DNA of 62,967 nt, filler included. It is 5 parts of 5 records of this genome, joined end to end, with 100 filler letters (N's around TTAATTAATTAA, not from the genome) between each part and the next. Parts side by side here need not be neighbours in the genome. Positions count along the whole stretch, not along the records: positions 39,346 to 62,967 come from DRR723986_7872; 4 more parts are not named here. One strand, 5' to 3'. The translations under genes were made by a program, and so were the position numbers. Under the pieces are notes generated by a model. The model saw only the letters and a list, made by a program, of their open reading frames with translations. It searched no databases and had not been told where the DNA came from. Shown piece by piece: positions 1 through 62,967 of this stretch (position 1 is the first letter of the stretch; every line of letters starts with the position of its first letter).

Positions 1-439
1 CCCGCTGCCGCACATGCCGGTGGTCAAGGACCTTGTACCGGATCTGACCAATTTCTATGCCCAGCACCGCTCGATCGAGCCGTGGTTGAAGACAGTATCG
101 CCAGCCCCGGAAAAGGAATGGCGCCAGTCGCATGAAGACCGGGTGAAGCTTGATGGCCTGTATGAGTGCATTCTGTGCGCCTGCTGCTCCACCTCCTGCC
201 CGAGTTACTGGTGGAACGGCGACCGCTATCTCGGCCCGGCCGTCCTTCTGCAGGCCTATCGCTGGCTGATCGACAGCCGTGACGAGGCCACCGGCGAGCG
301 TCTGGACAATCTGGAAGATCCGTTCCGGCTTTACCGCTGCCACACCATCATGAACTGCTCGCAAGCCTGCCCGAAGGGCCTGAACCCGGCGAAGGCCATT
401 GCCGAGATCAAGAAGATGATGGTCGAACGCCGGGTGTAA
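1..439 (+). CDS. sdhB: Succinate dehydrogenase iron-sulfur subunit, 3' part (5' truncated)
   Basis: [12 protein letters not shown] and [12 protein letters not shown] Fe-S cluster motifs; frame open from the window edge. Confidence 0.97.
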
Positions 440-460
440 GTTTCACGGCGCCAGAAAATC

Positions 461-490
461 GAAAGGCCGTCCCGGGGGGCGGCCTTTTTT
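461..490 (+). terminator. Rho-independent terminator after sdhB
   Basis: AAAGGCCGTCCC/GGGCGGCCTTT stem followed by a T-run. Confidence 0.85.
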
Positions 491-516
491 GTATTGGTTC
501 CGAACGACCTTGCCAC

Positions 517-678
517 CGTCATTCCGGACAAGCGCAGTGAAGCTGCGCACCGATCCGGAATCCAGATATCAGCGTGAGCGGAGCGAACACTCTGGAAAGA
601 TAAGGCAGCGCTATTCGCGCAGCATATTTCTGGATTCCGGATCTGCGGTCGGCTGCGCCTTCCTTGTCCGGAATGACG
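517..678. repeat. REP/MITE-like palindromic element
   Basis: Perfect 16-bp inverted repeat CGTCATTCCGGACAAG (517-532/663-678) enclosing a second inverted repeat GATCCGGAATCCAGA (552-566/629-643). Confidence 0.8.
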
Positions 679-771
679 CGGGAAAACGCTTTTGCGTTTC
701 CCGGTGCCCTGTTCTGGTCGGGCCGAAGCTGTGCCGGGATTACCGCGTTCTCAAGAAAAGCTCCACCGGCA

Positions 772-1596
772 TCACACCTTCGCCCGGCACACCAGAAGCG
801 AGCTGTTGCACCAGCCCCGGAACCCGGGAACACGACCAAGCGTGCGGGTGAGGGCGATTTCAGCGGGTTTCAGCGGGCCCCATTCGAAAGTCTTGCCGCG
901 CAGGTGGTGGAACAGTTTCCCGTGGCGGTTGGTTTCCTCGTACCAGGGGCTGAGCATCGGCAGATAGGGTAGGCACGAGAGATAGCCGATGCCGTGCACC
1001 GACTCGATCGTGACCGCGCGGCCGATGATCTCCGACCATTCGTTCAAGGTCATGCGGACCTGGTGCTCGGCGTAGTGCAGGTAGCCCAGCTTCAGCCGGT
1101 CGAGGCGGTAAAGCTGCGGAACCACGGCTAGGATCAGTCCACCCGGCGCAATGACCTCACCACATTGACGCATCACGGACTCGATCGCCGGCCCACGGCC
1201 TGGCAGATGCTCCAGCACGTCCAGAAGGGCGATCACATCCGGTTGCCAGGGCAGGTCGTCGCGGTGTTCGGAAAGACGGGTGGCGTCCAGCACGATGTCC
1301 GGTTCGAACGCCGCTTCATAATCGGCACCGCAATAGTCGAAATCCAGGCCGGTGTCGGCGAGATATTCTTTCGAAATCGAGGTCGAGCAACCGATATCGA
1401 GAATGCGCGGCGGCCGACCAAGGTCTTGTGCCCAGTCCCGGATGGTGCGGGCGACAATGTCGAACTTCACCGTTCCGTACAGGTTCCTCTGGGCGTTCGC
1501 GAGCTTCTTGACCAGATACTGCGAATGGACCGTAACTTCGGATTGCTCATCATCCGCTAGGTCTGGTCTCTCTGTTCGATCCAGAGTTTGGTGCAC
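772..1596 (-). CDS. Class I SAM-dependent methyltransferase-like protein
   Basis: ILDIGCS motif I, DVLEHL and PGG-LI segments; GTG start with AAGGAG RBS; overlaps the upstream gene by 40 nt. Confidence 0.8.
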   Translation of the reverse strand: MHQTLDRTERPDLADDEQSEVTVHSQYLVKKLANAQRNLYGTVKFDIVARTIRDWAQDLGRPPRILDIGCSTSISKEYLADTGLDFDYCGADYEAAFEPDIVLDATRLSEHRDDLPWQPDVIALLDVLEHLPGRGPAIESVMRQCGEVIAPGGLILAVVPQLYRLDRLKLGYLHYAEHQVRMTLNEWSEIIGRAVTIESVHGIGYLSCLPYLPMLSPWYEETNRHGKLFHHLRGKTFEWGPLKPAEIALTRTLGRVPGFRGWCNSSLLVCRAKV

Positions 1597-2747
1597 ACTG
1601 CCTCTCCTTCTGTCGCCAAGCGGTGAATGCCGGGTTCGTAGGTGTAGGTGGTCAGGTCGGCCATCAGCACGATCAGTTCGCCGAGGATCAGCTCGACCAC
1701 TTCATCGGCAACGCTGCCGGAGCCGGGAATGAAATTGGCCGGGTAGCCGTCGTTGACGAGGCAGATCTGCTTGTCTGCCCCCTGTTGGCCGGGAAGCTGG
1801 AAAGCCCTGATTGACGGATGAATGTCGCAGGCTGGCGACTGTTCCAGAAAATCGACGTCGATTTCGATACGCCGGGAACTGGCGCTCGCCACCAGGCAGC
1901 CGTTGCGAAGTTGCTGCAGCACGTCCCGGGTTATCGACAAGCGCCCTGCCGCCCCGACAACCAGGTCGCATTGCTCGAGATCCGCGGGATGAAGAGTCGC
2001 CGGATAACCTGACAACCTTGCTTCTGCGATTTTGAGCGGGTCGACATCGATCAGCGAGACGATGACATCCAGCCGGCGCAGGGCCTTGGCCACGCCGAAC
2101 CCGATCCAGCCCGCTCCGAAGACAGCAGCGCGCCGGCCGGCCAGGGAGTTGCCGAGATCGCGCATGAGCCCATCCAGGCACCGGGCAATGGTCTCGCCGC
2201 AACGTACCGCTTCCAGGCGCTTCAGCTCGCTGTCGGCACAGTGGAGCACAGGCACCCGCAGCCGTGTCTGCCCGGCCCGCCAGACGCCTTGCTTGGTGAT
2301 CTCCACCACGCCTTCGACAAGGTGCAGCTGATCTTGAAACCGCTCGTGCAGCAATTCGACGGCATAACCGCCGACTTCCTGAATGACGAGCTTCTGGTCG
2401 GAGGCCCGGCAGGCATCCAGGCTCTTCTGCAAGGCCTTGGCCAGGACCTCTTTGAATTCTGGCTCGGTCTTCGGGCACTGGACCTTGTCGCCGTATACGG
2501 CCTGCCATTTCAGCCGTGTCACATCACTGCCGGAGGAATACGGGATGCCGATGATTGCATCGAAATCCATGACCCCTTCCAGCGCATCGATCATGCGCCT
2601 TGTGTCGTCAAACAGATGCGCCACCAGCAGATACCGGTGCGCTTCACTCTTGAAGAGATCGAGCCGCTTGACCAGCGCCGGCAGATAGTCCGCACGTCGG
2701 GCATAGGCGGGCGCGGCCGCGGTAGATATGTCGCTTAATGGATGCAT
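1557..2747 (-). CDS. Divergent S-adenosylhomocysteine hydrolase-like NAD-binding protein
   Basis: AHL, EVGGY, VEITKQG, DSELK, GAGWIG (Rossmann), DVDP, IEID and GYPANF align with the AhcY motif order. Confidence 0.8.
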   Translation of the reverse strand: MHPLSDISTAAAPAYARRADYLPALVKRLDLFKSEAHRYLLVAHLFDDTRRMIDALEGVMDFDAIIGIPYSSGSDVTRLKWQAVYGDKVQCPKTEPEFKEVLAKALQKSLDACRASDQKLVIQEVGGYAVELLHERFQDQLHLVEGVVEITKQGVWRAGQTRLRVPVLHCADSELKRLEAVRCGETIARCLDGLMRDLGNSLAGRRAAVFGAGWIGFGVAKALRRLDVIVSLIDVDPLKIAEARLSGYPATLHPADLEQCDLVVGAAGRLSITRDVLQQLRNGCLVASASSRRIEIDVDFLEQSPACDIHPSIRAFQLPGQQGADKQICLVNDGYPANFIPGSGSVADEVVELILGELIVLMADLTTYTYEPGIHRLATEGEAVCTKLWIEQRDQT

Positions 2748-2996
2748 TGTTAGTTATTCCGAGGGTTCTGCCATTCTGGCACTGCGCCGCCGGTACGCAC
2801 AAGTGCGAGTTGTGAAATAGACAGGAAAAATGAGGCAGCAATCCAACAACTTTTGAGCCACTGCACAGGAACTGCACAAACAATACTGAAAAGCCGCTCG
2901 GCCACGCCCTTTTGTGTCCTGTTCTGTCTTCAATGATCGCCCTGTTGACCGGGTGCCCGCCTGACGGGACATCCTTCTGGCAGAGGGTTGATTTGC

Positions 2997-4463
2997 ATGA
3001 CAAGCGATACTGAAAACGACACCATTGAACAACCGCAGGAGCGACCTCAATTTTCGCAGCCCCGCTCACCCCGTGAACAGCCGGTGCGCCGAACGTCTTT
3101 TCTTGGGTCTCCGGCAGTCAAGTTCGTGATCATCGGGATGTTGACCGTGATGCTGCTGGTGCCGAGCCTGTTTGTCTGGGTGCTGGTGGAAGAACGTGCC
3201 GAAAGGGCCCGGGATGTCGCTCAGGACATCGCCCGGTCCTGGGGTGGCGTCCAGGAGATCAACGGACCGTATCTGGTTGTTCCGTTCAGCGAGACCTTCA
3301 CTGTTTCCACCGGAGAAAACGCCAAGACCGAAATTCGCTGGCACACTGCCATCCTGTTTCCGGAAAAGCTGGATGTGCGTGGTGAGATCTCCGTTCAGGA
3401 GCGCAGGAAATCGATCTATTCGCTGCCCGTCTATCATGGCAGCGTGACATTGAAGGGCCGGTTCGCGGCAACGTCGCCCAAAAACTTTCAGCCGCAGTTC
3501 GGTGGGCAAATCGACATTGCCGGGGACAAGGCGGTTCTTGTGGTCGGCATCGGCGACATCGCAGCGCTGAAAAGCGAGGTCGCACTGGTCCTGAACGACA
3601 GTGGTTCCGTGCCGTTCGAGCCTGGGCTCGGGCCGCTGACCATGGAGCCGATACGGCGGTCTGTTGCCACGATCAACGCGTCCGGTATCAACGCACCTGT
3701 CGCTGCGGGTTTGTGGCGAAACGGGTTTTCTTTCGACATCCCGATGCAGCTGAACGGCTCCACCGCCTTCTACGTTGCCCCGGCCGGTCAAACGACCAGC
3801 GTATCCCTTCAATCCGACTGGCCGCATCCCGGCTTCACCGGCGCATTCCTGCCGGAAGCGCGAGAAATCGGCGATGCCGGTTTCAACGCATCCTGGACCA
3901 TCCCCTATCTTGCCCGCGGCATTCCCAAACTGGTGCTCGGCCCGCAAATGCCGTTGCAAAACAAGGTTCTGGGAGTGCAATTCGTTGAACCCGTCAATTT
4001 CTATCAGACCATTTCCAGGTCGTTGAAATACGCAGTCTGCTTCATCAGTCTGACCTTCCTGGCGGTCTTTGTTCTGGAAATGCGCTCCGGATGGCGGGTC
4101 CATTGGATCCAGTATGGCCTGGTCGGACTGTCCCTGATCGTCTTCTACGTCATGCTGCTCGCCTTTGCAGAGCACGTTGGCTACGGCCTGGCCTATCTCG
4201 TGGCCGCTGCCGCCGCGACGCTGCTGAATGCGCTCTATATCGGGACTTCGCTCAAGAGCCGTCTTGCCGGAAGCGTGATGCTTGCGGTCCTGGCTGCGAT
4301 ATTCGGTGTGCTTTATGCGCTCATGCAGGAGCAGGACTACGCGCTCCTGATCGGTTCGATGATCGGGTTCCTGTCACTTGCCGTTACCATGTTTGCCACC
4401 CAGCGGATCGACTGGTCCGGGCAACAACAGGTCGGCACGAGGCCGCAGGCCGAAGCGGTCTGA
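2997..4463 (+). CDS. creD: Cell envelope integrity inner membrane protein CreD
   Basis: SDWPHPGFTGAFLP, RSLKYA, HWIQYGLVG and AFAEH motifs; N-terminal TM helix plus multi-TM C-terminus. Confidence 0.92.
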   Translation: MTSDTENDTIEQPQERPQFSQPRSPREQPVRRTSFLGSPAVKFVIIGMLTVMLLVPSLFVWVLVEERAERARDVAQDIARSWGGVQEINGPYLVVPFSETFTVSTGENAKTEIRWHTAILFPEKLDVRGEISVQERRKSIYSLPVYHGSVTLKGRFAATSPKNFQPQFGGQIDIAGDKAVLVVGIGDIAALKSEVALVLNDSGSVPFEPGLGPLTMEPIRRSVATINASGINAPVAAGLWRNGFSFDIPMQLNGSTAFYVAPAGQTTSVSLQSDWPHPGFTGAFLPEAREIGDAGFNASWTIPYLARGIPKLVLGPQMPLQNKVLGVQFVEPVNFYQTISRSLKYAVCFISLTFLAVFVLEMRSGWRVHWIQYGLVGLSLIVFYVMLLAFAEHVGYGLAYLVAAAAATLLNALYIGTSLKSRLAGSVMLAVLAAIFGVLYALMQEQDYALLIGSMIGFLSLAVTMFATQRIDWSGQQQVGTRPQAEAV

Positions 4464-4635
4464 CGGTCATTCTGTCATTCCGGCATGTCGCCAATCCGGT
4501 CGGCGGTGTGGCTTCGCTGCGCCGCCGATTTTGCTTGGCATTTGCCGGTTGAGCGCATCGCAGCTCTAAAACGAGGCTTGCAATTTCTCCTTGAATGTTC
4601 TTATTTCGTTCTATTGAGGTGAGTGGGAGGACGTG

Positions 4636-5025
4636 ATGTCCATTCTTGATCATATCGGTTTTGCGGTCAGCGATTTTCCGGCGTCTCGTGCGTTCTACGA
4701 AAAGGCCCTGGCGCCACTTGGCATCAAGGTGTTGATGGACGTCACCGCTGAAATGACGGGTGGACCCGCCTATTGCGGTTTCGGCAAGGACAAGCCGGAC
4801 TTCTGGATTGGTGAAGGCAAAGCCCCCGGAACACCGGTGCATGTCGCCTTTGCAGCTTCGAACCGGGCGCTCGTCGATGCCTTCTACGAGGCTGCGATCG
4901 CAGCCGGCGGCAAGGATAACGGCGCACCGGGCCTGCGGCCGCAGTACCACGAAAATTACTACGGTGCTTTCGTACTCGACCCGGATGGTCTGAATATCGA
5001 GGCGGTCTGTCATCTGCCTGAATAA
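4636..5025 (+). CDS. VOC/glyoxalase family protein
   Basis: DHIG...HVAF...GGKDNGAPGLRP...YYGAFVLDPDG..IE pattern. Confidence 0.92.
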   Translation: MSILDHIGFAVSDFPASRAFYEKALAPLGIKVLMDVTAEMTGGPAYCGFGKDKPDFWIGEGKAPGTPVHVAFAASNRALVDAFYEAAIAAGGKDNGAPGLRPQYHENYYGAFVLDPDGLNIEAVCHLPE

Positions 5026-5059
5026 GTCTTTGTTTCCTGATTTCAATTTGGAGAAAAAA

Positions 5060-5437
5060 ATGCACAAGAGCCGGCTGGGAGATCTGGTGATCGACTGTGA
5101 AGGTGGCGATATCGACCGCCATGCGGAATTCTGGGCCGGTGCGCTCGGGCGCACTGTTGAAGCTGAGCCGAAAAACCCACGCTATCGCCGCCTGATCGGC
5201 ACGGAAGATGAAATCGGCATCCTGCTCCAGTCGGTCGAGCATCCCTCCCGCGTGCACCTGGATATCGAAACCGACGATCCGGAAAAGGAAGTTGCCCGGC
5301 TTGAAGGTCTGGGCGCGACCATCGTTCAGAAACTGGACGGCTGGACAGTGATGCAGGCAACCAGCGGTCACCGGTTCTGCGTCGTCAAACCGCAACTCGC
5401 CGGTTTTGAGGAGGCAGCCAAGACCTGGGAGGCCTGA
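5060..5437 (+). CDS. VOC/glyoxalase-like protein
   Basis: VIDC, FWA.ALG, RVHLDIE and GHRFCV motifs; GGAG RBS. Confidence 0.88.
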   Translation: MHKSRLGDLVIDCEGGDIDRHAEFWAGALGRTVEAEPKNPRYRRLIGTEDEIGILLQSVEHPSRVHLDIETDDPEKEVARLEGLGATIVQKLDGWTVMQATSGHRFCVVKPQLAGFEEAAKTWEA

Positions 5438-5743
5438 GAATGGCCTGATCAGTCATGGCTTTGGCTGCCCGAAACGAGGGGCCTCACGCCAGGCTCACGG
5501 GCATGTGCTGGTTTGGCGAGCGGAGTTGAGTTTGTCTCAGCCGCCGGGCGCGTTACCTCTTTCGGGTAGAATTCGAAATGTCTTCACGGGTCTTCCAACC
5601 CATGAAGCGCATTTCAAAGTCGAAGACCACAGCTCGAAACCCAAGCGCGCTGGTCGTCTTTCCGGTCGGGGTTTCGCAATCATCACCAGGTTGGTGATCC
5701 CTCCGGAAAGGTCGACCACAACCAGCTCCCTGGAGGACCTGAC

Positions 5744-6388
5744 ATGAAACGCCTGCTCCCGCTCACTTTCGTTGCCGCGCTCGTGGCGTCGATGCCACCG
5801 GGTACCGCACAGGCCGAAACCGCAGTGCTTGCCGGAGGATGCTTCTGGTGCGTTGAATCCGATCTTGAGAAACTTCCCGGCGTGCGCGATGTCGTTTCCG
5901 GCTATGCCGGCGGGGAGACCCAGAACCCTACCTACAAGGACTATGATCGTGGCGGTCACCGGGAGGTCGTCAGGGTCGATTTCGACGAGAACAAGATCAG
6001 TTACGCCGAACTTGTCGGGATCTTCCTGCGCACCGTCGATGTGACGGACGCCGGCGGTCAATTCTGCGACCGGGGACATGCCTATTCCACCGCCATCTAT
6101 CCTCTGGACGAAACCCAGGCGAAACAGGCCAGGGCGGAAATCGCGAAGGCGGAAAAGGCACTCGGCGGAAAGATCGTAACGCCGGTAGAGGCTCCGGCCG
6201 TTTTCTGGCCCGCCGAGGACTACCATCAGGCCTATTACAAGAGCCAGGTTCGTACGCTTACCCGCTTCGGCTACGTCACCCGCGCCGACGCCTACAAAGG
6301 CTACAGGAAAGGGTGCGGCAGGGATGCGCAGGTCAAGGCCGTGTGGGGCAGCGAAGCCTTCAAGGGGTTGCCCAAGGCAGGATCATAA
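5744..6388 (+). CDS. msrA: Peptide-methionine (S)-S-oxide reductase, exported
   Basis: GGCFWC, SGYAGG and AEDYHQ motifs; N-terminal signal peptide ending AQA; GGAGG RBS. Confidence 0.95.
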   Translation: MKRLLPLTFVAALVASMPPGTAQAETAVLAGGCFWCVESDLEKLPGVRDVVSGYAGGETQNPTYKDYDRGGHREVVRVDFDENKISYAELVGIFLRTVDVTDAGGQFCDRGHAYSTAIYPLDETQAKQARAEIAKAEKALGGKIVTPVEAPAVFWPAEDYHQAYYKSQVRTLTRFGYVTRADAYKGYRKGCGRDAQVKAVWGSEAFKGLPKAGS

Positions 6389-6525
6389 CATTCGAAAATG
6401 GGCCGTTTCCGCGGGGAACGGCCCAAAAGAACAGCATTTTCGTCGAATTTTCAGGCATCAATTTGCCGTAGGGTAAGGTGTACACTACATACTTTCAGTG
6501 GGCTTACGTCTGAAAGGACGCTAAC

Positions 6526-7047
6526 ATGCTGAGCTTGTTTGGAAGTCGCGTTACAGCAGAGCCGGAATTTATTTCTGAATTGAGAGCCGTCGAGACGGAA
6601 GACCGCCTTCGAAGATCTACCGCCGCCATGCTGGAAGCAGCAGGGTTGGAGATCTGTGACACCAACACACCGACTGAATTTGCGGCAGCTGCCACCGTGT
6701 CGATTATGAAGCTCGTGCTGAAAGTGGTCGAGCGCGACTTTGACCAACTGTGCTTCGAAAACCGATTTGTCACCGGCCTGTTCGGGTTCCTGATTGCCCA
6801 TAACCTGACGCGCCGCACCAATGCTGATCTTGGTGTCGTGCTGGGTATTGCGGGTCTGGACCTCTTCTCGCATGAGGAAATCGAACAGATCTACAAGCTC
6901 GGCTCGTCCTACAGGCGTCTGCGCCAGCACCGGAACATGCATCTGGCGCTCAGGGACATCATCGACAGTTTCCTGTCCCATCCTGATGAAGAAACCTTGT
7001 CGGATCTTGCCGGGGTTTATCAACTCTGCCTGCAGCAGGACGGTTGA
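6526..7047 (+). CDS. Hypothetical all-helical protein
   Basis: 173-aa ORF with AAGGA RBS and coding-like codon use; no recognised motif. Confidence 0.7.
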   Translation: MLSLFGSRVTAEPEFISELRAVETEDRLRRSTAAMLEAAGLEICDTNTPTEFAAAATVSIMKLVLKVVERDFDQLCFENRFVTGLFGFLIAHNLTRRTNADLGVVLGIAGLDLFSHEEIEQIYKLGSSYRRLRQHRNMHLALRDIIDSFLSHPDEETLSDLAGVYQLCLQQDG

Positions 7048-7076
7048 CCGGATTTCATCGGCAACCATCGTGGCGG

Positions 7077-8966
7077 TCATACGCCGGCTTCAAATGCCTC
7101 GACCAGCTCGAGGAACGCCTCGCCGTATTTTTCAAGTTTGGACTGCCCGACACCGGAAACGGCCAGCAGCGCATCTTCGGTCACCGGGCGCGCAGCGGAT
7201 ATCCCGGCCAGCGTCGCATCCGTGAACACTACATAGGGCGGTACGCCCTGATCGCGGGCAATCTGGGTCCGCAGCCTGCGCAAGCGTTCAAACAGCAGCC
7301 TGTCTTCATGGTCCAGTTCATCGGCGATGGAGGCCGTACGTGAAGAACTCGTCCGTTTCAGGCCTGCCGCGCTCCGGTCCTTGCGCAAGGCGAGCTTCTC
7401 GTCACCGCGCAGGACGCTCCGGGCCTTTTCCGTCAGAACAAGAGCACCGAACTGGGCATGGTCGACATCGACGTAGCCTGCGGCGACAAGCTGACGGGCA
7501 ATCGACTGCCAGGTCTTCTGCGGCACGTCCTGACCAATTCCGAAAACCGACAGCGTGTCATGGCCGAAGCGGGTGCTTTTCTCGTTGGTCTTGCCCAGAA
7601 GCACATCTATGACATGCGCCGTGCCGAAACGTTGACCAGTACGATAGATCGCCGACATCAGCTTTTGGGCAGCTTCCGTGCCGTCCCAGGTCTCCACCGG
7701 GGACAGGCAGGTGTCGCAGTTGCCACAGGGTTTGGGGTAGGTCTCGCCGAAATGGGCTAGCAGGGCCTGACGACGGCAACCGGCCGTTTCACAAATGCCG
7801 AGAAGCGCGTTCAGCTTGGCATTTTCCGCGCGCTTGACCTCTTCGGGCGCATCGCCCTCGGCAATCATGCGCCGGCGCTGCACCAGATCGGCCATGCCGT
7901 AAGCCATGAAGGCTTCGGAGGGAGCGCCGTCGCGGCCTGCACGGCCGGTTTCCTGGTAATAGGCCTCGACCGAAGAGGGCAGATCCAGATGCGCGACATA
8001 GCGCACATCCGGCTTGTCGATACCCATGCCGAAGGCAACCGTCGCCACCAGGCACAGCCCTTCTTCCAGCAGAAACGCATCCTGGTTGGCGGAGCGCTGT
8101 TCCGCGGGCAATCCGGCATGATAGGGCAGGGCCCTGATGCCTTTAGAGGTCAGCCATTCGGCGATATCCTCAACCTTTGCCCGCGACAGGCAATAGACGA
8201 TGCCACTCTCGCCGGAGTGCTTCTTCAGGAAATCCAGCAGCTGCTGGCGCTGGTTGGTGCGCTCGACAATCTCGTAGCGGATGTTGGGCCGGTCGAAGCT
8301 GGTGGAAAAGACGGCGGCGTCTTCCAGCTGCAGGCGGGCCAGAATGTCTTTTTGGGTGTGCGGGTCGGCAGTCGCGGTCAACGCCACACGCGGGACGCCC
8401 GGATAGCGGTCGCGCAGACAGGACAGCGACATGTACTCCGGACGGAAGTCATGTCCCCACTGGCTGACGCAATGCGCTTCATCGATGGCAAAAAGGGCAA
8501 TCTGCAGCGTGTCCAGGAACTTGCGGAAGCTCTCGGTGCCCAGCCGCTCCGGTGTCACGTAGAGCAGGTCGATTTCACCGCGGCGCAGGGCACTGCGAAT
8601 GCCGTCCTGTTCTTCAGGTGACAGCGTGGAATTGAGAGCTGCGGCCTGAACGCCAGCGGCGCGAAGCGCACCGACCTGGTCTTTCATCAGCGCGATCAGC
8701 GGCGAGACGACAATGCCAACCCCACGCCGGCACAGTGCCGGGATCTGGTAACAGAGCGACTTGCCTGCGCCGGTGGGAAACAGAACGACAGCGTCGTTGC
8801 CGTCCACAAGCGTTTCGATCACCGCCTGCTGTTTGCCCCTGAAGCTGCTGTAGCCGAAAACCTTCTGCAGAACCGCAAGCGGCTTCGGCTCCGGACGCAC
8901 GGTCGGAGCAACGGCATGCTGCACTGGAATGACTTCCTCCGCGGCAACAGCGGGCGAAACGGGCAT
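7077..8966 (-). CDS. recQ: ATP-dependent DNA helicase RecQ
   Basis: [22 protein letters not shown], Zn-binding CGNCDTC and a C-terminal HRDC domain. Confidence 0.97.
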
Positions 8967-9121
8967 GGGTGAGACGGGTCCTTTGATTCTCCCGCACAAT
9001 GTCTTATTCGCGGAAGAAGGGCAATGAAGGCGGAACCACGCCTGTGGATGACGTGCAGGCCCTGGTCAGAGCATCAAAAAATCAGATGCTTAGGAGACGC
9101 GTGCAGGCGGTGCGTTGGCAC

Positions 9122-10015
9122 CTAGAACTCGGCGTCCGGATCCGTCGCCAGCGTTTCGGCGCAGTGAATGCGCATCTGTTCGGTCAGATCGCCAAGGTCG
9201 CCTTCAAGTTTTTCCGGGCGGATCGGCTTGCCGAAATGCACGTTGAACTTGGCATGTTCCTTGTTGAGCAATTCGTTGAAGACCGTCATGTCGCGCAATT
9301 CGGTCGACACTCTCGCAAGGAAATAGAACAGACCGGAATTGCGCCCGCCCATGTGCATGGGAATGATCGGGGCCTTGTTCTTGCGTGCCAGCGCCAGGGC
9401 TGACGTCATCCAGGGCCGTTCTGTCAGCTTGCCGTCGTGCCAATAGGCCAGGCGCCCGGAGGGAAACAGCACCACCACCCGCTCCTTGGCAAAGGCGGAG
9501 GAGGCGAGCTTGATCGTTTCCTTGGATTTTTCGCGGGTCTTGAAGTCAGCACGCCATTCGACCGGAATGATCATGTCGGCAAGGCGCGGGTTGATGCGGA
9601 TGGCATCGCGGTTGGCAAAGATCGCTAGATCGTTCCGGCGGGACTTGATCGCATCATAAAGCACGATGCCGTCGGCAATGCCGGTCGGGTGGTTGGACAC
9701 CAGAACGACGGGGCCTTCCTGCGGAACCCGTTCAAGGCCAAGCGTCGTGACGTCAAGCGACAGCAATCCGCTCAAATGGGCAAAAACCTCCAGCGCTTCC
9801 ATCTGCGCAATCGTGTCGGCCATTTCGACGGCGGACTTGTAGCGAAGGATCTTGTGCGCGAAGGGTCTGATGAAGGGCCACCACGGGCTGGCCATCACCA
9901 GCTTGCCCCGTTCGGCAATCAGAAGGTCGACGATATGCTGCTCAGAAATCTGCCTCTGTGCCGCGGCCTGACGGCGCGTCGGCAAGGTGTCTGTCGTCTG
10001 GTCGGTCGTCCGCAC
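9122..10015 (-). CDS. PlsC-like phospholipid/glycerol acyltransferase
   Basis: NHPTGIAD (HxxxxD) and FPSG motifs. Confidence 0.85.
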   Translation of the reverse strand: MRTTDQTTDTLPTRRQAAAQRQISEQHIVDLLIAERGKLVMASPWWPFIRPFAHKILRYKSAVEMADTIAQMEALEVFAHLSGLLSLDVTTLGLERVPQEGPVVLVSNHPTGIADGIVLYDAIKSRRNDLAIFANRDAIRINPRLADMIIPVEWRADFKTREKSKETIKLASSAFAKERVVVLFPSGRLAYWHDGKLTERPWMTSALALARKNKAPIIPMHMGGRNSGLFYFLARVSTELRDMTVFNELLNKEHAKFNVHFGKPIRPEKLEGDLGDLTEQMRIHCAETLATDPDAEF

Positions 10016-10132
10016 AATGCACCTCTGCCCACGAGATTACTGCCTCACTCCGATGCATCGTTAACGAAATCAGCCTCTTGGTGCAAATGATCGTTGTACG
10101 AATTTCAAGATCGGAATCCGCCCACCGGCGGC

Positions 10133-10510
10133 TCAGCTCCATAGGGAACTGGTGAAAATTGCCAGCGATGTCAAGAAGGAGGCTGCCCAGGCAAGCGAGC
10201 GCGGCGAGGCGCGGTCCGCCCAGTAGCAGCCGATATAAATGATCCTCAGTAACACGAAAAGCACGGCGAGCCTGTCGATCCAGTGCGGGTCGCCACCCTG
10301 GTTGAGGCCAACGAAAACGGCAACCGCAAACAGGGGAAATGCCTCGAAGCCATTCGCCTGTGCCCCCTGTGCCCGGGCGCGAAAACCGTCTCGCCAATAG
10401 TCCGGGTCACGTGGGCGGGCGTTGTCGAAGGACTTGTCCAGTTTTGCCGGAAAGACGGAAAGCAGCGGCAGGATGGCGGCGGCAAGGACACACCAGAAGG
10501 CGACGGGCAT
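10133..10510 (-). CDS. MAPEG family membrane protein
   Basis: RA.GAQANGFE.FP motif and hydrophobic helices. Confidence 0.88.
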   Translation of the reverse strand: MPVAFWCVLAAAILPLLSVFPAKLDKSFDNARPRDPDYWRDGFRARAQGAQANGFEAFPLFAVAVFVGLNQGGDPHWIDRLAVLFVLLRIIYIGCYWADRASPRSLAWAASFLTSLAIFTSSLWS

Positions 10511-10742
10511 GTGGGCTCCTCAGGAACGTGTTGCAGGTCTTGCGCGAATACCCGGAATGAGGCTGCAGCAGAGCACCGGGCTGCACGCGAGCGTTTGTGC
10601 GCATATCTATCAGGCTCGTGGAAGATATCCTCATGATTTTCGATGTTGCCCCGGGTTTGTCATAAAGTCTTCCCGTCCCGGCGCTAGGGGGAGGCCGCCC
10701 ATGACGTGATTGGCATGGGCTGCAGCCGCGAAGGAATGCCCC

Positions 10743-11198
10743 TTGTCGAAAACAACTGTTCTGTTCGTCTGTCCGGACAACAGCCTGCTGTCGCCCCTGG
10801 CCGAAGCCTATCTGAATTTTCGGGCAGGTGGTCTGATGCGGGCGTTCTCCGCAGGTGTGGCTCCTTCCCAGGAACTGAGCCGGCATGTGCACCGGATACT
10901 GTCGGCACGGGGCATTGATGCCAAAGGGCTTGCGCCCAAGCCGATCGACATTTTCCTGATGCCGCATGCTGAAATTCCCGACAGGGTCGTCTATCTCGCT
11001 GACCAGGCGCCGGTGGCCTTGCCGCCGCAGTGGAAGACCACGACATCGAGTCATTGGTGGAACATTGCCGCAAAACCGCCTTTTCCGGATGGTTTTGGTG
11101 CCTGCGCCACTTATTTCGAGAAGATTGCGGAGGCGATCGACAGGCTTGTGGAGCCGCCAAAAACAGCAGGCAAGGCCGTCTCGAACCGGGTTGCCTGA
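10743..11198 (+). CDS. ArsC/LMW-PTP fold protein with a degenerate active site
   Basis: VLFVC..NS..S..AEA, SAG and GL.PK segments; the CX5R arginine is missing; start uncertain (TTG). Confidence 0.8.
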   Translation: MSKTTVLFVCPDNSLLSPLAEAYLNFRAGGLMRAFSAGVAPSQELSRHVHRILSARGIDAKGLAPKPIDIFLMPHAEIPDRVVYLADQAPVALPPQWKTTTSSHWWNIAAKPPFPDGFGACATYFEKIAEAIDRLVEPPKTAGKAVSNRVA

Positions 11199-11298
11199 GC
11201 GATCAGAAAACGGTCGATTCTCAGGATTTTGGATTTTCGACAAATTGTGGGCTAAGAGTTGCTCCCATATTGGGACGAAGGTGAGGGATTGATTCGTC

Positions 11299-11820
11299 AT
11301 GATGCGCGCGGGAAAGTTTGTTTTGATCGTCGGCCTGGTGGTCCTGGCAGCTGGTTGCCAGAGATTGTCCGGAGGCCGGAATTATGCCGAACCGCTGCCG
11401 GCGACCCCGACGACACCCGTAGGCTCGGGACAGCTTACACCGCTTGATCCCAACGCGCCGGCCGGCGGTCTCAACGATCCGTCGGCTCAGCCGACCGACC
11501 TGGCCAGCAACCCGGTTGCAGCGCCTGCCGATGCCAAGGAAGTTGGCCGCACAGACCTTCTGGGTGGCTGGAAAATCACCTCCGCTGGCGACAACTGCAT
11601 GGCCTTCATGACGCTGACAACATGGTCTGGCGGCTACCGTGCAAATACCAGAGGTTGTGCTTCGCCTGTACTGTCCGGGATCTCTGCATGGGACCTGAGC
11701 GGCAATCAGGTGGTCCTGAAGGACGGCACCGGCCTGATCGTTGCGCAGCTTTACTCCAGCGCTTCCGGCCAGTTCAACGGTCAGACCTCTACCGGATCGC
11801 CGATCTCGCTGTACCGTTAA
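11299..11820 (+). CDS. Omp19/AprI-Inh family lipoprotein
   Basis: LAAGC lipobox, Pro-rich linker, GGW..C and GC..W beta-barrel pattern; usual position before zapE. Confidence 0.85.
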   Translation: MMRAGKFVLIVGLVVLAAGCQRLSGGRNYAEPLPATPTTPVGSGQLTPLDPNAPAGGLNDPSAQPTDLASNPVAAPADAKEVGRTDLLGGWKITSAGDNCMAFMTLTTWSGGYRANTRGCASPVLSGISAWDLSGNQVVLKDGTGLIVAQLYSSASGQFNGQTSTGSPISLYR

Positions 11821-11894
11821 GGCCCCTCCGTATTTATGCTGGACAGCTCGCGCTATAGGTGTATATTTGCATAGCTACCGGAAAGGCTGTGCAA

Positions 11895-12677
11895 ATGTCA
11901 AAATACGAACCACTGCGGGAACACTTGGCACGACTGGAAGATGTTGTCTGGGCGGCCAAGCTGAACGAAGTCGAAGATATCATAGGCTCGTCGCTGCCCA
12001 AGAGCGCCCGGGAACACCGGACCTGGTGGGCAAACTCCGGCGGCAGTCTCGTTCACCAGAACGCCTGGCTTGATGCCGGCTGGCGGGTAGAGCGAACCGA
12101 TCTCATGCGCGATGTCATCGTCTTCCGCCGGTTGCGCATCGGCGGAACCGTGGCCGGGGTGTCCGCCCGTATGGATCGGACCGCCAAGAATCCGCAGAAA
12201 ACCGCAGAAAAGCGGCTCACCAAGGAAATGGCGGCCCTTCGTCAGCCTGCAACCGTGACGTTGCGCTCCGAATGGACCACGCTTGGCGATGTCCAGCGCA
12301 CGCCCTGTTCCAATTCCATCATTCCGCAGGAAGGCGGCGTTGTGCGCTTCGCGGCCATGGAAGGCGACGAAGTCGTCACTGCCATCGTCGCAACCTTGTC
12401 GGTTCACAAGGCCTATCGCAGCCTGCGCATGGCGATGAAGGGTCTGGACGACGATACCGGCAGCCGTGTCGGTACAGAGCTGTTCAAGAAGGCCGGTTTC
12501 GATGCCGCCGCACCGATCGAATGCGATGTGGTCAAGTCCGGCAATGCCTGGCTGCTGACCGACGGTCGTGGCCGCAAGGCCAATCTGGACGACCAGTCCG
12601 AGTGTTATCTGGTTGCCCAGCTGCTCTATCTTCAGGAAGTCCAGAACGGTCGCAAGACGGCCCTTTACCTGCGCTAA
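11895..12677 (+). CDS. Hypothetical protein: DUF7662-like N-terminal domain plus a possible degenerate GIY-YIG-like domain
   Basis: SKYEPL..HL, LPKSA, WWAN and AWLDAGW N-terminal pattern; the C-terminal assignment is inference. Confidence 0.65.
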   Translation: MSKYEPLREHLARLEDVVWAAKLNEVEDIIGSSLPKSAREHRTWWANSGGSLVHQNAWLDAGWRVERTDLMRDVIVFRRLRIGGTVAGVSARMDRTAKNPQKTAEKRLTKEMAALRQPATVTLRSEWTTLGDVQRTPCSNSIIPQEGGVVRFAAMEGDEVVTAIVATLSVHKAYRSLRMAMKGLDDDTGSRVGTELFKKAGFDAAAPIECDVVKSGNAWLLTDGRGRKANLDDQSECYLVAQLLYLQEVQNGRKTALYLR

Positions 12678-12762
12678 GCGTTGTCTGAGTGCTTTTGCGC
12701 TCAGCCGGGCACAGGCATGATGGCCGGGTCCAGTCAGGCCGAGCCGTTTGGGCGTTCATGAT

Positions 12763-12838
12763 TGCGTTCCTCCCGCACAGGACCCCTCCCTGTGCCCTGC
12801 GCCCGTAACCCTCCCACCGGTTGCGGGCGCTGTTTGTT
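12763..12838 (+). ncRNA. Candidate small RNA with C-rich (CCUCCC) hairpin loops, cuckoo/AbcR-like
   Basis: Three CCTCCC motifs in hairpin loops; the last stem is followed by TGTTTGTT. Confidence 0.5.
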
Positions 12839-12979
12839 CAGAGGGCGTGCTGCGTTCCTGTTTCGAGTTCACCAAGGTTTGGCCTGTGCTTCTCTGCCCC
12901 TAATCAGTGAATTGCGAACCGGACTGCTGGGTGCAGTGTTCCGTTAAGGGGGGCAGTGATGGCGGCGCCGGAAGGAGCG

Positions 12980-13537
12980 TCATCGCTGGATCAGTCGCAT
13001 ACCTTCCCCCGAGAGCACGCCTTCGATGAAAGATGTCTTGCCGGAATTGTATGTTTCCCAGTCGGGGGGCGAACCGGCCTTGAGGGCAAGGTCCCGTTTC
13101 AACACGGCATAGCGCCCGGCAAGGCTGGCATCGCCGCGCAAGGCGTCGCGAAATTGGCGCCGCTGCGCAGGTGAGGGGCAATCGGATGCACACAGACACA
13201 GCCGATGCGCGATAATCAGCTCGTGATTTTCCCTCTCCTTCCACTGGAGGACTGGTCCGGCTGGCCGGGTCGTTTGCACTTCGTCTTCCCGAAAGCGGGC
13301 GCCGAGATCATGGTAGCCATACAGCAGGAGATCGTTGCTGAGTGCAGCCGGTGAAAATCCGGGAGCCAGCGTTACATCGATATGAAGTTTGGTTTTGGCA
13401 ATCAGCCCAGGGACGGCCGTGGACCCGACATGGTCCAGGCGCAGGGCCCTTGCTCCCAGAAGATGTCCGAGGTCGTCGATCAGCAGGTCAGCCTGGCGAA
13501 ACCAGTCCGGATTATGTGGGAGCAACGGAATGGACAT
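12980..13537 (-). CDS. GrpB family nucleotidyltransferase-like protein
   Basis: HVGSTAVPGL.AK, FRDALR, Y..LK and Y..GK..FI motifs. Confidence 0.85.
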   Translation of the reverse strand: MSIPLLPHNPDWFRQADLLIDDLGHLLGARALRLDHVGSTAVPGLIAKTKLHIDVTLAPGFSPAALSNDLLLYGYHDLGARFREDEVQTTRPAGPVLQWKERENHELIIAHRLCLCASDCPSPAQRRQFRDALRGDASLAGRYAVLKRDLALKAGSPPDWETYNSGKTSFIEGVLSGEGMRLIQR

Positions 13538-13709
13538 GAGGTCTGAAATCCTTAAATTTCAAACGGTTGAAAAACAAATCCGTAAGAATGTGTGATCGTA
13601 TGCAACCATATCATGACTTGCATCTGCGACGTTTTGACCTTATTCCGCCGTGCAAATAGATACGTCCAAGACCCCATGAATTCTCATGGAGGGAGCAGCA
13701 CCCTTGAAG

Positions 13710-14867
13710 ATGGAACTGCCGGTCAACCGCGCCCTGAGCGCCCGCTACGACGCGCTCATCGCGTCGGGTGAGATCAAGGAAGACCCCGTGCAACGGGAGG
13801 CGGTGCGCCAGCTCGATCTCCTGAACACCCGTCTTGCCGAAACCCGCCTGGCCTCCAAGAAGAGTTCACTTGGCTGGCTGTTCGCCAACAAGAAGAACCA
13901 GCTCTGGGCCTCCGTACAGGGGCTGTACATGTGGGGCGGTGTTGGGCGCGGCAAGACGATGCTGATGGACCTCTTTTACGAGGTCACGGTCATCCGCCGC
14001 AAAAGGCGTGTGCATTTCCACGAATTCATGACCGATGTGCACGAGCGCATCCATGCCCACCGCCAGGCGCACAAGCGCGGCGAGGTCAAGGGTGACGATC
14101 CGATCCCGCCCGTGGCGAGCCAGATTGCCGAAGAAACGCGGCTGCTGCTGTTTGATGAGTTCTCGGTGACCGACATCGCCGATGCCATGATCCTCGGCCG
14201 CCTGTTCACCCAGCTTTTCGAGCGCGGTGTCATCGTTGTCGCCACGTCCAACGTCGAGCCGTCTCTCCTCTACAAGGATGGGCTCAACCGCCAGCTGTTC
14301 CTGCCCTTCATCAAGATGCTGACCTCCAAGGTGGAAGTGCTGCATCTGGATAGTCCGACGGATTACCGGCTGGAGAAGCTTGCTGGTGCGCCGGTCTATG
14401 TCACGCCTCTGGGGGAAAGTGCAAACGCCCAGATGGATGAGCTCTTTGCCAAGCTGACGCACGGCATGACACCGCATGCCGAAGAGCTGGAGAACAAGGG
14501 CCGCAAGATCGCCGTTCCCTGTGTCGCGGCCGGAGCGGCCCGGTTCACCTTCGACGACCTGTGCATGCAGCCGTTGGGGGCGAGTGATTATCTGCGCATC
14601 GCTCATGCCTTCGGCACGGTGTTTCTGGACAACGTGCCCGTGCTGTCCAAGGCGCGGCGCAACGAAGCCAAGCGCTTCATCAATCTGATCGATACGCTTT
14701 ACGATAACGGCATCAAGCTGGTGGTATCGGCTGAGGCCGAGCCGCAGGATCTTTACGTCGGCGAGGACGGCACGGAAGCCTTTGAATTCGACCGGACAGC
14801 CTCCCGGTTGATCGAGATGCGGTCCGAGGCGTACCTTGCGGGAGAAAGACGACAAGTACACGCATAG
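13710..14867 (+). CDS. zapE: Cell division ATPase ZapE (AFG1 family)
   Basis: GGVGRGKT, HFHEFM, FDEF, TSN and RFINLID motifs. Confidence 0.95.
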   Translation: MELPVNRALSARYDALIASGEIKEDPVQREAVRQLDLLNTRLAETRLASKKSSLGWLFANKKNQLWASVQGLYMWGGVGRGKTMLMDLFYEVTVIRRKRRVHFHEFMTDVHERIHAHRQAHKRGEVKGDDPIPPVASQIAEETRLLLFDEFSVTDIADAMILGRLFTQLFERGVIVVATSNVEPSLLYKDGLNRQLFLPFIKMLTSKVEVLHLDSPTDYRLEKLAGAPVYVTPLGESANAQMDELFAKLTHGMTPHAEELENKGRKIAVPCVAAGAARFTFDDLCMQPLGASDYLRIAHAFGTVFLDNVPVLSKARRNEAKRFINLIDTLYDNGIKLVVSAEAEPQDLYVGEDGTEAFEFDRTASRLIEMRSEAYLAGERRQVHA

Positions 14868-15025
14868 GTCTGCATTCCCTATAGGTGAATTATGCAGACG
14901 GGAAGATCTGAGAAAATTTGTCCGGCATCGCGCAATATTCTTTTGGCGAGGTTGCGCGGGCGGATCAAAGGGAGTAGTGCCATCCTCAGTCATCAGAGGA
15001 TGGCATGGAGTTCCATCTTACGTAA

Positions 15026-15412
<387 letters not shown>

Positions 15413-15512
15413 NNNNNNNNNNNNNNNNNNNNNNNNNNNNNNNNNNNNNNNNNNNNTTAATTAATTAANNNNNNNNNNNNNNNNNNNNNNNNNNNNNNNN
15501 NNNNNNNNNNNN
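15413..15512. other. Artificial contig linker
   Basis: N-run, TTAATTAATTAA (stops in all frames), N-run. Confidence 0.99.
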
Positions 15513-15513
15513 T

Positions 15514-15681
15514 GCACTGGACGGCCTGCTGGCTGGTGGCATTCCTGGCGGTGACACAGGTCTGCCAATCCCGACAGATCCTACTGCACTGACAGATCTG
15601 CTGGGCGGCACCGGCTCACCACTGGGCTCACTGCCCGGTGCAGACGATCTGCCGACCATTCCAGGTCTGCCAACTGCATAA
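15514..15681 (+). CDS. C-terminal end of a Gly/Pro/Leu/Asp-rich protein (5' truncated)
   Basis: Reads ALDGLLAGGIPGGDTGLPIPTDPTALTDLLGGTGSPLGSLPGADDLPTIPGLPTA*, followed by a terminator. Confidence 0.7.
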   Translation, partial: ALDGLLAGGIPGGDTGLPIPTDPTALTDLLGGTGSPLGSLPGADDLPTIPGLPTA

Positions 15682-15698
15682 TCTGCATACTGGCCAAT

Positions 15699-15725
15699 AA
15701 AAACCCCTCTCCGGAGGGGTTTTTT
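15699..15725 (+). terminator. Intrinsic terminator
   Basis: AAAAACCCCTC/GAGGGGTTTTT hairpin. Confidence 0.9.
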
Positions 15726-15796
15726 ATTTGAATCCAAATCTTGGTTCAGCATAGTAAAACTAATAACTTTACTGACAATCCAACGGACATCAACTT

Positions 15797-16624
15797 ATGA
15801 GCACGGCACCTCAAATCGGCACCATCGCCTCAAAAACTGACAAGCTACTGGTTCAGCGCCAAGGCGAGCAACTCACCTTGCGTCAAGGCGATGCAATTTT
15901 GGCTGGTGATGTCATTCAGAACAAAGACCTGGTCGCCGTGGACATCGAACTTCCTGGGCAGGCTGCTGGCCAAGCCGACTCACTGGTGACCTTGGCGCCG
16001 GAATCAGCGGCTCAAATCGCCACAAGCTCCGGCGCTGAAGGCGGCGTGATAGAAGTAACCTCCTTAACCGAAGGCGTCGAACTTTTCGCGGTCAGTGAGG
16101 GTACGGATGGTGCTGTTTTGCTTGCCGATGCTGGCACAGGCTTTAGTGGACTGGTTGGTGCAGGCCTGCTTTCGGCGGGCACTGCAGGCGGCGTCAGCGG
16201 TATCGCCACTGCAATTGGCGGCGGCGTCGGTGTTGCTGCACTGGCCGCCTCTTCCGGGGATGATACCAACGTCCAAGGCTCTGCCTTTACCGATGTGCGA
16301 GTGGACAATGGCGACGAAACGACTGAGCCTGTCGACGACACTGAAAATCCCGACGAAAGCGAAAATCCCGACGACTCAGAGAATCCAGAAGATCCCGAAA
16401 ATCCGGAGGAACCGCAGGAGCCCACAGATCCTGTGGACGAGGGAACCACTGGCACACCTTTGGACGCCGTGCTTGACCCTTTGGCTGATGCACTTGGAGG
16501 CACACCCTTGGCCGTGATTTCGGACCCACTGTTTGACGCACTGGGATCTCTGCCTATCGGCTCAGCACCCAACCCTGCAGATTCATTGCCATTGGACGCC
16601 GTTACAGGCAACTTACCAGTGTGA
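15797..16624 (+). CDS. Acidic low-complexity protein with a retention-module-like N-terminus
   Basis: Beta-rich N-terminus (L.QGD.I..GDVI), Gly/Ala-rich segment, ENP repeats and a Leu/Pro/Asp tail. Confidence 0.7.
   Translation: MSTAPQIGTIASKTDKLLVQRQGEQLTLRQGDAILAGDVIQNKDLVAVDIELPGQAAGQADSLVTLAPESAAQIATSSGAEGGVIEVTSLTEGVELFAVSEGTDGAVLLADAGTGFSGLVGAGLLSAGTAGGVSGIATAIGGGVGVAALAASSGDDTNVQGSAFTDVRVDNGDETTEPVDDTENPDESENPDDSENPEDPENPEEPQEPTDPVDEGTTGTPLDAVLDPLADALGGTPLAVISDPLFDALGSLPIGSAPNPADSLPLDAVTGNLPV
16343..16432 (+). repeat. Coding 18-bp tandem repeat, about 5 units (ENPDES ENPDDS ENPEDP ENPEEP QEPTDP)
   Basis: GAAAATCCCGACGA-type units at 16343, 16361, 16379, 16397 and 16415. Confidence 0.85.
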
Positions 16625-16642
16625 TTGAGAGTTTCCGACATC

Positions 16643-16670
16643 AAAAAAGGCCACCGAGGGTGGCCTTTTC
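16643..16670. terminator. Bidirectional intrinsic terminator
   Basis: AAAAGGCCACC-GAG-GGTGGCCTTTT between convergent genes. Confidence 0.9.
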
Positions 16671-16708
16671 TTATTCAATCCAAGTGAATCACTTACGACT
16701 TGCGCCAA

Positions 16709-17782
16709 TCACTCGAATTTGTCATAGCGAATGTTCTCAGCCTTCACGCCCAAGTTTGAAAACTTCGCGATCGCAGCATCAATCATCGCGGGGGGTCCAC
16801 ACAGGTAAGCCTGTACCTGCGGCCAATCCAATTCAAGCTTGTCAAGTTCGTCTGTGACATAACCACGCGCACCGTTCCAGCTTGAATTGGCCGGCTCCTC
16901 TGACAACACCTGCTTGAAGTTCAGTGAACCTCGCCAGCCCTGCTGAATTCGACTGATCTCTTCACTGGCATAAAGATCGCGTTGAGTACGTGCACCAAAC
17001 AGATAAACCGCGTCGCGCGTTTCACCCGCCCACTTGGCCTGTTCCAGCAAGCTCAAAATAGGCGCCATACCACTGCCGCCCGCCACACACACAATCGGTG
17101 CAGGCTTTTCACCCTGCGCCGGGCGCAAGTAGAAATCACCAAACGGCCCGCTCATGCTCAGCCGGGTTTCCTGTCTGTTGGCCGCAAACAACCATTCAGT
17201 GAACTTGCCACCTGGCACCTTGCGAACATGAAAAACCAGTTCATTGGCTTCCTGACCTTTCGGCGCCATTGCAAAACTGTAGTTACGTGACAAGCTGAAT
17301 TCTTCAAGTCGAATTTCTGCATACTGCCCTGCCTTGAAGGGCATGGGGTCATCCAGCGCAACCCGCAATTCCACAATGTCATGGGTCAGGTCTTTTTGGC
17401 CAACAATCGTTCCGCGAGTCTCAACCAAACGATCACCGCCCGAGGTCAACTCCACTTCGATTTCGAGGTCAGTTTCTGGAATTGACTGACATGCCAGAAT
17501 CATTCCGGCCTTCAAATCCTCAGCACTCAATACGTAACTGGAATCGGTCAATTCGCGCACCTTGCCGCTTTTCAGTTTGCACTTGCATTGGGTGCAACTA
17601 CCCACTCTGCAATTGTGGGGAAACCCCAAACCAGCGGACAAGGCCGAATTCAAGATGACTTTGCGGCCTTTTTCCACCTCAAAGCTTTGGCCCCCAGGCG
17701 CAACACTCACCTTGTGGGTCACTTTGCCTTTCTTGCCCGCCGCTACACCGCCCTGCAATCCGAACCATTCAAGCAATTTCAT
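16709..17782 (-). CDS. 2Fe-2S ferredoxin/FAD-NAD reductase (XylA-like monooxygenase reductase)
   Basis: CRVGSCTQC...LAC plant-type ferredoxin; RNYS, GGSGMAP and YLCGPP motifs. Confidence 0.93.
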   Translation of the reverse strand: MKLLEWFGLQGGVAAGKKGKVTHKVSVAPGGQSFEVEKGRKVILNSALSAGLGFPHNCRVGSCTQCKCKLKSGKVRELTDSSYVLSAEDLKAGMILACQSIPETDLEIEVELTSGGDRLVETRGTIVGQKDLTHDIVELRVALDDPMPFKAGQYAEIRLEEFSLSRNYSFAMAPKGQEANELVFHVRKVPGGKFTEWLFAANRQETRLSMSGPFGDFYLRPAQGEKPAPIVCVAGGSGMAPILSLLEQAKWAGETRDAVYLFGARTQRDLYASEEISRIQQGWRGSLNFKQVLSEEPANSSWNGARGYVTDELDKLELDWPQVQAYLCGPPAMIDAAIAKFSNLGVKAENIRYDKFE

Positions 17783-17794
17783 GATTCCCTCCTT

Positions 17795-18997
17795 TTACGC
17801 AGCAGCGCGATTCAATTGTTGGCTGGCCTGTTGCGCCAGCTGGGCCGATTTCAAGCCTTTCATTCCGCTTTTCACACTGGCCTCAATCGCCAGTTTTTTC
17901 TCTTCCGGCGTGGCGAATGTTTCATCCCAGTGATTCAACAAAGGTGTCATCACCTTCTTGTAAAGCGGCGGCACCAAGGCCAACAAAATGGTACCCAGAT
18001 AGCCAGTGGGCAGCATGGGCGCGTGACGGTAGCTTCGCAGGTTCCAATACTCCTGGTCGGCCTCGGCATGGTGGTGCGAATGGCGAGTCAGCGCGTACAG
18101 CAGGGCAGTCGACACTGAAGCGTTGGTGTTCCAGCTGTGGCGAGGTTCCACCTTGTCTTCCGGACGACGAACAATCCCGTAATGCTCCATGTAATTCACG
18201 ATTTCAAGCAATGTTTTACCACCCGCGCTCATGATCCAGAACATCACCACCCCAGCCCATCCACCGATGTAGTACGAGGCAGCAAACAAGCTCAAGCTCA
18301 TCAAATTGCCACGCATCATGCGGCTGTAAATCGGGTTCCAGACTGACTGGTTGAACTTGGCCAAACGCTGCTTCTCCAGCTTCCAGGCCGACTTGTATCC
18401 ACCAATCGTGCTTTTCAACACAAAGCCATACACATTCTCACCGCGCTGCGCGGTGGCAGGGTCAGCCGGCGTACCCAAATTCTTGTGGTGTCCGTACACA
18501 TGCTCAATCGCAAAAGATGCGTCGCAAGTGAACGCCAGCATCCAGCGACCCAGAATCATGTCGCGCATGCTGTAGGTGCGATGGGTCAGCTCATGGCCGA
18601 CATTCGTGCCACCGGCACCGAACAGGAATGCACCCGCCACCGCACCCACAAACCATTGGTACCAAGTAGTGTCTGCCTGCAACTGCACGCGGTCATAGCC
18701 AAATGTGTTTTTCATGAATGCATCGATGCCCAGCACATCGACCGGCGCCACAGCCCAGGTAAAGCAAAGTGTTACCCACATCAAGATCGGCAAGGTCAAC
18801 CACAACATCAGGTTCAGAAAAAACTCGCCTTCCATCCTAGGCTCACTGCGATCATCTGGAAGCAGAATATCGCCCAAAGCCACAACAAGCACCAAAGCGG
18901 CGATGCCGGTGTACATCCAAGGACCGCCCTGCATCATGGCATGCATCACGCCAATCGCAATCAGCGGAAAAGTGGTGAATTTGAGGTAGTGCAACAT
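17795..18997 (-). CDS. alkB: Membrane di-iron alkane 1-monooxygenase (AlkB family)
   Basis: HELTH, EHVYGHH, NYMEHYG and RHSHHH motifs; GGGAGA RBS before the ATG at 18997. Confidence 0.88.
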   Translation of the reverse strand: MLHYLKFTTFPLIAIGVMHAMMQGGPWMYTGIAALVLVVALGDILLPDDRSEPRMEGEFFLNLMLWLTLPILMWVTLCFTWAVAPVDVLGIDAFMKNTFGYDRVQLQADTTWYQWFVGAVAGAFLFGAGGTNVGHELTHRTYSMRDMILGRWMLAFTCDASFAIEHVYGHHKNLGTPADPATAQRGENVYGFVLKSTIGGYKSAWKLEKQRLAKFNQSVWNPIYSRMMRGNLMSLSLFAASYYIGGWAGVVMFWIMSAGGKTLLEIVNYMEHYGIVRRPEDKVEPRHSWNTNASVSTALLYALTRHSHHHAEADQEYWNLRSYRHAPMLPTGYLGTILLALVPPLYKKVMTPLLNHWDETFATPEEKKLAIEASVKSGMKGLKSAQLAQQASQQLNRAAA

Positions 18998-19065
18998 AGG
19001 TGGTCTCCCGTCATGAATGCCCAATAGTTGTTTTTGGAAGGGCAAGTTCTATCCCGATGAAAATC

Positions 19066-19085
19066 ATGTTAACGATTGTAAACAT
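19066..19085. promoter_or_regulatory. Palindromic operator candidate between alkB and the TetR gene
   Basis: ATGTTAACGATTGTAAACAT, 8 of 10 pairs symmetric. Confidence 0.6.
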
Positions 19086-19177
19086 ACTCGTCAATACCCA
19101 TCCCCCTAAAATTGGATAAAACTTCAAAATCAAGGATTCATAACAGATGTTCGGGTTTTCGCTATAATCGATGGCTT

Positions 19178-19819
19178 ATGACCTCCTCCGCATCCAATAT
19201 CCACGGCCGCACCCGGCTTATTGAAGCTGCGCTGAACCTGAGCTATCACCGGCGAAGTTTCTCCAGCCTCGGCATTCGCGAAATCACGCGCGAAGCCAAA
19301 CTGTCCGCGCCTGCGTTTTACAGACACTTTGAAGACCTGGCCGACTTGGGCACCGCCGTCATTCTTGAAGTTGAAAAAGCAGTACTGGAAGCATTCACCG
19401 AAGTACGCATCAGCACCGCCAAAGAAGCGGATCTCGACATTCGTCCTATGCTGGTCAAACGTTTTTTTGACTGGGCAGCCGAGAACCCAAAACCGGTCGT
19501 GGTGGGCGCCTCAGAAGCTTTCGGTGCCCTGGAACGAATGCGCGACGGGCTCAAAAAAACAATTCGCGCAATCAGCGAAGACATCTGCAGTGACGATCGC
19601 ATCGCCGCCCTGCTGCCCGGTTTGCCCAAAGAAGAAATGATCGAGGTGCTGGAAGTACTCGCTCAGAACGTGCTGTTCATGGCCGTAGAGTATGTAGAAA
19701 AGCCCGACCAGCGTCAGGCCATCTACGACAAAGCACTACGCATCGTGGCTGTCATCTTTGCTGGCGCCCACGCCACACACGCCATGAAGCTGGAACAGGA
19801 AAACACCCACAACACGTGA
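19178..19819 (+). CDS. TetR family regulator, FabR/DesT-like
   Basis: RSFSSLGIREITREA....AFYRHF..L..LG helix-turn-helix. Confidence 0.88.
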   Translation: MTSSASNIHGRTRLIEAALNLSYHRRSFSSLGIREITREAKLSAPAFYRHFEDLADLGTAVILEVEKAVLEAFTEVRISTAKEADLDIRPMLVKRFFDWAAENPKPVVVGASEAFGALERMRDGLKKTIRAISEDICSDDRIAALLPGLPKEEMIEVLEVLAQNVLFMAVEYVEKPDQRQAIYDKALRIVAVIFAGAHATHAMKLEQENTHNT

Positions 19820-19950
19820 TTGATAAATTGGGCGCTCGCTCAATTTAACAAAAAAGCAACATTGTGTTTCCTATCCTTTTTAAACGATTAAACTGTCAAC
19901 ACACAAATTAACATTGTGGTAACAAATATTCCGAAACAGGAGCCACACCC

Positions 19951-20694
19951 ATGCGCATCGCCATCCTCGAAGACGACCTGACACAAAGCGAAATGCTGCG
20001 CTGGGTGCTTGAATCGGTCAACCACAAATGCCATTGTTTTGCCACTTTCAAAAGCTTTCAAACGGCCCTGTACCGCGACAGCTTCGACTTGGTGCTTCTG
20101 GATTGGGTGTTGCCCGACAGCTCTGGCCCCAAGGTCATGCACTGGATTCGTGAAACCCTGCACATCAAGGTGCCAGTGTTGTTCATCACATCCAAAACCG
20201 ACGAGGAGAACATTGTTGAAGCGCTGAATGCCGGCGCTGATGACTACATGATCAAACCCATACGTCGTGGCGAACTGATTGCCCGGGTCAATGCCCTGCT
20301 GCGTCGCGCTTATCCAGAGTTAACCGCGCCGGAAGTATTTGAAATCTCCGACCTGGAATTTCATCCAAAATTCTCGACCATTGTGCGCCATACCAAGCGC
20401 GTGATCATGACCCAAAAAGAATTCGACTTGGCCCTCTTGCTGTTCCGTAACCTGGGCAAGCCGCTGTCACGCTCGCATATTCAGGAAAGCGTATGGGGGC
20501 GCGACACCGATCTACCTTCGAGAACCATGGATACTCACATCTCCCGAGTTCGCTCCAAATTGGCTTTGCGGCCCGAGCAAGGCTTCCGTCTGACCCCTGT
20601 ATATGGCTTTGGCTACAAACTGGAACAGGTTGATCACGAAGGCAAATCTGCTGATCTGGCAAAAATCAAACGGCAACTCGCTGAGAACGATTGA
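19951..20694 (+). CDS. OmpR-family response regulator (no adjacent kinase)
   Basis: LEDD, LLDW.LP, GADDY..KP and RT.DTHISR.R.KL winged helix. Confidence 0.95.
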   Translation: MRIAILEDDLTQSEMLRWVLESVNHKCHCFATFKSFQTALYRDSFDLVLLDWVLPDSSGPKVMHWIRETLHIKVPVLFITSKTDEENIVEALNAGADDYMIKPIRRGELIARVNALLRRAYPELTAPEVFEISDLEFHPKFSTIVRHTKRVIMTQKEFDLALLLFRNLGKPLSRSHIQESVWGRDTDLPSRTMDTHISRVRSKLALRPEQGFRLTPVYGFGYKLEQVDHEGKSADLAKIKRQLAEND

Positions 20695-20748
20695 GAGAGT
20701 ATCCGCCATCGCGGGTTATAATGAAGGGTTTTCCGCCCAGTAGGTATT

Positions 20749-22017
20749 ATGGAGCTTTTCGCAGTCGGCCTGAATTATCAATCCGCACCGCTCGCACTTC
20801 GCGAGCGTTTGGCGTTTCCGGCCGAGCAATTGCAAGAAGCACTTCGCGCGCTGGCCCAGCGCGTTCAAGCCCCCGAGGCAGCCATTCTCTCAACCTGCAA
20901 CCGCACTGAAGTCTATTGCGCAGCCAGCAACATCGAACAACTGAAAGTCGACCTGCTCGAATGGCTGGCAGTCAACCGCAACATTCCCACCACTGAACTG
21001 GGCCCACATTTGTACATCCTTCCCCAGCAGGAAGTGATACGCCATGCATTCCGCGTGGCCAGTGGCCTGGACTCCATGGTGCTGGGCGAAGCACAAATTC
21101 TGGGTCAAATGAAACAGGCTGCACGAACCGCCGAAGAGGCCGGGACGCTTGGCCAAATGCTGCACCAGCTGTTTCAACGCACCTTCTCCGTTGCCAAAGA
21201 AGTGCGTTCACACACCGAAATTGGCGCCCACTCAGTTTCCATGGCGTCGGCTGCCGTAAAACTGGCGAGCCGAATTTTTGGAGACCTCAGCAAGCGCCAT
21301 GTACTGTTTATTGGTGCCGGCGAAATGATTCAGCTGTGCGCCACCCATTTTGCGGCCCAGAATCCAAAAAGCATCACTATTGCCAACCGGAGCGCCGAAC
21401 GCGCGCACCAATTGGCGCAAGCCCATGGCGCCCAGGTCATCGGGTTGGCTCAGGTGCCAGAGCAACTCGCCAAATCGGACATCGTCATTTCATGCACCGC
21501 CAGCACCCTTCCGATCATTGGCCTGGGCATGGTCGAAGCCGCGTGCAAAAAGCGCAAGCATGAACCCATTTTCATGCTCGATCTGGCAGTGCCCCGCGAC
21601 ATCGAGGCACAGGTCAGCAAACTCGACGACGTATTTCTGTATTCAGTCGACGACCTCAGTCAAATCGTGCAGGAAGGCCGAGAGCAACGGGCCGCCGCCG
21701 TGGAGCAAGCCGAGGCCATCATTGAATCCCAGGTACAAGGCTTCATGCGCTGGATGAGTGAACGTTCACTGGTCCCCACGATCCAGGAAATTCACCAGAA
21801 AGCCGATGACATTGCGCAGCTTGAACTTGACCACGCCCGCAAGCAACTGGCCAAAGGCACACCTGCGGACGAAGTGCTGCAATTAATGGCCCACCGCATG
21901 AGCGCAAAATTCATGCACGGCCCCATGCAAGCGCTTCACCACGCCAGTCCTGCCGAACGGGAAGCCCTGCTAAAGTGGCTACCTCAGCTATTCAACATCA
22001 AAAACACCGACAAATAG
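20749..22017 (+). CDS. hemA: Glutamyl-tRNA reductase
   Basis: STCNRTE, GLDSMVLGE.QILGQ, GAGEM and DLAVPRD. Confidence 0.97.
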   Translation: MELFAVGLNYQSAPLALRERLAFPAEQLQEALRALAQRVQAPEAAILSTCNRTEVYCAASNIEQLKVDLLEWLAVNRNIPTTELGPHLYILPQQEVIRHAFRVASGLDSMVLGEAQILGQMKQAARTAEEAGTLGQMLHQLFQRTFSVAKEVRSHTEIGAHSVSMASAAVKLASRIFGDLSKRHVLFIGAGEMIQLCATHFAAQNPKSITIANRSAERAHQLAQAHGAQVIGLAQVPEQLAKSDIVISCTASTLPIIGLGMVEAACKKRKHEPIFMLDLAVPRDIEAQVSKLDDVFLYSVDDLSQIVQEGREQRAAAVEQAEAIIESQVQGFMRWMSERSLVPTIQEIHQKADDIAQLELDHARKQLAKGTPADEVLQLMAHRMSAKFMHGPMQALHHASPAEREALLKWLPQLFNIKNTDK

Positions 22018-23100
22018 ATGAAAGACAGCATGCGGAACCGGCTAACGCGCCTCGCCGAGCGCCTTGCCGACCTTGAAGAATTCTTGTCGTCCCAAAACGC
22101 TGCCAATGACATGGCACAGTTCAAGGCCATCACGCGCGAACGCTCTGAATTGCTGCCCGCCACCGAACGCTTTGCAGAATACCAAAGTATTGAAGCCGAC
22201 TTGAATACCGCACGGGAATGGCTTTCCGACCCCGACATGCGCGACATGGCCCGTGAGGAAATCGCGCAAAATGAAGCGAAACTTGCGCAACTCGAAGCCG
22301 ATCTTCAACGTCTGCTGCTGCCCAAAGACCCGAACGATCATCGCAACGCCATGCTTGAAATTCGCGCTGGCACCGGTGGTGACGAATCCGCGCTGTTCGC
22401 AGGCGACCTGTTTCGAATGTACACCCGGTACGCGGAACGCCAGGGTTGGCAAATCGAGGTCATGAGCGCCAGTGAATCGGAACTGGGTGGCTACAAAGAA
22501 GTGATCATTCGCCTGGTTGGCGACCATGTGTACAAGCACCTGAAATTTGAATCAGGCGGTCATCGAGTGCAACGTGTTCCTGCCACCGAAAGCCAAGGCC
22601 GCATTCACACTTCCGCCTGCACTGTGGCGGTGATGGCCGAACCCGACGAAGCTGAAACCGTTGAAATCAACCCTGCAGATTTGCGAATCGACACCTACCG
22701 CGCCAGTGGTGCGGGTGGTCAGCACATCAACAAAACCGATTCCGCCGTTCGCATTACTCACTTGCCCACAGGCCTGGTGGTGGAATGTCAGGACGAACGC
22801 AGCCAGCACAAAAACAAGGCCAAGGCCATGAAGGTACTGAATGTACGCCTTCAAGACAAAATCGACCGCGAACGCCAGGCGGCTGAAGCCAGCGAACGCC
22901 GCAGCCTGGTGGGCTCCGGCGACCGGTCCGAGCGCATACGCACCTACAACTTCCCGCAAGGGCGAATGACCGACCACCGAATCAACTTGACCCTGTACAA
23001 ACTCGACTACATCATGGACGGGGATCTAACCGACCTGATGAACGGTCTGACTGCATTTCACGAAGCCGAATTGCTGGCCGAAATCACCGCCAAAGAATGA
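22018..23100 (+). CDS. prfA: Peptide chain release factor 1
   Basis: GGQ motif, PAT anticodon motif and RIRTYNFPQ; hemA-prfA-prmC order. Confidence 0.97.
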
Positions 23101-23960
23101 GCACACTGCCCAAGCCCACCATTGAATCGGTGTTGCAGCAAACGCGCGAAGAAACCGGGCTTGCGCCCAGCGAGCTGCGGATCCTGATGACCCACATCAC
23201 CGGGTTTGACCGGGTCAATCTGGTGACCAAGGGTAACCGCGAATTGCCAATGGACCAACTCAGCGCCTTCAAATCACTGGCCGCCAAAAGGCAGCAAGGC
23301 GAACCCATCGCCTATTTGGTACAACAAAAGGAATTCTATTCACGCCCGTTTTTCGTCGACTCAAGGGTATTGATACCCCGCCCCGAAACCGAAGAACTGG
23401 TCGAACATGCCCTTGGTTTTTTGCAAAGCAAATCGACTGAAAACCTGCTCACCCGAGTGCTCGACATTGGTTGCGGCAGTGGTGCCATTGCGGTGTCACT
23501 GGCGCTTGAAAACCCAATACTTGAGGTGACTGCCACCGACATTTCTGCAGACGCGTTGTGGGTGGCCCAATTCAACGCCAATGAGCTGGGCGCGAGAAAC
23601 ATCCGGTTCGTTCAATCTGATCTCTTCGAGAATTTGCTGAATCAAACACCGTCCTTGGCATTCGACCTCATTTGCAGCAACCCGCCCTACATTGAACAGG
23701 GTGACGAACACCTCTCACAAGGCGATCTGCGTTTCGAGCCCCAGCAAGCCTTGACGGATGGTGGCGACGGCCTGCGCTTTTACCGTGAAATTGCCCAACA
23801 CAGCCCTAGCCTGTTGCGTGCAGGCGGCGGCGTGCTGGTTGAACACGGCCACCTGCAACAGGAGGCCGTGAAAGCCCTGTTTTCAAAGGGGCCTTATGTG
23901 CATGTTCAAGGCCTGCCCGACCTGGCGGGCACTCCGCGCTTTGTGTTTGCCCACATCTAA
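23097..23960 (+). CDS. prmC: Release factor glutamine methyltransferase
   Basis: [15 protein letters not shown] and NPPY. Confidence 0.96.
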
Positions 23961-24063
23961 TTTGCAGGGCAAATGCGCGCAAGGCATTGAAAACGAGCGT
24001 TTTATACCCACTTCCATTACACTACAGGGTTGTAGCAATTCATCCAACTGAAAGGAAGTTTTT

Positions 24064-24396
24064 ATGAGCGTTCGCGATTCCATTCACGAAACCGTTACCA
24101 GCCATCCCGTGGTTTTGTTCATGAAAGGAACAGCGCAGTTCCCCATGTGCGGGTTTTCTGGTCGCGCCATTCAAATCCTGAAAGCATGCGAGGCTGAAAA
24201 AGTAGTCACGGTAAACGTACTGGACGACCCCGAAATTCGTCAGGGCATCAAGGACTACGCCAACTGGCCCACCATTCCACAGCTTTACGTGAACGGTGAG
24301 TTTTTGGGCGGTTGTGACATCATGACCGAGATGTACCAAAGCGGCGAGCTGCAGGCATTGATCGCCGCCGCCAATGCATCCACCAAATCTGAGTAA
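24064..24396 (+). CDS. grxD: Monothiol glutaredoxin Grx4
   Basis: CGFS, WPTIPQL and GGCD. Confidence 0.96.
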   Translation: MSVRDSIHETVTSHPVVLFMKGTAQFPMCGFSGRAIQILKACEAEKVVTVNVLDDPEIRQGIKDYANWPTIPQLYVNGEFLGGCDIMTEMYQSGELQALIAAANASTKSE

Positions 24397-24449
24397 ATCG
24401 TGAAACTGGTCGCGCGAATTGACGTGCGGCCACCTTCAGGCACCCCATC

Positions 24450-25052
24450 TTGAGCAGCACCCTCGCCCCCCAATTCAAACAATCCATCACTGTGGCCATC
24501 ACAGGTGCCAGCGGTGCGTTGTACGGTTTGAAAATTCTCGACTTGCTCAGAGCCCGTGGCGACACGGAAATTCATCTGGTCGTCTCGTCTTCTGGCTGGC
24601 TTACCGTGGCCAGTGAAAGCGACTTGAGCAAGGAGGAGATTGAAGCGAAAGCCCATGTGGTGCACTCACCCAAACAAGTGGGCAACTGCATCGCCAGTGG
24701 CTCCTACCCGTCCATGGGCATGGTGATTGCGCCCTGCTCCATGCACACTTTGGCTGCTGTGGCGCACGGCTTGTCGAACAACCTGATTACCCGTGCCGCG
24801 GATGTTGTGCTGAAAGAGCGACGCCGCCTGGTCTTGCTGCCTCGAGAAACTCCGCTGAATTTGGCGCATCTTCGCAACATGGTCAGCGTGACGGAAATGG
24901 GTGGAATCATCATGCCACCGGTGCCGGCACTGTACCAGCGCCCGGCCAACATCGACGCCATGGTCACCGACACCGCCCAGCACGCGCTCCAACTGCTGGG
25001 GCTACCCAATGTGCAGCGCAGCGAATGGCAAGGGCTCAAAAACAGCAGCTGA
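24450..25052 (+). CDS. ubiX: Flavin prenyltransferase
   Basis: TGASG, IASGS, RAADV.LKE and RETP. Confidence 0.95.
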   Translation: MSSTLAPQFKQSITVAITGASGALYGLKILDLLRARGDTEIHLVVSSSGWLTVASESDLSKEEIEAKAHVVHSPKQVGNCIASGSYPSMGMVIAPCSMHTLAAVAHGLSNNLITRAADVVLKERRRLVLLPRETPLNLAHLRNMVSVTEMGGIIMPPVPALYQRPANIDAMVTDTAQHALQLLGLPNVQRSEWQGLKNSS

Positions 25053-25084
25053 CTGATTGAGCTTTGCCAGCGTTTTCTGGGTGA

Positions 25085-25990
25085 TCAAACAACGTTTCGG
25101 GCAGCCTCATCCACCTCATCGTTCCAGGCTGGCACGTGAAAGCGCTGCTGCAAAACCTCTTCACCATCCAGCCCCAACTCAACCAACATACTGCGCAATC
25201 GCTGCGCAGCCTTGGGGTTCGACCGCTGGTGCTTCTTGGCGATAATCAACTCATTTTTCATCGAGTGCTCCCAACCCACCAACTCGGTCACAGTCACCTG
25301 ATAACCATAGGCCTCCAATTGCAGGCAACGCAGCACATTGGTGAGCTGGCTTCCGAATTCCCGGGTGTGGAGGGGATGGCGCCACATTTCCACCAAACTG
25401 GTTTTACCCAGCTGGCTGGCTTTGTTTTTGCGCAAATGCGCCGCCACTTCAGCCTGACAACATGGCACCAAAGCCATAAACTTCGCCTGTTTTTTCAACC
25501 CGAATGAGATCGCATCATCTGTCGCGGTATTGCAGGCGTGAAGCGCCGTCACAATATCGACGGTGTCAGGCAAATCAGGATGGTCTGTGGCCTGCGCAAC
25601 CGGCAAATTCATGAACCGCATACCAGCATCAAATCCAAGCTGTTTTGCCAGTGCATTGGACTTGTCAACCAACTCTTGCCGTGTTTCCACACCAGCCACT
25701 ATCGCGCCTTCTGGGTTCTGTTTCATGTAAAGGTCATACAGAATAAACCCGAGATACGACTTGCCGGCGCCATGATCGACCAGATACAAACCACCGTGAT
25801 TGGCTTTGCGCACTTCGTCAATCAACGGTTCAATGAAATGGGTCAGGTGATACACCTGCTTTAGCTTTCTCCGGCTGTCCTGGTTAATGCCACCTTCTCC
25901 GGTCACAATGTGCAACGCCTTCAACAGTTCGATGGACTGGCCTGGCTTTAGCTCAAGTGTATCTAGGGGGTTTCTTTTGGGTTTGGGCAT
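25085..25990 (-). CDS. Class I SAM-dependent methyltransferase (Methyltransf_32-like)
   Basis: DHGAGKSYLG, LHAC..ATD, PCC and EHSMKN motifs; start placed at MPKPK. Confidence 0.85.
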   Translation of the reverse strand: MPKPKRNPLDTLELKPGQSIELLKALHIVTGEGGINQDSRRKLKQVYHLTHFIEPLIDEVRKANHGGLYLVDHGAGKSYLGFILYDLYMKQNPEGAIVAGVETRQELVDKSNALAKQLGFDAGMRFMNLPVAQATDHPDLPDTVDIVTALHACNTATDDAISFGLKKQAKFMALVPCCQAEVAAHLRKNKASQLGKTSLVEMWRHPLHTREFGSQLTNVLRCLQLEAYGYQVTVTELVGWEHSMKNELIIAKKHQRSNPKAAQRLRSMLVELGLDGEEVLQQRFHVPAWNDEVDEAARNVV

Positions 25991-26040
25991 CGCTGTGGGT
26001 TGCTGCGGTAAATACAATGCGCACAGTGTAAAGGGTTTGA

Positions 26041-26196
26041 GCGCAATTGGCGTGGGTTCTGATCTCTCACCTGCCGGTGAACTGCCCAATCGGCTTGGGC
26101 TCCGATCTCTTGCAGCCTCTTCATCGCCCAATCTGCTTGGGTTCCGATCTCTCGCCTGCCCGTTACCTGCCCGATCGGCTTGGGTTCCGATCTCTC
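26041..26196. repeat. Array of 28-bp hairpin-containing repeats with 14-15-nt variable spacers, truncated by the contig end
   Basis: Units at 26041, 26084, 26126 and 26169; consensus GCCCAATCGGCTTGGGTTCCGATCTCTC. Confidence 0.85.
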
Positions 26197-26296
26197 NNNN
26201 NNNNNNNNNNNNNNNNNNNNNNNNNNNNNNNNNNNNNNNNTTAATTAATTAANNNNNNNNNNNNNNNNNNNNNNNNNNNNNNNNNNNNNNNNNNNN
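26197..26296. other. Artificial contig linker
   Basis: N-run/TTAATTAATTAA/N-run. Confidence 0.99.
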
Positions 26297-27130
26297 CAGT
26301 TGGGTTTCCCACAGCGGCACGGTGTTCACGAGGGTCGAGTTGATCTTGGTGACCAGCGACTTGTCGTTTTCCTGCACCAGCCGGATCGACGGCAGCGACT
26401 GCATGGTGACCTGACGGGTCAGTTTGAGGTCATGCACCCGGCGTTCCAGATCGTCGCGCGCAGCGCGCAGGTCGCGCAGTTCCTGCGCCTTCATCACCTG
26501 TTCGTTTTCCGGCGCGGCGGCCACTTCGGCGGCTTTCGCGGGGATCGTCTCTTCGTCGAGTTCCTTCAGCTTTTCCTCACCGGCGGTGATGTAGAGCGCC
26601 AGTTCGTCATAGAAGGCCAGCGTCTTGTCATAGAGCAGATCGAGCGACTTGATGTCCTTCATCAGCGTATGCTCATGGGCCAGCAGTTCGTCCGTGATGC
26701 GGTCGATCTGACCCTGAACATCCTCGTACCGGGCGAGGAAATCATGCACGGGCTTTGCCTTGCCGAACAGGCGTTCCCACCAGCTGCGCTTGCGGCCGGG
26801 GTCCAGCTCATCAACTGAAAAGCCGCGAATTGTGCCGACGATGTCGCGCAAGCTGTTGCCCGCCGGACCCACGTCCTTGTTCTTCACGCCGTCCAGCATG
26901 GCCTGGCTGATCTGTTGCAGCTCTGCCTGTGCGTTGGACCCGAAGGTGACGATCGAATTCGTGTCGGTCATGTCCAGCTCGGCCATCCGCGTGCGAATCT
27001 CTTGGGCAGTCGGCGGGGGCGCGTCGGCCAGCGGCACCAGCGCGGTGGACGGTTCGGGCAGCACCGAGGCGTTGATTTCATCGACAAGCTGCGCGGCAGC
27101 TTCGGCCTGTTGGCGGATCGTGTCACTCAT
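26297..27130 (-). CDS. telA: Toxic anion resistance protein TelA/KlaA (3' truncated)
   Basis: Coiled-coil with LERRVHDL, P.IRLVQ.N and VPLW; downstream of xpaC. Confidence 0.9.
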
Positions 27131-27142
27131 TGGGTTTTGTCC

Positions 27143-28045
27143 TTATGTCTCAATATGCAGATTATCACGGTTCAAACGATCCCGCAGCACGTCGATTTCA
27201 ACGTCAAGATCGCTGCGGTCCGTCACCAGCATGCGCTTGGTGCGGGCCGCGAAATTTGTTTCGAGGTCATCCAGAAGGGTGACGTAATCGGCGCGCACGC
27301 CTGGGTCGCGGTTGCGCGCATAGAGATCTGCGAATTTCACCGTCGCGTCGCGGGCCCCGGTCAGGTAAACGCCCAGATACTTGCGCGCCTGAGACAGGTC
27401 GCGCGGGTCTTCCTCGACTGTGCGGAACATGTCTCGCGCGGTGGCCTGAAAAGCCTCGACCCGGGTTTCCAGCTGCCGGTCACCGGCGCGTTTGATTGCA
27501 TCGGACATGCCCGCCAACAGCGCCTCGGCCTCTTCGATCTTGCGCGCGACGCGGTCGGTCTGGAAATGGTCAACCCCTTCCAATCCCTTGTCTTTCAGTG
27601 GGTCCAGGCCAAAGGAAAACAGATGCAGCGCACCGGCCAGCGTGCCAACCAGACCTGCATTCAGGATTGTCCACTGGCCACCGAAGATCAGCAGGCCAAC
27701 GCCCACGCCGGTCAGAACCGAGGCAAAGATCTTGCGCGGAATGGCAGGCCGCCGGGCGACCTTGCGTTCGTTATAGGCATCCTCTGCCCGAACCCCGTCG
27801 CGCAGAAGCCACGCGGCCAGAAGCAGCACTGCGGCACCAGAGAAATCGGTGATCATCTCGGTCACCGGCTGGAAAAAGGCGGTCAGGAAAACGAGTAGCG
27901 GCAGGATGAAAAGGATGTTGATCCGAGCGCCAAATCGCGCCGGGCTGCGGCCACGAAAGCTGGCTTCCAACGGCCGGGTTTCGGGCGCCTGCACTTCGGT
28001 GCTGTCGGGATCTGGGCTGAACTTGCCACCATAACGCTGTGCCAT
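27143..28045 (-). CDS. XpaC-like 5-bromo-4-chloroindolyl phosphate hydrolysis family membrane protein
   Basis: N-terminal TM helices, DPRDL..ARKYL..YL and DLDVEIDVL; canonical pairing with telA. Confidence 0.85.
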   Translation of the reverse strand: MAQRYGGKFSPDPDSTEVQAPETRPLEASFRGRSPARFGARINILFILPLLVFLTAFFQPVTEMITDFSGAAVLLLAAWLLRDGVRAEDAYNERKVARRPAIPRKIFASVLTGVGVGLLIFGGQWTILNAGLVGTLAGALHLFSFGLDPLKDKGLEGVDHFQTDRVARKIEEAEALLAGMSDAIKRAGDRQLETRVEAFQATARDMFRTVEEDPRDLSQARKYLGVYLTGARDATVKFADLYARNRDPGVRADYVTLLDDLETNFAARTKRMLVTDRSDLDVEIDVLRDRLNRDNLHIET

Positions 28046-28046
28046 G

Positions 28047-28136
28047 TCAGACCGCCCCGAAGCCGCCGAAGATCGACATCACGATGATGACCACGAGCGC
28101 CACGAAGGCGACCCCCTGAAGACCGTTTGAACTCAT
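28047..28136 (-). CDS. 29-aa single-TM small protein (absent from the ORF track)
   Basis: MSSNGLQGVAFVALVVIIVMSIFGGFGAV*; AAAGGGG RBS; stop 1 nt before the xpaC ATG; GC3-rich codons. Confidence 0.7.
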   Translation of the reverse strand: MSSNGLQGVAFVALVVIIVMSIFGGFGAV

Positions 28137-28192
28137 GTAGGAACCCCTTTCCGCCCAATACGATAAGCATGCAGCAGCGTAAAAAAAAGATG

Positions 28193-29041
28193 TCAGTGCT
28201 TTGAATCATGAACCGGGACGGTTTCCGCCAATGCCCCGCGTGCCCTTTCAGCATCAAGCTTGCGTTTATAGCCGGTCTGAATGAACTCGACCGCGAACAG
28301 GACCACGACCGCGAAGTAGAAGGTGGTTTTCGACATCGGGATCAGGGCGTAACCGAAGATATGGATGCCCATGGTCGGATCGTGGGTGGCGTGTTCCGCT
28401 GCGACACCGGCCTCGCCAAGCAGGACGACCCCGACGATCAACAGGATGAACAGGCCCAGAACCTCGTACATGCGGTTCTTCTCGATAAAGGCAGTGACCC
28501 CGTCGGCCAGCAGCAGCATGGCCGCCCCTGACAGCAGGATCGCGGCGGCGAGCACCGGGAAGACATCGGTGATGGCCAGCGCCGACAGCACGGAATCGAA
28601 GCTGAAGATCAGGTTCATCAGGACGATCAGAACGACGACCTGAACAGCAGATTTCCCCGTCTTTTCCGCGCCTTCGTGGTGAAGGTCATGCATCGACAGC
28701 AAGTGACCGATTTCCTTGACCGCCGTGTACATGATGAACACGCCGCCAAAGATAAAGACGCAGGTGGCGAAGTTGACGCCGCCTTCCAGAACGCCGACCC
28801 AGTTCATCACGAAGAACGGTTCTGACAGGCTTTCGATCAGTTGGACCATGGTAAACAGCAGCACGACCCGCAGCGCCACGGCGATGATGATCCCCCAGAA
28901 GCGCACCGATTTCTGCTTGTCCTTCGGGGCCCGCTGGCTTTCGATCGATATATAAAGAAGGTTGTCGAACCCCAGCACCGCCTGGAGGAAGCACAGCATC
29001 ACGAGGTTGCCGAGGTTTTCGATGGTCAAAAGGTCTGCCAT
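28193..29041 (-). CDS. terC: TerC family membrane protein
   Basis: VLGFDN, FSFDSV and multiple TM helices. Confidence 0.9.
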   Translation of the reverse strand: MADLLTIENLGNLVMLCFLQAVLGFDNLLYISIESQRAPKDKQKSVRFWGIIIAVALRVVLLFTMVQLIESLSEPFFVMNWVGVLEGGVNFATCVFIFGGVFIMYTAVKEIGHLLSMHDLHHEGAEKTGKSAVQVVVLIVLMNLIFSFDSVLSALAITDVFPVLAAAILLSGAAMLLLADGVTAFIEKNRMYEVLGLFILLIVGVVLLGEAGVAAEHATHDPTMGIHIFGYALIPMSKTTFYFAVVVLFAVEFIQTGYKRKLDAERARGALAETVPVHDSKH

Positions 29042-29198
29042 GTTCAATCGCCTTGATCTGTCGTCTTTTTCCGGCGCCTGCCGGTTGTCCCCGCTTGAAT
29101 AGTCGCTTGAGGCAGGGATTGTCACGCCTTTCCCGGCCTTGATCTCTGATCGCTCTTGGCTCTTGCCATTATGGATTGGCTGACGTATCCCGGCTACA

Positions 29199-29253
29199 CC
29201 GTGGCGATTTGTTAACCGGATTGCGGGCCACGTTAAACAAACCGCTAAAGAGG
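29199..29253 (+). ncRNA. SAM-II (SAM-alpha) riboswitch
   Basis: GTGGCGATTT...CCGG.TTGC.GGCCACGTTAAACAAACCGCTAAAG matches the SAM-alpha pattern; upstream of metZ. Confidence 0.9.
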
Positions 29254-29280
29254 TCGAGCAGCGCCAGCCATGGCTCCTGC

Positions 29281-29311
29281 CCCCGACCGTTCACCCGGTT
29301 CGGGGTTTTTT
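29281..29311 (+). terminator. Attenuator terminator in the metZ leader
   Basis: CCCCGACCG...CGGTTCGGGG followed by TTTTTT. Confidence 0.75.
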
Positions 29312-29339
29312 CATGCCTCGGGCCAGCAAAGGACCGTGA

Positions 29340-30545
29340 ATGACAATGGGACCGAAAGTTCTACCCGCCGACGCCAAACCCCGCACCCGCGCTGTCCACG
29401 GCGGCACCCGCCGCAGCCAGTATGGTGAGGTGAGCGAGGCGATCTTCCTGACACAGGGCTTCGTCTATGACAGCGCCGAACAGGCCGAGGCGCGGTTCAT
29501 CGACTCGGGCGATGACGAGTTCATTTATGCCCGCTACGGCAACCCCACCGTGCGCATGTTCGAGGAAAGGATTGCCGCGCTTGAAGGCACCGAAGACGCC
29601 TTTGCAACCGCCAGCGGCATGGCCGCCGTCAGCGGCGCGCTGACCTCGATGCTGAAGGCGGGCGATCATGTGGTATCCGCCAAGGCGCTGTTCGGATCGT
29701 GTCTTTACATCCTGGAAGAGGTGCTGACCCGGTTCGGCGTCGAGGTCAGCTTTGTCGACGGCACCGATCTGAACGCGTGGAAAGCGGCAATCCGGCCCGA
29801 TACCAAGGCGGTTTTCTTCGAATCCATGTCGAACCCGACGCTTGAGGTGATCGACATCCGTGGGGTTTCCGATCTGGCCCATGCGGTCGGGGCGCTGGTC
29901 ATCGTGGACAACGTCTTCGCCACGCCGGTCCTGCAACGATCCGGCGATCTGGGGGCGGATGTGATCGTCTATTCCGCCACCAAGCATATCGACGGGCAGG
30001 GGCGCTGTCTGGGTGGCGTCATCTGCGGCACCCGCCAATTCATCCGCAAGGTGGTGGAGCCTTACCTGAAGCATACCGGTGGCTCGCTGTCGCCGTTCAA
30101 CGCCTGGGTGATGCTGAAGGCGCTGGAAACCATGGATCTGCGGGTGCGCGCGCAGGCCGATGGCGCCTTCAAGATCGCCAGAGCCCTGCATGGCCAGCCC
30201 GGCCTGACCCGCGTTATTCATCCGTTCCTGCCCGACCACCCGCAGCAGAATCTTGCCCATGCGCAGATGGAGGCCGGGGGAACGATGATCTCGTTGGAGG
30301 TTGAGGGCGGCAAACCGGCGGCGTTCAAACTGCTCAACGCGTTGCAGATTATCGTGATCTCCAACAATCTGGGCGACGCCAAGTCGATCGTGACCCATCC
30401 TGCCACCACCACTCACCAAAGGCTGACGCCCGAACAGCGCGCCGCGCTCGGGATTTCGGACGGGCTGTTGCGTCTGTCGGTCGGGCTGGAAGATCCGTCA
30501 GATCTGATTGCCGATCTCGAACAGGCGCTTAGCGCAGCCCGATGA
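29340..30545 (+). CDS. metZ: O-succinylhomoserine sulfhydrylase
   Basis: YARYGNPT, SGMAA, DNVF, YSATKH (PLP lysine) and NLGD; SAM riboswitch upstream. Confidence 0.94.
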   Translation: MTMGPKVLPADAKPRTRAVHGGTRRSQYGEVSEAIFLTQGFVYDSAEQAEARFIDSGDDEFIYARYGNPTVRMFEERIAALEGTEDAFATASGMAAVSGALTSMLKAGDHVVSAKALFGSCLYILEEVLTRFGVEVSFVDGTDLNAWKAAIRPDTKAVFFESMSNPTLEVIDIRGVSDLAHAVGALVIVDNVFATPVLQRSGDLGADVIVYSATKHIDGQGRCLGGVICGTRQFIRKVVEPYLKHTGGSLSPFNAWVMLKALETMDLRVRAQADGAFKIARALHGQPGLTRVIHPFLPDHPQQNLAHAQMEAGGTMISLEVEGGKPAAFKLLNALQIIVISNNLGDAKSIVTHPATTTHQRLTPEQRAALGISDGLLRLSVGLEDPSDLIADLEQALSAAR

Positions 30546-31039
30546 CCGAGATCACCATTCACCGCTTTCGGGCGGGGGAGGGGGACCTGCTTGGGCAGCT
30601 CTTTCACCGATCCGTGCATGAGGGTGCTGCCCGCGCCTATGATGCCGCGCAGCGCGCTGCCTGGAGCCCCGCGCCCCCACACGGCCCAGACTGGGAGAAC
30701 CGGCTGGCGGCTGCCATCACGCTGGTGGCCTGGGCCGGGCGGGAACCCGTCGGCTTCATGACGCTTGTCCCGGAAACCGGCTATCTCGACCTGGCCTTTG
30801 TCGCGCCCGAGATGCAGGGGCAGGGGGTGGCGGCGATGCTCTATGGCCTGCTGGAACGCTGCGCGCGGCGGCGGGGCATTGACCGGCTGACCACCGATGC
30901 CAGCGAATTGGCGCGGCGGTTCTTCCTGAAGCAAGGTTGGCAGGATGGCCCGAAGCAACGTGTGGAGCGCCACGGCGTCGCCTTGCACAATTACCCCATG
31001 GCAAAACCGCTGAAACCTGCGCTAGAACGGGCGGCATGA
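30542..31039 (+). CDS. GNAT family N-acetyltransferase (YafP-like)
   Basis: V.PE.QGQGVA and AS..AR.FF...GW. Confidence 0.9.
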   Translation: MTEITIHRFRAGEGDLLGQLFHRSVHEGAARAYDAAQRAAWSPAPPHGPDWENRLAAAITLVAWAGREPVGFMTLVPETGYLDLAFVAPEMQGQGVAAMLYGLLERCARRRGIDRLTTDASELARRFFLKQGWQDGPKQRVERHGVALHNYPMAKPLKPALERAA

Positions 31040-31776
31040 AACCGTTTCTGATCCTGCAACTGCGCCCCGAGGATGAAGCCGCCGATGAGGAATTTCAAAG
31101 CTTCCTTACCAAGGGCGGGCTGTCCAAAGATGAGGTTCACCGCATCCGGCTCGACCAGCGCGACCTGCCCGGTGGGCTGGTGCTGGCCGATTATTCCGGG
31201 GTGATCGTGGGTGGTGGCCCCGGTTGTGTGTCGGACGCGCCAGAGGAAAAGACCCCGCAGGAAGCCAAGATCGAGGCAGAGATTCTGGGGCTGATGCCCC
31301 GGATCACCGAGGGCGATATCCCGTTCATGGGATGCTGCTATGGGCTTGGTATTCTGGCCCATCATCTGGGCGGCGAGGTCAGCAAGGCGCGCTATGGCGA
31401 GGCGATCGGCGGGGTCGATTGCACCCTGTCCGAGGATGGCGCAACTGATGCGCTGTTTGACGGTCTGCCCCGAACCTTCCGCGCCTTGGTGGGCCACAAG
31501 GAAGCGGTGCAGGATCTGCCCCCCGGCGCGGTGCATCTGGCTGCGGCTGAGAGCTGCCCGTTTCAGATGATCCGCTACGGGCAGAACGTCTATGCCACCC
31601 AGTTTCACCCCGAGGCCGATGGTGAAAGCTTTGCCACGCGCATTCGTATCTACAGTGGCAAGGGCTATTTCCAACCGCATGAGGCGGCGGATCTGACGGC
31701 GGCCTGTCTTGCCGAGGAGATCACGGTGCCGGAACGGGTGCTGAAGAATTTCGTCAGCCGGTATCGAACGGGCTGA
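31036..31776 (+). CDS. Class I glutamine amidotransferase
   Basis: GCCYG nucleophile and QFHPE catalytic His/Glu. Confidence 0.9.
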   Translation: MKPFLILQLRPEDEAADEEFQSFLTKGGLSKDEVHRIRLDQRDLPGGLVLADYSGVIVGGGPGCVSDAPEEKTPQEAKIEAEILGLMPRITEGDIPFMGCCYGLGILAHHLGGEVSKARYGEAIGGVDCTLSEDGATDALFDGLPRTFRALVGHKEAVQDLPPGAVHLAAAESCPFQMIRYGQNVYATQFHPEADGESFATRIRIYSGKGYFQPHEAADLTAACLAEEITVPERVLKNFVSRYRTG

Positions 31777-31888
31777 ACTTGGCGCGGGGAAAAGCTCATG
31801 CAAGAGCTTTGCAATTTTCTTGCAAGAAAACTCTCGCGCGCCTGTCCTACCTGTCGCTCCTTAAACAGAAAGCACGCAGGAGCCGTTC

Positions 31889-32377
31889 ATGAACCCCACA
31901 GGCCCCCATTCTGCCCGCATCGGGCATATCGTGTTTCTGCTGACGCTTGTCGGCAAGGGGGTGCTCGGGCTGATCCAGATTGCCACCGCCATCGCCATCT
32001 TCAGCGGTGCCGCGGCTTACCTGCCTGATATCGTCGCCTGGCTGGTCCGCGCGGAACTGGCAGAGGATCCGACCGATATCATCGCCTCGCGCTTTGTCGC
32101 TCTGGCCTCGGACGCGCCAGCTTCGCGGACCGGGTTCTATGCGCTCTACTTTCTGGCGCATGGCCTGCTGCATATCGGTGTTGTGATTGCGCTGCTTCGG
32201 GGATCGGGATGGGCCTACCCGGCTGCCATCGCGGTGCTTGCGGGTTTTGTCATCTATCAGGGTGTGGAATGGGCAATCTCCGGCGGCACGATGTTGCTGG
32301 TGCTTAGCGCCATCGACCTGCTGGTGATTTACCTGACCTGGCGGGAATGGGTCTGGCGGCACAAATCGGCCCAATAG
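31889..32377 (+). CDS. DUF2127-like membrane protein
   Basis: ELAEDP.D, Y.LAHG, WAYP, FVIYQ and YLTWRE. Confidence 0.75.
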   Translation: MNPTGPHSARIGHIVFLLTLVGKGVLGLIQIATAIAIFSGAAAYLPDIVAWLVRAELAEDPTDIIASRFVALASDAPASRTGFYALYFLAHGLLHIGVVIALLRGSGWAYPAAIAVLAGFVIYQGVEWAISGGTMLLVLSAIDLLVIYLTWREWVWRHKSAQ

Positions 32378-32503
32378 GGCGGGCGCAGGCGTTTTTCAGA
32401 TCCAACCGGTCGCTCGGGGCGTATGCAGTCCATGTGAATGGGTTGGAAACTGACGCCTCCTGCCCCATATTGGCACACTCTCTGACACGGGAAAGGCAAC
32501 GGG

Positions 32504-32911
32504 ATGAACCTCCGGATCAAGGACAGCGGCATCGCGCCGGGCAATGACGAGGCGGAACAGGCGCTTGCGGTTCTGCGGGCCTGGGCACGTTCGGCTTCTG
32601 AGGATGAGCTTTCAGCGCTTGACCCGTCCGTGTCCGGCCTGCTGCGCAATGCCCCGGATTACCCGGTTTTCAACCGAGACTATCCTCGGGATTTCACCGT
32701 CGATGCTGAGTACAAGGCGGGCTTGCCTGATCTGCAAAACGGTCCTGCCTCTTTGATCAAGGGCCAAAAGCGGGTGATCCAGCATGTTGGCATTTCCAAT
32801 TTCCGCCTGCCGATCCGCTATCATACCCGCGACGATGGCGCTCTGACGCTGGAAACCTCGGTCACCGGAACCGTCAGCCTGGAGGCCGAGAAAAAGGGCA
32901 TCAACATGTCC
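32504..32911 (+). CDS. folE2: GTP cyclohydrolase FolE2, 5' part
   Basis: LPDLQN, HVGI and KKGINMS motifs. Confidence 0.9.
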
Positions 32912-33011
32912 NNNNNNNNNNNNNNNNNNNNNNNNNNNNNNNNNNNNNNNNNNNNTTAATTAATTAANNNNNNNNNNNNNNNNNNNNNNNNNNNNNNNNN
33001 NNNNNNNNNNN
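32912..33011. other. Artificial contig linker
   Basis: N-run/TTAATTAATTAA/N-run. Confidence 0.99.
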
Positions 33012-36000
33012 GGTGCGTGCTTCGACGCGCCGTGCTACCTGGCCGTGCGCGGGGTCAACAACCTGGGCAAGTTCGCCACGCTGGCGGACGCCACGCTGTC
33101 GCCGCCGAGCAACGACGTGCCCGACCCCGTGGCGCCGGTGGTGTACTCGGACTCGCCCACCGACCTGGTGGTGTTCAACCCCTACGAGGGGCAGAGCGTG
33201 CGCGTGGAGGTGATCGACCTGGTCACCCTGGAGCCCGTGGGCACGCCCATCCGCCACACGCGCTTCTCCACGCCCATCGACCACGACCAGTGGACCGCGC
33301 GCGTGCTGGGCACCCGCGCCGTGCGCCTGTGGGGCATGGACGAGGCCATCATCAACGGCACCGGCGGCGTGCGCATCGGCAACCTGCAGCCCGTCAGCGA
33401 CTACGAGGTGCGCTGCCACCTCGTGCAGGAGGGAGGGGCAGCCAGCGGCGGCGGCGGCGGCGGCGGCGAGGACGGAGAGGCCGCCGAGGACGACGACGTC
33501 GAGACCATCACGCGGCGCGTCATGACGGCCAACTTCATCGCCCCCGTGCCCACGTTCGCGGAGCCCATGCCGCTCGGGGTGGTCAAGACCGGCGGGCTGA
33601 TCCCGCACGACGTCGAGTCGATCAGCGACGCCAACTTTGCGGTGGTCATGCTGGACGAGCGCGAGATCTCGTACGCGACGACGTTCACCACGGCCAAGGA
33701 CACGTTCGGGTCGGGCGGGCGCACGCTGGGGTCGGGCGGGTCGGAGGCTGACTACCGCGAGGAGATGGCCGAGCTGGCGGCCGAGGCCGCGTACGCGGCG
33801 GCGTCGGCGGGGGAGAGCGCCGGCGGGCTCGAGTGCGACCACGCCAACATCACCGTGCGCGGCGGGTACAGCTCGATCATGCTGGACTTCCCGCGGCTGT
33901 TCGGCGGCGCGCCGCTGTGCAAGCTGCGCGTGCTGCTGCGGCAGCCGGGGACGAGCAACATCGTGTTCTCGGCGGTGGAGAGCCACCCGCAGACGAGCAA
34001 CGACGACGCGGTGGTGGAGTTCGAGGCGGGGGGGCTGCAGAACAACCGCCAGTACGACCTGGAGGTGATGTACGCCAGCTGCCTGCAGGACGCGACCGTG
34101 TGCGAGCGCACGGCCACGGGCAAGGTGTCCACGTCGGGCGGGCTCAAGGAGGTGGACCCGCTGGTGGAGCCCGCCGTGCTGGCCAAGGGCAGCACCATGA
34201 CGTGCGTGCGCCCCATGGCGCCGCTGCCCACCAACATCGACCTGCTGCGCATCGGGTACGAGGACACGTACTTCCGCGACCCCATCATCCTGCTGGAGCA
34301 CCGGAAGGACGACCAGCGCCGCTACAACCAGTCGATGGGCACGGACGGCGTCTGCGCGCACAACATGCGCCCCGGCACGCGCTACCGCTTCGTGGTGATG
34401 ATGCGCGAGGAGGTGGAGAACCGCACCACGCGCCTGCGCCAGGACAACGACAAGTACGTGGAGCAGTGCGTGTGGCTGACGACCAACAAGGACCTCGACG
34501 CGTCGCGCAAGAACGCCGAGCCGCACTGGTTCTACGTCGACCACTCGTCCGTGTACATCCGCCTGCCCGAGGACGAGCGCGTGGTCAACTACACCATCGC
34601 GCGCGTCGACTACGAGGCGGACGGCGTCACCATGACGGGCTTCCCCCAGCTGTACCACGGCCTGGGGTACCCCAACGAGTACGGCCCGTTCTACCGCGTC
34701 GCCGCGCTGCTGCAGATGACCAACTACACGTTCAAGGTGGAGGCCGAGTACGAGGGCGGCGGCGCGTCGCGCGTGTGGCTGTTCAGCGTCACCACCGACT
34801 CGATGTTCCTGCACTGCACCGCGGGGCGGCCCACGGACGACATGATCCCCGAGTTCGTGCCCGGGCCCTTGGCCACCCCCTACGACGCCTGGGTCGCGGG
34901 CAAGACGTTCCTCGACCTCAAGTTCCGCGAGTCGGAGACGGTGCGCACGTTCGGCTCGCGCTACTCGCTGACCTACGACCTGGACGTCGCCAACCTCGAG
35001 TACGACTCGCTCAAGGAGGACGAGCTCGGCTTCGTGCCCTTCATCCACTACGTCAAGTTCAACATGCCCTCCCCGCGCGCGGAGGGGCGCATCGTCCGCA
35101 TGCGCTCGGGCACGCCCGGCTACAACTACCGCGTCCGCATCCGCGTCAGCAACGTGTGGGGCGAGACCAGCGCCCCGGGCCTGCGCCGCGTCTTCACCAC
35201 CGCCTCGGACGTGCCCGAGCAGTGCCCCGAGCTCAAGGTCGAGGACGTGGGCATCCGCGACATGGTGGTCACCTGGGGCCCCGTGGGCTGCCCCGTCTCG
35301 GTGGTGCCGCCCCCCGTCACCACGTCGTACTGCAACGGCAACGAGACCATCGAGTACGTGCTGGAGATCTCCCCGGGGCCCACCCGCGACACGGACGTCT
35401 ACCCCTCGGACTTTCTCGTGGGAGGGAACAGCAACAACAACAACGGCAACAACAATGGCAATGGAGGACCCACCACCCTGCAGGGCGTGACGGCGCCGTT
35501 CGTGGAGGTGTACCGCGGCGACCAGCTCGGGGCGGCGGTGGTGGACCTCGTCCCCAGCGTCAACTACACGCTGCGGGTGCGGGCGCGGAACGCGCAGGGC
35601 TACTCGGCGGCGCTGGTCAAGAAGACGCGCGACAACCAGCCCATCCGCACGCTGACCACGTTCCCCGAGCAGGTGACGGGCCTGCGCAACTCGACGTTCC
35701 TCTCGGAGGAGGTGACGATCCACTGGAACAAGCCGCGCCACAACGGCGTGTTCATCATGTTCTACAACGTGTTCATGCGCGCGTGCCCCGACCCGGCCAA
35801 CTGCACGGGCGGGTGGGAGCTGGCGTGCTCGCGCGCGGTGGACACGCGGTGCACCGTGTACAACCTGACGGCGGGCGACCACTGGGAGTTCCGCGTGTCG
35901 GCGACCAACTGCAAGGGCAGCACGGACATGTTCGACGACTTTTACTGGGTGACCATGCGCAACCGCCTGCTCATCCGCACGCACCCCGCCGCGCCCTCGC

Positions 36001-39000
36001 AGCCGTTCGAGCTGGAGGCCAAGTCGCGCACCGCCGACTCGCTGGAGCTGCAGTTCTCGGCGGGCGACCGCGACAACGGCGAGCCCGTGCAGTTCTACGC
36101 CGTGGAGTGCGACGCCGGCGCGTACTGCCTGTCGTCCACCATCCCCGCGTTCCCCCTGGAGGGCGTGACGTACACGCTGGGCAAGCCGGACCAGGAGCGC
36201 TGCGCCATGGTGGACGGGGAGCAGGTGTGCGAGAAGCCGTGCTACCGCACGTGGGCCGACCAGTGCGCGGGCGGGTGGAGGAACGGCACGTACGTGCTCG
36301 ACGGCGAGTGCGCGGGCAACATGACGCTGTCCGGGCAGCCGGTGGACGTGACGCCGCCGGGCATCCCCATCGCCTACCGCGCGGCCATCTACGGCGAGGG
36401 GTCGATGGCCAAGTTCCAGCAGGTGATCTTCTGCGGCACGTACCCGGGCGCCATGCCCATCATCCCCGAGGTGCAGTTCGACCGCTTCACCCCGGAGCAG
36501 CTCAAGAAGCGCATCGGCGACCCGGACGTCTCCGCCATGGCGGACACGTTCAAGATCGAGGACGCCAAGATCGCGTTCCTGCGCTCCGAGCTCAAGAAGC
36601 GCGTGTGCCTCAGCAGCGGCAAGACGATCAGCACGATGGTGGGCGACCTGCGCCCCGCCAACACGTACCGCTGCCGCGCCATCGCGTTCAACAAGGAGGG
36701 CTACTCGATGTACTCGCGCAGCGCCGACCCGTTCGCGTTCAACAAGGGGCTGCAGTACGGCCTGTTCGACTACTTCCGCACCGCCGACGCCGCCCCCGAG
36801 GGCGTGACGGGCGCGGAGGTCCACGACCCGCACTTTGAGTGGGCGCCCTGGAACCAGCACGCGGTGGACAACTCGGCCTACTTTGTGGGCAAGCTGATGA
36901 CCGAGGCCGACTTCCCCGCCGTCGCCGAGCCCGAGGCCCAGTTCAGCGCGCTGGGCAACCCCGACCGCGTGCGCGTGCGCTTCGACTGGGACCACCCCGG
37001 CGGGTCGCAGGGCGAGAACGGCCAGCCCGTGGTGCGGTTCGTGGTGTCGCGCGAGCAGAAGGCGCGCGACCGCTCGTCGTCGGGCCGCAGGCTCAAGGAC
37101 GAGGAGAAGTCGCCCGCCGTCTCGGCCGCGGGCAGCCCGCCCGCGTACATGGTGCTGCCCGTCGAGGACGCCTGCACCGTCACCGAGGACGGCCGCCCGC
37201 ACCGGTGCGAGTTCACGGACGACATGCTGTTCCCCGACACCGAGTACGAGTACACGGTCAACGGGATGAGCGCCGCGGGCGAGTCCCCCACCGAGACGCT
37301 GGCGGTCAAGACCACGCACGGCCACCCCGCGCGCCCGCTGTGCGGCGAGGGCGAGGTGTACAGCCGGCGCTTCGAGGTGTCGTGCGTCACGGGCGACGAC
37401 TGGGGCTCGCTGGTCAAGGAGGTGACGTACCAGATCACGTCGGAGCTGGGCGGCGACGCGATCGTGGCGCACCCCGTGCCGGGCTGCATGAACGCGGCGG
37501 GCGGCGTCGACGTGGACCCGTCCAACCCCTCGTGCACGCACTCGATGATCACCAACCTCGAGACCGCCACCACGTACACGATCGTGGGGTGGGCCACCAA
37601 CGAGGTGGGCGACTCGCAGGTGTCCACCAAGCTGGAGGTCACCACGCTGGCGGGCCGCCCCAAGCCGCCGGGCAAGCCGGTCAACGCGCTGCGCGCGCTC
37701 AAGGCGCCGCCGACCGCCGAGGCGGGGCGCGAGCTGCAGACCGCCGTGTCGCCCACGTCGCGGCGCTTCGCGGTCCAGTACACCACCCCCGAGAGCCGCG
37801 GCGCGGACCTGACGTACTGCAACGTGCGCGTGCGCGGCATGTGGTTCGGCTCGGAGGCGTTCAACAACCCCGTGGTCCGGTGCGAGGAGGGCGTCGAGGA
37901 CGTGCCCGAGTTCCACCGCGACCGGTTCGTCGACGAGGACGGCAACGTGCTGCCCGAGGCGGACGACGCCAACCGCGAGCTGCTGGAGGCGGGCTGCTGG
38001 GTGGAGGAGCGCGTGTACCGCTCGTCCGTGGACTTTACGTTCCAGCAGTTCAAGGACCTCGACGGCGGGCTGCAGGACCTGGCGCTCGACCGCTGGGGCG
38101 TGTTCGGCGACGACCGCGCCGTCGCCAAGGACAGCGCCGTGGCCGACGAGGAGCGGCTCGCGCTGCTTCAGTCGTACGGCGGCATGGAGACGTCCAGCGC
38201 GTCGATCGACCCGCTGTTCTCGTTCAACACCACCAACCAGTTCGCGTTCGGGCCCTCGGGCGGCAACAAGTGGATCGCGCAGAACGCGCTGCGGCACTTT
38301 ACGCTGCCCATGGTGCACAACGCCGAGGCGCGGCCGTACGACGCCAGCGGCACGCCGCTCGGCACGCGGGGCAGGTTCGACCCCAACAACCCGCACCTGT
38401 TCGCGTCCACCACCTACCAGGTGGCGGTCAGCTGCGCCAACCTGTGCGACCACGAGCAGCTGATGGAGGAGGAGAACATGGTGCGCCAGGAGAACGGCGA
38501 GGCGCCGCTCGACACGTCCATCGGCTACCGGTTCTGCGAGTCCGAGTACAGCCCGCCCACGCTGGTGGTCTCCAAGGCGGACCCGCCCGAGCAGCCCGCC
38601 GTGCCGGTCAGGGTGGACGCCACGGACGTCAGCATCGCCGTGCGCTACCTGATGCCCAAGCCCATGAAGGACCCCATCCTGAACTGGACGCTGGCCATCG
38701 AGTGCGTGAGCGGGTGGTGCCCCGAGCTGATGTGCGCCAGCATCGACGCCACGGGAACCCAGTACGCGGGCGCCATGTGCTCGGTCGCGTCGCTGCAGCC
38801 GGGCTACTGCCGCGGCGCGTGCGTCGAGCCGCGCGCCTTCCGCATCCCGCACTGCACGAGCAAGAAGTGCGCCACCAAGGACGACTCGCCCGAGGTGTTC
38901 GAGGAGCTCTGCGACGCGCGCCAGGTGCAGTGCAGCGAGGGCCTGGACAAGATCGACATGCACATGATGCAGGGGCAGTGCGCGCAGGACACGCAGGCCA

Positions 39001-39245
39001 ACCGCCAGATGGTCAAGAGCCTCTGCTGCGACTGGGAGTACCGCCTCGCGCACTCGTTCGAGGAGTGCTACGACTTTGGCAACTCGTTCGTGTGCACCGA
39101 GTGCGAGGTGGGCCCACCGTACGGGATCAAGGAGCTCGTGGTGGACGCGGGGATGGTGGTGAGCCCGGACGCCGCCGCGCTCGAGTCGTGCGCCGAGGAC
39201 TGCGACAACCACTTCCGGTCCGGCGCGGGCGCGGGGTCGTGCTGC
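33012..39245 (+). CDS. Internal fragment (over 2000 aa) of a giant multi-fibronectin-type-III, Cys-rich extracellular protein, probably eukaryotic
   Basis: Open across the whole contig; repeated Y.vRV.A.N..G strands (YRVRIRVSNVWG, YTLRVRARNAQG, YRCRAIAFNKEG, YTIVGWATNEVG); many NxS/T sequons; third positions almost all G/C. Confidence 0.85.
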
Positions 39246-39345
39246 NNNNNNNNNNNNNNNNNNNNNNNNNNNNNNNNNNNNNNNNNNNNTTAATTAATTA
39301 ANNNNNNNNNNNNNNNNNNNNNNNNNNNNNNNNNNNNNNNNNNNN
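39246..39345. other. Artificial contig linker
   Basis: N-run/TTAATTAATTAA/N-run. Confidence 0.99.
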
Positions 39346-39807
39346 CATGGCGGGGAAGTTGAACGGCGTGATGCCGGCCACCACGCCCAGCGGCTGGCGC
39401 ATGGAATAGACGTCGATGCCGGGGCCTGCGCCCTCGGTATATTCGCCCTTCTGCAGGTGAGGAATGCCGCAGGCGAACTCGACGACGTCAATTCCGCGCT
39501 GCACGTCGCCACGCGAGTCGGCGACCACTTTGCCATGCTCGGAAGAGAGCAGTTCGGCCAGTTCGTTGATGTTCGCTTCCAGCAGGCGCTTGAATTCGAA
39601 CATCACGCGGGCCCGGCGCTGCGGGTTCATCACCGACCAGGCCGGGAAGGCGTCGGCGGCGTTCGCAACGGCGGCATCCAGCTCGCCCTCCGTCGCCAGT
39701 GCGACGCGGGCCTGCACCTCGCCGGTGTTCGGATTGTAGATGTCGCCGAACCGGCCGGACGTGCCGGTGACGCTTTTACCGCCGATGAAATGATGCACTT
39801 CGCGCAT
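39346..39807 (-). CDS. mmsA: CoA-acylating methylmalonate-semialdehyde dehydrogenase, 5' part
   Basis: EHGK...D..GD..RG..VVEFACG and GITPFNFPAM. Confidence 0.92.
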
Positions 39808-39932
39808 GATGAGCTCCCTCGAACTTTTGCGGGAATAAATCCCTGACTTTGACGGGACCGTAAAGCGCGCGTAATTTCCGGTAAATGGACAATATCGCAG
39901 CTGCCAGCTGCGTATTTGCAGGTGAAAAGCCA

Positions 39933-40826
39933 ATGAACTGGGACGATCTCCGGCTGCTCCTCGATGTCAGCCGCCATCCGCGCCTTGCCGATGTCGCCGC
40001 GCGCACCGGTCTCGACGCGACGACGATCAGCCGGCGGCTGCGCAGGCTCGAAACGGACCTCGGCCTGGAACTGTTCGAACGCACGCCTAAGGGCCATCTG
40101 CTCACCCCCGCCGGGCAAGCCGTCGCCGACAAGGCCGAGGGGCTGGAACACTCCGCCGCCGAGATCGCGGGCCTGTCGGAAACCGAAGGCCCGCTCGCCG
40201 CCGGCCGCGTGCGCCTCGGCGTCACCGAGGGCCTCGGCAGCCTGCTGATCGCCCCGGCCATGGCCCGCTTCGCCGCGCAGGCCCCGCATATCGGGCTCGA
40301 CATCATCGCCGTGTCGGGCTTCGTCTCGGTGCCCAAGCGGGAAGCCGACATGTCGATCATGCTGACGCGGCCCAAGACCGGGCGCCTCAAGGTGCGGAAA
40401 CTGTCGGACTATGTGCTGCAGCTCTACGCCCACCCGGACTATCTCGCCCGTACGCGCCCAGTGGCTGCTGTCGCCGACCTCGCCGAGCATGACCTGATCG
40501 GATACGTCGACGACCTGATCTATTCCTCGCAGCTGCGCTATCATGAAGACATCATGCCGGGCCTGACGCCCCGCTTCTGCAGCCCGTCCATCGTCGCCCA
40601 GTGGCAGATGGCGCGGGAAGGCGCCGGCATCGCCGTGCTGCCACACTTTATCGCCGGAAATGACCCACAGCTGACCTCCGTGCTGCCGGGGGCCGTGCGG
40701 ATCGAGCGCGCCTTCTGGCTGGCCGTGCATGAAGACGTCCACGCCACCAGCCGTGCACGGGCCGTGAATGCTTTCCTCGATGAGCTCTTCGCCAGCTCGA
40801 CTGACCGCCTCATCGGCTCCGCCTGA
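39933..40826 (+). CDS. LysR family regulator divergent from mmsA
   Basis: MNWDDL HTH, LFER...G..LT..G and a substrate-binding domain; CTGC-N6-GCAG dyad at 39908-39921. Confidence 0.94.
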   Translation: MNWDDLRLLLDVSRHPRLADVAARTGLDATTISRRLRRLETDLGLELFERTPKGHLLTPAGQAVADKAEGLEHSAAEIAGLSETEGPLAAGRVRLGVTEGLGSLLIAPAMARFAAQAPHIGLDIIAVSGFVSVPKREADMSIMLTRPKTGRLKVRKLSDYVLQLYAHPDYLARTRPVAAVADLAEHDLIGYVDDLIYSSQLRYHEDIMPGLTPRFCSPSIVAQWQMAREGAGIAVLPHFIAGNDPQLTSVLPGAVRIERAFWLAVHEDVHATSRARAVNAFLDELFASSTDRLIGSA

Positions 40827-40913
40827 GCCCCCACCTCCTGTCGGGGGAGGAGACACCGCTGCGGGGGATCAGCGACTGGAGGTGAGAGCCAGGCGGGTCT
40901 TCCGGGAGGAAGC

Positions 40914-42998
40914 CTAGAACGCCGCGCGGATGCCGACGCGGATATTGCGGCCCGGCGCAGGCACACGATCTTTCAGCACACTGGTCGCGTAGCGGATCTC
41001 TTCATCCGTCACATTGCGCGCATCGACGAACAGGGTCGTGCCATCGTGACCAAAGCCGAGCGCGGCGAGGTTCAAATCCGCCCGCAGGTCCAGCTGCGTG
41101 TAGCCATCAGTCGGCAGCTCACCTGTCGCGACATCGGTCTGATCGTCCGCCCACGTTACATGCGCCCCGGCTGACCAGAAGCCCCAGTCCGCCTTCGCAC
41201 CGGCATTGATCGTCAGCGGCGGCATCAGCGGGACATTGCCTCCATTGTCCAGTTCGCCGGAAACGATATCGATGCCGCCGTCCAGCGTCCAGTCGGCCTT
41301 GAGCAGGCCCTGCGGGATGTAGGCCTCGCCATAGATCTCGGCGCCGGTGAAGGTCGCGTCTTCCTGGCTGAACAGATAGACCGGCAGGCCGTCGATCTCG
41401 TCCAGCCCTTCATAGAGGCCCGGCGCCAGATAGATGAACCCGTCGAACGACGTGCGGAACAGGTTCACGCCAAAACTGGCATTCGCGCTTTCCCAGCGCG
41501 CCGTCGCCTCGATGTTCAGGCCCTTTTCCTTGTCCAGATTGATGCTGCCGACCTCATACTGCGCCGTCGCTAGATGCGCGCCGTCTGCGTAGAGCTCGCT
41601 CTCGTTCGGGGCGCGTTCGGTGTGGGAAACCTGCAGGCCGATGAACCAGCCATTGTCCCAGTGCTGGTGGGCACCGATGGAGGCGCTGTACAGGTCGAAA
41701 TCGGTGTCGCCTGCCGCATTGCTGCGCTCGGCGTTTTCGATCCGCGCGCCACCTTCGAGGCCGAAGCCGTTTTCCCAGTCGATGGTCTCGTAGAGGAAGG
41801 CGCCGAGGCTGTTCGAATCCGTCTTCGTGATGAAGGCTTCGTCACCAAAGGCGTCCAGCGTCTTGTCGGTATATTGCACGCCGACCGCGCCTTTCAGCAG
41901 GCCAAGCTCATGACTGGCTTCAACCCGCGCCTCGGTGCCGTCGGTCTCATAGATCGTGCCCGGCTCGCCCGGCGCTTCGAACTCCGTATGTTCGTAGTCG
42001 GCCTGAGACACCGTCGCGGTGAGTTCCTTCAGGATGCCTGTATCGAGCTTGATGCCGCCGCGGAAATCGTAACGGGTCTGTTCCATGTCGATGAAGGGGT
42101 TTTCCTCCGCGGCCGCGCCGTCGCCTGCATCGCCGTCTTCATCGCCATGCTCATGCGCCGAGCCCGGCAAACCATACTGCGCCTGTTGCTGGCGCACGGC
42201 CACGCCGAGGAATGCGTTTTCGCCGATCCACGACACGCCACCTGCCAGGGAGGTCGTCTGCGCGAAGGAATTCTCCATCGTGCCGGAGGCGTGTTCCTCT
42301 TCCTCGTGGGCTTCGCCTTCTTCAGCCTCTTCCTGCGCATGCAGCTGGGCCGACTCGGCCATGCCCGGAATGTCATAATTGCCGAAGTCACGCGCAGAGC
42401 CCGTCAGGGTAAAGACGAACGGCCCCCGCACCATCTGCCCGCGCCCGGCCACCTCCGTCCCTTCGCTGACATCATTATAGGCGCCGAACATGTCGGCGGA
42501 GACTTTGCGTTCCGGCAGCACGTCCGGCAGCAGGCCGTCGATCACATTGACCACGCCGCCGATCGCCTGCCCGCCATAGGCCAGCGCCGCCGGGCCGCGC
42601 AGGATCTCGATCTTCTCCGCATCAATGCCGTCGGCGGCGGCCTGGTGGTCGGGCGAGGCGGCGGAAACGTCGATCACGCCAATGCCATTGGTCAGCACCT
42701 GCACACGTTCCGCCCCAAGCCCGCGAAGCACCGGCCGGCTAGCACCCTGACCGAAGAAAGTGGTCGAGACACCCGGCTGGCGGTCCAGCGTATCGCCCAG
42801 CGTCGGGCCCAGCGTCTCTATAATGCCTTGCCGGCCGATCGAGGTCGCATTGCCAATCAGTTCGCCTTCCAGCCTGTCCGGCCCCGGCGCGGTGACGATG
42901 ACAGACTGCTGGCGCAGGTCTATGTCTTCCGGGGCATCGGCATGGGCAAAACCGGCGAGGACCGCCGTGGAGGCAGCGAGGAGGAGGAGCTGTTTCAT
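40914..42998 (-). CDS. TonB-dependent receptor, ZnuD-like
   Basis: Signal peptide, ASRPVLRG and IEILRGP plug motifs, His/Glu-rich loops and a terminal Phe. Confidence 0.92.
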   Translation of the reverse strand: MKQLLLLAASTAVLAGFAHADAPEDIDLRQQSVIVTAPGPDRLEGELIGNATSIGRQGIIETLGPTLGDTLDRQPGVSTTFFGQGASRPVLRGLGAERVQVLTNGIGVIDVSAASPDHQAAADGIDAEKIEILRGPAALAYGGQAIGGVVNVIDGLLPDVLPERKVSADMFGAYNDVSEGTEVAGRGQMVRGPFVFTLTGSARDFGNYDIPGMAESAQLHAQEEAEEGEAHEEEEHASGTMENSFAQTTSLAGGVSWIGENAFLGVAVRQQQAQYGLPGSAHEHGDEDGDAGDGAAAEENPFIDMEQTRYDFRGGIKLDTGILKELTATVSQADYEHTEFEAPGEPGTIYETDGTEARVEASHELGLLKGAVGVQYTDKTLDAFGDEAFITKTDSNSLGAFLYETIDWENGFGLEGGARIENAERSNAAGDTDFDLYSASIGAHQHWDNGWFIGLQVSHTERAPNESELYADGAHLATAQYEVGSINLDKEKGLNIEATARWESANASFGVNLFRTSFDGFIYLAPGLYEGLDEIDGLPVYLFSQEDATFTGAEIYGEAYIPQGLLKADWTLDGGIDIVSGELDNGGNVPLMPPLTINAGAKADWGFWSAGAHVTWADDQTDVATGELPTDGYTQLDLRADLNLAALGFGHDGTTLFVDARNVTDEEIRYATSVLKDRVPAPGRNIRVGIRAAF

Positions 42999-43022
42999 GA
43001 GTGAGGTAGGTTCCGCTTGCGC

Positions 43023-43044
43023 AATTGTTATATTATTTCATTAC
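43023..43044 (-). promoter_or_regulatory. Zur box candidate
   Basis: Minus strand GTAATGAAATAATATAACAATT resembles the Zur consensus AATGTTATAnTATAACATT; about 25 nt upstream of the receptor ATG. Confidence 0.7.
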
Positions 43045-43202
43045 CCCATCGGCAGACAGCGTCAAGCCACCTTCCAGGAAAAGTCCCCGGGTTTCAGCAG
43101 CGGCGTATCTGGGATAGGCGGGAGAGCCTCGATGGTCACCGCAACAGTCGACCAGATCATGCTGACACCTCGCTGACGTACGAACAAAGGCTCCGAAAAC
43201 CC

Positions 43203-43880
43203 ATGATGATCACGCTCAGCAGCGTCCTCACCCCAGACCAGGTACAAAAAGTCACCAGCCTTGCCTCCGGCCTCAGCTGGCGGGACGGTGCCACCACCGC
43301 CGGCGCCGTCGCCCGTCAGGTGAAACGCAACGAACAGGCAGAACTCACCGGCGCCACCGGCACAGCGGCGAAGAAAATCCTGACCGAAGCGATCGAGCGC
43401 CACCCCGTGCTGCGCGCCGCCGCCCAGCCGCGGCGTTTCTCCACGCTGATGATCAGCCGCGCCAGCAATGGCGGCGGCTACGGCCGCCATGTCGACAATG
43501 CCTTCATGGGCACTGGCGACCGGCGCCTGCGCACCGACCTCTCCTTCACGCTCTTCCTCAGCGATCCGTCCACCTATGAAGGCGGCGAGCTCGCCATCGA
43601 CACGCCATCCGGCGAACATGTCGTAAAGCCGGAAGCGGGGGACCTTGTCCTCTATCCTTCTACCACGCTGCACGAAGTACGGTCCGTCACCTCCGGCGAG
43701 CGTATCGTCTGCGTCGGCTGGATCGAAAGCGCCGTGCGCGATGCCGCCGCGCGGGAGATCCTGTTCGACCTCGAAAACCTGCGCGCCACGCTGGCGCCGC
43801 AGCATGATGCGCAATCGCCCGAAATGCTCACCCTGACCAAGACGATCTCGAACCTGCTCCGCCTCTGGGGCGACGCCTGA
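43203..43880 (+). CDS. PKHD-type Fe(II)/2-oxoglutarate hydroxylase (YbiX/PiuC)
   Basis: HVD, DLSFTLFL, YEGGEL, LHEV and NLLR.W. Confidence 0.92.
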   Translation: MMITLSSVLTPDQVQKVTSLASGLSWRDGATTAGAVARQVKRNEQAELTGATGTAAKKILTEAIERHPVLRAAAQPRRFSTLMISRASNGGGYGRHVDNAFMGTGDRRLRTDLSFTLFLSDPSTYEGGELAIDTPSGEHVVKPEAGDLVLYPSTTLHEVRSVTSGERIVCVGWIESAVRDAAAREILFDLENLRATLAPQHDAQSPEMLTLTKTISNLLRLWGDA

Positions 43881-44209
43881 GCCTGGTCGTCTATCGTCCG
43901 GTATCGTCAAGATCAGTCACACTTGATCATGGCGTAGACGGATTTTGTTCTGGAGTAGTCCTTTCTAATTTGCGTCACGCCCGATGGCCACCGGCCATCT
44001 GGGCGCCCATCCCTCATGACGATGCCATTGCGCCTGCCACCTGCCGCATCGCGCCAGACCGCCCTCTGACTCTCCCTCTGCCGGAAACCTGACGCGCAAT
44101 CTGCACCCGAAAATCCGGCTTCTCCCGCCAGGCACCTTCACAGGCGCCGCACCTGCTGGGCGCAACGGCATGTCTGGACAAGTCCGCCGCAGCGCCCGAC
44201 ATTCGCGCC

Positions 44210-45076
44210 ATGATTACAGGACCGACTTCACATTCGTTCATGTCGCAGCGCCTGCGGCTCCATTATGTCGACTGGGGCAATGAAGGCGCCCCGACGCTGA
44301 TCCTGCTGCACGGCGGGCGCGACCATTGCCGCAACTGGGACTGGGTGGCCCAGGAACTGCGCGACGACTGGCACATCATCGCGCCGGACCTGCGTGGCCA
44401 TGGCGACAGCGCCTGGTCGTCGGACGGGGAGTATAGCCCCCGCGCCAATGTCTATGACCTCGCCCAGCTGATCCACCAGTTGAATGTCGGCCCGGTCCAC
44501 ATCGTCGCCCACTCCTATGGCGGCAACATTTCGCTGCGCTATGCCGGGATCTATCCGGACATGGTGAAAAAGCTGGTCGCCATAGAAGGGCTGGGGCCGT
44601 CGCCGAAAATGCTGGCCGAGCGTTTCGCCATCGACCCGGACAAGCGGATGCGGGACTGGATCGAAAACAAGCGCGCCGCAGCCGGCCGAAGCCCGCGCAA
44701 ATACCCGTCGCTGGAAGACGCCTACAAGCGAATGATCGAGGAGAATTCCTACCTGTCCGCAGAGCAGGCACGCCACCTGACCATCCATGGCATCAGCCAG
44801 AATGAGGACGGGACTTACTCCTGGAAGTTCGACAATTATTTCCGCGTCATGACGCCGTATGACATGCCGCAAGAAGACCTGGAGAAACTCTGGAGCAACA
44901 TCACCTGCCCGACGCTGCTGGCCTATGGCGAAAAAAGCTGGGCCTCCAACCCGGCCGAGGATGGGCGCGTGAAGCATTTCCAGAACGCGACCGTGAAGCT
45001 CTACAAGGATGCCGGCCACTGGCTGCACCATGACAAGCTGGACGAATTCGTCGCCGACCTGAAAGCATTCCTCTAG
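44210..45076 (+). CDS. Alpha/beta hydrolase
   Basis: LLHG, DLRGHGDS, AHSYGG and AGHW. Confidence 0.92.
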   Translation: MITGPTSHSFMSQRLRLHYVDWGNEGAPTLILLHGGRDHCRNWDWVAQELRDDWHIIAPDLRGHGDSAWSSDGEYSPRANVYDLAQLIHQLNVGPVHIVAHSYGGNISLRYAGIYPDMVKKLVAIEGLGPSPKMLAERFAIDPDKRMRDWIENKRAAAGRSPRKYPSLEDAYKRMIEENSYLSAEQARHLTIHGISQNEDGTYSWKFDNYFRVMTPYDMPQEDLEKLWSNITCPTLLAYGEKSWASNPAEDGRVKHFQNATVKLYKDAGHWLHHDKLDEFVADLKAFL

Positions 45077-45164
45077 GGCTTTCCCTTGTGGCCTGACCAT
45101 GGGTCACGACTGGTGCACGCGACCGTCCCGGCTAGACTGGCGCAAAATGTATCAGGAGGAACCC

Positions 45165-45905
45165 ATGGCAGATCCGCTCTTCAGTCTGGAAGGCAAAGTC
45201 GCCCTTGTCACCGGCGGCAGCCGCGGCCTCGGCTATCAGATGGTGAAAGCCTTCGCCGAACGCGGTGCCGATGTGATCATCGCCAGCCGCAAGGTCGAGG
45301 CCTGTGAAGAGGTCGCCGAAGAAGTCCGCGCCATGGGCCGCCGGGCCCTGGCCATTGGTGCCCATTGTGGCAAATGGGACGATATCGACAAGCTGATCGA
45401 GGCCGCCTATGCCGAATTCGGCCGCGTCGACATCCTCGTCAACAATGCCGGCATGGGCCCGATGGTGCCCAGCCATGAAGTGCCGGAGAACCTGTTCGAC
45501 AGCGTCGTGAACCTCAACTTCAAAGGCCCATACCGCCTCGCCGCCATCATCGGCGACCGCATGAAGAAGGCAGGCGGCGGCTCCATCATCAACATCTCCT
45601 CCATTGCCTCACTGGTGCCGATGCCCCGCGTCGTCTCCTATGCCGGGGCGAAAGCCGCTCTGAACGCGATGACCACCAGCTTCGCCCGGGAATACGGCCC
45701 GGAAGTACGCGTGAACTGCATCGCCGCCGGGCCCTTCCTGACCGACATTTCCAAGGCCTGGACGGAAGAGGCGCGGGAAAAATCCGACAATGCCCTCGGC
45801 CGCCCGGGACGCCCGGAAGAGATCGTGACCGCCGCGCTCTATCTCGCCTCCGACCATTCCAGCTTCACGACGGGTTCCATTATCCGCGTCGACGGAGGCG
45901 CATAA
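45165..45905 (+). CDS. Short-chain dehydrogenase/reductase
   Basis: TGGSRGLG, NNAG and YAGAK. Confidence 0.94.
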   Translation: MADPLFSLEGKVALVTGGSRGLGYQMVKAFAERGADVIIASRKVEACEEVAEEVRAMGRRALAIGAHCGKWDDIDKLIEAAYAEFGRVDILVNNAGMGPMVPSHEVPENLFDSVVNLNFKGPYRLAAIIGDRMKKAGGGSIINISSIASLVPMPRVVSYAGAKAALNAMTTSFAREYGPEVRVNCIAAGPFLTDISKAWTEEAREKSDNALGRPGRPEEIVTAALYLASDHSSFTTGSIIRVDGGA

Positions 45906-46861
45906 TGTCTTCCAAGCACCTTCTGGAACCGGACCTGAAGGATTTCTTCCTGTCCATGCCGCCCCTGACGCTATCGCAGGAGGCCATGCCCGCCATCCGT
46001 GAAGCGCGCGAGAAGATGGCGATGGAGCAGATGCCGCCGCTGCCGCCGGAAGTCTCCATCGTGCAGGAACTGGCTCCCGGCCGCAACGGCGCGCCGGATG
46101 TGCGGATGAAGATCTATCGCACGCCGTCCGACCGGAAGGACCGGCCGGCCATCCTGCACCTGCATGGCGGCGGCTATGTGCTGGGCAGTCCGGAAAGCAA
46201 CGCGCCGCAGCATTGCGCCTGGGCCAAGGGCATGGACGCGGTCGTCGTCGCGCCCGCTTACCGCCTCGCGCCCGAGACGGCCTATCCCGGCAATGTCGAG
46301 GATGCCTATGCCGCACTGGCCTGGCTCTTCAGGAATGCCGATCAGCTGGGCGTCGACACATCGAAGATCGCCGTGGCGGGCGAAAGCGCAGGCGGCGGCC
46401 TCGCGGCGGCCCTGACGCTGCTCGTCCGTGATCGGAAGGAGTTCAGCTTCTGCTTCCAGTACCTGATCTTCCCGATGCTGGACGACCGCACCACGATCCG
46501 CGCCGACCTCTCGCAGATGTTTGGCGAATATGTCTGGGACCGGGAGAAAAACCATTTCGGCTGGGCTGCCCTGCTGGGTCAGGCGCCGGGAGGGCACGAT
46601 GTCTCGCCCTATGCTGCCGCTGCGCGTGCAGATGACCTGTCCGGCCTGCCGCCGACCTTCATCTCGACCGGCGCGCTGGACCTCTTCACGGAAGAAGACC
46701 TCGAATATGCCCGCCGCCTGATGGCAGCCGGGGTGCCGGTGGAGCTGCATGTCTATCCCGGCGCGCCGCACGGCTTCATGTGGGTGCCGAAAGCGCGGGT
46801 GACGAAGCAGTACGCCCGCGATGCCTGGGATGCGCTGGCAAGAGGGATCGGGGCCGCCTAG
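45905..46861 (+). CDS. HSL-family esterase/lipase
   Basis: HGGG, GESAG and HGF motifs. Confidence 0.94.
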   Translation: MSSKHLLEPDLKDFFLSMPPLTLSQEAMPAIREAREKMAMEQMPPLPPEVSIVQELAPGRNGAPDVRMKIYRTPSDRKDRPAILHLHGGGYVLGSPESNAPQHCAWAKGMDAVVVAPAYRLAPETAYPGNVEDAYAALAWLFRNADQLGVDTSKIAVAGESAGGGLAAALTLLVRDRKEFSFCFQYLIFPMLDDRTTIRADLSQMFGEYVWDREKNHFGWAALLGQAPGGHDVSPYAAAARADDLSGLPPTFISTGALDLFTEEDLEYARRLMAAGVPVELHVYPGAPHGFMWVPKARVTKQYARDAWDALARGIGAA

Positions 46862-47400
46862 ACGCCGATGGCCCGGGCCTCGTCCGCGGTGATGGAATAG
46901 ACAAGACTCGGCGGCGCATCAGGCACATCCTTCACCGTCTCGGTCTGGCGCATGCTCAACTGTTCCAGCGCCTCGATGATCTTCTGGTTATCCGGGCGGA
47001 CCATGGCGTGAACCGCATCGGCGTTCAGCAGATGAAACGCCTCGTGGAAACTCGCTCGGCCAAGTTCCTGCCCGTATCCCTTGCCCCAGGCTTCCCGGGC
47101 CAGGCGGAAACGGAGATTGAACCGCTCCTTCCTGTTGATCTGCCGGTATGCCAGCCCGCCGAAGCCGATCACATGGTCCCGGTTCTCCACTGTTGAGACC
47201 GCCCAGTGACCGAACCCGTATTTCCACCAATGATCCTTGATGGTCTGCAGCATGCGCCGGCTGTCACTCTTGTCGACCAGCGGGCCAGACGGTGCATGGG
47301 CAGAGATTTCCGGGTCGCTGAAAATCACGAAATGGCGCTTCAGATCATCCATTGTCGGTTCTCTGAGCGCCAGAGAGCCAAAGGTCGTTAGTTCGCTCAT
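46858..47400 (-). CDS. RimJ/RimL-type GNAT acetyltransferase
   Basis: G.G.WAV, WGKGY..E and P.N motifs. Confidence 0.85.
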   Translation of the reverse strand: MSELTTFGSLALREPTMDDLKRHFVIFSDPEISAHAPSGPLVDKSDSRRMLQTIKDHWWKYGFGHWAVSTVENRDHVIGFGGLAYRQINRKERFNLRFRLAREAWGKGYGQELGRASFHEAFHLLNADAVHAMVRPDNQKIIEALEQLSMRQTETVKDVPDAPPSLVYSITADEARAIGV

Positions 47401-47515
47401 GAACGCGGTTCCACATTACCCGCCGGGATTTGTGGCTACAGTCCTGATGCCCGCAAAGCGCGGTGTCAATTTCAACTGAAAGGAAAACTGTGAATCGTTC
47501 TCAACAGGAGCAACG

Positions 47516-48682
47516 TCAGTCCTTCTTCAGGCCCAGTTCCGAGAGCACATCGTCGGTATGTTCTCCAATGGTCGGAGCCGGCGTGATCTCCCGCTGCGGC
47601 TGGCCGACAAACTGGACCGGCGGCTGCGTTTCCCAATAACCACCTTCCGTCGGGTGTTCGCGGCGCTGGAAGAAGTTCACGGCTTTGAGGTGCGGATCGT
47701 CCTGAAGGTCCGGGAAGTCATTGGCCCGGGCTGCCGGAATGTCGGCTTCGGCCAGCAGTTTCAGCCAGTGCTCAGTCGTGTGATTGACGAAATAGTGCTG
47801 CACGCGCTCCATCATGTAATCCATGTTGAAGAAGCGGCCGCGCCGGTCAGCGATGCGCTGGTCCTCCAGCTCTTCCGGTGTACCCATGACCTCAAACAGC
47901 TTTACCCACCGCTGGTCCACATAGGGCGCGATCACGATATAACCGTTCGCGGTCTGGAGCGGCTGGCGGCAGGGATCGACCTGGCGCTGATAGCAGAAGG
48001 GGCCAACCGGCGGATCGAAGGCCGCTTCGTAGAAATGCTCCTCTAGCAGGAAATGTGTGATGCATTCGAACATCGGCACTTCCACATGGACCGCCTCACC
48101 GGTCCGGTCGCGCTGGCGCAACGCTGCCAGCGTCGCATAGACCGCATGAAGGCCCGAGACCTTGTCGGCGAATGCGGTCGGAATGAAACGCGGACGCGGA
48201 TTGCCATCGACCTTGGGCAACAGGCTGGTCGCAGCGGAGAGGCCCTGGATCAGGTCGTCATAGGCCGGCCGGCCTGCATAGGGACCTTCCGATCCGAAGC
48301 CGAGGCAATGGACATAGACAATGTCTGGCTTGATCGCCTTCACTTCCTCGAAGGTCAGCCCCAGCCGCGCCACGGCATCCGGGCGGATATTGTGGATGAA
48401 CACATCGCTGCGCTCGATCAGCCGGCGGATGGCTTCCTGGCCCTCATCGGATTTCATGTCCCAGACGACCGACCGCTTGCCGCGATTGATCGTCATGTGA
48501 CAGGGCCCCATGTGCCTGTTTTTGGCGGACTTGCCGACATTGCGAAAATCGTCGCCGGAGGCCGGCTCGACCTTCACGACATCGGCGCCCATGTCGGCCA
48601 GGGTCTGAGTGCAATACGGCCCGAAGATCACCGTGGTCATGTCGGCAATTCGGATATCGGACAGCACGCTTGTTCCCGGCAT
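47516..48682 (-). CDS. CaiB/BaiF family III CoA transferase
   Basis: LADMGADVVKVE, NRGKRS, AYDDLIQ and GEHT. Confidence 0.94.
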   Translation of the reverse strand: MPGTSVLSDIRIADMTTVIFGPYCTQTLADMGADVVKVEPASGDDFRNVGKSAKNRHMGPCHMTINRGKRSVVWDMKSDEGQEAIRRLIERSDVFIHNIRPDAVARLGLTFEEVKAIKPDIVYVHCLGFGSEGPYAGRPAYDDLIQGLSAATSLLPKVDGNPRPRFIPTAFADKVSGLHAVYATLAALRQRDRTGEAVHVEVPMFECITHFLLEEHFYEAAFDPPVGPFCYQRQVDPCRQPLQTANGYIVIAPYVDQRWVKLFEVMGTPEELEDQRIADRRGRFFNMDYMMERVQHYFVNHTTEHWLKLLAEADIPAARANDFPDLQDDPHLKAVNFFQRREHPTEGGYWETQPPVQFVGQPQREITPAPTIGEHTDDVLSELGLKKD

Positions 48683-48770
48683 GGGCATCTCCTTGTTTTT
48701 CATCTTCAATGGGACAGGCCGGAAGGCCTTGGCAAGGCCTGCCGCGCGGGGATTTCCTAAGGGAAACAGA

Positions 48771-49112
48771 TCAGGTGAGCAGGCCGACTGGCACGTCCAG
48801 AGCGTCCGACAAACGTTTGGCGGTTTTCAGCCCATAAGGCATGCCACGCTCAATGGCGGAGATATGATTGGCGCGTATCCCGCTCCGCTCGCCCAGTTCT
48901 TTCTGGGTCAGTAACCGGTACTGGCGCACGGCGCGAACCGGGTTTTCGCCCTGATCGATCAGCTCCAACACATCGGCGGGCAGATTTGCCGGATCTGTTG
49001 CACTGACTTCGCGGGCGAGGCGGTCCAAAGTCTTTTCGAGGGACGCCACTTTCGCCTCAAGGTCCAACACCTTGATCTCAAGAGAATAAACGAGCTGAGG
49101 ATCGCCAGACAT
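48771..49112 (-). CDS. XRE-family HTH protein (antitoxin-like)
   Basis: GENPVRA.R..R.LTQ.EL....GI...ISAIERG. Confidence 0.85.
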   Translation of the reverse strand: MSGDPQLVYSLEIKVLDLEAKVASLEKTLDRLAREVSATDPANLPADVLELIDQGENPVRAVRQYRLLTQKELGERSGIRANHISAIERGMPYGLKTAKRLSDALDVPVGLLT

Positions 49113-49195
49113 ATCGGAACGCCCCGTACCTTCGGGCCTTCCATATGTCTGTTCGTCAACGGTTTCTTGTCTGAGCCGTCAAACTTATGTGACAG

Positions 49196-50266
49196 TCAGG
49201 ACGCATGCATCAGATCAGCCGCGCCATGTGCACCAGCTGCCGCAGCCCGGAGTTTCCCTGCCATCCAGTCGAGCGACTTGTTCACACGCTCCACCGCATT
49301 GCGCTCCGCACTCAGCACGCTCTGCTCACCGCGCGGGAGATAGAAATAGGGGTTGGCCTCCCACAGCATGACACTGCCATCCGGACGGATGCTGTAGTCG
49401 ACTGCCGCAAAGTCCAGCCCGAGCGCCTGCACCGCCTGAACAAGGGTTCTGGCATGCAGCAGGTCGCTGTCAAAATAGGCCTTGTCTTCCCGGATCAGAT
49501 CCTCGAGCAGCCTGCGATTGTAGCCCAAGCGATGCCCCAGGCGCCGGCGCGGGCGAGCCTCCCGCTTCAGCAGGCAATTCGACAGCCCGACGACAGTACC
49601 TGAGGCAAAGAACAGGTGGCTCGGCATGACAGCATCGCCGAACACGAAAGCGCGGGCCTTGTGGTGGTAACGGGAAAACAGGCTGGAGGGATTTGCCTTG
49701 GCGGCGCGGTATTCCGACCGGATATCGAACAGCTGGATGACAGCAACAGGGAACACGCAGTCGCGCGCCGCACGCTCCACATCCGCCGCGCTACGGATAA
49801 TTCGGACATCCCGTTGGGCATGTTCGACATCCGAACGAAGAATACAGGTGCCGCCCAATTCCTTGCAGACCTGCGCCAGGCTGGAGGGCCTGTTGACGAT
49901 GCGGGCGCGCGCCGACGGCACGCGTTCCTGGTTCCAGATGGCTGCCTGGCGTGTCTTCGCCGTATTGCTCAGCGCTTCCGGACTATTGAGGACACGGATT
50001 TTATCGATGCGGGCAGCATTGGCGATGTCGACCGCTTCGGCGAAGCAATCGGGATATTTCTCTTTCAATGGATCGCCGAGCCAGAACATGACGAGGCCAA
50101 CGCCCGACAGATCGGGCGCAGCCGAACCTGTTTCATGACAGCGAATGCGCGCCGCAAGTTCCGGATCGGTTTCCCTCACGCGATCCATGAACACGCCGCC
50201 TGTCGGCACGTCGCGGCCACGCCCCGGTCCATGAACAACTATGAGAATGTCGCCCTGTGTGCCCAT
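49196..50266 (-). CDS. ATP-grasp-like protein
   Basis: LNSP.AL.N..K and LGLDFAAVDY...DG....WEANP motifs; start uncertain. Confidence 0.7.
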   Translation of the reverse strand: MGTQGDILIVVHGPGRGRDVPTGGVFMDRVRETDPELAARIRCHETGSAAPDLSGVGLVMFWLGDPLKEKYPDCFAEAVDIANAARIDKIRVLNSPEALSNTAKTRQAAIWNQERVPSARARIVNRPSSLAQVCKELGGTCILRSDVEHAQRDVRIIRSAADVERAARDCVFPVAVIQLFDIRSEYRAAKANPSSLFSRYHHKARAFVFGDAVMPSHLFFASGTVVGLSNCLLKREARPRRRLGHRLGYNRRLLEDLIREDKAYFDSDLLHARTLVQAVQALGLDFAAVDYSIRPDGSVMLWEANPYFYLPRGEQSVLSAERNAVERVNKSLDWMAGKLRAAAAGAHGAADLMHAS

Positions 50267-50494
50267 CGTCCTGCTTGCGCCTTCCTGTGCCAATACGTTC
50301 CGGAACCCTGCTCCGGAGGCCTTTTGCCAGGACCATTCGCAACTTTCTTGCCAGTTGAGTGGCGACGCCCTGATGGCGTGAACAGGCGTAATTATTGAAG
50401 ATTGCGGGATTGTACCTGGTCCCGCCGACAGGACTTAACCGACCTTAACCGAATCGCCGGCACGCTTCCGTCATCCCTGAATGAGGAGGCTGAT

Positions 50495-50800
50495 ATGTCC
50501 ATCAAATGGGTTCGGCGGCGCGCACATGTCCGGCGTCTGGCATCGGGGGACTGTGTCCAGGTTGCGCCCAGCTGGGTACCCGTGGAGGACAAGGGCGGCG
50601 ATGCGAAGGGCCCATCTTTCCACTCGGCCTGCCCGGTTTGCGATGCCCCGATCCTCAGTCTGCGCATGCCAAATGGCGGCTGGGTCCATTTTGAACGCGG
50701 CATCGGCCTCTCCCGCCTGAAACACCCATGCTTCTATATCGGCGAAGATATTGCGAATGTCCGCGACGAGGCGACCGGCGACCTGTTCGGCGACGCCTGA
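50495..50800 (+). CDS. Small hypothetical zinc-ribbon protein (101 aa)
   Basis: GAGGAGG RBS; CPVC...HPC; C-terminal TGDLFG. Confidence 0.75.
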   Translation: MSIKWVRRRAHVRRLASGDCVQVAPSWVPVEDKGGDAKGPSFHSACPVCDAPILSLRMPNGGWVHFERGIGLSRLKHPCFYIGEDIANVRDEATGDLFGDA

Positions 50801-50836
50801 AAAGGAAATCGCGCAGGTGACGGGCACCTGCGCGAT
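50801..50836 (-). terminator. Intrinsic terminator downstream of prx
   Basis: 12-bp stem ATCGCGCAGGTG/CACCTGCGCGAT followed by TTCCTTTT on the minus strand. Confidence 0.8.
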
Positions 50837-50880
50837 CCTGGCTGCCCTCAAGGGAGGGGGTCAGAAGGGCAGCGGTCTCA

Positions 50881-51513
50881 TCAGGCCTTCACGTCCGTGA
50901 GGCGCAGATAGGGACGAAGGGTTTCCCAGCCCTGCGGGAACAGGGACTTGGCTTCCTCATCGCCGATAGACGGCGGAATGATCACTTTCTTGCCCGGGAC
51001 CCAGTCTGCCGGCGTCGCGATCTTGTTCGCGTCGCTGGTCTGGAGGGCATCGATCACGCGCAGGATCTCGTCGAAGTTCCGGCCAACGGCCATCGGATAG
51101 GTCATCGTCAGGCGGATCTTCTTGTTCGGATCAATGATGAAGACCGACCGCACCGCCTGGGTGTCACTTTGATCCGGATGGATCATGTCGTAGGTCTGAG
51201 CAATCTTGAGATCCTTGTCGGCGACGATCGGGAATTCCAGATTGGTGTTCTGGGTGTCGTTGACGTCCTCGATCCATTTGATGTGCTCTTCCACCGTGTC
51301 GGTCGACAGGCCAAGCGGCTTCACATTGCGGGCAGCGAACTTGTCCGCCAGCTGAGCGGTGCGGCCCATTTCCGTGGTACAGACCGGCGTGAAATCAGCC
51401 GGATGGGAAAAGAAAAAGACCCAGCTATCGCCTGCCCAATCATGGAAAGAGATCTCTCCTTTCTGGGTGGCAACGGTAAAGTCCGGGGCGATATCTCCGA
51501 TACGCAATGACAT
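50881..51513 (-). CDS. 1-Cys peroxiredoxin (Prx6 family)
   Basis: FSHPADFTPVCTTE, GRNFDEILR and TPADW. Confidence 0.95.
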   Translation of the reverse strand: MSLRIGDIAPDFTVATQKGEISFHDWAGDSWVFFFSHPADFTPVCTTEMGRTAQLADKFAARNVKPLGLSTDTVEEHIKWIEDVNDTQNTNLEFPIVADKDLKIAQTYDMIHPDQSDTQAVRSVFIIDPNKKIRLTMTYPMAVGRNFDEILRVIDALQTSDANKIATPADWVPGKKVIIPPSIGDEEAKSLFPQGWETLRPYLRLTDVKA

Positions 51514-51593
51514 GGCAGTATTCCTTTCGTGAATTTGGCGATCTGGTTTCCGGCCTCGGCCAAGCTGATTGCCTTGCCGCTTCCTGAAACTTA

Positions 51594-51615
51594 TGTGTTA
51601 CTTTATATAACACTT
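51594..51615. promoter_or_regulatory. Palindromic operator copy 1 (GTGTTA-N7-TAACAC), upstream of prx
   Basis: Perfect dyad at 51595-51613. Confidence 0.7.
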
Positions 51616-51806
51616 TTCAAACTCATTCTGCTGATGCCTGCCATAGGAAGAATTTATGGGGAAACGCATGGTGCGGATATTGCCAAAAATCGACCTATTG
51701 CTCTGTATTTTATAAATAATACCGCGACGACAGGCGCCCAGAATGGCTGGGAGATGCCGGTCCACGTAGAGTTACGGATTGACAATGCCCTCTGCGCTCG
51801 CAGAAT

Positions 51807-51827
51807 AGTGTCAATAATATTCACACT
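51807..51827. promoter_or_regulatory. Operator copy 2 (AGTGTCA-N7-TCACACT), upstream of the Rrf2 gene
   Basis: Same spacing and near-identical half-sites to copy 1. Confidence 0.65.
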
Positions 51828-51881
51828 TTTATGTGTCATAGACAGGCTGGGTGGCGGACCAACCGGGAGGAAACAGGACAC

Positions 51882-52340
51882 GTGCGACTAACGGCCTATA
51901 CAAACTATGCGCTCCGGACGCTGATGTATTGCGCGCTGCACCCGAACCAGCTGGTGCGTATTCAGGATGTTGCCGATGCGCATGGCATCTCCAAGGCTCA
52001 CCTTCTGAAGGCAGCGCGTCAACTGGGCCAACTCGGCTATCTGGAAAACATCCGCGGCCGCGCTGGTGGTGTGCGCCTTGGACGTCCGCCGGAACGCATT
52101 ATCATCGGGGAAGTCGTGCGTCATACTGAAGGCGATCTCGAAGTCGTCGAATGCTTCAACCCGATAACCAACACCTGCCCGCTGATTGGTGTCTGCAAGT
52201 TCAGCACATTGTTCCGCGCAGGCCTGCGTGCCTTCTTTGCCGAACTGGACAAGGTGACTTTGGCCGACATCGTCGCCAACGGCCCGGTATTGCTTGAACG
52301 GCTGGAATCCAACCGGGAAGCTCTCGCGACAGGCTGCTAG
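51882..52340 (+). CDS. Rrf2 family regulator, NsrR-like with three Cys
   Basis: T.YALR.L, RGR.GG and ECF.....CPL...C; GTG start with RBS. Confidence 0.93.
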   Translation: MRLTAYTNYALRTLMYCALHPNQLVRIQDVADAHGISKAHLLKAARQLGQLGYLENIRGRAGGVRLGRPPERIIIGEVVRHTEGDLEVVECFNPITNTCPLIGVCKFSTLFRAGLRAFFAELDKVTLADIVANGPVLLERLESNREALATGC

Positions 52341-52840
52341 TCCGCCGCGTCATCCTTCACTTCGACGACCTTGTAGCTGCCATGGCAGGCGGCGCATTTT
52401 CCCATGATGCCACTGACAGACAGCTGGATCTCGTCCATCTCCGCGGTCATGGCGATACCTGAGATGTCGCCGAAATCCTGACGCATGGATTCGCCGATCG
52501 ACCGGAAGCCGTCCGGGGCGTTCGCCTGTACGGCCTGCCCTTGACCATTGCCGCGGCGGAGGCCGGCCGCAACATCGCGAATGGTTTCCCGATCTTCCTC
52601 GGCAATGGCCGCTTCGATGGTCTGCAGCCCCTGAAGGAAACCAAGCATCTCGGCGCTGATATGGGCACGGTCGTCCGCTGTAAAATACAGTGCCAGGCGG
52701 CCATCGGGCGTACGTTCCGGCCGTGCCGTTTCAGCCGCCAGTTCGCTGAGGTCCTCATGCGTAGACATGAAACGCATCAGGCCGACACCCATGATCAGTC
52801 CGAAAAAGATCCATCCAAAGACTGCCAGCGTCTTGTTCAT
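52337..52840 (-). CDS. Membrane-anchored class II cytochrome c (c'-like)
   Basis: N-terminal TM helix, helical body and a near C-terminal CAACH heme motif. Confidence 0.8.
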   Translation of the reverse strand: MNKTLAVFGWIFFGLIMGVGLMRFMSTHEDLSELAAETARPERTPDGRLALYFTADDRAHISAEMLGFLQGLQTIEAAIAEEDRETIRDVAAGLRRGNGQGQAVQANAPDGFRSIGESMRQDFGDISGIAMTAEMDEIQLSVSGIMGKCAACHGSYKVVEVKDDAAD

Positions 52841-52856
52841 GTCTGCAGCGCTCCTT

Positions 52857-53315
52857 TCAGAAGCTCAGAACGGTCGTGCCCTCTGCCGTGAAGGCAGAGG
52901 CAATATCGGGCGGCGTGGCAACCCCGATACCGTCTTCGAGCGCCTCGGCGCCAAACGGGCGATTGGGGAGGTAGATGGCACACACATCTACCTTCACGCC
53001 TTCGGCCTTCAGCGACCGCAACAGGCCAGCCGGACTGGCGCCCTTGGGCTGAAGCGGCGCCAAAGCCTGCGGCGGCGGCGATTTCAGAGCGAGATCGCCC
53101 GCAGCGCTGCACAGCAGTATCTGCGGTGTCACGCCTTTCGCCATCGCCGCCTTCGTCAGCACCAGCGCCATCAATTGCGTCTCTGCATCGCCGCTGGTCA
53201 GGACGGTGAGCATCGGACGGCCAGCGTCCCCGGCCGCAGAGGCTGGCGGCGTGTCAGGAACCGCCGCACACGCCGGCAGCACCAAAGCTGCACCCGCGAC
53301 AAGCAATCCGCGCAT
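52857..53315 (-). CDS. DsrE-like exported (lipo)protein
   Basis: Signal/lipobox-like LPAC; VLTS......MAL.L, LLCSAAG and VDVCAIY pattern; TGATG overlap with cydX. Confidence 0.65.
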   Translation of the reverse strand: MRGLLVAGAALVLPACAAVPDTPPASAAGDAGRPMLTVLTSGDAETQLMALVLTKAAMAKGVTPQILLCSAAGDLALKSPPPQALAPLQPKGASPAGLLRSLKAEGVKVDVCAIYLPNRPFGAEALEDGIGVATPPDIASAFTAEGTTVLSF

Positions 53316-53434
53316 CAGTCGATCTCCAGATCGTTCTCACCCGCTTCGCCCATGGACACTTCGTTCCACATGGCATTGAGGATGCCGAAGGTCAGCGCGA
53401 GGCCGAGGCCAAGAATCCAGCTGAAATACCACAT
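53315..53434 (-). CDS. cydX: Cytochrome bd oxidase small subunit CydX (39 aa, absent from the ORF track)
   Basis: MWYFSWILGLGLALTFGILNAMWNE...; directly downstream of cydB. Confidence 0.95.
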   Translation of the reverse strand: MWYFSWILGLGLALTFGILNAMWNEVSMGEAGENDLEID

Positions 53435-53464
53435 ATCGATTTCCTTCCGCTCAGTAAGCGTGAA

Positions 53465-54607
53465 CTAGTAAGTACCTGGGGCGTTGGCTTCTTCCGTGGT
53501 CAGACGACCAAAGAGGACTTTGAACACCCAGGCCGTATAGGCCAGAATTATCGGAACGAAGATCACCGTCACGATCAGCATGATGAACAGGGTGAGATGG
53601 CTCGAGGAGCTGTCCCACACTGTCAGGCTGGCATTCGGATTGATCGAGCTTGGCAGGATGAACGGGAACATCGAGGCACCAACCGACGCCACGATACCGG
53701 TCGCCGCCAGCCCGGAGCCGATCAGAGACAGCGACGTCTTGTTTTTCAAACCAATGAAAGCAAGGACCGACCCGATGAAGCCGAGCGCCGGTGCGAGGAT
53801 CATCCACGGATATTTGCCGTAATTGGTGAGCCAGGCGCCCGCTTCCACAACGACTTCCTTGCGCAGCGGATTGGCGACGCCGTTCGGATCCATATCCGTC
53901 ACGATGCGATAGCCCATGCCGGTCACAGCGAGCCAGATACCCGCAGCGGCATAGAATACGATGACCAGAAGGGCCGCGATCTGACCGAACTTGGCGGCCC
54001 GGTTCATGACGTGCCCATGCTCGATCTTCACGACGAGCCACGATGCGCCGTGGACCACCAGCATGGCGACGGACGCCAGACCGCACAGCAGGGCGAACGG
54101 ATTCAACAGGCCGAGCAGACCGCCCGTGTAGGTTGCCCGCAGCGTGCGGTCGATATCGAACGGGACACCTTGCAGCACATTGCCGAGCGCGACACCAAAG
54201 ATCAGGGCAGGCACAAAGCCACCGACGAACAGCGCCCAGTCCCAGGAGCTGCGCCAGGTGGCGCTTTCCCGCTTCGACCGGTACTTGAACCCCACGGGCC
54301 TCAGGATCAGCGCAGCCAGCACCACGAACATGGCGAGATAAAAGCCAGAGAAGCTGATTGCATAGACATAAGGCCAGGCAGCAAATAGGGCGCCGCCGCC
54401 CGTGATCAGCCACACCTGGTGGCCTTCCCACATCGGGCCGATGGAGTTGATCACGAGGCGGCGTTCCTTGTCGTTCTTTGCCACGAAGGGCAACAGAGAC
54501 GCGACACCGAGGTCATATCCGTCCGTCAGGGCGTAGCCGATGAGCAGTACACCGACGAGGCCCCACCAGAGGACTTTCAGCGTTGCATAGTCGAGAGGAA
54601 GTTCCAT
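53465..54607 (-). CDS. cydB: Cytochrome bd ubiquinol oxidase subunit II
   Basis: DGYDLG, P.WEG.QVW and LRPVGF.YR. Confidence 0.96.
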   Translation of the reverse strand: MELPLDYATLKVLWWGLVGVLLIGYALTDGYDLGVASLLPFVAKNDKERRLVINSIGPMWEGHQVWLITGGGALFAAWPYVYAISFSGFYLAMFVVLAALILRPVGFKYRSKRESATWRSSWDWALFVGGFVPALIFGVALGNVLQGVPFDIDRTLRATYTGGLLGLLNPFALLCGLASVAMLVVHGASWLVVKIEHGHVMNRAAKFGQIAALLVIVFYAAAGIWLAVTGMGYRIVTDMDPNGVANPLRKEVVVEAGAWLTNYGKYPWMILAPALGFIGSVLAFIGLKNKTSLSLIGSGLAATGIVASVGASMFPFILPSSINPNASLTVWDSSSSHLTLFIMLIVTVIFVPIILAYTAWVFKVLFGRLTTEEANAPGTY

Positions 54608-54619
54608 TGTCCTGTCCTC

Positions 54620-56224
54620 CTATTTGTCAAACTGGATGGTGCGCGGACGGGCCGGCACGGCGTCATTGTGGGTATCGGGACCTCCGCCGCCCACGCTCTG
54701 AGGCAGGATGCGAGCACCGGGGCCGAGCTTTACGGCACGGATCATCAGGGTGATCTCGATCACCGCCAGCGCGCCGTAGAGCAGCGTGAAACCGACCATG
54801 GTCATGATCACCTGCGTCGCCGACAGGCTGGAGACCCCCATGAAGGTCGGCAGCACGCCGTCGATCACCCAGGGCTGGCGACCTGTTTCAGCAAGGATCC
54901 AGCCAAGCTCCGCCGCGATCCAGGGCAGCGGGATGGAGTAGAATGCCAGATACAGGAACCAGCGCGGCACTTTGCGCTTCAGGCTGACGAAGTAGAAAGC
55001 CACGGCGAATACCGCGATGAACAGGAAGCCAATCCCGGCCATGAAACGGAACGAAAAGAACGCCATGGCCACATTCGGAACAGTGTCCATGGCGGCTTTC
55101 TCGATCGTTGCACGGTCGGCGGTTGCCGGATCATCGACATACCTCTTCAGGAGCATGGCATAGCCGAGATCCGTTTTGGTCTGTTCGAAGATTTCGCGTG
55201 CCTCGACGTCGTTCGGGTTCTTATTCAGCGCTTCCACTGCCGTGTAGGCGCGGATCCCGTTTTCGATCCGGTCTTCCGCAACGGCGACGAGCGGCAGGAT
55301 ACCTTCCACTTCGCCATCCAGCGAACGGGTCGCGATCAGGCCGAGCACATATGGAACATGGATGGCATATTCGGTTTTGTGTTCCGCCTGGTTGGGGATG
55401 CCAATCAGCGTCAGTCCGGCCGGAGCCGGCTCCGTTTCCCACATGGCTTCCAACGCGGCGAGCTTCATCTTCTGGTTATCTGTCAGGGCATAACCGCTCT
55501 CGTCACCCAGAACGACAACTGACAGAGCCGACAGGAGGCCGAAGCTGGCCGCAACAGCCATCGAACGCTTGGCGAGGCCGAGATGCCGATTCTTCAGCAC
55601 GTACCAGGCAGAAATGCCGAGGACGAACACAGACGCTGTCACGTACCCTGCGCTGACCGTGTGAACGAACTTGGCTTGCGCGACCGGATTGAACAGAACT
55701 TCCATGAAGTTGGTGACTTCCATCCGCATCGTGTCCGGATTGAACTCGGACCCGACCGGGTTCTGCATCCAGCCATTGGCGATCAGGATCCACAGAGCCG
55801 ACAAGTTGGAGCCAAGCGCCACAAGGAAGGTGACAAGCCAGTGCGCCGGGCGGGACAGCTTGTCCCAGCCGAAGAACATCAGGCCGACCAGCGTCGCTTC
55901 CAGGAAGAAGGCCATCAGACCCTCAATCGCCAGCGGGGCGCCGAAGATGTCGCCAACATAATGCGAATAATATGACCAGTTCATCCCGAACTGGAATTCC
56001 ATCGTGATACCGGTCGCAACGCCGAGCACGAAGTTGATACCGAACAGCGTACCCCAGAACTTGGTGGTGCGTCGCCACACCTCCTTGCCGGTCATCACAT
56101 AAGCGCCTTCCATGACCACCAGGAGCATGGAAAGCCCAAGCGTCAGCGGCACGAAAAGGAAATGGTACATAGCTGTCAGCGCAAATTGCCAGCGCGACAG
56201 GTCAGCGACTAATAGTTCAGGCAT
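54620..56224 (-). CDS. cydA: Cytochrome bd ubiquinol oxidase subunit I
   Basis: HFLF, EFQFG.NW, Q..KLAA.E and GRQPW. Confidence 0.97.
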   Translation of the reverse strand: MPELLVADLSRWQFALTAMYHFLFVPLTLGLSMLLVVMEGAYVMTGKEVWRRTTKFWGTLFGINFVLGVATGITMEFQFGMNWSYYSHYVGDIFGAPLAIEGLMAFFLEATLVGLMFFGWDKLSRPAHWLVTFLVALGSNLSALWILIANGWMQNPVGSEFNPDTMRMEVTNFMEVLFNPVAQAKFVHTVSAGYVTASVFVLGISAWYVLKNRHLGLAKRSMAVAASFGLLSALSVVVLGDESGYALTDNQKMKLAALEAMWETEPAPAGLTLIGIPNQAEHKTEYAIHVPYVLGLIATRSLDGEVEGILPLVAVAEDRIENGIRAYTAVEALNKNPNDVEAREIFEQTKTDLGYAMLLKRYVDDPATADRATIEKAAMDTVPNVAMAFFSFRFMAGIGFLFIAVFAVAFYFVSLKRKVPRWFLYLAFYSIPLPWIAAELGWILAETGRQPWVIDGVLPTFMGVSSLSATQVIMTMVGFTLLYGALAVIEITLMIRAVKLGPGARILPQSVGGGGPDTHNDAVPARPRTIQFDK

Positions 56225-56310
56225 GGTCGTCTCCCGACCGCAAATCGGCGGTCTCTGGTCTACATGACGGCACAAATATGCCTGCCGTATTTAACAAACG
56301 ATAGCGCAAA

Positions 56311-56333
56311 AAGTCGCATGCAATATAACACTT
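56311..56333. promoter_or_regulatory. Operator copy 3 (AAGTCGCA-N7-TAACACTT) between divergent cydA and cydD
   Basis: Right half-site identical to copy 1, same N7 spacing. Confidence 0.6.
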
Positions 56334-56353
56334 ATAAATCCTAATTACCCAAT

Positions 56354-58045
56354 ATGTCGGAAGCCACTGAAATATCTGGGAAAAAGCGGACGCGTACTGC
56401 CCTGAAATTATGGGCCGGCAGATCGCAGCCGGCGGTCAGTCTTGGGCTTGCCTGCCAGCTGTTGGCGGTAGCCGGCTGGATCGCAATCGCATGGGGCATC
56501 GGACACGGCGTCGCCGCCATCGCTGTGGGTCAGCCGGCAGGCCCCGGCCTGCTGATCGCCGCAGCAGGCGTCCTGGTACGCGGTGTTTCAGGTTGGCTAG
56601 GCGATCTCCTGCTCGCCCGCGCCGGACAGACCATGGTCAACGCCGCCCGCGCAGACATCTTCAAGACCCTGTCGGACGCCGGGGCCGGCTGGCTCGGCGG
56701 CGCCGACGCGGGAACACGCACTGCGCAGATTATCGATCGCACCGCAAAACTCGAAGGTTACGCATCACGCTGGCTTCCCGGAAAGCGCCTCGCCGTTGCC
56801 GGGCCGGTGATCATTCTGATCGCTGTGGCGACTCAGACCTGGCTGTCCGCCGTCCTTCTGCTGGCATCCGTCATGGTGTTGCCCGTCTTCATCTGGCTGA
56901 CCGCCAGCGAAACCGCGGCCCGGGCCAAGGCGCAACAGGCTGCTCTGGACCAGCTTTCCGGAGCATTCCAGTCCCGCGCCGCCCAATCCGGCCTGATACG
57001 GGCGTTCCGTGGAATCCGGCGCGAGAGCGCAAACCTCGAAGAAGCTTCCCTCCAGCTGCGCGATCGCACGATGGCCATCCTGCGCGTGGCCTTCCTGTCC
57101 ACTGCCGTCCTGGAATTCTTCGCATCCGTCTCCATTGCGCTGGTCGCCGTCTATATCGGATTCAAGCTGTTGGGCGTGTTCCCCTTCGGCACTGGCGAAA
57201 CGCTCACACTCGCGGAAGGCCTCACAGCGCTGATCCTCGCGCCGGAATTCTTCAGCCCCATCCGCAAACTCTCCAGCCTGCACCATGATCGCGCAGATGC
57301 GACTGCGGCTGCGGAGATGCTCTCGGATTGGCTGGAACGCCGGGAAGACGACCCGGTGAAAAAGCTGGCGCCGCTCCCTCAGGCCCCTGTCATCGTATTC
57401 GATGAGGTGGTCCTTGGCTGGGGTGATGACCGCCTGGCTGTCTCTGATCTTTCTTTCGAAGCAGAACCAGGGAAGGTGACAACGCTCGCCGGTCCATCCG
57501 GATCCGGAAAATCCACGGCCCTGCTGGCTCTGATTGGGCGCGCCCGATTGGTCAGCGGACAGATCCGCGTCGGCGCGCACACACTCGCGCCCGGCGAAAG
57601 CCTTGCGGACTCCATCGCCTATATCGGTCAGACGCCCTGGCTGATGGAAGGCACGATCCGGGAAAACATTGCCATCGCCCGGCCGGACGCCAGCCCGATT
57701 GAGATCGAGGAAGCGGCGACTCAGGCGGGCATTCTGGACTTCGCTGACGAAAGCCGCGGCGGACTGGAGCAAACGCTCGCCCGTTTTGGCGCGGGGCTGT
57801 CCGGCGGCCAACGCCAGCGGATTGCCCTTGCCCGCGCTCTATTGCGCAATGCGCCGATCATCCTGATGGACGAGCCGACAGCCCATCTGGATCCGGATGC
57901 AGAACAGGAGTTTCTTTCCAAACTGGAAGACCTGGCAAAAGGCCGGACGCTTTTAGTGGCGACTCACTCTGACACCCTTATCGCCGCTTCCGATGCGGTC
58001 ATTAGGCTGCAACCACAGCAAATGCCGGAGGATGCAGAATGTTGA
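56354..58045 (+). CDS. cydD: ABC exporter subunit CydD
   Basis: TM.ILR.AFLS..VLEFF, LILAPEFF.P.R, GPSGSGKS and LSGGQ. Confidence 0.94.
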   Translation: MSEATEISGKKRTRTALKLWAGRSQPAVSLGLACQLLAVAGWIAIAWGIGHGVAAIAVGQPAGPGLLIAAAGVLVRGVSGWLGDLLLARAGQTMVNAARADIFKTLSDAGAGWLGGADAGTRTAQIIDRTAKLEGYASRWLPGKRLAVAGPVIILIAVATQTWLSAVLLLASVMVLPVFIWLTASETAARAKAQQAALDQLSGAFQSRAAQSGLIRAFRGIRRESANLEEASLQLRDRTMAILRVAFLSTAVLEFFASVSIALVAVYIGFKLLGVFPFGTGETLTLAEGLTALILAPEFFSPIRKLSSLHHDRADATAAAEMLSDWLERREDDPVKKLAPLPQAPVIVFDEVVLGWGDDRLAVSDLSFEAEPGKVTTLAGPSGSGKSTALLALIGRARLVSGQIRVGAHTLAPGESLADSIAYIGQTPWLMEGTIRENIAIARPDASPIEIEEAATQAGILDFADESRGGLEQTLARFGAGLSGGQRQRIALARALLRNAPIILMDEPTAHLDPDAEQEFLSKLEDLAKGRTLLVATHSDTLIAASDAVIRLQPQQMPEDAEC

Positions 58046-59685
58046 ATCTCTGGCGCCTTCTCGGCCGGCCCGCGAAAATCCGTTTTGGCCTGGCTCTGCT
58101 CCTCTCTGCCCTTGCCGGCGCGTCGAGTATCGCCCTGCTTGGCCTGTCCGGCTGGTTTCTGACCGCCGCTGCGATCGCGGGCTCTGCCGGAGCGGGATAT
58201 GTCTTCAACCACCTCTATCCGAGCGCTGGAGTACGAGCAGCTGCCTTCTCCCGGGTCCTGACACGCTATGGCGAACAACTTGTCGGCCATGATGCGACAT
58301 TGAGCCTGTCGGCGCGCTTGCGCCCCCAGCTCTTTACCGCGAGCGCAGCCACCCAGCGTGGCTTCACCTCCATGCCCGCCCGTGAGCTCAGTATGCTGAT
58401 CGATGATGTCGATGCTGCAGAGGCGGGCTTCCTGCGTGTCTTCAGCCCGGCTGCGGCCGTCATCGCCGGTATTGCTGTCGCGCTTGGATTTGTCTTCGCA
58501 AATGACTGGGTCAGCGGGTTCCTCGCGCTTGGCGCCTTCCTGTGCACGGGCTGGATTTTCCCTGCCATGACCGTCCGCCGATCCCACCTGGCCGCCGAAG
58601 CTCACGCCCGGCAGGCAGAACTGGCGCGGGAGCAAACGGCCCGTCTCGTCGAGAACGCCATTGAACTCGATATTCTTGGCGCCATTGGCCGTGAGACAGA
58701 AGCGGCACAGACCGCACTGGAACAGCAGGTCGCCACCCGCGATGCCATCGAGGCACCCTACCGCAATCTCGGCACCTTCACAGCGACCGTCGGCCTTGCG
58801 CTGGCGCTGCTCGTCCTGTGGCGTGCCGCCGGACCGCAGTCTGGAATCGCGATGGCAACCGGCGCAGCCCTCGCCCTGATGGCGGCGTTCGAGTCGACGG
58901 GTGCGATGCTGAAGGTTTTCGATGCTCGTGCCCGCTCCGGCGTTGCGGCAAACCGCCTGGCTGCGCGCCTGCAGACAAGTGAAGCGAGTTGGGATCCACG
59001 GCTCGAAGCGGCACCTGTGCTAGACACGCTCTTCCCTCTCAAAGCGACCAGTCTCATGGCTCAGGCCGCGCCCAATGCGCCGGTAATCGGCCCGCTAAGT
59101 TTTACATTGAAACCGGGAACACTGTTGCAGCTGATTGGTTCATCGGGCAGCGGCAAGACGACGGTCGCCGAAGCACTCATGCGCCTTCATCCGGTCTCGC
59201 CCGGCATGCTGCAGTATGGCGACGTTCCCGCAGACACCGCGCGTATCGCAAGCGTTCTGGCCCATATCGCGATCAGCCCGCAAATGCCGGCTTTCCTGCC
59301 TGGCACACTCGGCGACCAGATGCGCCTTGCAGCGCCGGCAGCCACGGATGACGACATCTGGAACGCACTCCGTATCGCCTGTGCCGAGACATTCGTCACT
59401 GCCCGGCCGGAAGGCCTGAGCACCAGGTTCGGTGAAGACGATTTGCCCTTTTCCGGCGGCGAGTTGCGCCGCATCGGCCTCGCCCGCGCCCTGCTGGCAA
59501 AACCTGAAATCCTGATCCTGGACGAGCCCTTCGCCGGGCTGGAGGCTGAACTCGCCCAGCGCCTTGCTGCAAACCTCGATGACTGGGCAGCACAGGCACC
59601 CCGCGCCCTAATTGCACTGACCCACAAACCCTTGGGGGCGCCTTTCGAACACCTCGTCTCGGAACAGGTGCTCATTCAGTCCTGA
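58039..59685 (+). CDS. cydC: ABC exporter subunit CydC
   Basis: LLGLSGWF, RYGE.L..HDAT, GSSGSGKT and FSGGE. Confidence 0.94.
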   Translation: MLNLWRLLGRPAKIRFGLALLLSALAGASSIALLGLSGWFLTAAAIAGSAGAGYVFNHLYPSAGVRAAAFSRVLTRYGEQLVGHDATLSLSARLRPQLFTASAATQRGFTSMPARELSMLIDDVDAAEAGFLRVFSPAAAVIAGIAVALGFVFANDWVSGFLALGAFLCTGWIFPAMTVRRSHLAAEAHARQAELAREQTARLVENAIELDILGAIGRETEAAQTALEQQVATRDAIEAPYRNLGTFTATVGLALALLVLWRAAGPQSGIAMATGAALALMAAFESTGAMLKVFDARARSGVAANRLAARLQTSEASWDPRLEAAPVLDTLFPLKATSLMAQAAPNAPVIGPLSFTLKPGTLLQLIGSSGSGKTTVAEALMRLHPVSPGMLQYGDVPADTARIASVLAHIAISPQMPAFLPGTLGDQMRLAAPAATDDDIWNALRIACAETFVTARPEGLSTRFGEDDLPFSGGELRRIGLARALLAKPEILILDEPFAGLEAELAQRLAANLDDWAAQAPRALIALTHKPLGAPFEHLVSEQVLIQS

Positions 59686-59690
59686 AAGGC

Positions 59691-60902
59691 TCAGACTTCT
59701 TCGATCCGCGTTTTCGCCCGGCGCACATTCAACCAGACCAAAGCGATCACGGCAGGCACGCTAACCGCCTGGAGAACAGGAACACTCACCACCGTGTGCG
59801 GCAGCGATTTGATCAGCACGCCAATCAGGCCGACGACATAGTAGGAAATCGCCGCGACAGAAAGCCCTTCGACAGCCTGACCGAGATGCACCTGCTGGCG
59901 TGCACGCTTTTCCATCGAGACCAGCAAGGCCTGATTGTGTTCCTGGGAAGCCTGCTCCAACCGCGTCCGCGCCAAGGCCATGGCTTCCGACAGGGTGACT
60001 GATACGTCTGCGATCCGCCGGTCAAAGGCAGAAACGGTCTTGATTGCGGGCGCCAGGCGATGATCGACGAAGCCTTTCAGGGTCTGGCGCTGACCGATCG
60101 GTGTTTCTGCCAGGCTCGCCAGCCGGTCTGATACAATATCATAGTAGGCTTTAGACGCAGCCATGCGGTAACGGAGGTCATCCCGCAGGGCGCCGACTTC
60201 AGCCAGCAGCCCGGAAATCTCTCGGATCGTGTCGCCGAGTTTCTCGCCTTCGGACGCGCTCAAGGCGCGCATGGCCAGCCCGGTCCGTGCTTCAAGAGAC
60301 TGAAGCGCCGGTGTCGCTTGCCGAACCACCGGCAGGCCAAGAAGCGATGCCATCCGATAGGTTTCCAGATCGACCAGCCGTTTGACCAGCCTCCCGCGTG
60401 CGAAAGCGTCCTCGAATGCTCCAGATAATGTGTAAACGACCATCTGATCGGCTCCGACCTGAAAATCGGTCGCCACCTCAACCCCGGCAAACCGGGCAGC
60501 TCCGCCGAATATACGGCCTGGTCCGAAAACACTTGCCATACCACTCCATCCAGCGGGCCGGATCAGCACCCGCGCCCCAGCCAGCTGCCGTCCCGGACAG
60601 AGCGCGATGATGCGCAAGCTCTCGGCGTCAGGTGGCTCATCACCCAGCCATGTGACCGAGACAAACTCTGTATGCCGCTCAATTCGCAATTGCCCGCCGG
60701 CAAGATCCAGAACCTTGTGTCTGCATAACGGGTCGTATGGCGCTTGCCAGTCCGCCAGATCTTCCGGCAAGTCGTACAACACCCAGTTCCATACTTCAGA
60801 AGTCTCTGACTCGATGGCGAGCGGCGGACGCGCATGTGCCTCGGCCTGAATGTCGGCACGCTCGGGGTATTGATCAAAGACCGGTCGGTTCGTTGTGCTC
60901 AT
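59691..60902 (-). CDS. DUF3422 family membrane-anchored protein
   Basis: E.HARP, ERHTEF, GRL..RL..LETYR and VEGLSVAAISYY. Confidence 0.85.
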   Translation of the reverse strand: MSTTNRPVFDQYPERADIQAEAHARPPLAIESETSEVWNWVLYDLPEDLADWQAPYDPLCRHKVLDLAGGQLRIERHTEFVSVTWLGDEPPDAESLRIIALCPGRQLAGARVLIRPAGWSGMASVFGPGRIFGGAARFAGVEVATDFQVGADQMVVYTLSGAFEDAFARGRLVKRLVDLETYRMASLLGLPVVRQATPALQSLEARTGLAMRALSASEGEKLGDTIREISGLLAEVGALRDDLRYRMAASKAYYDIVSDRLASLAETPIGQRQTLKGFVDHRLAPAIKTVSAFDRRIADVSVTLSEAMALARTRLEQASQEHNQALLVSMEKRARQQVHLGQAVEGLSVAAISYYVVGLIGVLIKSLPHTVVSVPVLQAVSVPAVIALVWLNVRRAKTRIEEV

Positions 60903-61031
60903 CGAACACCTCCCCGGCCAGCCAAAGCAGGACACGCACCGTCACGCTGACTGGCCGTCAGCTCACTTTACGTTTTTGTAAAATATAATCTGAGCAATCA
61001 CCATGCGACGGATTGCGCAGCACCCGGAAAA

Positions 61032-62153
61032 TCACGCTTTCGATGAATTTCGCATTCGAATCAGGCGACGGATCGCCAGAGAAATTCCAGTATATACAAG
61101 GACAATCGCGGCAATAGAAGCCAGCCCTGCCAGCGTCTGCCCGATGAGACCATAGATCTCTCCGGTGTGCACAAACCGTAGATAACGGCGTGCTTTCGAC
61201 GCCGGGCTGGAAACATCGCCAACTGGCGCCCCGATAAAACCGGAACCATCACGCAAGACACTCACGCTGCGCTGTTTCGACGCCTGGGTGCCATTGCCCC
61301 AATCGACCGAGAGATCGAGTGTTGTTGCATTCGGCTCGGGAAGCGTAATGGAAACACGGCGCCAATTGTTAAATGGCTCGGTAGCCTGTGCGACCAGTTG
61401 ATCAAGAGGCTGGACCTCCCCGACCAGCACCGGTGACGCTGCCGCCGCAACCTCATGCCCCGCACGTTGACCGCCCGGCGTTTCACCGAACGCCGCATAG
61501 ACCAGCTTGTTTGCCCAACTGTAGGAGAAGACGGCGCCCGACACGATGATCAGGAAAAGCGGTATGAAGCTCCACGCGGCGAGTACATGGTGCCAGTTGT
61601 AATGCCGCGCCTTCGCATGTGTCAGGCCGCGCCGGAAAAAGAGCTGCATCTTCACCAGCGGCCACTTCCATTTGCGCGGCCACCAGAGCACAACGCCGGA
61701 AATCAGGAGCGCCCCAAAAATCAAACTTGCTGCACCATTCACAGCAGCGCCCAATTCATTGCGCCCGCCTGTGAAAGCTAGCCAGCGATGAATGCGCATG
61801 ACACGGCCGAAGAAGGCTTCAGTCTTTTCGCCCGCCCCTTCGAGCACTTCGCCTGTATACGGATCAAGCAGTACTGAGTCCCGCCGCCCCTTGGACAGCG
61901 TCACGACAGCCGAGGCATCCCTCTGAATTATTAAGGTGTTTCCGGGAGCCCCACCCACCGCTGTAGCCGCTTGTGAGAGCGCCTCAATGCTAAATGGCTC
62001 AGCGCCGGCCGGCGCCTCAACTGCCGCGTTCTGGGCCGCGGCAACCATCTGGCGCTCATAGGTGAGCAGCACACCTGTTACAGACATCAGCAGGATCAGC
62101 GCTCCTGCCGCGAGCCCCATGACAAAGTGCGCCCAAAAGAAAATACGCCGCAT
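61032..62153 (-). CDS. PepSY-associated TM helix protein
   Basis: W.H...GL, DPYTG, HRWL, SG..LWWP, WH and HTGE. Confidence 0.9.
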   Translation of the reverse strand: MRRIFFWAHFVMGLAAGALILLMSVTGVLLTYERQMVAAAQNAAVEAPAGAEPFSIEALSQAATAVGGAPGNTLIIQRDASAVVTLSKGRRDSVLLDPYTGEVLEGAGEKTEAFFGRVMRIHRWLAFTGGRNELGAAVNGAASLIFGALLISGVVLWWPRKWKWPLVKMQLFFRRGLTHAKARHYNWHHVLAAWSFIPLFLIIVSGAVFSYSWANKLVYAAFGETPGGQRAGHEVAAAASPVLVGEVQPLDQLVAQATEPFNNWRRVSITLPEPNATTLDLSVDWGNGTQASKQRSVSVLRDGSGFIGAPVGDVSSPASKARRYLRFVHTGEIYGLIGQTLAGLASIAAIVLVYTGISLAIRRLIRMRNSSKA

Positions 62154-62338
62154 ACCAGAAGCCCCTTCGTACGTCCGTCTGCCAAATCTAACGGCCGGGA
62201 AACGAAAATCTGTCGCTATTCACTGCATTACCTGCAGTGCCCAGACCAGACGACCGCGCCCGGGCATGTAGCTTAAAGGACCCTATCAGGGCAGACGCCG
62301 GAATTTCCCCCGCGGCCAGCATCGGCAAGCTTAGCGAC

Positions 62339-62728
62339 CTAGTGACGGTTTCCGGATGTACAATCCACCTTCACGCTCACGTCCTGGTCGCCTGAAATCT
62401 CGAGCATGGCCAGTAGCAGTGGAAGCGCCATATAGGCTGGGTATTTTTCGGAAAGGCACATGCACCAGCCAGAGTCAGAGCCTGCTTGATGGTCATCGGC
62501 CAATTGCTCCCCGATCTCCTTGCAATCCGACCAGAAGCTTCGCAGCGCGTCCCACCACCCCGCCGGGACGGGAATATCTCCCCGAAGGACCGATTGCACC
62601 ATTGAAACAGGCACGTTCTCATTCAGCCGAGAGCCGACGATGTAGACAAGATCCTCGGGCTGAATTCCGAGAAATTGCGCGCAAACCACAAAACCATAAG
62701 ATGTAGTCATGGATGTCCCCACAGCCAT
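62339..62728 (-). CDS. Hypothetical protein next to the tRNA
   Basis: 129-aa ORF with lower GC; no recognised motif; start uncertain. Confidence 0.45.
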   Translation of the reverse strand: MAVGTSMTTSYGFVVCAQFLGIQPEDLVYIVGSRLNENVPVSMVQSVLRGDIPVPAGWWDALRSFWSDCKEIGEQLADDHQAGSDSGWCMCLSEKYPAYMALPLLLAMLEISGDQDVSVKVDCTSGNRH

Positions 62729-62890
62729 GATTAGAAACTAATACATGGGAGGTAGGATTTTCAACTATTGCGAAGCAATGTCTTGAACGTTCCAGGTATT
62801 TGCATCTTTGTTGGTCCCATTCGGGAGCCGTTCTGGCTCACAAACCACACACAGACGGCTAAATACAAACCGAAAACGGACCTACTCAAC

Positions 62891-62931
62891 AAAAGAAAAG
62901 CCCCCGAAATCCGAAAGGAAATCAGGGGCTT
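62891..62931 (-). terminator. Terminator downstream of the tRNA
   Basis: Minus strand AAGCCCC...GGGGCTT hairpin followed by TTCTTTT. Confidence 0.75.
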
Positions 62932-62933
62932 AT

Positions 62934-62967
62934 TGGGTGCGGGAGTAGGATTTGAACCTACGACCTT
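62934..62967 (-). tRNA. 3' half of a tRNA, most like initiator tRNA-Met (anticodon outside the window)
   Basis: Minus strand AAGGTCGTAGGTTCAAATCCTACTCCCGCACCCA: T-arm GTAGG-TTCAAAT-CCTAC, acceptor strand and CCA. Confidence 0.8.

What the first reader, a model, noticed from the sequence alone, without database searches (positions are those of the whole stretch)
772..2747. Divergent SAH-hydrolase-like enzyme coupled to a methyltransferase
Seen: two overlapping genes (40 nt) with an AT-rich upstream region, inserted after sdhB beside a REP-like element. The 396-aa protein keeps the AhcY layout but alters the catalytic segments: EVGG for DDGG, EITKQG for EETTTG, and K..E without the FDN/YG motif. 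It also lacks the usual AhcY C-terminal tail. The partner has a non-standard motif I (DIGCST). Known: AhcY removes the inhibitor SAH using bound NAD, and AhcY paralogues occur in nucleoside-analogue pathways. Inference: this is not the housekeeping ahcY but a two-gene unit acting on an altered nucleoside or thioether substrate, perhaps in small-molecule synthesis or defence chemistry.
Basis: partly seen in the sequence, partly recalled or inferred. Interest (0 to 1): 0.7.

Follow-up and report, generated by a model that had tools for sequence, protein, structure and literature searches.

The report
SAH-hydrolase-like enzyme plus methyltransferase module
Two overlapping genes encode a strongly diverged relative of S-adenosylhomocysteine hydrolase and its dedicated methyltransferase partner. 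The pair is kept together in marine bacteria and cyanobacteria, is fused into one protein in an alga, and often sits beside signalling proteins. Its chemistry is unknown, but it is not the housekeeping enzyme.

Summary
On the minus strand, a 396-aa AhcY-fold protein (1557-2747) overlaps a 274-aa class I SAM methyltransferase (772-1596) by 40 nt. The 396-aa protein is not housekeeping AhcY. It scores 91.8 bits against a 497.6-bit cut-off, and a very long branch separates it from canonical AhcY. It keeps the NAD motif and the K186, H55 and N346 equivalents but has lost D131, E156, D190, H301, H353 and the C-terminal tail. All 8 carrier genomes tested also hold a canonical ahcY.

The pairing is strongly conserved: 48 of 51 genome loci, with gene order inverted between lineages. 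Six single proteins of 709-766 aa fuse the two, one named from the alga Chrysophaeum taylorii.

New here: in Rhodobacterales and Granulosicoccaceae the pair sits beside a homologous double-PAS sensor, fused to a histidine kinase or to GGDEF-EAL. In cyanobacteria it sits beside a GAF-kinase giant. Distant family members sit with CYTH-guanylate-kinase, deaminase, HD and NUDIX domains or are fused to SAVED.

Best reading, at moderate confidence: a two-enzyme unit that makes or transforms a nucleoside-derived small molecule read by cytoplasmic sensors. The substrate is unknown and the family is uncharacterised.

The scan has noted related SAHH-like/sensor/methyltransferase pairings on other DNA (unchecked notes).

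The parts
1557..2747 (-). AhcY-fold, NAD-binding protein of a distinct uncharacterised family ('AhcYL'), 396 aa
   Evidence: ORF. PF00670 matches residues 191-320 only, E 5e-14. TIGR00936 scores 91.8 bits against a cut-off of 497.6. AF2 model pLDDT 92. Best folds are AhcY, TM 0.77-0.80 at 20-23% identity. Separate clade. Residue map.
772..1596 (-). Class I SAM-dependent methyltransferase partner, 274 aa, GTG start
   Evidence: ORF. PF13489 scores 35.4 bits against a cut-off of 27. AF2 pLDDT 87, and the nearest folds are generic small-molecule or tRNA-nucleoside methyltransferases at TM about 0.55-0.61. Family invariants are D67 G69 C70, D92, LLDVLEH and PQxYRLDRxK.
1557..1596 (-). 40-nt overlap of the two reading frames (likely translational coupling)
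   Evidence: Coordinates. Roseibium loci overlap by 31-37 nt.
2748..2987 (.). Divergent intergenic region shared with creD; presumed promoter region of the pair
   Evidence: GC 0.537 against 0.604 for the window. No sigma-70 consensus match was found.
2988..4463 (+). creD (inner-membrane protein), the divergent neighbour; linked to the pair only within Roseibium
   Evidence: PF06123 E 5e-131. Adjacent in 12 of 15 Roseibium loci and in no other lineage.
510..685 (.). Two 60-nt arms in inverted orientation (REP/MITE-like) between sdhB and the methyltransferase gene
   Evidence: Positions 635-678 recur inside unrelated long contigs of three RNA-library runs.
2..439 (+). 3' end of sdhB with a terminator-like hairpin at 461-488 (flank, not part of the module)

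Best explanation
The two genes form one enzymatic module. One is an NAD-binding enzyme with the complete AhcY fold but a rebuilt active site. The other is a dedicated class I SAM methyltransferase. I propose that they act in succession on one small molecule, most likely a nucleoside-derived one of the adenosine/SAH type. The AhcY-like enzyme would use bound NAD and the retained Lys (K176 = AhcY K186) for an oxidation-triggered step other than SAH hydrolysis, and the partner would add a methyl group. In many lineages the product, or its level, would be read by cytoplasmic PAS or GAF signalling proteins that control c-di-GMP turnover or phosphorelays.

Shown: the fold, the distinct family, the conserved rebuilt site, the coupling of the two genes by adjacency and by fusion, the separate canonical ahcY, and the sensor neighbourhood.

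Inferred: catalysis, the nucleoside nature of the substrate, the order of the two steps, and the role of the product as sensor ligand.
For: Fold and family:
- Full-length AhcY fold.
- Its own invariant polar set, conserved from alphaproteobacteria to cyanobacteria and into a distant soil clade: H44, Y70, S71, E149, T151, K176, E179, S288, S291, E295, N338, S345, with GxGxxG and D234 intact. Such conservation argues for an active enzyme rather than decay.

Coupling of the two genes:
- The methyltransferase is adjacent in 48 of 51 genome loci. The order is AhcYL then MT in 27 and MT then AhcYL in 21.
- It is adjacent in 27 of 30 metagenome loci of the same clade.
- Six of the 7 longer homologues are AhcYL-methyltransferase fusions of 709-766 aa.
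- In one bacterial family, 19 of the 20 genomes with AhcYL also hold the methyltransferase.

Not housekeeping:
- A canonical ahcY is present in 8 of 8 carrier genomes tested.

Sensors:
- A homologous double-PAS module of about 230 aa (18 invariant columns) lies beside the pair in 12 of 14 Rhodobacterales loci, fused to HisKA-HATPase, and in 13 of 16 Granulosicoccaceae loci, fused to GGDEF-EAL.
- In 85 Granulosicoccaceae-level genomes, the 19 best sensor matches (282 bits or more) all lie in the 24 genomes that carry the pair. In 18 of those 24 a sensor match lies on the same contig within about 3 kb.
- In 151 Rhodobacteraceae-level genomes, the two best sensor matches lie in the only two genomes with the pair.
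- In three cyanobacterial loci examined, the neighbour is a Pkinase-AAA_16 giant; the two read in full (about 1850 aa) also carry GAF and a histidine kinase.
- The sensors have no hydrophobic segment comparable to that of CreD.

Nucleoside or nucleotide substrate:
- Distant members of the same signature family sit in operons with a CYTH+guanylate-kinase fusion, a deaminase or an HD protein, or are fused to NUDIX or SAVED.
- AgmF is a precedent for an AhcY homologue with a different nucleoside reaction and tightly bound NAD (PMC8599513, passages read).
Against: - No substrate, product or activity is known for any member.
- The residues that hold the ribose diol in AhcY are replaced (E156 to I150, D190 to A180), so a ribonucleoside may not bind in the AhcY manner.
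- AgmF keeps the residues that this family has lost.
- The sensor module is much more widespread than the pair where both were counted: 89 against 20 of 132 genomes in the Roseibium family, and 57 against 24 of 85 in Granulosicoccaceae. The sensor family as such therefore does not need the pair.
- In Roseibium, including close relatives of this window, the sensor lies hundreds of kb away and is not in the window.
- The specific PAS module gave no strong match in 4 cyanobacterial genomes; one had a weak 25.6-bit match.
- The higher scores of pair-adjacent sensors are partly built in, because the profile was made from such sensors.
- Transcription was not shown.
Confidence: 0.4

Rival explanations
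1. Dedicated SAH removal. The AhcY-like protein still cleaves or sequesters the SAH released by its partner methyltransferase and so relieves product inhibition locally. The methyltransferase alone would make the biologically relevant product.
For: AhcY fold with the NAD motif, and K186, H55, E155, T157 and N346 equivalents kept. Tight genetic coupling and fusion with a SAM-dependent enzyme. In one distant locus (L120) the neighbour is a homocysteine S-methyltransferase, PF02574.
Against: The D131, E156, D190, H301 and H353 equivalents are all replaced. In AgmF, alanine substitutions at the corresponding D129, D188 and H299 abolish activity (PMC8599513). All 8 carrier genomes tested already hold a canonical ahcY. 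Distant members of the family have no methyltransferase partner at all.
Confidence: 0.2
2. Non-catalytic ligand-binding subunit. Like animal AHCYL1/IRBIT, the protein has lost catalysis and serves as an NAD- or nucleoside-binding regulator of the methyltransferase or of the neighbouring sensors.
For: Loss of five catalytic or gate residues. Recurrent neighbourhood of signalling proteins. Fusion of a family member to a SAVED sensor domain.
Against: A new set of invariant polar residues lines the former active site across phyla, which is unusual for a pseudoenzyme. In SAVED fusions the fused domain is normally the effector, not a second sensor (established knowledge of CBASS, recalled).
Confidence: 0.12
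3. Osmolyte, sulfonium or hydroxy-acid pathway. The AhcY-like protein works as a 2-hydroxyacid-dehydrogenase-type redox enzyme and the partner as an S- or O-methyltransferase. An example would be unassigned steps of DMSP-type metabolism in marine bacteria and algae.
For: Weak matches to PF02826, 2-hydroxyacid dehydrogenase. The carriers are mostly marine (Roseibium, Rhodobacterales, Granulosicoccus), and one fusion protein comes from the marine alga Chrysophaeum taylorii. The DMSHB decarboxylase of L. aggregata is still unknown, and the predicted MTOB reductase tested from Gynuella was inactive (PMC11306096, passages read).
Against: The fold match is to AhcY over both domains. The known DsyG/DsyD domains are PF08241 and PF04115, different families. 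The pair also occurs in non-marine cyanobacteria (Leptolyngbya JSC-1, Myxacorys). Only 20 of 132 genomes of the Roseibium family have it. Distant relatives keep company with nucleotide enzymes.
Confidence: 0.1
4. Defence chemistry. The pair makes a modified nucleoside or nucleotide that blocks phage replication.
For: One family member is fused to SAVED, with CBASS-effector-type matches at E 4e-24. Other members are fused to Peptidase_M78 or NUDIX. The soil-clade operon with deaminase, CYTH+kinase and small TM proteins looks like a conflict system. In Leptolyngbya JSC-1 the pair abuts a 79-repeat CRISPR array.
Against: No PADLOC match for either window protein or for the soil-clade proteins. 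Native composition. Stable chromosomal position between sdhB and creD. The neighbours are c-di-GMP and kinase sensors, not defence genes.
Confidence: 0.08

Closest known systems
S-adenosyl-L-homocysteine hydrolase (AhcY/SAHH; TIGR00936, PF05221+PF00670; e.g. PDB 5tov, 3x2f, 7o5m)
   Same: Whole two-domain fold, TM 0.77-0.80. GxGxxG and the acidic residue for NAD ribose are present. Equivalents of H55, E155, T157, K186 and N346 are kept.
   Different: 20-23% identity. 91.8 bits against a cut-off of 497.6. D131 to V, E156 to I, T158/T159 to K/Q, N181 to A, D190 to A, N191 to V, H301 to S, H353 to S, and no C-terminal tail. Separate clade. Coexists with a true ahcY. AhcY residue numbers are human numbering recalled from memory and mapped through motifs.
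AgmF, the NAD-dependent angustmycin dehydratase (PMC8599513)
   Same: An AhcY homologue that does not use SAH, keeps NAD bound, and serves a small-molecule pathway (passages read).
   Different: AgmF keeps H56, D129, K184, D188 and H299, all of them essential. The window protein keeps only the His and Lys equivalents. AgmF has no methyltransferase partner in that account.
AHCYL1/IRBIT (animal SAHH-like proteins; PDB 3mtg, 3gvp)
   Same: AhcY fold without ordinary hydrolase function; among the structural matches.
   Different: The animal proteins are close in sequence to AhcY and act as regulators (recalled). The window family is far more diverged, is bacterial or algal, and has a conserved new site.
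Methyltransferase-based signal synthase with adjacent sensor kinase (Ralstonia PhcB/PhcS)
   Same: Works-like analogy only: a SAM methyltransferase makes a signal that a neighbouring histidine kinase senses (abstracts in the listing, e.g. PMC8578825).
   Different: Phc has no AhcY-like enzyme. The sensors here are soluble PAS proteins, and in one lineage they are GGDEF-EAL enzymes.

Membership tests
AhcY / adenosylhomocysteinase (TIGR00936) | Score at or above the curated family cut-off | tested here: not met
   91.8 bits against 497.6. Canonical copies in the same genomes score 584-662 bits.
AhcY / adenosylhomocysteinase (TIGR00936) | Two-domain AhcY fold | tested here: met
   AF2 pLDDT 92. 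Foldseek top hits are all AhcY, TM 0.77-0.80 over about 396 columns.
AhcY / adenosylhomocysteinase (TIGR00936) | NAD-binding GxGxxG plus the acidic residue at the end of beta-2 | tested here: met
   G211, G213, G216 and D234 are invariant or nearly so. NAD binding itself was not measured.
AhcY / adenosylhomocysteinase (TIGR00936) | Catalytic and gate residues D131, E156, K186, D190, H301, H353 (human numbering, recalled) | tested here: not met
   Only K186 (K176) is kept. The others are V125, I150, A180, S291 and S345.
AhcY / adenosylhomocysteinase (TIGR00936) | C-terminal tail that covers the neighbour's NAD site | tested here: not met
   The protein ends about 25-30 residues before the canonical proteins do.
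AhcY / adenosylhomocysteinase (TIGR00936) | Branches within the canonical AhcY clade | tested here: not met
   27 family rows and 9 canonical rows are split by a branch with SH-aLRT 100 and length 2.94+2.94. It is a quick tree, and the canonical sample comes from the carrier genomes only.
AhcY / adenosylhomocysteinase (TIGR00936) | Hydrolysis of SAH | not testable with these tools
   Needs an enzyme assay.
AgmF-type AhcY-like dehydratases | Essential H56, D129, K184, D188 and H299 retained | tested here: not met
   The residue list comes from PMC8599513. The Asp, Asp and second His equivalents are replaced here. No AgmF sequence was available for direct alignment.
Class I SAM-dependent methyltransferases (PF13489 Methyltransf_23) | Pfam score above the gathering cut-off, Rossmann-like fold, motif I and the acidic residue after beta-2 | tested here: met
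   35.4 bits against 27. Model and fold hits. D67-x-G69-C70 and D92 are invariant. The glycine-rich motif I is degenerate (GCSTS) in this clade.
Known anti-phage defence systems (PADLOC-DB 2.0) | Significant match of either protein to a defence-system model | tested here: not met
   Best E-values are 0.043 and 0.021.
DsyGD / DMSP synthesis enzymes | DsyG (PF08241) methyltransferase with DsyD (PF04115) decarboxylase | tested here: not met
   The partner here is PF00670 (AhcY fold), not PF04115. The best Pfam family for the methyltransferase is PF13489; PF08241 scores below its cut-off.

The most novel reading that the evidence does not exclude
The pair is the synthase of an undescribed nucleoside-derived signalling metabolite with its own family of cytoplasmic double-PAS receptors that control c-di-GMP turnover or phosphorelays. 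The system would be shared by marine alpha- and gammaproteobacteria, cyanobacteria and, as a fused enzyme, an alga. More widely, the AhcY-like superfamily (1163 clusters at E 1e-30 or better) would be a general tool for making modified nucleosides or nucleotides for signalling and conflict.
Probability: 0.2. Interest if true: 0.85.

Novelty: new variant of a known kind. Interest (0 to 1): 0.62.

Why it matters
The AhcY fold is usually treated as a single-function fold, and public annotation calls these proteins 'S-adenosylhomocysteine hydrolase' (names). That is very probably wrong and misleads models of the methyl cycle.

The profile search found 1163 protein clusters (at 50% identity) at E 1e-30 or better.

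The fixed partnership with one methyltransferase, the fusion protein in an alga, and the recurring PAS/GAF sensor neighbours make this a tractable entry point. A cultivable Roseibium strain, a two-gene knockout and comparative metabolomics could reveal a new metabolite, and possibly a new input to c-di-GMP signalling in bacteria that live with algae.

Tried and rejected
- Own genome: none is held for the window, so the check for a second ahcY was made in relatives. One of them (G054) has 99%-identical copies of both genes.
- Canonical ahcY inside the window: not found by tblastn or blastn. In relatives it lies about 56-63 kb from the pair.
- Complex prediction of the two proteins: the job returned 'no answer', so nothing can be said on binding.
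- Expression: all RNA-library runs were available only as contigs. One metatranscriptome contig of 6087 nt covers 880-3200 with 31 differences, but it also runs across the divergent creD promoter and may be DNA. Three other runs matched only the repeat at 635-678 or creD. Transcription is therefore not shown.
- Promoter scan: no sigma-70 consensus upstream.
- PADLOC: no match.
- ESM Atlas: only generic cluster names.
- PDB search with the sensor profile: nothing better than E 0.02.
- PDB and Foldseek for the methyltransferase: only generic class I enzymes, no clue to the substrate.
- DMSP idea: the known DsyG/DsyD domains belong to other families.
- Literature: four searches found no paper on this bacterial pair. 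The terms were SAH-hydrolase-like with methyltransferase, quorum sensing and histidine kinase; paralogue and gene-cluster terms; CYTH, guanylate kinase and SAVED; and five spellings of 'SAHH-like'. Subscription journals are not covered.
- Earlier scan notes looked up by sequence: none.
- A LysR-type regulator cluster shared by 4 Rhodobacterales and 4 Granulosicoccus loci was not pursued, because LysR regulators are too common for the link to mean much.
Full report
THE OBSERVATION

The window carries two overlapping genes on the minus strand. A 396-aa ORF lies at 1557..2747 with an ATG start. A 274-aa ORF lies at 772..1596 with a GTG start. They share 40 nt. They lie between the 3' end of sdhB (2..439, followed by a terminator-like hairpin at 461-488) and a divergent creD gene (2988..4463; PF06123, E 5e-131).

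The 'REP-like' element is a pair of 60-nt inverted arms at 510-569 and 626-685. The upstream spacer is only mildly AT-richer, GC 0.537 against 0.604. The two genes have the GC and GC3 of their neighbours, so composition gives no sign of recent insertion.

WHAT THE LARGER PROTEIN IS

Pfam recognises only the NAD-binding domain of AhcY (PF00670, residues 191-320, E 5e-14). The NCBIfam ahcY model gives 91.8 bits against a cut-off of 497.6. The best solved relatives are AhcY enzymes at E 1e-18.

An AlphaFold2 model built on 26 family members has pLDDT 92. It superposes on AhcY structures over its whole length, at TM 0.77-0.80 and 20-23% identity. The fold is therefore AhcY.

The family is not. In a maximum-likelihood tree, 27 family rows and 9 canonical AhcY rows taken from the same genomes fall on either side of a branch of length 2.94+2.94 with SH-aLRT 100. 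This was a quick search, and long-branch warnings applied to three outlying rows.

A residue map (AhcY numbers are human numbering recalled from memory and located through motifs) gives the following.
- Retained: H55 (H44), T60 (T49), E155 (E149), T157 (T151), K186 (K176), N346 (N338), GxGxxG, and the acidic NAD-ribose ligand (D234).
- Replaced: D131 to V125, E156 to I150, T158/T159 to K152/Q153, N181 to A171, D190 to A180 (with an invariant E179 next to it), N191 to V181, H301 to S291, H353 to S345.
- The C-terminal tail is absent.

The replacements are not random decay. Y70, S71, E149, T151, K176, E179, S288, S291, E295, N338, F339 and S345 are invariant across 26 sequences from alphaproteobacteria, gammaproteobacteria and cyanobacteria. 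They are invariant again when a distant soil clade is added.

NOT THE HOUSEKEEPING ENZYME

No whole genome is held for the window. A canonical ahcY above the cut-off (584-662 bits) was found in all 8 carrier genomes examined. These were four Roseibium genomes (one with 99%-identical copies of both window genes), one cyanobacterium, one Granulosicoccus and two Rhodobacterales. The canonical gene is not inside the window.

THE PARTNER

The 274-aa protein is a class I SAM methyltransferase. PF13489 scores 35.4 bits against a cut-off of 27. The model has pLDDT 87. Its nearest structures are generic small-molecule or tRNA-nucleoside methyltransferases at TM about 0.55-0.61, which says nothing about the substrate.

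The family conserves D67-x-G69-C70, D92 and LLDVLEH. It also conserves a striking charged segment, PQxYRLDRxKLxHLHYPEHKxR. The 'GCSTS' form of motif I is specific to this clade.

THE PAIRING

- Of 51 loci found in one-genome-per-species contigs, 48 have the methyltransferase directly beside the AhcY-like gene.
- The three exceptions are a contig that ends 14 nt after the match (L024), R. denhamense (L015), and one cyanobacterial MAG (L031).
- The order is AhcYL then MT in 27 alphaproteobacterial loci, and MT then AhcYL in 21 gammaproteobacterial and cyanobacterial loci.
- In metagenome contigs, 27 of 30 loci of the same clade keep the pair.
- Within 132 genomes of the Roseibium family, 20 have the AhcY-like gene and 19 of those have the methyltransferase.
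- A search among longer proteins returned 7 hits. Six are single proteins of 709-766 aa carrying both PF00670 and PF13489, at 43-56% identity to the window protein, and one is named from the alga Chrysophaeum taylorii.
- The three fusions that were read have the AhcY-like part first, then a low-complexity linker, then the methyltransferase.

Adjacency that survives an inversion of order, plus fusion, is strong evidence that the two proteins work together.

In 12 of 14 Rhodobacterales loci and 13 of 16 Granulosicoccaceae loci, the next gene encodes a protein with a homologous N-terminal module of about 230 aa. An alignment of 18 such modules has 18 invariant columns, and Pfam sees two weak PAS domains in it. 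The module is joined to HisKA-HATPase in the Rhodobacterales and to GGDEF-EAL in the Granulosicoccaceae. The shared part is therefore the input domain, not the output.

These proteins have no segment as hydrophobic as those of CreD, so they are probably cytoplasmic.

In 85 Granulosicoccaceae-level genomes, 24 carry the AhcY-like gene and 57 carry the sensor module.
- The 19 best sensor matches (282 bits or more) all lie in carrier genomes.
- In 18 of the 24 carriers a sensor match is on the same contig within about 3 kb.

In 151 sampled Rhodobacteraceae-level genomes, 2 carry the pair and 10 carry the module. The two best sensor matches are in those 2 genomes.

Three results limit this link.
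- The profile was built from pair-adjacent sensors, so their higher scores are partly expected.
- In the Roseibium family the module is present in 89 of 132 genomes, including all 20 carriers, but it lies far from the pair.
- Four cyanobacterial genomes have no strong match to the module; one had a weak 25.6-bit match.

In the cyanobacteria the divergent neighbour is instead a Pkinase-AAA_16 giant. The two read in full (about 1850 aa) also carry GAF and a histidine kinase. In three separate lineages, then, the pair sits next to a soluble small-molecule-sensing signalling protein. The sensor family as such, however, does not depend on the pair.

THE WIDER FAMILY

A profile of both clades finds 5492 protein clusters at E 0.001 or better, and 1163 at E 1e-30 or better.

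A distant clade has 29-34% identity and comes mostly from soil metagenomes. It has the same signature, except that the E156 position is E or D. It has no methyltransferase next to it. Instead, its AhcY-like gene sits with other partners.
- It usually follows a CYTH+guanylate-kinase fusion of about 380 aa and a small protein.
- In some loci a cytidine-deaminase-like protein or a TM-DUF5919 protein comes first.
- Another subgroup has an OmpR-type regulator upstream and an HD-domain protein downstream.
- One locus has a homocysteine S-methyltransferase downstream.

Single family members are fused to SAVED, to NUDIX, and to a Peptidase_M78 domain. None of these proteins matches PADLOC, apart from the SAVED domain itself. 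The recurring partners are nucleotide-handling domains. This is the main, indirect, reason to expect a nucleoside or nucleotide substrate.

MECHANISM

The retained Lys (K186 equivalent), His (H55 equivalent) and NAD site suggest that the first AhcY step could survive: oxidation of a hydroxyl by bound NAD. The residues that AhcY and AgmF need for proton abstraction at C4' and for handling water are gone. In AgmF, D129A, D188A and H299A abolish activity (PMC8599513, passages read). Ordinary SAH hydrolysis is therefore unlikely.

I commit to a two-step small-molecule pathway: an NAD-dependent oxidation or lyase step plus a methylation. Its product would be sensed by the neighbouring PAS/GAF proteins. 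My confidence in the whole chain is about 0.4. My confidence is about 0.95 that this is a distinct family, a functional pair, and not housekeeping AhcY.

The rivals are scored separately in their own section: dedicated SAH removal, a non-catalytic ligand-binding subunit, a hydroxy-acid or sulfonium pathway of the DMSP kind, and defence chemistry.

COMPARISON AND NOVELTY

The closest known families are AhcY (fold only), AgmF (a precedent for a new reaction on the same fold, but with the canonical residues kept) and animal AHCYL proteins.

Four literature searches found no paper on this pair.

Earlier unchecked notes of this scan describe other diverged SAHH-like proteins that are fused or paired with cyclic-nucleotide-binding-type or GAF-type domains and with methyltransferases. 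I did not test those claims. They fit the theme but are not independent evidence.

I rate this a new variant of a known kind, with real potential to be more.

Noticed in passing
window 510-685: Two 60-nt inverted arms (REP/MITE-like). The stretch 635-678 also occurs inside long unrelated contigs (13.9, 16.8 and 17.6 kb) of three RNA-library runs, so it is a dispersed repeat. A 20-nt probe from the left arm found only this one copy in the window.
   Followed up: partly
window 15413-15512, 26197-26296, 32912-33011, 39246-39345: Four places with two 44-N runs each (352 N in all). These are masked stretches of the window.
   Followed up: no
L113 409-3832; L114; L117-L119; L128; L131; L133 (metagenome loci): A distant clade of the same AhcY-like family lies in a conserved operon. 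The order is deaminase-like or TM-DUF5919 protein, then a CYTH+guanylate-kinase fusion, then a small protein, then AhcYL. It is not in PADLOC and looks like an undescribed nucleotide-modifying or conflict system.
   Followed up: partly
P0103 (672 aa), P0375 (541 aa), P0361 (645 aa): Family members fused to a SAVED domain (CBASS-effector-type matches, E 4e-24), to NUDIX, and to a Peptidase_M78/IrrE-like domain.
   Followed up: partly
L050 7204-12915 (Leptolyngbya sp. JSC-1): A CRISPR array of 79 repeats (RF01343) starts 100 nt downstream of the AhcY-like gene.
   Followed up: no
L004 9790-11843 (Roseibium MAG; also G002 and G070): Downstream of the intact pair lie, in order, a 28-residue sdhB fragment, a copy of the methyltransferase C-terminal half (residues about 151-273, with stop codons in the genome matches), and then the full sdhB. 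This looks like a partial duplication at the sdhB junction, perhaps left by an insertion.
   Followed up: no
L015 (Roseibium denhamense) / G056: The AhcY-like gene is present (59% identity) without a methyltransferase, either beside it or anywhere in that genome at E 1e-25 or better. creD lies on the other side of it.
   Followed up: partly
G138 (Thermohalobaculum MAG): C3:121238-122509 and C1:1580028-1581383: Two canonical ahcY copies (647 and 607.5 bits) in addition to the AhcY-like gene.
   Followed up: no
L120 1459-2280: A homocysteine S-methyltransferase (PF02574, E 7e-52) lies directly downstream of a distant AhcY-like gene. It is a single short contig.
   Followed up: no
L016, L018, L020, L023, L027, L029 (Rhodobacterales loci): Two paralogous sensors in tandem beside the pair, both with the double-PAS module. 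One is a plain kinase of about 510-530 aa, the other a hybrid kinase with a receiver domain of about 635-675 aa.
   Followed up: partly

Follow-up and report, generated by a model that had tools for sequence, protein, structure and literature searches.

The window, the whole 62,967-base stretch of DNA analysed here, holds a compact module around a gene for a predicted Rrf2 repressor. A 1-Cys peroxiredoxin gene (prx6) lies on one side. On the other, a run of five genes starting with cydA reads back toward rrf2, and cydDC diverges from cydA (Table 1). Curated cut-offs were passed by the peroxiredoxin with its 1-Cys Prx C-terminal domain, Rrf2, CydA, CydB, CydX and CydD. The prx6 product contains the Pfam AhpC-TSA and 1-cysPrx_C domains. 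The cytochrome c'-like match is weak (Pfam Cytochrom_C_2, 21.6 bits, below the cut-off of 26.5; PDB E 0.11). A Pfam search gave no match for the DsrE-like protein; its top Atlas match (0.90) is 'DsrE/DsrF-like', and the match at rank 6 has PF02635 on 31% of its members.

Table 1. Genes, operators and promoter elements of the module, in window coordinates.
Feature	Coordinates	Strand	Basis or remark
prx6, 1-Cys (Prx6-type) peroxiredoxin, 210 aa	50881..51513	-	NCBIfam PRK13189, 231 bits (cut-off 211); predicted target
Operator 1	51593..51615	none	79 nt upstream of prx6 start
Inferred prx6 -35 (TTGAAA)	51615..51620	-	Position and conservation; between OxyR-like box and operator 1
OxyR-like four-part LysR box	51621..51657	-	42 nt upstream of operator 1
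rrf2 promoter, sigma-70-type (TTGACA, 16 nt, CAGAAT)	51779..51806	+	Promoter scan
Operator 2	51806..51828	none	First base is last base of rrf2 -10
rrf2, predicted repressor, 152 aa, GTG start	51882..52340	+	Pfam Rrf2
Membrane-anchored cytochrome c'-like protein	52337..52840	-	CxxCH near C-terminus; last in cydA run
DsrE/DsrF-like protein, possible sulfur carrier	52857..53315	-	Signal peptide-like N-terminus
cydX	53315..53434	-	TIGR02106, 53.3 bits (cut-off 31.6)
cydB	53465..54607	-	TIGR00203, 456 bits (cut-off 117)
cydA (bd-I type)	54620..56224	-	Pfam Cyt_bd_oxida_I, 575 bits
RegA/SpdR-like element	56302..56318	-	Perfect half TGCGAC, 5 nt, degenerate half
Operator 3	56311..56333	none	86 nt from cydA start, 20 nt from cydD start
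cydD	56354..58045	+	TIGR02857, 507 bits (cut-off 435)
cydC	58039..59685	+	Best match TIGR02868, 264 bits (below cut-off 329); directly behind cydD

Three palindromic 19-mers of common geometry had been noted, before prx6, before rrf2 and between cydA and cydD. All three are present, letter for letter and position for position. Their 7-nt spacer stood but their length did not: the operator is a 23-bp dyad, AAGTGTYA-N7-TRACACTT, two bases longer on each side. Operators 1, 2 and 3 have 1, 3 and 3 mismatches to AAGTGTTA-N7-TAACACTT, and the next best window sites have 5. Judged by the 19-mer only, operator 3 is a weak match, one among 7 window positions with 3 mismatches. De novo learning on 30 regions from distant loci, whose Rrf2 is at most 82% identical, gave a palindromic motif that carries 20.4 bits of information versus about 8.0 in 3 shuffles. 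In the window this motif ranks operators 1, 3 and 2 first to third (29.2, 27.4 and 18.2; next site 7.9), and with the training-set background the operators score 24.9, 24.7 and 14.4 (next site 5.8). Conservation is 0.95-0.97 in the operator arms, 0.75-0.86 in the spacers and about 0.69-0.70 over entire intergenic alignments. As for chance occurrence, at a tolerance of 3 mismatches the pattern turns up across the genomes no more often than a reversed control (10-23 versus 8-31); all 7 perfect matches in five genomes fall at the bd/prx6/rrf2 locus, as do 13 of the 22 matches with at most one mismatch. The three sites are one real operator.

Operator 1 overlaps the inferred prx6 -35 and spacer; the promoter scan did not detect this -35. 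The rrf2 promoter is the sole one found in 50700-56500 (shuffles average 2.1), and all 8 aligned loci keep the TTGAC of its -35 unchanged. The start of operator 2 within its -10 suggests that rrf2 is negatively autoregulated. OxyR recognizes ATAG-N7-CTAT-N7-ATAG-N7-CTAT directly upstream of the -35. The OxyR-like box at prx6 matches this consensus at 10 of 16 positions in the window and keeps a common register in 15 of 17 prx6 promoters (10-13 of 16 matches). Its summed score over 9 loci was reached by 0 of 20,000 shuffles. An OxyR-like gene is present in 5 of 5 relatives, and a LysR-type factor other than OxyR could bind the box. Operator 3 overlaps an element resembling the RegA/SpdR motif (PMC4830024), conserved in the alignment and immediately before the inferred cydA -35. 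Of the palindrome CTGCGAC-N5-GTCGCAG, cydA has a single perfect half only; full sites are almost absent in five Hyphomonas genomes, where no genome-wide positive control was found. The element is retained in a genome lacking the operator (G448). These elements suggest that both promoters are probably shared with further regulators. No FixK/FNR box was found in 50800-56500, whereas TTGAT-N4-ATCAA occurs in 6 of 13 bd-I-type control promoters. FixK/FNR targets the cyd operon, as the window's Rrf2 is predicted to do, and the two controls look like alternatives.

The operator tracks the regulator across relatives. It is kept at prx6 even where prx6 has moved behind cydC (L018, L019), and before the Cio-type cydA that has replaced the bd-I type (L008, L009, L011-L015, L021). 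All 11 subclade loci have it before cydA, with scores of 23.1-28.3; among 30 control cydA promoters (26 from genomes without a match at E 1e-40, 1 with only an Asp8 NsrR and 3 from sister subclades) none exceeds 8.4. In G448 the N-terminal part of CydA is 92% identical, yet neither a clade Rrf2 nor the operator is present. Other regulators pair with other sequences: Asp8 NsrR with AAGATGYA-N7-TRCATCTT, the SVHHMVKIAN-helix subclade with AACTTGYA-N7-TRCAAGTT (in G621 also in trans), and the Rhodobacterales subclade with AAGnTATA-N7. At the level of sequence, recognition helix and operator change together across four groups. The exceptions are L099/L126 (about 70% identical), which have neither operator nor bd or prx6 neighbour, L022, which has no marker neighbour, and L017-L019, whose rrf2 sites have 4 mismatches. 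This comparative evidence supports the original proposal that one operator of the local three-Cys Rrf2 spans prx6, rrf2, cydAB and cydDC. We regard the regulon as almost certainly real, and the local Rrf2 is very probably the operator's cognate factor. The predicted regulon is wider than first proposed, with cydX, the DsrE-like gene and the cytochrome c'-like gene added.

The regulator belongs to the Rrf2 superfamily (PF02082, 109.8 bits, cut-off 30; TIGR00738, 98.8 bits, cut-off 73.3), and a structure model and fold search gave the family's winged helix and dimerisation helix. It carries Cys91, Cys99 and Cys105, Asn8 and the helix SKAHLLKAARQL. The cysteines align with C93, C99 and C105 of S. 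coelicolor NsrR and, like Asn8, are invariant in 16 of 16 aligned rows; among 120 listed homologs 88 have Asn8, 1 has another residue and 31 were unparsed. IscR was rejected: the score is 45.9 of 207.55 bits, Ser108 stands three residues after the third cysteine in place of the ligand His, and the neighbours are cyd and prx6, not isc/suf.

NsrR, a [4Fe-4S] NO sensor (S. coelicolor 5N07, 7B0C), is alike in fold, 7B0C being the top Foldseek match (E 1.2e-9, 40% identity). It shares the three-Cys motif, a small regulon, autoregulation (predicted here) and a 23-bp 8-7-8 operator that has AAG...CTT ends and leaves its central 7 bp free. However, NsrR has Asp8 as fourth ligand, the helix NHLMKVxH (AHLLKAAR in the window's Rrf2), the half-site AAGATGYA (here AAGTGTYA) and globin or NnrS as targets, where cytochrome bd and Prx6 are predicted here. 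The score is 114.5 of 182 bits against an NCBIfam NsrR model that is enterobacterial and may miss true alphaproteobacterial NsrR too. As had been noted, the motif is unlike the NsrR consensus gATGyAT-N5-ATrCATc (PMC1274295): half-site positions 4-6 differ, and nothing closer to it than 7 mismatches lies upstream of the window's rrf2. RirA, which senses iron and O2 in Rhizobiaceae and relatives through a three-Cys [4Fe-4S] cluster, also combines three cysteines with Asn8 and a predicted open, labile fourth iron. It gives the best NCBIfam score, 138.6 of 193 bits, whereas reference RirA-named proteins score 208 and 211. The RirA-box is TGA-N9-TCA (PMC1698941). The de novo motif differs from it and has perfect matches only at the bd/prx6 locus rather than before iron-uptake genes, and the predicted regulon is local and lacks such genes. 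In a quick tree of 56 rows the clade is a third group beside NsrR and RirA (SH-aLRT 96), with RirA-like rows in a clade of their own (100). By these features the Hyphomonas Rrf2 qualifies neither as an NsrR nor as a RirA. No description of the clade turned up in the literature searched, and it is apparently unstudied.

Neighbours within 7.5 kb were compared between 25 clade loci and 30 Asp8 loci. With markers drawn from these same loci and a query set without hmp, hcp, norB and ytfE, cytochrome bd lies near Rrf2 at 18/25 versus 0/30, prx6 at 9/25 versus 0/30, a DsrE-like gene at 8/25 versus 0/30, and NO markers (globin, NnrS, DUF1971) at 0/25 versus 17/30. SQR/PDO/YeeE/SulP genes do so at 8/25 versus 2/30 (p 0.03, overstated, like the other p values, by the non-independence of kin); SQR/PDO alone, at 7/25 versus 2/30, is not significant (p 0.06). 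Clade loci often lie within SQR/PDO/YeeE sulfide islands. Plasmid records from five species have cydAB beside Rrf2 in all and a yeeE-sqr-sulP-MBL-rhodanese island in three. Island-type SQR occurs in 11/26 clade genomes versus 4/34 controls (p 0.014, likewise overstated). It is missing in the other 15 of 26, and the window's six closest relatives lack it (G001, G002, G406, G438, G553, G628). A scan of 7 regions with SQR/PDO clusters found the operator in none of them (best score 0.4). Cio-type cydA adjoins SQR, SulP, PDO or YeeE in regulator-free control genomes (L152, L153, L154, L156), so it may be the oxidase, and not the regulator, that is linked to sulfur. BigR-like ArsR genes occur in the same islands, and Crp/Fnr and ArsR genes adjoin Rrf2 in some.

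SqrR, BigR and CstR sense through dithiols and contain no Fe-S cluster. With FisR and Bacillus licheniformis NreB they share the proposed sulfide or reactive sulfur signal, but none is an Rrf2 protein. The window's Rrf2 differs from the persulfide sensors in its predicted targets, the oxidase and Prx6 rather than SQR/PDO. NreB senses sulfide through a three-Cys Fe-S cluster whose sulfur ligand is labile (PMC13478379), but it is a PAS kinase and its cluster is [2Fe-2S]. In Acinetobacter, sulfide induces cydAB, and cydAB resists sulfide (PMC7315123).

In the mechanism we propose, an Rrf2 homodimer would bind the dyad at its three places and repress four units: prx6, rrf2, cydA-cydB-cydX with the DsrE-like and cytochrome c'-like genes, and cydDC. 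On the model of RirA, the protein would carry a [4Fe-4S] cluster coordinated by three cysteines, its fourth iron left open; the holo form would bind DNA, and attack on the cluster would release it. In RirA itself, Asn8 is what makes the cluster labile, and the N8D exchange renders it more stable (PMC10510648). Gene context suggests, as the least secure step, that the trigger would be sulfide or reactive sulfur species met with oxygen present. The response would comprise a sulfide-resistant oxidase with its assembly exporter, the 1-Cys peroxiredoxin and the DsrE-like protein; control of the SQR/PDO enzymes would fall to separate ArsR or Crp/Fnr regulators. At the prx6 and cydA promoters Rrf2 would be a gate, and activation there probably comes from an OxyR-like and a RegA-like factor, respectively. 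Sulfide or reactive sulfur is quite possibly the main signal of this predicted labile three-Cys-cluster repressor. A slightly bolder statement, made a little more tentatively, is that the clade is a widespread, partly plasmid-borne group of DNA-binding transcription factors that directly sense these species at the open iron of the three-Cys [4Fe-4S] cluster and switch respiration to a sulfide-resistant cytochrome bd.

The same repressor and regulon could instead answer general oxidative damage to the cluster by peroxide, superoxide or O2, aggravated by low iron. This is rather unlikely in our estimate, yet prx6, cytochrome bd, katG (2/25 loci), ferritin-like DUF2202 (8/25), Dps and bacterioferritin are among the targets or neighbours, the three-Cys cluster of RirA degrades faster in O2 (PMC6748827), and SQR is missing from the closest relatives. 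With an OxyR-like box already at prx6, a further peroxide sensor would be superfluous; under a simple O2 sensor the oxidase would stay on throughout aerobic growth; and the DsrE-like gene and sulfide islands would be left unexplained. An RirA-type iron sensor, derepressed when iron shortage strips the labile iron, would account for Asn8, the RirA score and the ferritin-like neighbours. We consider it very improbable: the protein falls below the RirA cut-off and outside that clade, operator and targets differ as described above, and a cell short of iron would hardly be expected to induce a heme oxidase.

NO, one of the three signals first suggested alongside sulfide/persulfide and peroxide, is the least supported of them. 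Fe-S clusters generally react with NO, and a divergent NsrR could direct nitrosative-stress defence through an NO-tolerant bd oxidase and an NO-binding cytochrome c'. The nearest solved relative and the operator geometry are those of NsrR, 'nitric oxide-sensitive transcriptional repressor' is the JGI name for 11 among the 120 listed homologs, and the cytochrome c'-like gene occurs in 8/25 loci. Against this, the ligand displaced by NO in NsrR, Asp8 (PMC11672702, PMC11138216), is absent, the NO markers used are missing from the 25 clade loci, the cytochrome c' match is below cut-off, and G506 has a clade member alongside an Asp8 NsrR that is preceded by an NsrR-like box. We judge an NO sensor improbable, and the annotation of some members as NO-sensing repressors is probably wrong. 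Finally, real sites could be bound by an unlinked factor, with rrf2 merely one target; co-occurrence is no proof of binding, other conserved elements overlap these promoters, and Crp/Fnr and ArsR genes adjoin some clade members. We consider such a factor very improbable, since the site vanishes in genomes without the regulator and shifts with the recognition helix in four groups, and its width fits the NsrR-DNA structure, 23 bp with an uncontacted central 7 bp (PMC9338935).

Sulfide induces cytochrome bd in several bacteria, and Fe-S sulfide sensing is described as largely unexplored (PMC13478379). For testing such sensing in marine bacteria that are harmless and culturable, the clade supplies a named protein with a defined operator and a predicted regulon of four units. 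If the proposal is true, the subclades form a natural series in which helix and operator co-vary within one geometry. The RirA ligand set and the NsrR DNA geometry in one protein also provide a test of whether residue 8 sets the signal of NsrR/RirA-type clusters. One plasmid member carries Thr8 (L202).

A single palindromic operator had been proposed before prx6, before rrf2 and between cydA and cydD, uniting these genes and cydAB/cydDC under a three-Cys Rrf2 sensor. Its letters were checked in the window. All three sites lie where the original prediction placed them, and the dyads extend to 23 bp. Every other window position has at least five mismatches to AAGTGTTA-N7-TAACACTT.

Features of the prx6-rrf2-cyd region, with operator mismatches counted against AAGTGTTA-N7-TAACACTT
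Feature	Position	Strand	Description
Operator 1, before prx6	51593-51615		23 bp, 1 mismatch
Operator 2, before rrf2	51806-51828		23 bp, 3 mismatches
Operator 3, between cydA and cydD	56311-56333		23 bp, 3 mismatches
Extra half-site	51831-51838		TGTCA-like, just 3' of operator 2
DsrE-like gene	52857-53315	-	cydA operon
101-aa ORF	50495-50800	+	Cys/His motifs, no Pfam/NCBIfam match
365-aa ORF	49196-50293	-	no family match
DUF3422 and PepSY-TM genes	59691-62153	-	behind cydC, opposite strand

Motif discovery on upstream regions led back to the same sites. The input to a palindromic Gibbs sampler was 30 upstream regions, all taken from loci with an Rrf2 of no more than 82% identity. The motif obtained was AAGTGTnATnTnAnATnACACTT, of width 23, at 20.4 bits compared with about 8.0 in three shuffles. 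When the window was scanned with this motif, the operators ranked 1 to 3 (29.2, 27.4 and 18.2; next, 7.9). On this evidence, the operators are neither a chance finding nor a circular one. The motif is also conserved at orthologous loci, with operator arms at 0.95-0.97 versus about 0.70 for intergenic DNA, and is present before cydA in 11 of 11 subclade loci. The extra half-site is conserved as well and may hold a second dimer.

The module begins with prx6 on the minus strand and rrf2 on the plus strand. A minus-strand operon, cydA-cydB-cydX-DsrE-like-cytochrome c'-like, converges on rrf2, and cydD-cydC diverges from cydA. The DsrE-like gene is missing from the corresponding position in some close relatives (L001, L002, L005, L007 and L010) and is therefore an optional operon member. 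Beside prx6, the 101-aa ORF is 87-99% conserved in close relatives. The 365-aa ORF is syntenic there (71-94%); by eye only, it looks ATP-grasp-like. The DUF3422 and PepSY-TM genes recur in several relatives, and no operator was seen with them.

The rrf2 promoter reads TTGACA-16-CAGAAT, and its last base is the start of operator 2, which is a repressing position. Upstream of prx6, a four-part LysR-type box resembles the OxyR consensus; an inferred -35 comes next, and operator 1 lies beyond it. In 15 of 17 loci the box sits in an unchanged register, and its score in 9 loci was reached by 0 of 20,000 shuffles. OxyR-like genes occur in 5/5 relatives, scoring below the cut-off of the enterobacterial model. 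Between cydA and cydD, the imperfect operator half GTCGCA is itself conserved. It abuts the operator in loci with a Cio-type cydA, and in the genome G448 it remains without the operator. The SpdR site of Caulobacter has a half with the same letters (PMC4830024, in part). We read GTCGCA as a possible RegA-type site for an activator, which the repressor would keep out; this reading is weak because full sites are nearly absent from these genomes. A genome-wide SpdR-type motif search in relatives gave one match per genome, below control.

The window is assigned to Hyphomonas: Hyphomonas sp. CY54-11-8 has an Rrf2 with 98% identity to the one encoded here. The three Cys align with those of S. coelicolor NsrR, but position 8 is Asn. 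Asp8 is the fourth cluster ligand of NsrR; RirA typically has Asn8 and a labile cluster, which N8D makes more stable (PMC10510648, in part). In two quick SH-aLRT trees, made without bootstrap or outgroup, the Asn8 proteins fall into a single clade (41 of 86 rows, SH-aLRT 96; 27 of 56 rows, 96). Asp8 NsrR (91) and the RirA-like rows (100) group separately from it; two of the RirA-like rows score above the RirA cut-off. RirA-named proteins from the protein set served as references because RirA is scarce in the genome samples (1/151, under the cut-off). The 86-row tree leaves out L013, L015, L026, L029, L036, L038, L041, L092, L094-L096 and L106 (duplicates, a mis-framed row and a distant row), and also L119. 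An AlphaFold monomer has low reliability in its Cys loop (pLDDT about 50-60) and is uninformative on ligation.

The NsrR box of the Asp8 relatives, AAGATGYA-N7-TRCATCTT, shares the 8-7-8 layout of the clade operator. As had been claimed, the motif departs from the NsrR consensus; the difference lies in the half-site, AAGTGTYA against AAGATGYA. That consensus is given in available text of PMC1274295, and the NsrR operator is described as 23 bp with its central 7 bp uncontacted (PMC9338935, in part). Sister subclades, whose helices differ, have other operators: AACTTGYA-N7-TRCAAGTT in one and AAGnTATA-N7, a weaker motif, in a second (9 regions, 17.0 bits versus about 10.6 in shuffles). The sequences point to an apparently undescribed clade of Rrf2 regulators that combines the ligand set of RirA with the operator geometry of NsrR. 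Its hosts are Hyphomonadaceae, Parvularcula, Sphingopyxis, Filomicrobium, Methylocella, Chelativorans and Rhodobacterales, and also plasmids; matches with E below 1e-70 occur in 13 of 301 genomes of the order.

Dinoroseobacter shibae reportedly has a RirA-like protein. R. sphaeroides RSP_3341 represses napEFDABC (PMC4344238, in part). Available text of PMC1698941 describes rirA homologs outside Rhizobiales as of unknown role, some linked to nitrosative genes, and nowhere mentions 'cyd'. The Rrf2 functions listed in the accessible part of a 2024 review include neither sulfide sensor nor oxidase regulator (PMC11672702). The literature searched, which took in parts of texts but neither subscription journals nor RegPrecise, yielded no description of an Rrf2 protein that represses cytochrome bd and Prx6.

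Genome-wide scans were made on relatives' genomes in place of the window's own. With up to two mismatches, 10 of 15 matches fall at the prx6/rrf2/cyd locus; with a refined pattern and up to one mismatch, 13 of 22 do. This concentration indicates a small, local regulon. As to whether the motif is frequent by chance, perfect matches are specific (7/7 at the locus), whereas at three mismatches the pattern is genome-wide no commoner than a reversed control. Five off-locus matches (L043, L044, L051, L052 and L056), before unrelated genes or within ORFs, were set aside as regulon members. The sulfur-oxidation genes SQR and PDO were rejected too, their island promoters lacking the operator.

The site follows its genes and the regulator. 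It is retained 5' of prx6 where prx6 has relocated behind cydC, and 5' of cydA where a Cio-type oxidase has replaced the bd-I type. Operator scores are 23.1-28.3 in the 11 subclade cydA promoters and at most 8.4 in 30 others; these 30 loci matched best among 80 genomes, of which 47 had cydA. Regulator absence in 50 control genomes means absence among the listed Rrf2 search matches. In G448 the N-terminal part of CydA is 92% identical, the only Rrf2 is Asp8-type and the operator is absent. The Asp8-type Rrf2 of G448 (L166) has a different third-Cys spacing and the helix NHLAKIMQRL, and ends after 136 residues. As exceptions, L099/L126 encodes a clade member but has neither a site nor neighbouring targets, L022 also deviates, the L008 prx6 site is poor and the rrf2 sites of L017-L019 are weak. 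A FixK/FNR box takes the operator's place in 6 of 13 bd-I-type control cydA promoters; FixK/FNR control of the window's cydA was rejected, as no box was found there. We take the regulon to be real, with good support from these sequence comparisons. That another factor acts at the sites is very improbable.

Neighbours were counted within 7.5 kb of 25 clade and 30 Asp8 loci, using markers drawn from these same loci, whose kin are not independent. Cytochrome bd (18/25 versus 0/30), prx6 (9/25 versus 0/30) and DsrE-like genes (8/25 versus 0/30) mark the clade. General oxidant damage, a signal that the prx6 linkage would fit, is somewhat unlikely. NO markers adjoin 0/25 clade loci and 17/30 Asp8 loci; for all the Cys shared with NsrR, NO is a distinctly unlikely signal. 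Iron, for a clade with RirA's ligand set that stands apart from RirA-like rows, seems hardly probable.

We tentatively favor sulfide or reactive sulfur, at a little under even chances. Sulfur-oxidation markers lie near 8/25 clade and 2/30 Asp8 loci (SQR/PDO alone, 7/25 versus 2/30, p 0.06). In Hyphomonadaceae with a Cio-type bd, rrf2 is followed by an SQR-PDO-SulP-YeeE-ArsR cluster, and on plasmids of Neotabrizicola, Paracoccus and Chelativorans an island of this kind accompanies prx-cydAB and rrf2. This SQR type is found in 11/26 clade genomes versus 4/34 controls. In Acinetobacter, a sulfide-resistant cydAB is induced by sulfide (PMC7315123, in part), and NreB senses sulfide by a three-Cys cluster (PMC13478379, in part). 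Counting against a sulfide signal, the operator is absent from the sulfur-island promoters scanned, this SQR type is absent from the six closest relatives, and the bd-sulfur linkage is found also without the regulator.

In L063, L064, L065 and L076, alternative oxidase genes adjoin canonical NsrR genes of the Asp8 type that have NsrR boxes, which suggests NO control of the oxidase there. At L058, L062, L063-L065 and L070, a hybrid half-site, AAGCAATAT or AATCAATAT, recurs together with a normal half-site, about 45 nt before the start of the regulator gene, and probably overlaps the -10. At L090, L203 and L204, a palindrome GTGAC-N3-GTCAC lies by the Rrf2 site between prx and rrf2, and a Crp/Fnr gene follows rrf2.
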